Part shown: in pieces, positions 1-64,000 of the stretch
Layout: each line of letters starts with the position of its first letter
How positions within the stretch are numbered: the first letter of the stretch is position 1
Assembly (NCBI RefSeq): GCF_006345805.1
Contig: NC_043025.1
Coordinates: forward strand, 2,666,001 to 2,730,000
Direction: 5' to 3'
Source of the DNA: Octopus sinensis
Taxonomy: Eukaryota
Length of the DNA stretch: 64,000 nucleotides
Translations under genes and position numbers: made by a program
The notes under the pieces: generated by a model
Told to the model about the DNA's origin: nothing
Seen by the model: only the letters and a program-made list of their open reading frames with translations
The model's database searches: none

Positions 1-28331: not shown

Positions 28332-29495
28332 TAATAACGGTATTATTGTTGATAGTATTATTAGTTGTATTTACAATAATAATGCTAATAATAATAGGAA
28401 TAGTGTTGTTAGTGGTGGTAAAAATAATAGTAACAACAATCATAGCAATAAAACTTCGTTTCGATCTCGGAGGACAACACGAACGGAATTAAATTTTTGT
28501 CTAATAATTCTAAGATCAGGAATTCTATATACCAGTGTAAAATTTCTCCCGGTAACGATGTCTTCTTCTATATAAGTGCGTCCACTTCCCAGTTATCCAA
28601 GAGAATTTCAAGAGAATATGGAAGAGTTCAGAGTTGCAAATGTTACAAAATCTCCTGCCCTTATCGAAAGGAAAGGATAAAGACATTATGCACCAATTTA
28701 AATTAAAAACTATATTGTTGTCTTTAAGACGCCAAACTAATTTACTTAGCCCTGTAGGATGTCTTCTTCTATATAAGTGCGTCCACTTCCCAGTTATCCA
28801 AGAGAATTTCAAACCATTATTCATCATTTGGGATAGCAGAAAACGCCATACTACAGGGCTAAGTAAATTAGTTTGGCGTCTTAAAGACAACAATATAGTT
28901 TTTAATTTAAATTGGTGCATAATGTCTTTATCCTTTCTTTCGATAAGGGCAGGAGATTTTGTAACATTTGCAACTCTGAACTCTTCCATATTCTCTTCTC
29001 TAAGAATCCCCTTTTAAACACACTTGTAGAGAAATCGTATAACTGTAAACACTGCCAGAAACATACATTTTACTCATATAAATGATTTCGATATTCATTA
29101 TAGTTTGAACAATTAGTTTCACGTGCACTCCACTTCAATAGAGAAATTCTTTCCTAAGCCTATAGGACATTCTTTTAATCAACGTACCCCTCCCTCTCTA
29201 TCTGTTCCCCACTTATTATTCCTTTAACCCTTCTCTTCCTACTATCTACCTTTGACGTCAATTCTAATAACGGTTTTTTTAAAATACTTAATAACGTTTT
29301 GTTTATCATGTAGGCAGTCATCGTAATTGTTATAATGTATTGTTGTTGAAAGAGGCTCTCTTTCTTTCCTGATGAGAAGATTACATCTTACACCGTTTAT
29401 TCCTTTGGAATAAAACCATGTTGTCTTCGAAAATTATGTCGAAAGTAAAAGGAATTTTATTAACAACTTCGTTCAACTCCATTTATTTATTTATT
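27370..29495 (+). mobile_element. Penelope-like element remnant, copy B, with inverted terminal segment and an internal inversion-duplication
   Basis: Same PLE motifs as copy A. The 5' ATAAATGGAGTTGAACGAAG.GTTAACAAAATTCCTTT is the reverse complement of the 3' end (~29448-29490). Its hammerhead (29364-29445) has stem III mutated to ATTATG. Confidence 0.85.
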
Positions 29496-29669
29496 CATAT
29501 ATAACACACAAATTTCTGCACATGAAACCAGAGTTTCTACCTTTGGATAGGTCGCTTCAACCGTATTTCTGACGTGAATTTGCTACCCTGGTATCGGTTC
29601 ATCGAATTTTCCATGTTGACGGTAAACATATGATAATTCATTCACCTATCGAAATATATATATATATAT

Positions 29670-30560
29670 ATTGATTGATTCTAGTTTCAGCACATGAGCT
29701 GTGGCCATGCTAGGGCACCGCCATTTGGTGTTGCTACATGGTTTTACTTCACGAATGCCTTTTAGCAACTGCCATTTGGTGCATGAGAGAACTCGATGCA
29801 GCTGCCCTCATCTGCACCTCCTGCCGTGAAGTTGGTTCATCTGGGATACCTGACAAGAAGAGATCCAGTTTCATTTTAAAGACATCTGCATCCACCCCAT
29901 GCAGGTCTCTTAGATTCTTCGGGAGGATATTGAAGAACTCTGGGCCTCGGAAGCCCAGGCTATCACAGTATCTTGTCCTACATCTTGATGGCAAATTTGG
30001 AGTCCTAGGCACCACGCAGTGGCGCCCAGTTTTGGCATTTGTGTAACTCTCGATGCCAAAGTTTGGGACAAGTCCCTCCAGGATGTTATATATATTATAT
30101 ATATATATATAATATTGGGTCATATCGTGGATAATGCGGTTTTTCCATACATATTTTTGCAAAATTACGAAAAAACAAATTCATTTTTTAAAAATCCAAA
30201 ATATACTCTCCTTCTACATTGTTCTTCTGTCTCTCTGGTAGACTTACAAGGTCCCACTTCCAAAATTCACTTGTCCGTGACAAAAAATACTCTTCATGTA
30301 CAGTTCTGACCTCATCTACAGAATTCATATTTTAACCGTCCAAATGATTTTGAAGACTTCGGAATAAGTGATAATCAGATGGGGCAATGCCTGGCGATTA
30401 TGGTGGGTGGGGCATCGTTTCTCATTCAAACTGCTCCAGCCTTTGGAATGTCATTCTCGCTGTATATGGCCGAGGATTATCCGGATGGAGGAACACTTTT
30501 CGTCTTGAAACCATTTTCTGATAGCGCTGGTGTCGAGGAACCGATGAATGATCAATCAAT
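29670..30560 (-). mobile_element. CR1 3' fragment (~29670-30085) and mariner remnant (~30112-30560), copy B
   Basis: Paralogous to 22060-22950. Confidence 0.85.
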
Positions 30561-30790
30561 ATGACGTAATCTATATGACCCTTGGCTTAAATAGTAGAGC
30601 ACTCGAACCAGATATCGGAGGAGTGGTCGATCCTCAAGACTGGTTGAAGCCAAAATATTTTCTGCTCTTTTAAGGATTTTATCCTTTATATACACAGTGT
30701 GTGTGTGTGTGTATTTATACATGCATATGCATATTTGAACATGCGCTTCAGAGAGAGGATGCACGTACATGTATGCATTTATATGTACGT

Positions 30791-30839
<49 letters not shown>

Positions 30840-30867
30840 GTGTGCGTACATGTCTATGCATATATGT

Positions 30868-30919
<52 letters not shown>

Positions 30920-31774
30920 GCATATATATATATACACACGCACATATGTATATATCAACATACATATCCATATATGAATATATATGTGTATATTTATGCA
31001 TATATGCATATCTTTGCATTATTTATATGTGTGTGCATGCACGTGTGTGTGTGTCTGTGTGTGTGAGTTAGCACGTGTTTGTGTGTGTGTGACGATATCA
31101 CTATATATGAACGTATGCATATAGAAATGGCGAGGGAATACTCGTACAATGAACACCAGATTAATGCTCGTAAAAGTTCAGAACATTTCAAATCCAGTTT
31201 CTTAATAAGGGGCTTTTTCCCCCTGGAACAAGAGCTGGATATAAGAACTGTACACTTCGAAAGTATGGCATTATGTATCATCGATATTATTAATAAGATG
31301 TTTGTATAACCATTAAGAGAAATTTTATTAGCAATGCATAAATATATTCCTAGATCGTTTTGTACGTCTGTGTGACTATTTGACACGAAAATATCGATAC
31401 AGAAAATATCGATACAGAAGATATCTATCAAGCAGTAATCATAAAGAACAAATTAGCAAAAAAACACAATATATGGAAGCTTTTAGATTTGAAGAGACGA
31501 TTGTTTTGTGCAGAAGGAATTGGAAAATTCGGTTTACGTAGTTTAAATGCATGATAAGACGGTGAACTAGCAGAATCGATAGCGGTGCAAGCAAATTGCT
31601 TAGCGACATTTCGTTCGTCTTTCCTTTCTGCGTTCGAATCCCGTCGAGAAATAGGGAACAATGAAAGAATAACGAAAATAACAAAGAATAAACAAAAACA
31701 AAAACTGAGGAAAAACGAAATGAGACCAGAATCAGGGTGTGTGTGTGTGTGTGTACGAATATATATATATATAT

Positions 31775-32003
31775 TTCTTTACTACCCACAAGTGGCTAAA
31801 CACAGGGGAGGGGATACAAGGACAGACAAAAGGATTAAGTCGATTATATCGACCCCATTGCGCAACTGGTACTTATTTAATCGACCCGAAAGAGGAAAGG
31901 CAAAGTCGACTCGGCGGAATTTGAACTCAGAACGTAACAGCAGACGAAATACAACTACGCATTTCACCCGGCGTGCTAACGTTTCTGCCAGCTCGCCGCC
32001 TTT
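31775..32003 (-). mobile_element. Nin-domain-like SINE (paralogue 52557-52775)
   Basis: Reverse complement begins GGCGGCGAGCTGGCAGAAACGTTAGCACGCCGGG...GAGTTCAAATTCCGCCGAG. Confidence 0.8.
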
Positions 32004-33546
32004 TTATAATATATATAATTATATATATATATATAATTATATATATATAATTACATATATATACACAGGGTGCAGCAGTCCTTTTTGCATTTAATAACTT
32101 TTACAGTATACTAGTGTTATTAAGTAATTTTTTTATGGAACATAAATTTACTGCATTAGTTAAAGAAACAAATAATTAACTTATGAAGAAATCGCAAAAC
32201 TTTTGGGAATTTAAGTATTGATCCATCAAAACAATATGATTCAACATAAAAGGCTGTTACTTCAGCCGCACATTGTATATATGTGTGTGTGGGTGTGTGT
32301 GTTTTCACATGCATATCTTTCTATATATGTAGACATGTATTTATGTATAGAATGATCCGATGGACAGATAGAGAGAAAGAGATAGGGAGAGAGAGAGATT
32401 AATAATTCATGTATATTTATGGGTGCATAGAAATGCTAAATCTTAAAAGAAATATTAACAAATTTACCTCTATAATGCCGGCCCCAAATATGACTTTGAT
32501 TTTCACTTTTTACCAAAATTAAATAAAGTTTCGCCACTTATGTGAATATTCTGTTATTCAGATAATTCTACTGTCTTCCTTCGCAGCTTGTATCGGATAA
32601 GTATACTGACTGAACTACCCAGTTGTTTTAACTCTCTAAATGCATTTTTTAAAAACGACACCGTCAATTTTTTGTTTCTGTTGATTCTTGTGACTGGCTA
32701 CACTCGTTTTCTATCCGGAACATAAATCCGTTTTCCAACACTTCACATCTGTTGTCGAAGTGGTTGCAGAGCAACACGATATTAAGTGGTTTGCATAACA
32801 CAACATACCTCCCGTTCCAGGAATTGAAACCGAGATACCGTTATTAGCGACATTTCGTTCGTCTTTCCTTTCTGCGTTCGAATCCCGCCGAGAAAACAAA
32901 AACTGAGAAAAAACAAAATGAGACCAGAATCAGGGTGTGTGTGTGTGTGCGAATATAAAAGCCTTCAATGTTGGTTTCCTTGTCCTGTTTTTATGCTTTA
33001 TGTGTACTGTATTTTTATTTGTATTGCTTTTACGTCCTGTTCTTGTCACTTCTATTCTTTTTTTACCCCTCTGCAAAAGGAATTTTATTTAATTCCTTCT
33101 GCAGGAAGGATTGCTTCGGCGCATCGTGTTCTGCCCTTACCTTCGAGCTGGCAGAAACGTTAGCACGCCGAGCGAAATGCGCCATGTCATGCGCCCTCAA
33201 AAGCAATCAAATTACCAAAACTTTATTTGTCATATGTCCTGGCAACACCCAGAGAATATTCTTATATACTTGACGCCTTTCTAAAATAAACGCCATTGTT
33301 TTTATCGATTACTGGGATGGCGATATCTACTCAAAGACACGACCTCATCTCTCTAGTTACTAAAATGCAAACCCGACGAATTTTTATGGTTTCCTAGAAA
33401 AGATTAAAGAGTCGGTTCTAAATGATGTTTGTTGTTCACTGATTACATGACGATGGTCAGTGGCGTTTCAGTCGTGATCATCCCGTCGATTTACTTATAT
33501 TCCAGTGGGTGATGTGTTCTGTCGTAGTTAAAACGATAGATTGATA

Positions 33547-33709
33547 GGCGCAGTAGTGGCTGTGTGGTAAGTAGATTGCTAATCAACCACAGGGTTCCGG
33601 GTTCAGTACCACTGCGTGACATCTTGGGCAAGTGTCTTCTGTTATAGCCTCGGGCCGACCAATGCCTTGTGAGTGGATTTGGTAGACGGAAACTGAAAGA
33701 AGCCCGTCG

Positions 33710-33750
<41 letters not shown>

Positions 33751-33920
33751 ATGTGTTTGTTCTGTGTTTGTCCCCCTAGCATTGCTTGACAACCGATGCT
33801 GGTGTGTTTACGTCCCCGTCACTTAGCTGTTCGGCAAAAGTTACCGATAGAATAAGTCCTGGCGGTGCAAGGCATGGCCGCAGTCAAATGACTGAAACAA
33901 GTAAAAGAGTAAAGAGAGTA
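33547..33920 (+). mobile_element. Near full-length CORE-like tRNA-derived SINE, specific to copy B
   Basis: GGCGCAGTAGTGGCTGTGTGGTAAG...GGTTCAGTACCACTGCG...TTGGGCAAGTG...ACTGAAACAAGTAAAAGAG. Absent at the paralogous site (~54310-54330). Confidence 0.82.
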
Positions 33921-34277
33921 GAAGTTGGCTATTATTCCTTAACATTGTTTCAAATGCTTACGATAGGGCTGATAGCGCAAATGATCGATTGATGGACATT
34001 CATTAGTCCTGAAACCCTCATCTGCAAACACTATTGGAATGTACCACATGGAGTGGATGATAATTTTCATAGATCCCTCCGAAATCTCGCCGTTTTATCT
34101 AAGTCCGGCCTTACTATCAAGACGAACCATTCACTTGTTAAATGGCATCTGTGACTAAATCATTCCATTAGACGAATGTTAGTGATTATGTTCTATACGG
34201 TTTATTCCCCAAATGTGTTTGGAATAGTGAAATGTTCATGTGCATGGGTGATCCCAAGTACAATACGAGCTCTAACT

Positions 34278-34890
34278 TGCGAGCTGGCAGAAAGTTTAGC
34301 ACGCCGGGTGAAATGCGTAGCCGTATTTCGTCTGCCGTTACGTTCTGGGTTCAAATTCCGCCGAGGTCGACTTTGCCTTTCATCCTTTCGGGATCGATTA
34401 AATAAGTACCAGTTACGCACTGGTGTCGATATAATCGACTTAATCCGTTTGTCTGTCCTTGTTTGTCCTCTTTGTGTTTGGCCCCTTGTGGGTAGTAAAG
34501 AAATACTCATTTCGTCTGCCGCTACGTTCTGAGTTCAAATTCCGTCGAGGTCAACTTTGCCTTTCATCCTTTCGGGGTCGATAAATTAAGCACCAGTAAA
34601 ACAATGGGCCGATGTAATTGACTAGACCCCTTCCTTCAAATTTCAGGCCTTGTGACTATGGTAGAAAGTATTATTATTAGATATTTTATTGGCTGAACGA
34701 TATTTCGACAGTAAGTGTGTCACGAAATGCTTGGCGATATTTCGCCCATCGCTACGTTCTGAGTTCAAATTCCATCGGGCAAAGGCCTTTCATCCTTTCG
34801 GAGTTGATAAATTAAGTACCATTGAAACACTTGGGTCGGTGTAATTGACTTAACCCCTCCCCCGTATTGGCTGCCCTTGTAGCTCTTGTC
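34278..34890 (+). mobile_element. Cluster of three head-to-tail Nin-domain-like SINE pieces (paralogue 54633-55250)
   Basis: GTTCAAATTCC...GCCTTTCATCCTTTCG...ATTAA...GTACC occurs three times. Confidence 0.75.
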
Positions 34891-34905
34891 GCAACATTAT
34901 TATTA

Positions 34906-34999
<94 letters not shown>

Positions 35000-36027
35000 G
35001 AGTGAGAGAACAGTGCATGTCATCAAAGTGAAACTGGCGTAAAATATAAGAAGCCCAGTATACCCATCATGATTACCCATCTGATAAGGGTGCTCCAGGC
35101 CCATATCCATATGTGCTCGACATGGCGATCTTATATCAATATAAACAGTGCATAACTCTACAGATGGGTCCCAGTTAGATTTTCTGCAATTTCAGTAGCC
35201 CATCCCGCTCAAAAGTACCCTGAATTAAGTTTGTTTAAAGATGAACAAAATACCCATGTTTCCGGAGGGGTATTATTGAAATCCCAAAGAATTCCTCTCA
35301 ACACATGGCTATTGTGCTCCCCCACTAGTTTTGCTCGTGATCAGAGATGCACATATCGTCAGCCACTAAGGGACATGGTCAACTGGTTAAAATCAAGCAA
35401 ATGACAAGCAAATCTGTGGTATTGAGCAGAATATTTGCTGTAGGCCATCTTTTATACCAAGACAAAACAATGTACATGATAATACTTCCAAATTAGTTAA
35501 GATCAACAGCCATGAGAGACACTGCCTGATACTGCATTATTATTATTATTGTTTTTGTTGTTGTTGTTATTAGTATTATTGCTGTTGTTGTTGTTGTTAT
35601 TATTATTAGTTTATTTAAATTCTTTCGTCATACATACTATGATCTCCTCATCGAATCTCTGCTCCACCTGTTTCTTCTTATCCTGCTTAATGCATTATTA
35701 AAAATTGTATTTAATATCTACTTTTCTACTGTTTGTGAAGTGGATTGATTCTCAAATAATTTTTACTCGGAACAATTGTACATTTTTCCCTGGTTAAAAC
35801 GGAATTTCCCACTTGGTGCAGCTACATATTTTAGTAATTGTTTGCAAGTGCTATGATACTTGTGAAGCTTACTTTCAACGACGCAAATGTCTCGTTTTCA
35901 CAAATGCAAGTTTATGGTTGCATGAAAAATTCAAACAAGCTGAAGTAGACGGAGTGGGTAGCGCAGGTCGGGGGATAAACTCCTTATGGATGAGAGGAGG
36001 AGAAAAGACAGAGGAATGCATACACAC

Positions 36028-36068
<41 letters not shown>

Positions 36069-36492
36069 ACAATCAAGGAACGGCCATAATAGGCAATTCA
36101 CCCACTAGAAATAACAGCCAAAGCTTCAACCGCAAATACGGTTTACGGAGTTGACTTTTATTTGCGGTTGAAGCTTGGCTGTTATTTCTAGTGGGTGAAT
36201 GGCCTATTATGGCCGTTCCTTGATTGTTGATGTTGAACTTAAAAATGGTCTATGACTATTTAATTTTTTCCCACTAGGCCGCTGGTGGCAAAAAAATTCT
36301 ACAAAATTTTTTTTGCCACCCTATATTGATTATTATGAATTTTCTGGTTAATTCCGTAATGGAATCGACGGCTTATATTTATTTGCTGCCGATAAATTTG
36401 GCGCGAGTGCGATGATTTGAAAATTTTAGGTCAGATATTACCTTGGCAGGGTCAGAAATGCCTCGTGAAAATATCTGTTCCGACTTGTGGCT

Positions 36493-36598
36493 ATTTCTTA
36501 CTGAAGAATCTGAGGGCCTATGGAAGATTGGCTTGATTTAATTTAATCAGTTAGTTTACCATTAAACAGCAGATGAAACGGTGCATCGTATAAGAAAT
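36493..36598 (+). ncRNA. Type I hammerhead ribozyme, unit 1
   Basis: Stem I ATTTCTTA/TAAGAAAT, core CTGAAGA, stem II ATCTG...CAGAT, GAAA, stem III CGGTGCATCG, GUA triplet ending at 36590. Confidence 0.87.
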
Positions 36599-36981
36599 TA
36601 CAGGGTAAATGTTTTTTAATTTTCTCCTGTTTACGGAGTTGACTTTTATTTGCGGTTGAAGCTTTGGCTGTTATTTCTAGTGGGTGAATGGCCTATTATG
36701 GCCGTTCCTTGATTGTTGATGTTGAACTTAAAAATGGTCTATGACTATTTAATTTTTTCCCACTAGGCCGCTGGTGGCAAAAAAATTCTACAAAATTTTT
36801 TTTGCCACCCTATATTGATTAATTATGAATTTTCTGGTTAATTCCGTAATGGAATCGACGGCTTATATTTATTTGCTGCCGATAAATTTGGCGCGAGTGC
36901 GATGATTTGAAAATTTTAGGTCAGATATTACCTTGGCAGGGTCAGAATGCCTCGTGAAAATATCTGTTCCGACTTGTGGCT

Positions 36982-37091
36982 ATTTCTTACTGAAGAATCT
37001 GAGGGCCTATGGAAGATTGGCTGATTTAATTTAATTTAATCAGGTTAGTTTACCATTAAACAGCAGATGAAACGGTGCATCGTATAAGAAT
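36982..37091 (+). ncRNA. Type I hammerhead ribozyme, unit 2
   Basis: Same core and stems as unit 1. GUA ends at 37084. Confidence 0.85.
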
Positions 37092-37472
37092 TACAGGGTA
37101 AATGTTTTTTAAATTTTCTCCTGTTTACGGAGTTGACTTTTATTTGCGGTTGAAGCTTTGGCTGTTATTCTAGTGGGTGAATGCCTATTATGGCCGTTCC
37201 TTGATTGTTGATGTTGAAATTAAAAATGGTCTATGACTATTTAAATTTTTCCCACTAGGCCGCTGGTGCAAAAAATTCTACAAAATTTTTTTTGCCACCC
37301 TATATTGATTAATTATGAATTTTCTGGTTAATTCCGTAATGGAATCGACGGCTTATATTTATTTGCTGCCGATAAATTTGGCGCGAGTGCGATGATTTGA
37401 AAATTTTAGGTCAGATATTACCTTGGCAGGGTCAGAAATGCCTCGTGAAAATATCTGTTCCGACTTGTGGCT

Positions 37473-37579
37473 ATTTCTTACTGAAGAATCTGAGGGCCTA
37501 TGGAAGATTGGCTTGATTTAATTTAATCAGGTTAGTTTACCATTAAACAGCAGATGAAACGGTGCATCGTATAAGAAAT
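37473..37579 (+). ncRNA. Type I hammerhead ribozyme, unit 3
   Basis: Same core and stems as unit 1. GUA ends at 37571. Confidence 0.87.
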
Positions 37580-37803
37580 TACAGGGTAAATGTTTTTTAA
37601 ATTTTCTCCTGTTTACGGAGTTGACTTTTATTTGCGGTTGAAGCTTTGGCTGTTATTTCTAGTGGGTGAATGGCCTATTATGGCCGTTCCTTGATTGTTG
37701 ATGTTGAACTTAAAATGGTCTATGATTATTTAATTTTTTCCCACTAGGCCGCTGGTGGCAAAAAAATTCTACAAAATTTTTTTTTCCACCCTATATTGAT
37801 TAA

Positions 37804-37842
<39 letters not shown>

Positions 37843-37844
<2 letters not shown>

Positions 37845-38210
37845 TCTTTTACTTGTTTCAGTCATTTGACTGTGGCCATGCTGGAGCACCGGGAAATATT
37901 TTTGTAAACCCAGTACTTAATCTATCGGTCTGTTTTTGCCGAACCGCTAAGTGAAGAAGACATAAACACACCAGCATCGGTTGTCAAGCGACGTTGGATG
38001 GGAAAAACACAAACATACATGCACACACATATATACATACAGATATACGACGGGCTTCTTTCAGTTTCCGTCTACCAAATCCACTCACAAGGCTTTGGTC
38101 GGCCCGAGGCTATAGTAGAAGACACTTGCCCAAGGTGCCACGCAGTGGGACTGACCCTGGAACCATGTGGTTGGTAAACAAGCTACTTACCTCACAGCCA
38201 CTCCTACGCC
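37843..38210 (-). mobile_element. CORE-like SINE (paralogue of 25595-25945)
   Basis: Same family and same position within the duplicated block. Confidence 0.8.
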
Positions 38211-38312
<102 letters not shown>

Positions 38313-38598
38313 AAGAGAGAGAGAGAGATCTTTCTGTTTCTTTGCCTATCAAACTGCTTATCTAATTATTTATGTGTCTCTTTACCGTTCTCTCCCCCTC
38401 CCTATCCCCTCCCTCTCCCCTCTCTCTCACCCTCCATCCCTCTCTCCCTCTCTCCCTTTCTCTCTCGCCTAACTATCTATCTATTCAACCTTCCATCTGT
38501 CTCTCTATCTCTCTTCCTCTCGCTCGCTCTCTCATTTAGCATATATATGTGTATGTGTGTACGTATATATGTATGCAAATATACATATATATTTATAT

Positions 38599-38642
<44 letters not shown>

Positions 38643-39759
38643 CCCCCTTCGGTCATGAATGACCATGGGGTTGCACCTAGAAAGTTACCCTCCTAGGCAC
38701 AAGTCTGGGCAAGGTTGATTATGGAACACCAGCAGTCGCCCATGCATACCACCCTCCCCTCTCCCCGCCACCAGTGTTATCCAAGGGAAAGACAAAGGTC
38801 GATACAGCTTGGCACCAGTGACGTCGCAACTCATTTCTACAGCTGAGTGAACTGGAGCAACGTGAAATAAAGTGCCTTGCTCATATATATATATATATGT
38901 ATATATATAGGTATGGATATATATATATATATGTATATAAGGATAATATATATAACGATCATTATTTGAAATATCGATCTTATCAGGTGGTTAGCATGGG
39001 AATTAAAACCTCAAATGTCTTAATTAATTATTAAAATTATAACTAAGGGTATATAAGGGATACTACCACGCCAGAAATAGCAGCCAAAACGTTACTGTTT
39101 AACCATATTAATGTGGTTTCAGAGTAAAGCTTTTGCTGCTAAAACTATAAAATTCCACAAAAGTGGGGTCTTCTTCACAAGGACAACGGAGGAACGCTCC
39201 ACATTCTGGTTATCCCGACCCCCAGATGCACATCGACAGGCGTCTCTCTCCTTCTCAAACTCCTCCGGTTTACAAATGAAATTTCGGAGTAGGCCCATTC
39301 ACACGGGTCATCCTCTCCACATTCACCCACCTTTCGACAAATTTACTAGGGAGCAGAACTCCTCTCTCTAAACTAACGTTCCTTTTTCAGGTTGAAATTG
39401 AAAAAGTCGATGAGGTCTTCGCCGAAAGGAAACTACTTGTCTTCAGTCCTTTCAAACTTGTCTACCACACTATCCCTTACGCTACCAGACAGTATATGGG
39501 TGCGGCTGTGTGGTGACACACTTGCTTCCGATCCACAGGGTTTCCAGTTGGATCCCACTGCATGGCAGCATGGGAAAGTGTCCTCTTCCATAGCCTCGAG
39601 CCGACCGAAGCTTTGTGAGTGGATTTGGTAGACGGAAACTGAATGTAGCCCGTCGTGTGTGTGCGCGTGAGTGTGCGTATGTGTCCGTATGTGTACGGAC
39701 TACATCTAGCGTCAGCATACCTATATTTACCATAGACATTAATGGCTGATTTAGGGAAT

Positions 39760-40322
39760 CGTTAATGTATATACATCACAGGGGCTGCAATCGCCGAAAA
39801 ACACCGACTATGCTACCATTCAATTTCGAGTATTTCCGTTACCACTTCAGTTAAGGACTGCTCATTCATCTATTCAGGGCTTCTTCCACCGTCAGCATGC
39901 CATTAGTTACCATAAACATTTATGGCTGATTTAGGGAATCGCTAATGTACATGCAAAAATTGATATAAACAGCCATACGCAATGTGTTAGCAGCATAAAG
40001 GGAAAATATAATTGTCATTAAATGCGAGTAAGAGTGTCAAGATACCTACATTGCTAGAAATAAGAGCTAAAAAGCTCATTGTTGACGGTTGAGTAAGCCC
40101 GGAAATAGCCGAACGAGCAGCCCTTACTGAAGTGGCTATGGAAATAGCCGAAACTGAACGTTTAGTAAAGGAAATTGTCGAGTTGATGTTTTGGGGGCAA
40201 TTACAGCCCCTGTGAGCATATAGGTATACATTAATGTACTTTTACTAGAGCAATAGAGGGTTTTAGCTCTTATTTCTAGCAACGTAGGTATTGTGACACC
40301 CTTAGTCGCATTTAGAGACAAT
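39760..40322. repeat. Interleaved imperfect inverted repeats (old PLE-terminal-repeat-like remnant)
   Basis: ~39760-39883 pairs with ~40095-40237, and ~40010-40072 pairs with ~40260-40322. Contains a degenerate hammerhead-like motif at 40121-40171. Confidence 0.65.
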
Positions 40323-40323
40323 A

Positions 40324-40474
<151 letters not shown>

Positions 40475-40581
40475 GAGAGAGGTAGTTATAATATATAATA
40501 TATATATATTATATTACATTATTTTATATTTTATTATATCATATATATATATATATATATATATGCATGTATATATATATG

Positions 40582-40764
<183 letters not shown>

Positions 40765-41179
40765 ATTATCTCTATATATAAAACTGAAATGCGTTTTTAC
40801 CGCTTGGTTCGCTTTCTATGCCACTACATCCCGTCCGATTCGCTCCAAAATTTACAGGGACATGTAGAATGAGGTGACGATGCGCGTGGGCTACCTTAGA
40901 CATCCCTATCTTAAAAGGTGTGGTTGCTAGGGGCCATCTTCCTACCTCACCCTATTTCCTCCAGTACTCTGTCACTCCTCTTCATTTATGACTTTCAGAA
41001 TGCCACTACGGTTATTTAAAGTATCTGTCACTATCGCTATTTCCTTTCTTTTTCACTGACTCTGTTTCCTACCTTCCTATCACTTCGGCGGCGTTCTTTT
41101 AAGTATATGTCTGTCACCAACAATCAACACACGATCATGAGAACAAATATTTTGAATCAGATATTCTTGCGTTCATTTA

Positions 41180-41890
41180 TATGTGTGTGTGTGTGTGTTC
41201 TATATATAATATGTATATATAATGTATGTGTGTGTGTGTTTATATATAAATATGTAATATAATGTATGTGTGAGTGTGTTCTATATATAAATATGTATAT
41301 ATAATGTATGTGTGTGTGTGTGTGTTCTATATATAATATGTATATATAATGTATGTGTGAGTGTGTTCTATATATAAATATGTATATATAATGTATGTGT
41401 GAGTGTGTTCTATATATAAATATGTATATATAATGTATGTGTGTGTGTGTGTGTGTTCTATATATAAATATGTATATATAATGTATGTGTGAGTGTGTTC
41501 TATATATAAATATGTATATATAATGTATGTGTGAGTGTGTTCTATATATAAATATGTATATATAATGTATGTGTGTGTGTGTGTTCTATATATAAATATG
41601 TATATATAATGTATGTGTGTGTGTGTTCTATATATAAATATGTATATATAATGTATGTGTGTGTGTGTGTGTTCTATATATAAATATGTATATATAATGT
41701 ATGTGTGTGTGTTCTATATATAAATATGCATATATAATGTATGTGTGTGTGTGTGTGTGTTCTATATATAAATATGTATATATAATGTATGTGTGTGTGT
41801 GTGTGTGTTCTATATATAAATATGTATATATAATGTATGTGTGTGTGTGTGTGTTCTATATATAAATATGTATATATAATGTATATATAC
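41180..41890. repeat. ~40-46-bp minisatellite inside the Helitron (about 16-17 copies; about 5 copies at 44730-44965)
   Basis: Unit ATGTAT(GT)nTCTATATATAAATATGTATATATA. Confidence 0.92.
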
Positions 41891-42033
41891 AAAGTGAATA
41901 TATCTGTATTTATGTATATTAAACTTTTTCATATTTTTTCATAGTTATATATATTTTAAAACAAATTATAAATATAATTTAATAATTTTTATTTTCAATT
42001 TAAATAATTTATATTTTTCAATTTTATATTTTA

Positions 42034-42943
42034 CTAGCAGTATCGCCCGGCGTTGCCCGGGTTTGTAAGGGAAATAACTATATAAGCATTTGTAGTGAGT
42101 TATAGCAAAAAAAATAGCAAAAAATGCTTTAAAAATGGAATAAAAACTGATGGTAATATTTTTTTAATCGTTGACTCATCGTAGACATTTTTAGAGAGTT
42201 ACTTCCCTTATATAATAGCGAAAAATGCATTAAAATGGAATAAAAATGATGGTAATTTTTTTTAAATCGTAGACTCATCCTAGACGCGCGCTAATACCCA
42301 GAAGGGCTCGATATGAATCACGACTATAAGATACCCGGTTTTGGTTACACTGCAACGCAAAATGTGGGAGTAGTTAGGAATCTAAATCGTAGGAGACAGA
42401 CACACAACCTTACTTTTATATATAAAGATTTGTGCAACAACTAAAACATTCGGTTGTGCAAATTGTTTGCACAGGAAACCTGCCCTGTGTGGCGGTTTTT
42501 GCCGTTTTTGTGGATCTGTTTCAGCTTTTTTAGCGATTTCTGTTTTGGCGACTTCAAGCCATGAAGTCGTTGTTCTAAAAGAACGCTGGTCTCCTTGACA
42601 ACGCATTACGACGTTGATTTCCTTACACTCCCTTCACCACAGCTTCACGAGGGAGGGAAGAAGGGGGAGAAGCAAACAGGTGCAGGCGTGAGTGTGGTCG
42701 CCAACTCCGCCGCCATCGACACACGAAAAAATATGCATTAAAATGGAATAAAAAATTATGTTAAATTATTTTTAAAATCGTAGACTCATCGTAAACGCGC
42801 GCTAATACCCAGACGCGCTCGATAAGAATCACGTCTATAAGATACCCGAATTTGGTTAAACTGCACCGCAAAATGTGGGAGTAGTTAGGAATCTAAATCG
42901 AAGGGGACAGACACTCACACAGCTACATTTTTATATATATAGA
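42034..42943 (-). mobile_element. Nested non-autonomous Helitron in opposite orientation
   Basis: Minus-strand 3' end CCCGGGCAACGCCGGG hairpin ...CTAG|T. Two alternative 5' ends, A|TCTATATATATAAAA (42943) and A|TCTTTATATATAAAA (42428). Confidence 0.75.
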
Positions 42944-43939
42944 TATATTTTCTACGTTATATTTTCTTTTTTATGTTTTTGGTTTTGGTTTTCAATGTTT
43001 GATTTGCCTCTTGGTTTTTTATCTCTAATTTAATTTATACAGATATATATCTCATTTGTATACATTTGTATATAAATGCGTGCACAACACACACATATAT
43101 ATATATACACATATATATATATATATATATGTGTGCATTACGTAGTCGGTCGATTCAGCTGAAAATATGCACACCTATGTTAAAGGTGCTGACAAGTTTG
43201 CATGACAACTATTTTTTTCCTCAAATGAAAGGCGTCACCTCTAGGACAAAATTCCTCATCTTATAAAATGTGGCCCCAGTAGACCCGAATGAAATCGGGT
43301 TATATTAACCAAAATGTTAAAAGGGGTCTAAATGGGGCTGGAAGGGGATTAAAATTTCAAGGAGCGGGTGTTTAGGAAATCTCTGTTACATCAAGCTAAA
43401 AAATTTGCGCCAGCCTTTTAATCTTCAATGTGTTGCCGTCCATGATAAAGAAGTTTTGAATGCTTGCCATGGTGAGTCTACTGTCGTGAGAAAGAATCAC
43501 TTCAAAAATTGTGTTTTACGAATTTTCTTTTACATCAAGTTCAAAATTTTACGCCCCGTTAAACTGTCACTACGTTGCTGTCCGTCGTTAACAAATGCCA
43601 GCCATGGTGACTCTACTATCCTCAGATTCTATCCTTCAAACTTTGGTTTCCAATATTTTATATTTTTATTCAGCTCGCAAGTTCGTTTGTCCCTTTTAAA
43701 TGTTAGCGTTTTGCTGTCTGCCTTGAAGCAGACCTTTCCATTGCCACTGCCTCATATTTCTGATTGATCTTTCTAAATATTTTATTTCTCAACAAACTCA
43801 AGATCTTCTGTTGTTTATAAATGGGAGAGAGATAGATAAAGATAGAGAGTAAGAGAAAGCGAGGGAGAGTCCGAGAGAAAATAAAAGTAAGAGTGTGGGA
43901 AAGTGAGAGAGAAACGAGAGAGCAACAAAGAGGGAGAAT

Positions 43940-44260
43940 CATCATCATCATCATCATCGTTTAACGTCCGTTTTCCGTGCTAGCACGGGTTGGGCAGTGT
44001 GACCGGGGTCTCGGAAGCCAGGAGACTGCACCAGGCTCCAGTCTGATCTGGCAGTGTTTCTACAGGTGGATGACCTTCCTAACGCCAACCACTCTGTGAG
44101 TGTAGTGGGTGCTTTTTTCGTGCCGCCGGCACTGGTGCCGGGGGGGGGGGCTCGCAGTGGCGACGATCGGTTGGTGCTTTTTACGTGCCACCGGCACAGA
44201 ACGAAGTCAAGGCGGTGCTGCAATCGGCCACGTTCGGATGGTGCATTTTACGTGCTGAAA
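43940..44260 (-). mobile_element. SINE-like element with an RTE-type (GAT)n tail inside the Helitron (paralogue 47473-47790)
   Basis: The minus strand ends ...CGGACGTTAAAC(GAT)n. Confidence 0.55.
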
Positions 44261-44323
44261 GGAAGCAACAGAAAGTAACAACCACACTCTTACCCGCGCG
44301 TAGAGCGGGTCACCTTCAGCTAG

Positions 44324-47300
44324 TATATATATAAAACTGAATTGCGTTTTTACCGCTTGGATCGCTTTCAATGCCACTACATCCCGTCCGATTCGCTCCA
44401 AAATTTACAGGGACATGTAGAATGAGGTGACGATGCGCGTGGGCTACCTTAGAAATCCCTATATTAAAAGCTGTGTTTTCTAGGGACCATCTTCCTACCT
44501 CACCCTATTTCCTCCAGTACTCTGTCACTCCTCTTCATTTATAACTTTCAGAAGTCCACTACGGTTATTTAAAGTATCTGTCACTATCGCTATTTCCTTT
44601 CTTTTTCACTGACTCTGTTTCCTACCTTCCTATCACTTCGGCGGCGTTCTTTTAAGTATATGTCTGTCACCAACAATCAACACACGATCATGAGAACAAA
44701 TATTTTGAATCAGATATTCTTGCGTTCATTTATATGTGTGTGTGTGTGTGTGTTCTTTATATATAAATATGTATATATAATGTATGTGTGTGTGTGTGTG
44801 TTCTATATATAAATATGTATATATAATGTATGTGTGTGTGTGTGTTCTATATATAAATATGTATATATAATGTATGTGTGTGTGTGTGTGTTCTATATAT
44901 AAATATGTATATATAATGTATGTGTGTGTGTTCTATATATAAATATGTATATATAATGTATATATACAAAGTGAATATATCTGTATTTATGTATATTAAA
45001 CTTTTTCATACTTTTTCATAGTTATATATATTTTAAAACAAATTATAAATATAATTTAATAATTTTTATTTTCAATTTAAATAATTTAAAGTTTTCAATT
45101 TTATATTTTACTAGCAGTATCGCCCGGCGTTGCTCGGATTTGTAAGGGAAATAACTATATAAGCATTTTTAGTGAGTTATAGCAAAAAAAATAGCAAAAA
45201 ATGCTTTAAAAATGGAATAAAAAATGATAGTAATTTTTTGTTAATCGTTGATTCATCGTAGACATTTTTAGAGAGTTACTTCCCTTATATAATAGCGAAA
45301 ATGCATTAAAATGGAATAAAAAATGATGGTAATTTTTTTTTTATCGTTGACTCATCGTAGACATTTTTAGAGAGTTACTTCCCTTATATAATAGCGAAAA
45401 ATGCATTAAAATGGAATAAAAAATGATGGTAATTTTTTTTTTAAATCGTAGACTCATCGTAGACGCGCGCTAATACATAGAAGGGCTCGATATTAATCAC
45501 GACTATAAGATTCCCGGTTTTGGTTACACTGCAACGCAAAATGTGGGAGTAGTTAGGAATCTAAATCGTAGGAGACAGACACACAACCTTACTTTTATAT
45601 ATAAAGATTTGTGCAACAACTAAAACTTTCGGTTGTGCAATTTGTTTGCACAGGAAACCTGCCCTGTGTGGCGGTTTTTGCCGTTTTTGTGGATCTGTTT
45701 CAGCTTTTTTAGCGATTTCTGTTTTGGCCCCTTCAAGCCATCAAGTCGTTGTCCTAAAAGAACGCTGGTCTCCTTCACAACGCATTACGACGTTGATTTC
45801 CTTACACTCCCTTCCCCACAGCTTCACGAGGGAGGGAAGAAGGGGGAGAAGCAAACAGGTGCAGGCGTGAGTGTGGTCGCCAACTCCGCCGCCATCGACA
45901 CACGAAAAAATATGCATTAAAATGGAATAAAAAATTATGTTAAATTATTTTTAAAATCGTTGACTCATCGTAGACGCGCGCTAATACGCAGACGGGCTCG
46001 ATATGAATCACGACTATAAGATACCCGAATTTGGTTAAACTGCACCGCAAAATGTGGGAGTAGTTAGGAATCTAAATCGAAGGGGACATACACTCACACA
46101 ACTACAGTTTTATATATATAGATATATTTTCTATGTTATATTTTCTTTTTTGTTTTAGGTTTTTCACTGTTTGATTTGCCTTTTAGTGGTTTTATATCTA
46201 ATTTAATTTATACAGATATATATCTCATTTGTATATATAATGCGTGCATACACACACACACACATATATACACTTGCGTCAGAAATTAATTAGCACTTCT
46301 CAAATTTCTACATTAAATAGGTTAAATCAATTAACCTATGAGCTGTTCAAAACGTCTTACGCGATGAGAAAACTTAGTATGGTGTGATTTCGGTCCTTGC
46401 GAGGCGCTACCTATATCTATTAAACAAAGGAACATTTGTCTGCATCCGCACTCCAAGTTGTTGCACTGCTATGTCAACATCATAAGGCTGTAGACTCTCA
46501 AACTGCTCTGCAAACAAAGTTACGTCATCGTTCTGCGCAACAGTGAACTCGCAACAAAGCAATAGTTCGAGATATGGCCACTAGGTGACAGCACATACCT
46601 TGAGTGAAGAGCAAATCAAGGGTGCTAATTAATTTCTGACAGCTAGTGTATATATATACACATATATATATAATGTGTGCATTACGTAGTCGGTCGATTC
46701 AGCTGAAAACATGCACACCTATGTTAAAAGTGCTGACAAGTTTGCATGACAACTATTTTTTTCCTCAAATGAAAGGCGTCACCTCTAGGACAAAATTCCT
46801 CATCTTATAAAATGTGGCCCCAGTAGACCCGAATGAAATCGGGTTATATTAACTAAAATGTGAAAAGGGGTCTAAATGGGGCTGGAAGGGGATAAAATTT
46901 CAAGGAGCGGGTGTTTAGGAATTCTCTGTTACATCAAGCTAAAAAATTTGAGCCAGTCTTTTAATCGTCAATGTGTTGCCGTCCATGATAAAGAAGTTTT
47001 GAATGCTTGCCATGGTGAGTCTACTGTCGTGAGAAAGAATCACTTCAAAACTTGGTGTTTACGAATTTTCTTTCACATCAAGTTCAAAATTTTACGCCAG
47101 CCGTTAAACTGTCACTACGTTGCTGCCCGCCAGCCATGGTGACTCTACTATCCTCAGATTCTATCCCTTCAAACTTTGGTTTCCAATATTTTATTATTTT
47201 CATTCAGCTCGCAAGTTCGTCTGTCCCTTTTAAATGTTAGCGTTTTGCTGTCTGCCTTGAAGCAGACCTTTCCATTGCCACTGCCTCATATTTCTGATTG

Positions 47301-47850
47301 ATCTTTCTAAATATTTTATTTCTCAACAAACTCAAGATCTTCTGTTGTTTTTAAATGGGAGAGAGATAGATAAAGATGGCGAGTAAGAGAAAGCGGGGGA
47401 GAGTCCGAGAGAAAAGAAAAGTAAGTGAGTGGGAAAGTGAGAGAGAACGGAGAGAGAAACAAATACGGAGAATCATCATCATCATCATCGTTTAACGTCC
47501 GTTTTCCGTGCTAGCACGGGTTGGGCAGTGTGACCGGGGTCTCGGAAGCCAGGAGGCTGCACCAGGCTCCAGTCTGATCTGGCAGTGTTTCTACAGGTGG
47601 ATGACCTTCCTAACGCCAACCACTCAGTGAGTGTAGTGAGTGCTCTTTTCGTGCCGCCGGCCCTGGTGCTAGGGGGGCTCGCAGTGGCAACGATCGGTTG
47701 GTGCTTTTTACGTGCACACCGGCACAGAAGCAAGTCAAGGCCTTGCTGCAATCGCCACGTTCGGATGGTGCTTTTTACGTGCTGAAAGGAAGCAACAGAA
47801 AGTAACACCCACACTCTTACCCGCGCGTAGAGCGGGTCACCTTCAGCTAG
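44324..47850 (+). mobile_element. Non-autonomous Helitron, tandem unit 2
   Basis: Head-to-tail copy of 40771-44323 with the same 3' hairpin and CTAG|T. Carries the nested minus-strand Helitron at 45111-46122. Confidence 0.75.
46271..46648. mobile_element. Tc1/mariner-type MITE, 378 bp
   Basis: TIRs CACTTGCGTCAGAAATTAATTAGCAC / GTGCTAATTAATTTCTGACAGCTAGTG with TA on both sides. Absent from Helitron unit 1 (~43095-43130). Confidence 0.85.
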
Positions 47851-48139
47851 TATATATATATTTCTATATAACAGGAAGGTTTACCAAAATAAACAAGAGA
47901 CGAAGGCAGGTTTACGAAAATGAACAAGAGACGAAGGCGGGTGGAATACAAACACAATTATTAGAATGGCGCTCAGGAGTAGAAATAAAACAAGTCTTTT
48001 ACGTTTCCACCCTACGCTCTACGACAGAAAGATACACAAAAAAGAAACAAATGGAGAAACAAGGAGAGAAAAAAATGCGTGCAGGAGCTAACGATTCAAC
48101 ATGGCGTTCTGATTTCAGCCAGGGGTCAGACATCAAACG

Positions 48140-48218
<79 letters not shown>

Positions 48219-48366
48219 CAATGAAGGGTGAAATTAATTAATTTGAATAATATCAATTACACCCAGTAGTCTTCGGCATGTAAAAGCCTCATTCGAGAAA
48301 ATTTAAGTAATACTAAGCAATTCGGTGTGCGGTAAGGCAATTCGTTGCTAAGCCCTTAATTGCTTA

Positions 48367-48417
<51 letters not shown>

Positions 48418-48425
48418 ATATATAT

Positions 48426-48460
<35 letters not shown>

Positions 48461-48481
48461 ATTTTATATATATATATATAT

Positions 48482-48518
<37 letters not shown>

Positions 48519-48520
48519 CA

Positions 48521-48563
<43 letters not shown>

Positions 48564-48564
48564 T

Positions 48565-49241
48565 ATAAATAAATGGAGTTGAACGAAGATGTTAACAAAA
48601 TTCCTTTACTCTCCCCTTGTTAAAAGCTGGCTATAAAGAGAAAGTGTCATTCATCGATTCTGTGCATCCTAGACCTACATCTGCTTCTCCAGATAAAATA
48701 GATATTTTTAATAGGAAGAGTGATTTTAATTCTAATAGTGTAAGCAGCCCAATACGTAATATAAATTCTTTACGGACCAGGGGAGGTAAGCGCCATTTAA
48801 CCCCAAATTTCCAAACCAGAAATTTTACCCCTACCTTTACAAGTAACTCTACGTACAATTCAAAAGTCACTAAGAACTGTATCTGGTCCGTAATCCCTTT
48901 CGGAAAACAAATTACATCGAACCTTCCCTTGCAGTTCCGTGAAGCTGTTTCTAGGAACTTTCCCAAAAATTCTAGATATTATTCTATTATCAATTCCCAC
49001 ATAGTTAGAATCGCTTTCTCTAACACTAGAATCTTTCACAAATTATATCTTCTCACAATACCAATCTGCAAAATAAAGGTTCTTCACCCGAGAGTTCCAG
49101 TAGCCGTCTTGCTAATTCTAACGCCCCATACAATTATAATAATAAGAATAGTATTGATAATAATAGTAATGGTAATAGTGATGGTGATAACAATGATAAC
49201 AATAATAATAGTAATAGTCGTGTTAATAACAATGGTAATGT

Positions 49242-49291
<50 letters not shown>

Positions 49292-50275
49292 TAATAATAA
49301 TAATAATGATAATAACGGTATTATTGTTGATAGTATTATTAGTTGTATTAACAATAATAATGCTAATAATAATAGGAATAGTGTTGTTAGTGGTGGTAAC
49401 AATAATAGTAACAACAATCATAGCAATAAAACATCGTTTCGATCTCGGAGGACAACACGAACGGAATTAAATTTTTGTCTAATAATTCTAAGATCAGGAA
49501 TTCTATATACCAGTGTAAAATTTCTTCCGGTACCGATGTCTTCTTCTATATAAGTGCGTCCACTTCCCAGTTATCCAAGAGAATTTCAAACCATTATTCA
49601 TCATTTAGGGATAGCAGAAAACGCCATACTACAGGGCTAAGTAAATTAGTTTGGCGTCTTAAAGACAACAATATAGTTTTTAATTTAAATTGGTGCATAA
49701 TGTCTTTATCCTTTCCTTTCGATAAGGGCAGGAGATTTTGTAACATTTGCAACTCTGAACTCTTCCATATTCTCTTCTCTAAGAATCCCCTTTTAAACAC
49801 ACTTGTAGAGAAATCGTATAACTGTAAACACTGCCAGAAACATACATTTTACTCATATAAATGATTTCGATATTCATTATAGTTTGAATAAATAGTTTCA
49901 CGTGCACTCCACTTCAATAGAGAAATTCTTTCCTAAGCCTTTGAACATTCTTTTAATCAACGTACCCCTCCCTCTCTATCTGTTCCCCACTTATTATTCC
50001 TTTAACCCTTCTCTTCCTACTATCTACCTTTGACGTCAATTCTAATAACGGTTTTTTAAAATACTTAATAACGTTTTGTTTATCATGTAGGCAGTCATCG
50101 TAATTGTTATAATGTCTTGTTGTTGAGAGAGTCTCTCTTTCTTTCCTGATAAGAAGATTACATCTTACACCGTTTATTCCTTTGGAATGAAACCATGTTG
50201 TCTTCGAAACATATGTCGAAAGTAAAAGGAATTTTATTAACATCTTCGTTCAACTCCATTTATTTATTTATTCAT
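48565..50275 (+). mobile_element. Penelope-like element remnant, copy C
   Basis: ORFs 48617..49294 (thumb region) and 49475..49864 (SIYQCKI..FYISASTS.LSKRISNHYSSF GIY-YIG). Inverted terminal segment present. Its hammerhead (50141-50222) has the core mutated to CTGATAA. Confidence 0.87.
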
Positions 50276-50446
50276 ATATAACACACAAATTTCTGCACAT
50301 GAAACCAGAGTTTCTACCTTTGGATAGGTCGCTTCAACCGTATTTCTTACGTGAATTTGCTACCCTGGTATCGGTTCATCGAATTTTCCATGTTGACGGT
50401 AAACATAGGATAATTCATTCACCTATCAAAATATATATATATATAT

Positions 50447-51335
50447 ATTGATTGATTCTAGTTTCAGCTCATGAGCTGTGGCCATGCTAGGGCAACGCCA
50501 TTTGGTGTTGCTACATGGTTTTACTTCACGAATGCTTTTTAGCAACTGCCATTTGGTGCATGAGAGAGTTCGATGCAGCTGCCCTCATCTGCACCTCCTG
50601 CCGTGAAGTTGGTTCATCTGGGATACCTGACAAGAAGAGATCCAGTTTCATTTTAAAGACATCTGCATCCACCCCATGCAGGTCTCTTAGATTCTTCGGG
50701 AGGATATTGAAGAGCTGTGGGCCTCGGAAGCCCAGGCTATCACAGTATCTTGTCCTACATCTTGATGGCAAATTTGGAGTCCTAGGCACCACGCAGTGGC
50801 GCCCAGGTTTGGCATTTGTGTAACTCTCGATGCCAAAGTTTGGGACAAGTCCCTCCAGGATATTATATATATTATATATATATATAATATTGGGCCATAT
50901 CGTGGATAATGCGGTTTTTCCATACTTATTTTTGCAAAATTACGAAAAAACAAATTCATTTTTTAAAAATCCAAAATATACTCTCCTTCTACATTGTTCT
51001 TCTGTCTCTCTGGTAGACTTACAAGGTCCCACTTCCAAAATTCACTTGTCCGTGACAAAAAATACTCTTCATGTACTGTTCTGACCTCATCTACAGAATT
51101 TATATTTTAACCGTCCAAATGATTTGAAGACTTCGGAATAAGTGATAATCAGATGGGGCAATGCCTGGCGATTATGGTGGGTGGGGCATCGTTTCTCATT
51201 CAAACTGCTCCAGCCTTTGGAATGTCACTCTCGCTGTATATGGCCGAGGATTATCCGGATGGAGGAACACTTTTCGTCTTGAAACCATTTTCTGATAGCG
51301 CTGGTGTCGATGAACCGTTGAATGATCAATCAATA
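50447..51335 (-). mobile_element. CR1 3' fragment (~50447-50865) and mariner remnant (~50888-51335), copy C
   Basis: Paralogous to 22060-22950. Confidence 0.85.
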
Positions 51336-51558
51336 TGACGTAATCTATATGACCCTTGGCTTAAATGGTAGAGCACTCGAACCAGATATCGGAGGAGTGG
51401 TCGATCCTCATGGCTGGTTGAAACCAAAATATTTTCTGCTCTTAAAAGGATTTTATCCTTTATATACACAGTGTGTGTGTATTTATACATGCATATGCAT
51501 ATTTGAACATGCGCTTCAGAGAGAGGATGCACGTACATGTATGCATTTATATGTACAT

Positions 51559-51595
<37 letters not shown>

Positions 51596-51636
51596 TTGTG
51601 TATATGTGTGTGTGCGTACATGTCTATGCATATATG

Positions 51637-51675
<39 letters not shown>

Positions 51676-54600
51676 GCATATATATATATACACACACACA
51701 TATGTATATATCAACATACATATCCATATATGAATATATATGTGTATATTTATGCATATATGCATATCTTTGCATTATTTATATGTGTGTGCATGCACGT
51801 GCGTGTGTGTCTGTGTGTGTGAGTTAGCATGTGTTTGTGTGTGTGTGACGATATCACTATTTATGAACGTATGCATGTAGAAATGGCGAGGGAATCCTCG
51901 TTCAATGAACACCAGATTAATGCTCGTAAAAGTTCAGAACATTTCAAATCCAGTTCTTCTTAATAAGGACTTTTTCCCCCTGGAACAAGAGCTGGATATA
52001 AGAACTGTACACTTCGAAAGTATGGCATTATGTATCATCGATATTATTAATAAGATGGTTGTATAACCATTAAGAGAAATTTCATTAGCAATGCATAAAT
52101 ATATTCCTAGATCGTTTTGTACGTCTGTGTGAACAAATCCAGTGACTATTTGACACGAAAATATCGATACAGAAAATATCGATACAGAAGATATCTATCA
52201 AGCAGTAATCATAAAGAACAAATTAGCAAAAAAACACAATATATCGAAGCTTTTAGATTTGAAGAGACGATTGTTTTGTGCAGAAGGAATTGGAAAATTC
52301 GGTTTATGTAGTTTAAATGCAAGATAAGACGGTGAACTAGCAGAATCGATAGCGGTGCAAGCAAATTGCTTAGCGACATTTCGTTCGTCTTTCCTTTCTG
52401 CGTTCGAATCCCGTCGAGAAATAGGAAACAATGAAAGAATAACGAAAATAACAAAGAATAAACAAAAACTGAGGAAAAACGAAATGAGACCAGAATCAGG
52501 GTGTGTGTGTGTGTGTGTGTGTGTGTGCGAATATATATATATATATATATATATGTTTCTTTACTACCCACAAGTGGCTAAACACAGGGGGGGGCAGACA
52601 AACGGATTAAGTCGATTATATCGACCCCAGTGCGTAGCTGGTACTTATTTAATCGACCCGAAAGGATGAAAGGCAAAGTCGATCTCGGCGGAATTTGAAC
52701 TCAGAACGTAACAGCAGACGAAATACGACTATGCATTTCGCCCGGCGTACTAACGTTTCTGCCAGCTCGCCGCCTTTTTATAATATATATAATTATATAT
52801 ATATATATAATTATATATATATAATTACATATATATACACAGGGTGCAGCAGTCCTTTTTGCATTTAATAACTTTTACAGTATACAAGTGTTTATTAAGT
52901 AATTTTTTTATTGGACATAAATTTACTGCATTAGTTAAAGAAACAAATAATTAAGTTATGAAGAAATCGCTAAACTTTTGGGAAATTAAGTATTAACCCA
53001 TCAAAACAATATGATTCAACATAAAAGGGTGTTACTTCAGCCGCACACTGTATATATGTGTGTGTGGGTGTGTGTGTTTTCACATGCATATCTTTCTATA
53101 TATGTAGACATGTGTTTATGTATAGAAAGATTCGATGGACAGATAGAGAGAAAGAGATAGGGAGAGAGAGAGATTAATAATTCATGTATATTTATGTGTG
53201 CATAGAAATGCTAAATGTTAAAAGAAATATTAACAAATTTACCTCTATAATGCCGGCCCCAAATATGACTTTGATTTTCACTTTTTACCAAAATTAAATA
53301 AAGTTTCGCCACTTATGTGAATATTCTGTTATTCAGATAATTCTACTGTCTTCCTTCGCAGCTTGTATCGGATAAGTATACTGACTGAACTACCCAGTTG
53401 TTTTAACTCTCTAAATGCATTTTTTTAAAACGACACCGTCAATTTTTTGTTTCTGTTGATTCTTGTGACTGGCTGCACTCGTTTTCTATCCGGAACATAA
53501 ATCCGTTTTCCAACACTTCACATCTGTTGTCGAAGTGGTTGCAGAGCAACACGATATTAAGTGGTTTGCATAACACAACATACCTCCCGTTCCAGGAATT
53601 GAAACCGAGATACCATTATTAGCGACATTTCGTTCGTCTTTCCTTTCTGCGTTCGAATCCCGCCGAGAAAACAAAAACTGAGAAAAAACGAAATGAGACC
53701 AGAATCAGGGTGTGTGTGTGTGTGCGAATATAAAAGCCCTCAATGTTGGTTTCCTTGTCCTGTTTTTATGCTTTATGTGTACTGTATTTTTATTTGTATT
53801 GCTTTTACGTCCTGTTCTTGTCACTTCTTTTCTTTTTTTACCCCTCTGCAAAAGGAATTTTATTTAATTCCTTCCGCAGGAAGAACTGCTTCGGCGGATC
53901 GTGTTCTGCCCTTACCTTCGAGCTGGCAGAAACGTTAGCATGCCGGGCGAAATGCGCGATGTCATGCGCCCTCAAAAGCAATCAAATTACCAAAACTTTA
54001 TTTGTCATATGTCCTGGCAACACGCAGAATATTCTTATCTACTTGACGCCTTTCTAAAATAAACGCCATTGTTTTTATCGATTATTGGGATGGCGATATC
54101 TGCTCAAAGACACGACCTCATCTCTCTAGTTACTAAAATGCAAACCCGACGAATTTTTATGGTTTCCTAGAAAAGATTAAAGAGTCGGTTCTAAATGATG
54201 TTTGTTGTTCACTGATTACATGACGATGGTCAGAGGCGTTTCAGTCGTGATCATCCCGTCGATTTACTTCTATTCCTTTGGTTGATGTGTTCTGTCCGTC
54301 GTTAAAACCATAGAATGTGAAACAGTGGAAGTTGGCTATTATTCCTTAACGTTGTTTCAAATGCTTACGATAGGGTTGATAGCGCAAATGATCGATTGAT
54401 GGACATTCATTAGTCCTGAAACCCTCATCTGCAAAAATTATTGGAATTTACCACATGGAGTGGATGTTAATTTTCATAGATCTCTCCGAAATCTCGCCGT
54501 TTTATATAAGTCCTGCCTTACTATCAAGACGAACCATTCACTTGTTAAATGGCATCTGTGACTAAATCATGTTTGGAATAGTGAAATGTTCATGTGCATG

Positions 54601-55252
54601 GATGATCCCAAGTACAATACGAGCTCTAACTTGCGAGCTGGCAGAAAGTTTAGCACGCCGGGTGAAATGCGTAGCCGTATTTCGTCTGCCGTTACGTTCT
54701 GGGTTCAAATTCCGCCGAGGTTGACTTTGCCTTTCATCCTTTCGGGATCGATTAAATAAGTACCAGTTACGCACTGGGGTCGATATAATCGACTTGATCC
54801 GTTTGTCTGTCCTTGTTTGTCCTCTCTGTGTTTAGCCCCTTGTGGGTAGTGAAGAAATAGGTATTTCGTCTGTCTTTACGTTCTGAGTTCAAATACCGCC
54901 GAGGTCAACTTTGCCTTTCATCCTTTCGGGGTCGATAAATTAAGCACCAGTAAAACAATGGGCCGATGTAATTGACTAGACCCCTTCCTTCAAATTTCAG
55001 GCCATGTGAATATGGTGGAAAGGATTATTATTAGATATTTTATTGGCGGAACGATATTTCGACAGTAAGTGTACCACGAAATGCTTGGCGATATTTCGCC
55101 CATCGCTACGTTCTGAGTTCATATTCCGTCGCTGTCTATTTTGCCATTCATCCTTTCGAAATCGATAAATTAAGTACCATTGAAACACTTATGTCGGTGT
55201 AATTCACTTAACCCGTCCCCCATATTGGCTGCCCTTGTAGACCTTGTCGCAA

Positions 55253-55332
<80 letters not shown>

Positions 55333-55334
<2 letters not shown>

Positions 55335-55937
55335 GTAGTTTCATTTTTATAGCGTGCTTTCACCTCACTACCGAGCGCAGCTCTGTGTGCCTTGGGTATG
55401 TGCCTTGATTTGTTGTGATGCTCTGATGGTTATTGTATGGAAAGTGTTCTGCGTAGGATGTGTGCAGTGCCTAGTAGTGCAATTTTCTGTATGTTTTATG
55501 TGTTTGTAAGTCCTGGTGTTTTTGTTATGTATTTGTCTGAATATTTTTTTATCATGCCTAATGCACCTACTATAATAGGAATTGTTTCTGTTTTCAGGTT
55601 CCCCATTCTAGTTACCTCTATTTCCAGGTCTTTGTATTTTGAGAGTTTCTCCATTTCTTTTAGAGACACGTTGTCATCTGCCGGTATTGATACATCAATT
55701 AGAAAGCATTTTTTTTCTTCATGATCTCTGACAACTATATCTGGTCTGTTGGCCTTAATTTCTCTATCTGTGTGTATCGGCATATCCCAGAGTATGGTTG
55801 CTTTCTCGTTTTCTGTGACCTTTTCTGGTGTGTGCCTATACCATCTTTTTTCTGTTGTTATTCCATAGTGTTGGCATAGCTTCCAATGTATGTAGGTTCC
55901 AACTCTGTCATGTCTGTGAATATATTCCTTCTTAGCC

Positions 55938-55938
<1 letters not shown>
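55333..55938 (-). mobile_element. 5'-truncated R4/Dong-like copy (RLE domain plus 3' UTR), family of 2317-3315
   Basis: RHDRV...RPDIVVRD...LIDVSIP...KLSKYKDL...PIIVGALG. (TAA)n on both sides. Confidence 0.9.
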
Positions 55939-56011
<73 letters not shown>

Positions 56012-56610
56012 GAGTAGTTTTATTTTTATAGCGTGCTTGCACTTCACTACCGAGCGCAGTTCTGTGTGCCTTAGGCATGTGCTGGGATTTGTTGTGATGC
56101 TCTGATGGTTATTGTATGGAAAGTATTCTGCGTAGGATGTGTGCAGTACTTAGTAGTGCAATTTTCTGTATGTTATATGTGTTTGTAAGTCCTGGTGTTT
56201 TTGTTATGTATTTGTCTGAATATATTTTTTATCATGCCTAATGCGCCTACTATGATATGAATTGTTTCTGTTTTTAGATTCCACATTCTGGTTACCTCTA
56301 TTTCCAGGTCTTTGTATTTTAAAAGTTTCTCCATTTCTTTTAGAGACACGTTGTCATCTGCCGGTATTGATACATCAATTAGAAAGCATTTTTTTCTTCA
56401 TGATCTCTGACAACTATATCTGGTCTGTTGGCCTTAATTTCTCTATCTGTGTGTATCGGCATATCCCAGAGTATGGTTGCTTTCTCGTTTTCTGTGACCT
56501 TTTCTGGTGTGTGCCTATACCATCTTTTTTCTGTTGTTATTCCATAATGTTGGCATAGCTTCCAATGTATGTAGGTTCCAACTCTGTCATGTCTGTGAAT
56601 ATATTCCTTC
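56012..56610 (-). mobile_element. Second tandem 5'-truncated R4/Dong-like copy, same family
   Basis: Closely similar to 55333-55938. (TAA)n tail; (GAA)n then (TAA)n at the 5' junction. Confidence 0.9.
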
Positions 56611-56650
56611 TTCTTCTTCTCTTCTTCTTCTTCTTCTTCTTCTTCTTCTT

Positions 56651-56681
<31 letters not shown>

Positions 56682-56693
56682 TTATTATTATTA

Positions 56694-56726
<33 letters not shown>

Positions 56727-56727
<1 letters not shown>

Positions 56728-56910
56728 TATGTTTGACTTTTGCTTTATGTCTGTACAAGTTGGCTCCAAGTCTCACCCAGGGACCACAAGAGACAACAGG
56801 TTGGAAGTTCTCTGCCATATATTTGGGGTTTTTTTGTGTTGTACTAGTCAATGTCTAATACATAAAAATAAAATTTAAAAAAATAAATAAATAAAATAAA
56901 ATAAAATACA

Positions 56911-56945
<35 letters not shown>

Positions 56946-59052
56946 AAAGTTTGTTTTAAACCTTGGGATTACATAGAGAGTATTTTGCGTAGGATATGAG
57001 CAGTTCCCATGAGCACTATCTTTTGAATTTCTGCCATTTTGGGGTTTCCTGGTATCTGAGTTAGGTAGCAATCAGTCCCTTTCGCTATCATTCCCAGGGC
57101 ACCTATGACAACAGGTATTGTTTTAGTCTTCAGCTTCCACATTTTGCTGATTTCTATTTCAAGATCTTTATATTTGCTCAGTTTTTGGTAGGTCTTGACA
57201 GATACGTTTATATCGATTGGGACAGTCATATCAATGAGGAGGCATGTTCTTTGTCTGAAGTCTTTCAATATGATGTCTGGTCTATTTGCATCTGTCTTCC
57301 TGTCAGTTTGGATGGTGAAGTTCCAGAGGAGTGAGATGTGGTCATTTTCAAGCACTGGAGGTGGATTGTGTTCCCACCAGTTTTTATTATGGGGCAAATC
57401 CAAGTTTTTGCAAATTACCCAGTGAATATATTGTGCAGCTCTATCATGCCTGTTGAGGTACTCTGTAGTCGCAAGAAGACTGCATTTGGAGACAACATGA
57501 TCAATGGTTTCATTTTGTTGTCGGCATACACGACACGTTGGGCTACTGCCGTTCTTTAATATGTTGGCCTGGTAGTTTCTTGTTGGTAGGCATTGATCTT
57601 GAGCTGCTATGATAAACCCTTCTGTTTCAGATTTTAAGCCAGAGGCCATTAGCCATTGATGGGTCAGGGCTTTGTCAATATCTGCATTATTCGCTCTCTT
57701 TGGGTATTTGCCATAGAGAGGTTTTTCTTGCCATTTATTATTCAGAATATCTAAGGCCGCAGTTTTGGCACGGGTTTTCATGCGCTTAGCTTTTTCTGTG
57801 CTTGTTTCTTGTATGTTTATCTCTAATTCCGAAATTGGTTGTATTCGGAATTCACTTAGATATTCCTTTGCCTATTTTGTGACTGAGTTTGATGCTTTCT
57901 TGTTTTCATGTTTTGAGACAAGTTTTAACATCCAGTCCTCAGAGTTTTTCAGGTAGGTGTCTAGGCCAATTGTAGCAATCTTCATTGTTATTGCAAGGTG
58001 TAAAAGACCACGGCCTCCCTCTTTTCTTGGCAGATAGAGTCGTTCTGTATCTGCCTTAGGGTGGTGCATTCTATGCAGTGTCAACAGTTTCCTTATTTTT
58101 CTGTCGAGCTGACATATTTCAGTAATTGACCAGTTAACAATATTGAAACTGTAAGTCACGACTGGTATGGCTAAAGCATTGATCGCTTCGATCCTGTTTC
58201 TTGCATTCAGCTCTGTCTTGAGTATTGCTCTCACTCTTCGATAGCATTCTCTCCTGGTCCTTTCCTTCATCTCTGAATGCCTTATTCCGTTCCCTTCAAT
58301 TACCCCTAGGTACTTGTAGCTCTCCGCTGGGTCTAGTTCTTTATGACATTCTGCTGGTCAAGGTTAACGTTAGATGTTTCTGTCAGTTTTCCTTTGATAA
58401 AGGTAGCTTTTGCACATTTATCGAGGCCGAATTGCATTCTGATGTCGTCACTGAATTGTTTGACTATCGCTACTAAGCCCTTGAGTTGTTGGTCATTTTT
58501 TGCAACAAGCTTTAAATCATCCATGTAAATGAGATGATTTATATTTTTATCAAACATTTTATACCCATATTGCGCATCATTGAGCAGCTTTGAGAGAGGT
58601 ATTAAGGATAAACAAAAGAGGAGTGGTGACAGTGAGTCACCCTGGAAAATGCCACACGAAATTTTTACATCACCAGCATTTAGGGATTCATTGTCACTGT
58701 TCAGAGTTAGTGTGGTTCTCCATGATCTCATACTTACAGTCAAGAAGTTTCGCAGAGTAGGTGCTATTTTATACATTTCCAGGCATTTCCTAATCCAGCT
58801 ATGTGGTAGGCTATCAAAAGCCTTTTTATAGTCTATCCAGGCTATTGATAAGTTTTTGTGTCGTTTGTGACAATCTTCTAAGATCATCTTATTGATGAGT
58901 AGTTGGTCTTTACAGCCGTAGGATCCACGTTTACATCCTTTCTGTTCATTAGGGAATATGCTGTTGTCTGTTAAAAAACTATAGGTATATACCGTCAGGA
59001 CAGATGTTAGCGTTACTATAGGTATATTCCGTCAGGACAAATGTTAGCGTTT
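56727..59052 (-). mobile_element. 5'-truncated R4/Dong-like element (RT, CCHC, RLE, 3' UTR), family of 1-2216
   Basis: ORFs 58333..58887 (AWIDYKKAFDS, GIFQGDSLSP, YMDDLK), 57872..58270 and 56969..57781 (CRVCRQQNETIDHVVSKC, RHD, RPDIILKD). Few disablements. (TAA)n on both sides. Confidence 0.93.
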
Positions 59053-59055
59053 TAA

Positions 59056-59110
<55 letters not shown>

Positions 59111-59785
59111 GAGTGAGAGAACAGTGCATGTCATCAAAGTGACACTGGTGTAAAATATACGAAGCCCAGTATACCCATCATGATTACCCGTCTGATAAGG
59201 GTGCTGCAGGCCCATATCCATATGTGCGCGACATGGCGATCTTATATCAATATAAACAGTGCATAACTCTACAGATGGGTTCGAGTTAGAATTTTCTTCA
59301 ATTTCAGTAACCCATCCCGCTCAAAATTACCCTGAATTAAGTTTGTTTAAAGATGAACAAAATACCCAAGTTTCCGGAGAGGTAATATTGAAAACCCAAA
59401 GAATTCCTCGCAACACATGGCTATTGTGTTCCCCAACTACTTCTGCTCGTGATCAGAGATGCACATATCGTCAGCCACTAAGGGACATGGCTAACTGGTT
59501 AAAATCAAGCAAATGACAAGCAAATCTGTGGTATTGAGCAGAATATTTGCCGTAGGCCATCTTTTATACCAAAACAAAACAATATATATGATAATACTTC
59601 CAATCACTTGAGATCAGCAGCCATGAAAGTCACTGCCTGGTATTGCTTATTATTATTATTATTATTAATATTATTATTATTATTAATATTATTATTAATA
59701 TTATTATTATTATTAATATTATTATTATTATTATTATTAATATTATTTATTATTATTATTATATTATTATTATTATTATTATTAC

Positions 59786-59869
<84 letters not shown>

Positions 59870-60569
59870 CCTTATTATTATTATTATATTATTATTATAT
59901 TATTATTATTAATATATTATTATTATTATTAATATTATTATTATTATTAATATTAATATTATTATTATTATTACTATTATTATTATTATTATTATTATTA
60001 TCCTTATTATTATTATATTATTATTATTATTAATATTATTATTATCATTATTATTATTATTATTATTATTAGTAGTAGTAGTAGTAGTAGTAGTAGTAGA
60101 AGTAGTAGTAGTATTGTCTTTGGTGTTATTATTATCATTATTAGTATTGTTGTTGTTGTTGTTGTTATTATCATTAGTTTATTTAAATTCTTGCGTCACA
60201 CATACTATGATCTCCTCATCGACTCTCTGCTCCACCTGTTTCTTCTTATCCTGCTTAATCCATTATTAAAAATTGTATTTAATATCTACTTTTCTACTGT
60301 TTGTCAAGTGGATTGTTTCTCAAATAATTTTTACTCGGAACAATTGTACATTTTTCCCTGGTTAAAACGGAATTTCCCACTTGGTGCAGCTACATATTTT
60401 AGTAATTGTTTGCAAGTGCTATGATACTTGTGAAGCTTACTTTCAACGACGCAAATGTCTCGTTTTCACAAATGCAATTTATGGTTGCATGAAAAATTCG
60501 GACAAGCTGAAGTAGACGGGGTGGGCAGTGAGTAGAGGAGAGAAGACAGAGAAATAGACACACACACAT

Positions 60570-60667
<98 letters not shown>

Positions 60668-60684
60668 GTGTGTGTATATATATA

Positions 60685-60784
60685 TAAACATTATTTTATA
60701 TAATTAGGGTTCAGCAAAAAAATTTACCTATTCTACTGTAGTAGAATTTTTTTGCTGAACCCTAATTATATAAAATAATGTTTA
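60685..60784. repeat. Perfect ~39-bp inverted repeat at the start of a ~200-bp insert in (TA)n
   Basis: TAAACATTATTTTATATAATTAGGGTTCAGCAAAAAAATT and its reverse complement. Confidence 0.9.
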
Positions 60785-60886
60785 AGTTTACCGTAAATGG
60801 TCCTTTTACATTTTACATACTGAACACTGCTTGGTAAAATTGTTAATTACAAATCAATTAATTAAATTTACCCTTATTATTATTAG

Positions 60887-60918
<32 letters not shown>

Positions 60919-60921
60919 AAT

Positions 60922-61038
<117 letters not shown>

Positions 61039-61267
61039 CTTTCTGCTTATCAAAATGTTTATCTAATTATTAATCTGTCTCGTTACCGTTCTCTCTCCCT
61101 CCCTCTTTCTTCCCTTTCTCCCTCCATCCCTCCCTCCCTTACTCTCTCTCCTATCTATCTATCTATCTATCTATCTTCTATCTATCTATCTATCCATCTG
61201 TCTGTCTATCTCGCTTTCTCTCTCTTTCTCTTGCGCTCTCTCTTTTTCCATATACATACATTCCGAA

Positions 61268-61349
<82 letters not shown>

Positions 61350-61444
61350 ATATATATAATATATTATATATATATATATATGTATGTATGTATGTATGCA
61401 TGTATGTATATATATATATATATATATATGTATATTTATATACA

Positions 61445-61531
<87 letters not shown>

Positions 61532-61636
61532 GTATTTATGGATAAAACCATTATCTGAAATATCGATCTTATCCGATGGCTTGCATGGGAATAAAAATCT
61601 CAACGTTAATGATTGATTATTGAAATTATAATTAAG

Positions 61637-61760
61637 GGTATCTAAGAGATACCACCACGCCAGAAATAGCACCCAAAACTTGACACTGAAACCGCATTAA
61701 TGTGGTTTTAGAGTAAAGTTTTGGCTGCTATTTCCAGCGTCGTGTTATCTCTTAGAAACC
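61637..61760. repeat. Imperfect ~60-bp-arm foldback hairpin
   Basis: GGTATCTAAGAGATA...CCGCAT/TA/ATGTGG...TATCTCTTAGAAACC. A partial version lies at ~39070-39142. Confidence 0.8.
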
Positions 61761-61803
61761 ATTAAATAAAATTTATATATATATACATATATATATATAT
61801 ATT

Positions 61804-63290
61804 TTCTAGTTTCAGCTCAGAGCTGCGGCCATGCTGATGGATCGCCGTTTTGTGCTACACTGTTCTTACGAAGAACCTCGTCTAATATGTGGCACTTGGT
61901 GAAGAATGGAGTTCGATATAGCTACTCTCATTTGCACCTCTTGCCGTGAGGTAGGTTCATCTGGGACTCTTGACAGGAAGATGTCCAGCTTTGATTTAAA
62001 AACCGCTACATCTACTTTGTGCAAGTTCCTCAGACTCTTTGTGAGAATATTAAAAAGTTGTGAGCCCTTGAATCCCAGGCTTTTGCAGAAGCTGGTCCTG
62101 AAGCGTGATGGCACTATGCAGTGTCGTCCCGCTCTAGTATTGGTGTAGCTTACAATGCCAAAATTTGGCACAATTCCTTCCAGGATCTTCCAAACATATA
62201 TTGCTGCATACCTCTCCCGTTTTCTCTCCAGGGAGTAGAGTCTTAGCTGTTTCAACCTTTCCCAGTAGCTGAGCTGTTGCAAAGAGACGATCCTCTTTGT
62301 GAATCTTCTCTGGATTGCTTCAAGGTCCGCTGTTAATTTCACACTGGTGGGTGACCATAGCTGTGAGCAGTAATCCATGCGGCTGAGGACGAATGTCCGC
62401 CAGAGGACCAACATCGTTTCCTTATCTCTGGTTCTGAATGTTCTTAGGATCCATCCATCCAGTCGTCTGCACTTTGTCGCAATCCTGGTAATGTGCACTT
62501 GGAAAGAGGTATCATCACTCATGTCGATACCCAGATCCCTCACAGACTTAGGCTCTGGGATTGAAATTCCCTGTGGACCGGTGTATCCTGTAAGTTTAAT
62601 ATTCAGTTTTGGATGCTGATAGCGCAGGGCCTGGAATTTTTCAGCATTAAGCTGCATATAATTATCTTCAGCCCATCTGTAGATTGAGTCCAATTCCTGC
62701 TGCAGGTGTGCAACATCGCTGGGGTTCTGTATTTTCTGCGAGAATTTCGTATCGTCTGCATAGCTTGCCAGAGTGGCTATCCGGGCATATCTGAGAGGGC
62801 CATTATAAAAAGCAGTGGTCCCAAGACAGTGCCCTGTGGAACACCGCTCACTATTTGTGTGTTCATAGAGGTGGCTCCATTAACCACTACTGCCTGACTC
62901 CTATCTTTCAGGAAGTCATGTAACCACACTCCAAGTTTTCCAGCTATGCCTAGGTCACGCAGTTTGTGGCATATCATACCATGATCCACCTTGTCAAAAG
63001 CTTTTGAAAAATCAAGGTAGATTACGTCCACATTTGATTTGTTGAGTAATTGTCTCAACACCCAGTCATAATGTTGTAAGAGCTGGGTCAGGCAGCTCCT
63101 ACCTGGTCGAAAACCATGCTGGGTATCACTCAGCAAGTTATTTTCCTCAAGGAATGCGATTAGTTTCTTTCTGACTATCCGTTCCAGGAATTTGCTGATG
63201 TGTGAAGTCAGAGAGATAGGCCTATAGCTTTTGTCATCTGCTCTACTTCCCCCTTTATGTATTGGGCATATTATTTCTTCCTTCAGCTTG
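61804..63290 (-). mobile_element. CR1-clade LINE, 5'-truncated (RT plus C-terminus)
   Basis: YRPISLTS, QHGFRPGRSCLTQLL, YLDFSKAFDKVDH, SGVPQGTVLGPLLF, YADDTK, DYCSQLWSP and LEAIQRRFTK motifs. Frameshift near 62770. Confidence 0.92.
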
Positions 63291-63550
63291 TTATATATAT
63301 ATAACGGAAGTTAATTAGTCCGATGGGGATTTCCAAAGTTAAAACGCTGACGAAAATGCGAACTTTGGTAATTAACGATTAACGGTTTCGTGCCTAGATT
63401 TATATTTGTTTTTGTTTTGGTTTTTGTGAATTCTCCCTATATAGATATTAGTTATTAATATTTGAGAGAATAAAATCCAAAAGATGGTGTAATTTAAATG
63501 TTCATTTTGAATTGGTAAAAGGTGTTTTTTTTAAAATCATACATATATAT

Positions 63551-63594
<44 letters not shown>

Positions 63595-63891
63595 TTAAAT
63601 TAGAGATAAAACCACTATTAGGCAAATCAAACTGTGAAAAACATAAACGTAAACATAGAAATAAAAACAATTAATATAATATACAAAATATATAAAATAT
63701 AAAATTTTAATTATTTAAATTGAAAGTTAAAAATTTAAGATTATTAATTTATATTTATAAATTTATATATATATATATATTTATTTAATTTTTTTTATTA
63801 AATATATATAACTATCAAAAAGTATTAAAAATTTAATATAAGATAAATATATATGTATGCATGTATGTATGTATGTATGCATGTATGTATG

Positions 63892-63925
<34 letters not shown>

Positions 63926-64000
63926 TGTATGTATGTATGTGCAAGCCATTCAAACACAACTCTAATCCGATTTTCACACATACACAAAAAAAAACATTTT

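What the first reader, a model, noticed from the sequence alone, without database searches (positions are those of the whole stretch)
36065..37802. Young tandem array of ~490-nt hammerhead-ribozyme units: candidate retrozyme / circular-RNA system
Seen: 3.4 near-identical non-coding units (488, 494 and 488 bp, plus a partial). Each full unit has a complete type I hammerhead: CUGAAGA core, GAAA, 6-8-bp stem I, 5-bp closing stem II, near-palindromic stem III and a GUA site. The array sits in a (TA)n tract that has no such insert in the paralogues at ~25555-25595 and ~60570-60665, so it most likely arrived after the duplication. Established: tandem type I hammerhead repeats (non-LTR retrozymes) in several animals self-cleave into monomers and circular RNAs and are thought to be mobilised by PLEs. 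Inference: plus-strand transcripts would release monomers 36591-37084 (494 nt) and 37085-37571 (487 nt). As far as I recall these are longer than typical metazoan retrozymes, and I do not recognise the family.
Basis: partly seen in the sequence, partly recalled or inferred. Interest (0 to 1): 0.9.

Follow-up and report, generated by a model that had tools for sequence, protein, structure and literature searches.

The report
Young Penelope-mobilised hammerhead retrozyme family
A short self-cleaving-RNA repeat has recently jumped into TA microsatellites across this genome, and its insertions show it borrows a Penelope-type transposon's enzymes and is probably copied from a single RNA circle.

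Summary
The hammerhead array is real, but it is one insertion of a genome-wide young family (2,297 exact cleavage-site junctions). Across 49 insertions, 3' ends fall at two internal sites, A (unit nt 130) and B (about 236), almost always joined to (TA)n. All 34 complete inverted insertions have one A and one B end, as do 13 of 13 further pairs. This is the two-start-site 'tail' signature of Penelope-like elements (PLEs), here 106 nt long. Each insertion is near-clonal: its units, in both arms, share one haplotype, while insertions differ (20 haplotypes in 46). That points to a one-unit bottleneck and re-amplification, as rolling-circle reverse transcription of a circular monomer predicts; copying of uncut multimers is the main rival. 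Three sister families keep the ribozyme with covarying stems. No copy is joined to an ORF. Intact Hydra-type PLEs with the same target, two-end rule and a shared 9-nt motif are the best candidate driver, unproven. Cleavage, expression and circles are untested. Verdict: non-LTR retrozyme with unusually direct genomic evidence for its mechanism.

The parts
36028..36066 (.). Left half of the (TA)n target
   Evidence: empty orthologous tract at 25554-25594
36065..36138 (-). Inverted arm, unit nt 57-130; its 3' end (site A) abuts the left (TA)n
36139..36140 (.). 2-nt junction between the two 5'-truncated arms
36141..36590 (+). 5'-truncated unit, nt 39-494
36493..36598 (+). Type I hammerhead 1: core 36501-36507, stem II 36508-36512/36570-36574, GAAA 36575-36578, stem III 36579-36589, predicted cleavage after 36590
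36591..37084 (+). Full unit / predicted 494-nt monomer; hammerhead 2 core at 36990-36996, cleavage after 37084
37085..37571 (+). Full unit / predicted 487-nt monomer; hammerhead 3 core at 37481-37487, cleavage after 37571
37572..37807 (+). Terminal partial unit, nt 1-236; its 3' end (site B) abuts the right (TA)n (last few bases ambiguous with the repeat)
37703..37807 (+). 106-nt 'tail' between initiation sites A and B, present at one end only
36773..36809 (+). Strong hairpin in the tail region (unit nt 183-219) whose 3' arm carries the TTTGCYACC motif shared with Hydra-type PLE tails; arms often truncate near it
   Evidence: (self-inverted hit 183-219)
37804..37843 (.). Right half of the (TA)n target

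Best explanation
A non-autonomous retroelement (non-LTR retrozyme) carried by a PLE reverse transcriptase/GIY-YIG endonuclease in trans. Step 1 (inferred): tandem transcripts self-cleave at the hammerheads into ~490-nt monomers, which are ligated into circles. Step 2 (shown by insertion anatomy; enzyme inferred): the endonuclease nicks (TA)n on both strands, and each 3'-OH primes cDNA at one of two fixed internal RNA sites, A (nt 130) and B (about 236). The two cDNAs run for 0.1-12 units, stop at variable points and are joined 5' to 5', giving a tail-out inverted insertion with one A end and one B end. Step 3 (inferred from haplotypes): both primers usually copy the same RNA molecule, and the multi-unit arms arise by going round a circular monomer. 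The driver is probably a Hydra-clade PLE (about 55%). Confidence by part: PLE-type two-site TPRT 0.9; circle as usual template about 0.6.
For: 2,297 exact junctions, control 0; 466 exact A-ends; 617 B-ends on the forward strand alone. 81 of 83 real 3' ends abut (TA)n; 34 of 34 complete inverted insertions are A+B (33 independent); 13 of 13 tail-out pairs in the first-listed matches on C1 are A+B, none AA or BB. Two internal start sites defining the tail, and extension of both strands, were shown in vitro for a PLE (PMC11167929). Clonality: in 46 insertions, 60 variants are in all covering units, 35 in some, 165 in one; within 0.49% vs between 1.19%, 0 of 1000 permutations; 20 haplotypes; 44 of 45 arm-to-arm tests concordant; only 3 of 97 in-register minority-base cells are shared between arms. 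The cleavage junction is scarless (151 of 181 exact; 16 of 181 with indels, within the background range) and is not a truncation hot spot (5 of 81, p 0.23). No invariant core base is fixed as mutant in a dispersed insertion. Stems I, II and III covary in families B, C, D (B and C are 70-74% identical to A). Hydra-type PLEs carry a hammerhead, end in (TA)n at two sites about 150-157 nt apart, include 18 of 150 scored copies with open frames of 850 aa or more, and share TTTGCYACY-type motifs 74-91 nt after site A (75-81 in A, B, C).
Against: No RNA, cleavage or circle data. 35 variants are in some units only, 13 of them in both arms; random error would hardly give these, and they fit a heterogeneous multimeric template, arm-to-arm conversion or polishing artefacts. 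In vitro the Anolis PLE uses uncut RNA and needs no ribozyme. 13 of 46 insertions are fixed for 478C, an A.C mismatch at the closing pair of stem II, and still spread. The core-conservation test has little power. No PLE pLTR matched the unit by blastn or profile; the local-alignment link to the Hydra-type tail is borderline (3, 4 and 28 of 300 shuffles for B, C, A against L079; 18-45 of 300 against L200), the motif was found post hoc, and Hydra's B site lies about 50 nt further out. The 48 loci were the best hits to the window unit, so they are biased to young copies.
Confidence: 0.6

Rival explanations
1. Same PLE two-site TPRT, but the template is an uncut or partly cut linear multimer from a source array. 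Array length is regenerated at DNA level (slippage, unequal exchange) after short insertions, and the hammerhead is dispensable for integration.
For: Uncut RNA is the main substrate in vitro. 13 partial variants occur in both arms and 14 of 35 in adjacent units. 478C lineages spread. Very long arrays on C16 (32 or more units) and C1866 (17 or more) show interspersed variants, so DNA-level array evolution does occur.
Against: Linear copying cannot lengthen an array, yet private variants are fixed over 10-12 units and in both arms (L138, L048, L036, L045). Each of about 19 derived haplotypes would need its own separate DNA-level expansion. In-register sharing is 3 of 97. Ribozyme covariation over about 30% divergence shows selection on the fold.
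Confidence: 0.3
2. The unit is only the pseudo-LTR of a full-length PLE, and the arrays are 5'-truncated copies of it.
For: Same anatomy as PLEs (hammerhead, tail, inversion, TA target); PLE insertions are mostly 5'-truncated.
Against: In 49 insertions every arm runs unit to unit for up to 12 (32) units and never enters an ORF. Family B loci share only about 850 nt. No match to the 3' regions of the Hydra-type or Neptune-type families sampled.
Confidence: 0.05
3. Satellite DNA spread at DNA level, or an assembly artefact of a single unit.
For: No raw long read was available; no contig spanned the locus (not informative).
Against: Fixed internal 3' ends with variable 5' ends, the A+B rule, a clean empty paralogue and locus-specific haplotypes shared by opposite arms are not expected from collapse, polishing or satellite spread. 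The unit is present in contigs of independent runs.
Confidence: 0.03

Closest known systems
Metazoan non-LTR retrozymes (Cervera and de la Pena 2020, PMC7229834; Li et al. 2026, bioRxiv 10.64898/2026.07.22.740005)
   Same: Non-coding, low-GC tandem repeats, each with a type I hammerhead and palindromic stem III; dispersed monomers to multimers; coexist with PLEs.
   Different: The parts I read describe no microsatellite targeting, tail-out inversion, fixed internal 3' ends or per-insertion haplotypes; PLE mobilisation there rests on co-occurrence and pLTR phylogeny, and circle-templated RT is a proposed model. Stem II here carries a ~60-nt extension and lacks a short loop 2.
EN+ Penelope-like elements, tail/inversion anatomy (Craig et al. 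2021, PMC8557442; Poseidon of Anolis, Frangieh et al. 2024, PMC11167929)
   Same: Two internal RT start sites downstream of a hammerhead, tail at one end only, inverted 5'-truncated arm, AT-rich target, no discernible TSD.
   Different: No ORF; the tail is 106 nt, not 30-40 nt; the A+B pairing is strict in all 47 inverted cases scored.
Hydra-clade PLEs (Craig et al. 2021, section 11)
   Same: (TA)n target, canonical hammerhead; the families in this genome show two ends and a motif about 80 nt after site A like the retrozyme.
   Different: They encode RT-EN; their tails are about 150-157 nt; no alignable DNA similarity to the unit beyond the motif region.

Membership tests
Non-LTR retrozyme | [quoted passage not shown] | tested here: met
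Non-LTR retrozyme | Non-coding and non-autonomous, low GC, no LTR structure | tested here: met
   No ORF of 120 aa or more in the array; GC about 0.36 for 36001-38000; no ORF-linked copy in 49 insertions. PBS/PPT not searched.
Non-LTR retrozyme | Dispersed, mobile copies | tested here: met
   empty paralogue
Non-LTR retrozyme | Hammerhead fold conserved by covariation | tested here: met
   Four families with different, fully paired stems I-III; Rfam model not hit
Non-LTR retrozyme | Self-cleavage in vitro | not testable with these tools
   Needs an assay; only 1 of 9 predicted Xenopus elements cleaved
Non-LTR retrozyme | Expression as monomeric linear and circular RNA | tested here: inconclusive
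   No holder on record as RNA; only contigs could be laid
PLE-mobilised element | Two internal RT start sites / tail at one end | tested here: met
PLE-mobilised element | Inverted 5'-truncated arm | tested here: met
   35 of 49 insertions
PLE-mobilised element | Sequence shared with the pLTR of an autonomous partner | tested here: inconclusive
   No alignment; only a short positional motif shared with Hydra-type tails; few PLE families could be sampled
Autonomous PLE | RT plus GIY-YIG ORF | tested here: not met

The most novel reading that the evidence does not exclude
A dimeric Hydra-clade PLE enzyme primes both strands of a nicked (TA)n on one ~490-nt ribozyme-made RNA circle, at two fixed sites 106 nt apart, and rolls round it in both arms. 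The genome would then hold over a thousand records of rolling-circle target-primed reverse transcription of a circular RNA, with a whole set of small parasites (families A-D and others) mimicking one RT-binding motif. The few variants shared between arms could further reflect an RNA-level multimer intermediate.
Probability: 0.4. Interest if true: 0.8.

Novelty: new variant of a known kind. Interest (0 to 1): 0.58.

Why it matters
How animal retrozymes move is an open question: PLE mobilisation and circle-templated reverse transcription are proposals resting on co-occurrence and phylogeny. This family carries the PLE two-start-site signature on every insertion, a strict one-A-one-B rule that constrains the PLE integration intermediate, and haplotypes that record a one-unit bottleneck. 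It supplies a small defined RNA with mapped start sites (nt 130 and 236) and intact candidate enzymes in the same genome, so both questions become direct biochemical tests.

Tried and rejected
Rfam at E<=10 found no hammerhead, only chance hairpin hits. Partner search: a young intact Neptune-like PLE (L189, 781-aa RT+GIY-YIG, 98-99% identical copies, TA-flanked) has a different 3' end, about a 39-nt tail in the one long-end copy seen, no hammerhead in my scan and no similarity to the unit, so it is judged less likely. Hydra-type pLTRs gave no blastn or nhmmer hit. Classical twin priming with contiguous coverage was rejected as a rule, because the arms' 5' ends are scattered. Template jumping between linear monomers is not supported: no scar and no truncation peak at the cleavage site. 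Sequencing runs: no RNA holder listed. Contigs only could be laid; a 521-nt contig in run X5 equals about one unit plus k, which a circle and a tandem repeat both give, so it was not used. Searches are not comparable as A:B counts (different stringency; reverse-strand B matches are multiply counted). Earlier-findings look-ups were empty. Literature: 7 searches (retrozyme+octopus; Penelope-like+hammerhead+non-autonomous+microsatellite; internal initiation/tail/pLTR; retrozymes+circular RNA+metazoan; retrozyme+rolling circle+Penelope; hammerhead+octopus+Penelope; inverted+tail+twin priming) listed no description of this family or of tails or inversions in retrozymes. The library lacks most subscription papers and Repbase/Dfam. 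I opened no supplements; those of PMC7229834 (Fig. S9 model), PMC8557442 (PLE lists) and the Li preprint may bear on novelty. The search for the autonomous partner covers only the PLE families sampled and remains open.

Full report
Observation. The array is 36141-37807, period 490, 3.4 copies, 97% matches. It has three complete type I hammerheads (cores 36501, 36990, 37481; stem I 8/6/8 bp; 5-bp stem II with a 57-62-nt extension; near-palindromic stem III; GUA), with predicted cuts after 36590, 37084 and 37571. The ribozyme fold lies 1.4-1.9 kcal/mol above the local MFE, which traps the core against stem III. Rfam does not detect it. Self-BLAST shows that 36065-36138 is an inverted copy of unit nt 57-130 (unit nt 1 = first base after the cut), so the insertion has two arms pointing outwards. 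The paralogue at 25554-25594 is a clean empty (TA)n site; the one at about 60570 holds a different small inverted element. The host looks like an octopus-type genome from its repeats and size; this is recall, not tested.

Family. The unit gave 275 matches from 39 scored of 934 candidates; the 150 listed are 95-100% identical. An exact 22-nt junction pattern occurs 2,297 times, control 0. There are 466 exact A-ends and 617 forward-strand B-ends, so over a thousand insertions is likely (inference). Public runs of four coded organisms hold the unit. I fetched 48 stretches around the best hits; with the window they give 49 insertions after merging L149/L150 and splitting L039. None runs into an ORF.

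Two fixed ends. 3' ends fall at nt 130 (A; one at 140) or 225-242 (B; mostly 236), with one exception at 99; 81 of 83 real 3' ends abut (TA)n. 35 of 49 insertions are tail-out inversions. All 34 with both ends visible have one A and one B (33 independent, L039 being duplicated; L131 is cut by a contig end). The 14 direct insertions end at A (8), B (5) or 99 (1). As an unselected check, the 21 A-ends and 50 B-ends listed first on C1 form 13 tail-out pairs within 10 kb, all A+B. 5' ends are scattered, enriched at nt 180-251 around a strong hairpin (23 of 81, p 0.001) and not at the cut site (5 of 81). PLEs show partial tandems, inverted 5'-truncated arms and a 30-40-bp tail at one end (PMC8557442, passages and section 11). 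For the Anolis Poseidon the tail is the interval between two internal RT start sites, both target strands are cut and extended, and a dimer is predicted (PMC11167929, parts 1-2 of 4 read). The retrozyme thus carries the PLE signature with a 106-nt tail. The strict pairing implies one start site per target strand in each event (inference).

One template per insertion. After masking homopolymers and a variable tract (433 positions kept) and dropping the two very long arrays and L039b, 46 insertions show 60 variants in all covering units, 35 in some and 165 in one. 154 full units differ by 0.49% within and 1.19% between insertions (0 of 1000 permutations); there are 20 haplotypes, several shared across chromosomes in nested series. 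A variant fixed in one arm was fixed in the other in 44 of 45 tests (counted per direction). In 30 simple inversions, with hot-spot position 215 masked, only 3 of 97 in-register minority-base cells were shared, and 8 over all offsets. Copying a linear multimer cannot lengthen an array, so new variants fixed over 10-12 units need a one-unit bottleneck and re-amplification. RT round a circular monomer gives this directly and is the model proposed, not shown, for retrozymes and PLEs (PMC7229834, parts 2-4 of 6; PMC4209133, passages). Junctions are scarless. Against a pure-circle model: 13 of the 35 partial variants occur in both arms and 14 in adjacent units; many singletons are probably assembly errors (44% transitions vs 65% in fixed variants), which weakens the in-register test; and the Anolis enzyme prefers uncut RNA. 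The long arrays on C16 and C1866 are internally mixed and hold the only repeated core mutation (C3U, 2 of 32 and 4 of 18 units), as expected of DNA-level expansion.

Is the ribozyme selected? Sister families B (2,436 candidates; 70% identical), C (L135; 74%) and D (L191; no BLAST alignment to A, related by short motifs read by eye) keep the core with different, fully paired stems I-III. B shows A+B ends in the 5 of 20 loci where my patterns read two tail-out ends (L056, L058, L061, L066, L069). No invariant core change is fixed in a dispersed insertion (low power), but 13 of 46 are fixed for a mismatch at the closing pair of stem II.

Driver. A young intact Neptune-like family has unrelated ends. 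A second group, with remnants in this window (48572-50431), fits the Hydra clade by the motifs in Craig et al. (DKT; CxxC and CxH around E and N; no CCHH; read by eye; no tree built). It has a hammerhead, (TA)n targets and two ends about 150-157 nt apart, paired A+B in L078, L087, L200 and the window copy. 18 of 150 scored copies have open frames of 850 aa or more with no stop in the match. No pLTR aligns to the unit. However, a TTTGCYACY-type motif lies 74-91 nt after site A in all 9 Hydra-type tails examined and 75-81 nt after it in A, B and C, and the strict 9-mer occurs in the window only 9 times: 6 in the array and 3 at paralogous Hydra remnants. It was found post hoc and is absent from the 60.7-kb element, so I treat it as a lead of about 55%.

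Comparison and verdict. It works like, and by every testable feature is, a non-LTR retrozyme; cleavage and circles are untested, and only 1 of 9 predicted Xenopus elements cleaved (Li et al. 2026, parts 1-3 of 5 read). Its length is not exceptional. What is new in my seven searches is the anatomy: TA targeting, an obligatory A+B inversion with a 106-nt tail, and per-insertion clonality. These turn two proposals, PLE mobilisation and circle-templated RT, into testable claims. New variant of a known kind; interest 0.58.

Noticed in passing
window 48572-50431; paralogous remnants near 19900-21980 and 27400-29590: Hydra-type PLE remnant, inverted with one short and one long end, hammerhead near 50148-50200; very abundant family group (17,448 candidates) with intact young relatives.
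   Followed up: partly
window 60686-60887: 200-nt inverted element in the paralogous (TA)n, with two ends about 105 nt apart and a similar A/T-run hairpin; another family obeying the two-end rule, independently inserted in the same tract.
   Followed up: partly
window 48218-48367: 150-nt inverted element in (TA)n (104-nt + 49-nt arms); 861 candidates, some copies spaced about 586 nt apart, suggesting another tandem family.
   Followed up: partly
L051-L070; L135:4128-5428; L191:5764-6875; L192:6728-6820: Sister retrozyme families B, C, D (unit about 535 nt in D) and a possible further relative; family C sits directly beside a family-A insertion in one (TA)n.
   Followed up: partly
L149-L150 (G000:C16:42.58-42.60 Mb) and L131 (G000:C1866): Arrays of 32 or more and 17 or more units share variant 350A and long T-runs; one shows a B end, the other an inversion and an A end, so they may be two pieces of a single very long insertion.
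   Followed up: partly
G000:C27:13697-21336 and C3:92230507-92233582: Long arrays in which many units carry an expanded A-run in the tail hairpin; the C27 array lies at the contig start, possibly subtelomeric.
   Followed up: no
L189:674-5452 and copies: Young intact two-ORF Neptune-like PLE (479-aa and 781-aa frames), 98-99% identical copies, TA-flanked, no hammerhead found in my scan.
   Followed up: partly
window 526-1998 (-), 56969-59031 (-), 61866-63310 (-): Broken non-LTR RT remnants (Pfam RVT_1 for the first two); the window also holds a segment present in about three diverged copies and 100 N.
   Followed up: no

Follow-up and report, generated by a model that had tools for sequence, protein, structure and literature searches.

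Small retroelements with hammerhead ribozymes have been described in animals as non-LTR retrozymes (Cervera and de la Pena 2020, PMC7229834). According to the available text, they are tandem, multi-copy, non-coding and of low GC content (<50%), their units have 150-450 bp with one type I hammerhead, the monomer is predicted to be self-paired, and Penelope-like elements (PLEs) have been proposed as their mobilisers. PLEs of the Hydra clade (Craig et al. 2021, PMC8557442), in the accessible parts of that study, carry a type I motif with a short palindromic helix III 3' of the ORF, insert at (TA)n and have an endonuclease with CxxC and CxH; loop 2 has 3-10 nt in all 26 rows of the published Hydra table, with 8 nt in Hydra-1 of Octopus bimaculoides. 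The minimal PLE hammerheads (Cervera and de la Pena 2014, PMC4209133, available in part) are type I motifs in PLE repeats that depend on dimers, being described as active in multimers and quiet as monomers, and their helix II, of 7-8 bp, was already noted as larger than usual.

Long insertions in natural hammerheads have precedents. The PLE-X1 hammerheads of spike mosses have a long loop 2 (S. moellendorffii, 35 nt; S. tamariscina, 29 nt) and were flagged 'deviates from canonical structure' in the accessible part of PMC8557442 File S2. The discontinuous Clec2 hammerhead of mammals (PMC6155905, PMC6765202, both available in part) still cleaves with an insertion of 150-1500 nt in one helix.

The DNA analyzed here, called the window, is a 64-kb stretch from Octopus sinensis and consists of repeat-rich animal DNA. 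It includes broken reverse-transcriptase frames of non-LTR retrotransposons (526-1998, 55496-59031 and 61866-63310, all on the - strand) and a compound (ATT)n array of 3.3 kb at 4325-7670; no tRNA was found in the 64 kb.

Judging from its sequence, a tandem array in the window is a retrozyme-like, apparently undescribed element; its hammerhead is well supported and has a stable helix II of unusual length. A PLE in the same window provides a second, weaker case.

Hammerhead motifs of the array and of the PLE

A type I descriptor that allowed up to 150 nt between the core halves gave exactly four matches on both strands of the 64 kb, and a re-scored version of the descriptor gave the identical four (21753-21834, 36493-36598, 36984-37090 and 37473-37579, all on the + strand). 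The motifs and the degenerate duplicates of one of them are:

36493..36598, + strand, hammerhead A1; helix II at 36508-36574, predicted cut after 36590 (GUA)
36984..37090, + strand, hammerhead A2, whose distal hairpin and helix I contain indels; predicted cut after 37084
37473..37579, + strand, hammerhead A3, the best copy; helix I of 8 bp, predicted cut after 37571
37559..37570, + strand, helix III segment of A3, self-complementary; 12 bp between two adjacent copies
21753..21834, + strand, hammerhead P1, borne by a Hydra-like PLE in its 3' non-coding region; helix II at 21765-21817, predicted cut after 21829 (GUC)
29364..29445, + strand, duplicate of P1 that differs at two positions of helix III (C15.2 lost)
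50141..50222, + strand, duplicate of P1 with a core change, G8 to A

The core (CUGANGA, GAAA and UH around a three-way junction, with helix I open) is complete in all four matches, and a match of comparable quality and spacing occurred in only 1 of 100 block shuffles of the window (mean 0.01). By their sequence, the array and PLE motifs belong to type I, have all of the core and carry a helix III that is palindromic and of the dimer type, and the proposal of an earlier note on this DNA that both are hammerheads is borne out by the core and the three helices. Helix III encloses 6 or 10 nt, so that the motifs are not 'minimal' hammerheads. They share with these the type I topology, a dependence on dimers that is here predicted, and the location in PLE repeats, but both are outside the descriptor given in the available text of PMC4209133, which admits no helix III nucleotides and a loop 2 of 3-10 nt.

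The array is an insertion of the following layout:

36028..36066, unstranded, (TA)n at the left insertion end
36065..36138, - strand, inverted partial unit at the 5' end, matching positions 19-91 (97% by blastn over 74 nt)
36141..37803, + strand, tandem array of 3.4 copies of a 490-bp non-coding unit with one hammerhead per full unit, retrozyme-like
37804..37843, unstranded, (TA)n at the right insertion end

TRF reported a period of 490 with 97% matches; the unit has a GC content of 36%, and its predicted self-paired monomer has a z-score of -4.17. A tblastn comparison of the unit with 165 PLE proteins gave no match, open frames of at least 150 aa overlapping the array are absent, and no LTR arrangement was seen in its layout. 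The array thus resembles the metazoan retrozymes in being tandem, multi-copy, low in GC, non-coding and self-paired, with one type I hammerhead per unit; mussel retrozyme motifs also lack the usual loop 1-loop 2 nucleotides, as does the array (PMC7229834, accessible text). It is filed as retrozyme-like because its unit exceeds the range of 150-450 bp. It further differs from the retrozymes described there in having no terminal loop 2 near the core, in the length of its helix II region, and in that its (TA)n target and inverted 5' piece point directly to a PLE: in the available part of bioRxiv 2021.04.23.441226, PLE insertions are described with the same layout, including the inverted 5' piece.

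The unit belongs to a high-copy family, since 7,428, 1,481, 2 and 33 contigs match it in four public runs, contig depth not being a copy number. Altogether, the unit sequence is present, in part, in 20 public runs from 13 studies with 7 organism labels, one of which is possibly the window's own source, and none of these 20 runs is listed as RNA. A 521-letter contig of run X12, which may be RNA, comes back to its own beginning after a single unit; it was rejected as evidence of a circle, as tandem DNA would give the same picture. Two stretches of the unit away from the hammerhead are free of listed variants, 37349-37419 (71 nt) and 37641-37692 (52 nt); hairpins are predicted in both, and they are candidate promoter or reverse-transcriptase recognition sites. 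A 14-mer of the unit has 11 near-matches in all, against 0.6 expected, seven of them outside the array (17182, 26762, 39071, 40054, 40266, 44470 and 61724); it is perhaps common to another repeat family.

The second element is a PLE:

19907..22045, + strand, 5'-truncated, frameshifted Hydra-like PLE with RT thumb, Asn-rich linker, endonuclease (21148-21474) and a 3' region ending in (TA)n

Its P1 hammerhead is located about 280 nt past the stop codon. An alignment with 39 homologues characterizes the C-terminal endonuclease as GIY-YIG-type with CxxC and CxH and without CCHH, the GIY-YIG motif itself being degenerate in the window copy. The (TA)n insertion, the type I hammerhead in the 3' region with its short palindromic helix III, and the endonuclease are traits shared with the Hydra clade of PMC8557442, as far as its accessible parts describe it; the helix II spacing and a linker without CxCX5C are differences. 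The CxCX5C linker is replaced by a cysteine-free Asn-rich stretch in the window PLE and in the proteins P0001 and P0005, and the element is therefore termed Hydra-like. The best named relatives of the endonuclease are Octopus sinensis proteins (P0001 with 76% identity over query residues 1-86). The window copies end at the RT thumb, and the full-length homologues P0066 and P0104 have RWR/RWK and DKT. No homologue of the thumb fragment was found among longer proteins, Pfam named no family for the window PLE fragments or for five homologues, and PLE protein scans of viral contigs gave no relative. The linker is encoded by (AAT)n-rich, Asn-coding sequence at 49130-49430, and also at 20426-20907 and 27997-28337, likewise in Octopus sinensis P0001 and P0005; the shared stretch suggests an octopus sub-lineage of PLEs.

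A block comprising the Hydra-like PLE and 2-3 kb of flank is present three times with ~95-97% identity (19907-24128, 26917-32725 and ~46650-53500), the middle copy with a local inversion near 28610-28770. Because the downstream flank of 2-3 kb is shared, the three PLE copies represent one insertion that was segmentally duplicated. Two of the three hammerhead copies are damaged, C15.2 being lost in one and G8 changed in the other. In context, the proximal helix IIa of the PLE motif has a predicted probability of 0.07-0.43, with a competing hairpin at 0.16-0.51. Activity of the PLE hammerhead is less certain than that of the array. The earlier note had called the two elements unrelated, which agrees with the comparisons: homology was rejected between the array unit and the PLE 3' region (98 and 177 of 300 shuffles scored as high) and between the two inserts (395 of 1000). 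A remote common origin of the array and the PLE 3' region is possible.

Architecture of helix II and its detection

The segment 36508-36574 of A1 has 67 nt, with ATCTG and CAGAT around 57 nt and sub-hairpin arms at 36529 and 36545-36553. This is the geometry that the earlier note had described, but its view of a loop with one hairpin gives way to a longer structure: in the folding models, the enclosed segment is an extended, bulged continuation of helix II. In the array, a stem of 5 bp leads through a 7x7 internal loop to 4 bp, which an A.A mismatch separates from 14 bp capped by a 6-nt loop; in the PLE motif, 6 bp and 4 bp are separated by a U.U mismatch, and beyond an internal loop follow 8 bp capped by a 3-nt loop. 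The 5-bp stem around 43 nt and the hairpin at 21785-21803 that the earlier note had named in the PLE motif are both present. The best copy of the array is divided as follows:

37488..37555, + strand, helix II of A3 with its extension; IIa (37488-92/37551-55) is followed by the 7x7 internal loop, then by IIb (37500-03/37540-43) and IIc (37505-18/37525-38)

Compared with 500 dinucleotide shuffles, helix II has z-scores of -3.55 in A1, -2.51 in A2, -4.92 in A3 and -3.53 in the PLE motif. The fold of the array extension is strand-specific (-24.4 kcal/mol on the + strand versus -10.4 on the - strand) and depends on the + strand on G.U pairs, which make up 5 of the 14 bp of IIc in A3; the PLE extension is without such asymmetry (-11.8 versus -12.5). 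In the alignment of the copies, A1 is without one G that is present in A2 and A3. The missing G is probably an assembly error or a rare variant, because no indel of at least 4% is among those listed inside the extension in four public runs.

The comparison with relatives was based on 97 loci encoding Hydra-type proteins, namely the best 80 of 497 from metagenomes and 17 genome contigs. The descriptor found 92 hammerheads, 73 of them distinct, in 69 of these loci, and the distance between A9 and G12 is 10-25 nt in all 73 distinct motifs, in line with the earlier statement that minimal PLE hammerheads usually have a short stem II loop. The spacing of 67-72 nt in the array copies, and of 53 nt in the PLE motif, makes the window hammerheads clear outliers, since the related motifs have 10-25 nt and the published Hydra loops 3-10 nt; the arm is two to three times as long as in the relatives. 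The 28 remaining loci include two training loci of a covariance model built on 46 short-helix relatives; in the other 26, this model gave 19 matches at E <0.03, and the longest of these did not exceed 58 nt. It should be noted that the 17 loci L084-L100, animal-type Hydra PLEs, most of them with hammerheads, are located in five bacterial genome assemblies; they are probably host DNA mis-binned into these assemblies.

Among described systems, the spike-moss PLE-X1 motifs (PMC8557442, available parts) resemble those of the window in being PLE-borne with a long loop 2; the spacing in S. moellendorffii is ~54 nt, compared with 53 nt, and an inner 6-bp hairpin is visible by eye in its loop. They differ in belonging to an endonuclease-less plant element in 28S rDNA and in being shorter than the 67-72 nt of the array. 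The Clec2 ribozyme is likewise natural, with a long insertion in one helix, and it cleaves; in the accessible portions of PMC6155905 and PMC6765202 it is a type III motif in an mRNA 3' UTR whose insertion is located in helix I. The Naiad 'HHR_half_core' entries of Craig et al. comprise, in the available part, eight Naiads with halves 35-50 nt apart (PMC8557442). As a cephalopod precedent, this was rejected for the Octopus Naiad consensus, in which, by eye, the GAAA block precedes the CUGAUGA block. In Naiad_Ovul with the preceding consensus (accessible part of PMC8557442 File S5), the order is cleavage-site block, GAAA block, CUGAUGA block, with helices I and III pairable by eye. This half core resembles the non-circular type-SGC permutation as the available text of PMC10085705 presents it, and no helix II partner is evident after CUGAUGA.

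The earlier note had suspected that size-limited searches miss such motifs, which is supported. The RNAmotif descriptor of 2014 had a loop 2 limit of 10 nt (PMC4209133, accessible text). The short-helix covariance model with default filters found the PLE motif at 21.8 bits and none of the three array copies; with the filters off, it found two of the three weakly, at ~16 bits, and the window motifs were its top matches. Rfam behaves differently. It reported no hammerhead among the 150 of 161 matches listed for the window, and none in 301-nt stretches around each motif with E up to 10; at the gathering score, it was also silent on all 13 of the short-helix loci that were compared. The Rfam blank is not due to the long helix, because the short-helix loci are equally blank. 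Pattern scans of viral contigs gave 0 and 3 matches, and both matches that were examined were without helix I or III. In the literature searched, mostly outside subscription papers, no octopus retrozyme and no animal hammerhead with a helix II region of >40 nt was found.

Natural variation and the possible role of the extension

Natural variants were surveyed in contigs of four runs (three studies) compared with 37305-37790 at 80% likeness, differences being listed from 4%. The window's own copies are uninformative for covariation, as the array copies differ mainly by homopolymer indels and the PLE copies are segmental duplicates. In 486 nt of the unit, 39 substitutions are listed, 12 of them inside the A3 hammerhead: none in the core, two in unpaired positions (N7 and the internal loop), nine that preserve pairing alone or with a listed partner, and one that breaks a pair. 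The last, at 37555 (24% of the depth of run X2), affects pair 10.1-11.1, which is T/T in 28 of the 73 related motifs.

Changes on both sides were found at four pre-defined pairs, none of them in the conserved core: 37480/37572 in helix I, 37491/37552 and 37492/37551 in the proximal helix IIa, and the centre of the helix III palindrome. A third linked change in helix III converts G.U to G-C, and the three linked variants preserve the palindrome, at equal depth in five contigs of run X6 and one of run X16. When 12 changes were placed at random, four both-side pairs occurred with a frequency of 1.5e-5 and at most one damaging change with a frequency of 0.019. Both values overstate the case, and the former should not be read as counting independent events: phase is established for the helix III changes alone, the other three pairs having been matched between separate contigs, and several of the changes may trace to a single subfamily.

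The covariation in stem II that the earlier note had proposed as a check is found at two pairs of IIa of the array and nowhere in IIb and IIc. The latter have no listed variant and the distal extension of 58 nt is near-invariant, with one listed variant compared with 4.7 expected (P 0.044), a modest depletion. Covariation cannot support helices that do not vary, so that folding is the sole support for the distal extension. IIb and IIc have predicted pair probabilities of 0.71-1.00 in all three contexts that were folded, whereas IIa has 0.85-0.94 in the circular unit and in the whole array and 0.00 in a 307-nt (+-100-nt) fragment. Among the listed joints in public contigs, none removes the extension alone, and no short-helix form is among them; the single deletion in the region (37523 to 37572, one contig) removes the core as well. 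A copy with 18 differences (X2 record 15) is gap-free across 37478-37598.

A role of the extension as a scaffold ranks first, and the main rival is that the ribozyme is functional and the extension a neutral passenger, an insertion in the founder copy that was spread by a recent burst. The family is young (5,898 of the 7,428 contigs of X2 have a likeness of 95% or more), the unit contains two further stretches (71 and 52 nt) that are equally free of listed variants, the depletion of variants is modest, and the extensions of the two elements differ in layout and sequence, all of which fits a passenger. Nevertheless, this explanation is unlikely in view of the strand-specific, G.U-rich fold with the z-score of A3 given above, and of the gap-free copy with 18 differences and the lack of a short-helix form among the listed joints.

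It is slightly less probable that the internal loop of helix II takes the place of canonical loop 2, docking on the strand 5' of helix I through a pseudoknot of 4 bp and thereby accelerating cleavage at low magnesium. The internal loop begins at 5 bp from the core, roughly the position of loop 2 in canonical motifs. The candidate contact is:

37469..37498, + strand, candidate 4-bp contact of 37469-72 (5' of helix I) with 37495-98 (helix II internal loop), a lead only

The only listed variant of the extension, at 37498, is phased with a matching change at 37469 in one contig (X16 record 4), and, according to the available text of PMC3088659, each of the three hammerhead types has examples of a pseudoknot that links stem I with stem II. 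However, with a single contig, such a match has a chance of 0.095 near helix I and 0.39 anywhere upstream, and two other compensated pairs that are equally good exist among the same 12 phased variants. In addition, indels are frequent at 37464-68 on the strand concerned, and no comparable contact stands out in the PLE motif.

The extension might also be a protein-binding or regulatory domain that gates cleavage, recognized by the PLE reverse transcriptase or by a host dsRNA-binding protein, a natural counterpart of engineered stem II switches. Its near-invariant sequence with internal loops and the predicted context dependence of helix IIa would suit such a domain, and an Anolis PLE hammerhead reportedly cleaved only with its protein (PMC11167929, available part). 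That motif, however, is protein-assisted with no long helix II reported in the accessible text, and the two extensions of the window have no motif in common (score of 13 compared with a shuffle mean of 12.3), which leaves a binding domain improbable. That the array is satellite DNA with a dead or accidental look-alike of a hammerhead is the least credible explanation: predicted alternative folds do sequester the core and Rfam finds nothing, but the pattern of natural variants, the palindrome kept by linked changes, the chance of 0.01 and the top rank in an independent model all speak against it.

Proposed mechanism and implications

The array is probably a non-coding, retrozyme-like retroelement that uses the enzymes of a (TA)n-targeting PLE, with the extension as a scaffold. 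In read-through transcripts, two adjacent hammerheads would form a double hammerhead via the palindromic helix III, cleavage after GUA would release 490-nt monomers, and these may circularise and template target-primed reverse transcription. In the natural A2+A3 precursor, the double hammerhead with its helix III of 12 bp is predicted only 1.2 kcal/mol above the free minimum, compared with 12.0 for two monomer folds. Helix I of the array has a probability of 0.05-0.46 where it is formed, and in the isolated monomer a fold that pairs core nucleotides with helix III is favoured by 1.5 kcal/mol. The modelled folding of the array agrees with a ribozyme active in multimers but silent in its monomeric form.

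The long helix II would most likely be a self-folding RNA hairpin that extends the helix away from the core and holds the weak, A/U-rich proximal stem of 5 bp together, as a scaffold outside the catalytic mechanism. The PLE motif would be a ribozyme of this kind too, its extension having a shape of its own and a lower stability. A long stem II alone is chemically unsurprising, because engineered hammerheads tolerate domains inserted there (PMC2777235, accessible part).

A much bolder view is that octopods possess a hidden hammerhead class in which helix II has a functional domain of 40-60 nt, gained at least twice or once in a shared ancestor, that docks on helix I or binds the PLE protein and thereby controls the timing of the cut, while thousands of copies and an abundant 490-nt circular RNA have escaped the published searches. 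A long helix II is found in both hammerhead families of the window, compared with none of the 73 distinct motifs from related loci. Still, the view is doubtful, and the term 'lineage-specific' used in the earlier note goes further than the comparison allows, with two families in one window, a loop of 8 nt in Hydra-1 of Octopus bimaculoides and one of 35 nt in a spike-moss PLE.

If the extension is only a tolerated hairpin, the case is of moderate interest, as a long helix II fits the fold and a plant precedent exists; if it serves for contact or binding, the stem II switches hitherto known as engineered constructs would have a natural version. Any ribozyme census that limits loop 2 undercounts such motifs, which may explain some of the PLEs reported without hammerheads. 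If the array is active, it would represent a large, apparently undescribed octopus family of retrozyme-like elements, with the longest helix II found for an animal retroelement hammerhead in the literature searched. Through its (TA)n target and the inverted piece at its 5' end, the array is linked to the PLE machinery, and it thus bears on the question of what mobilises animal retrozymes.
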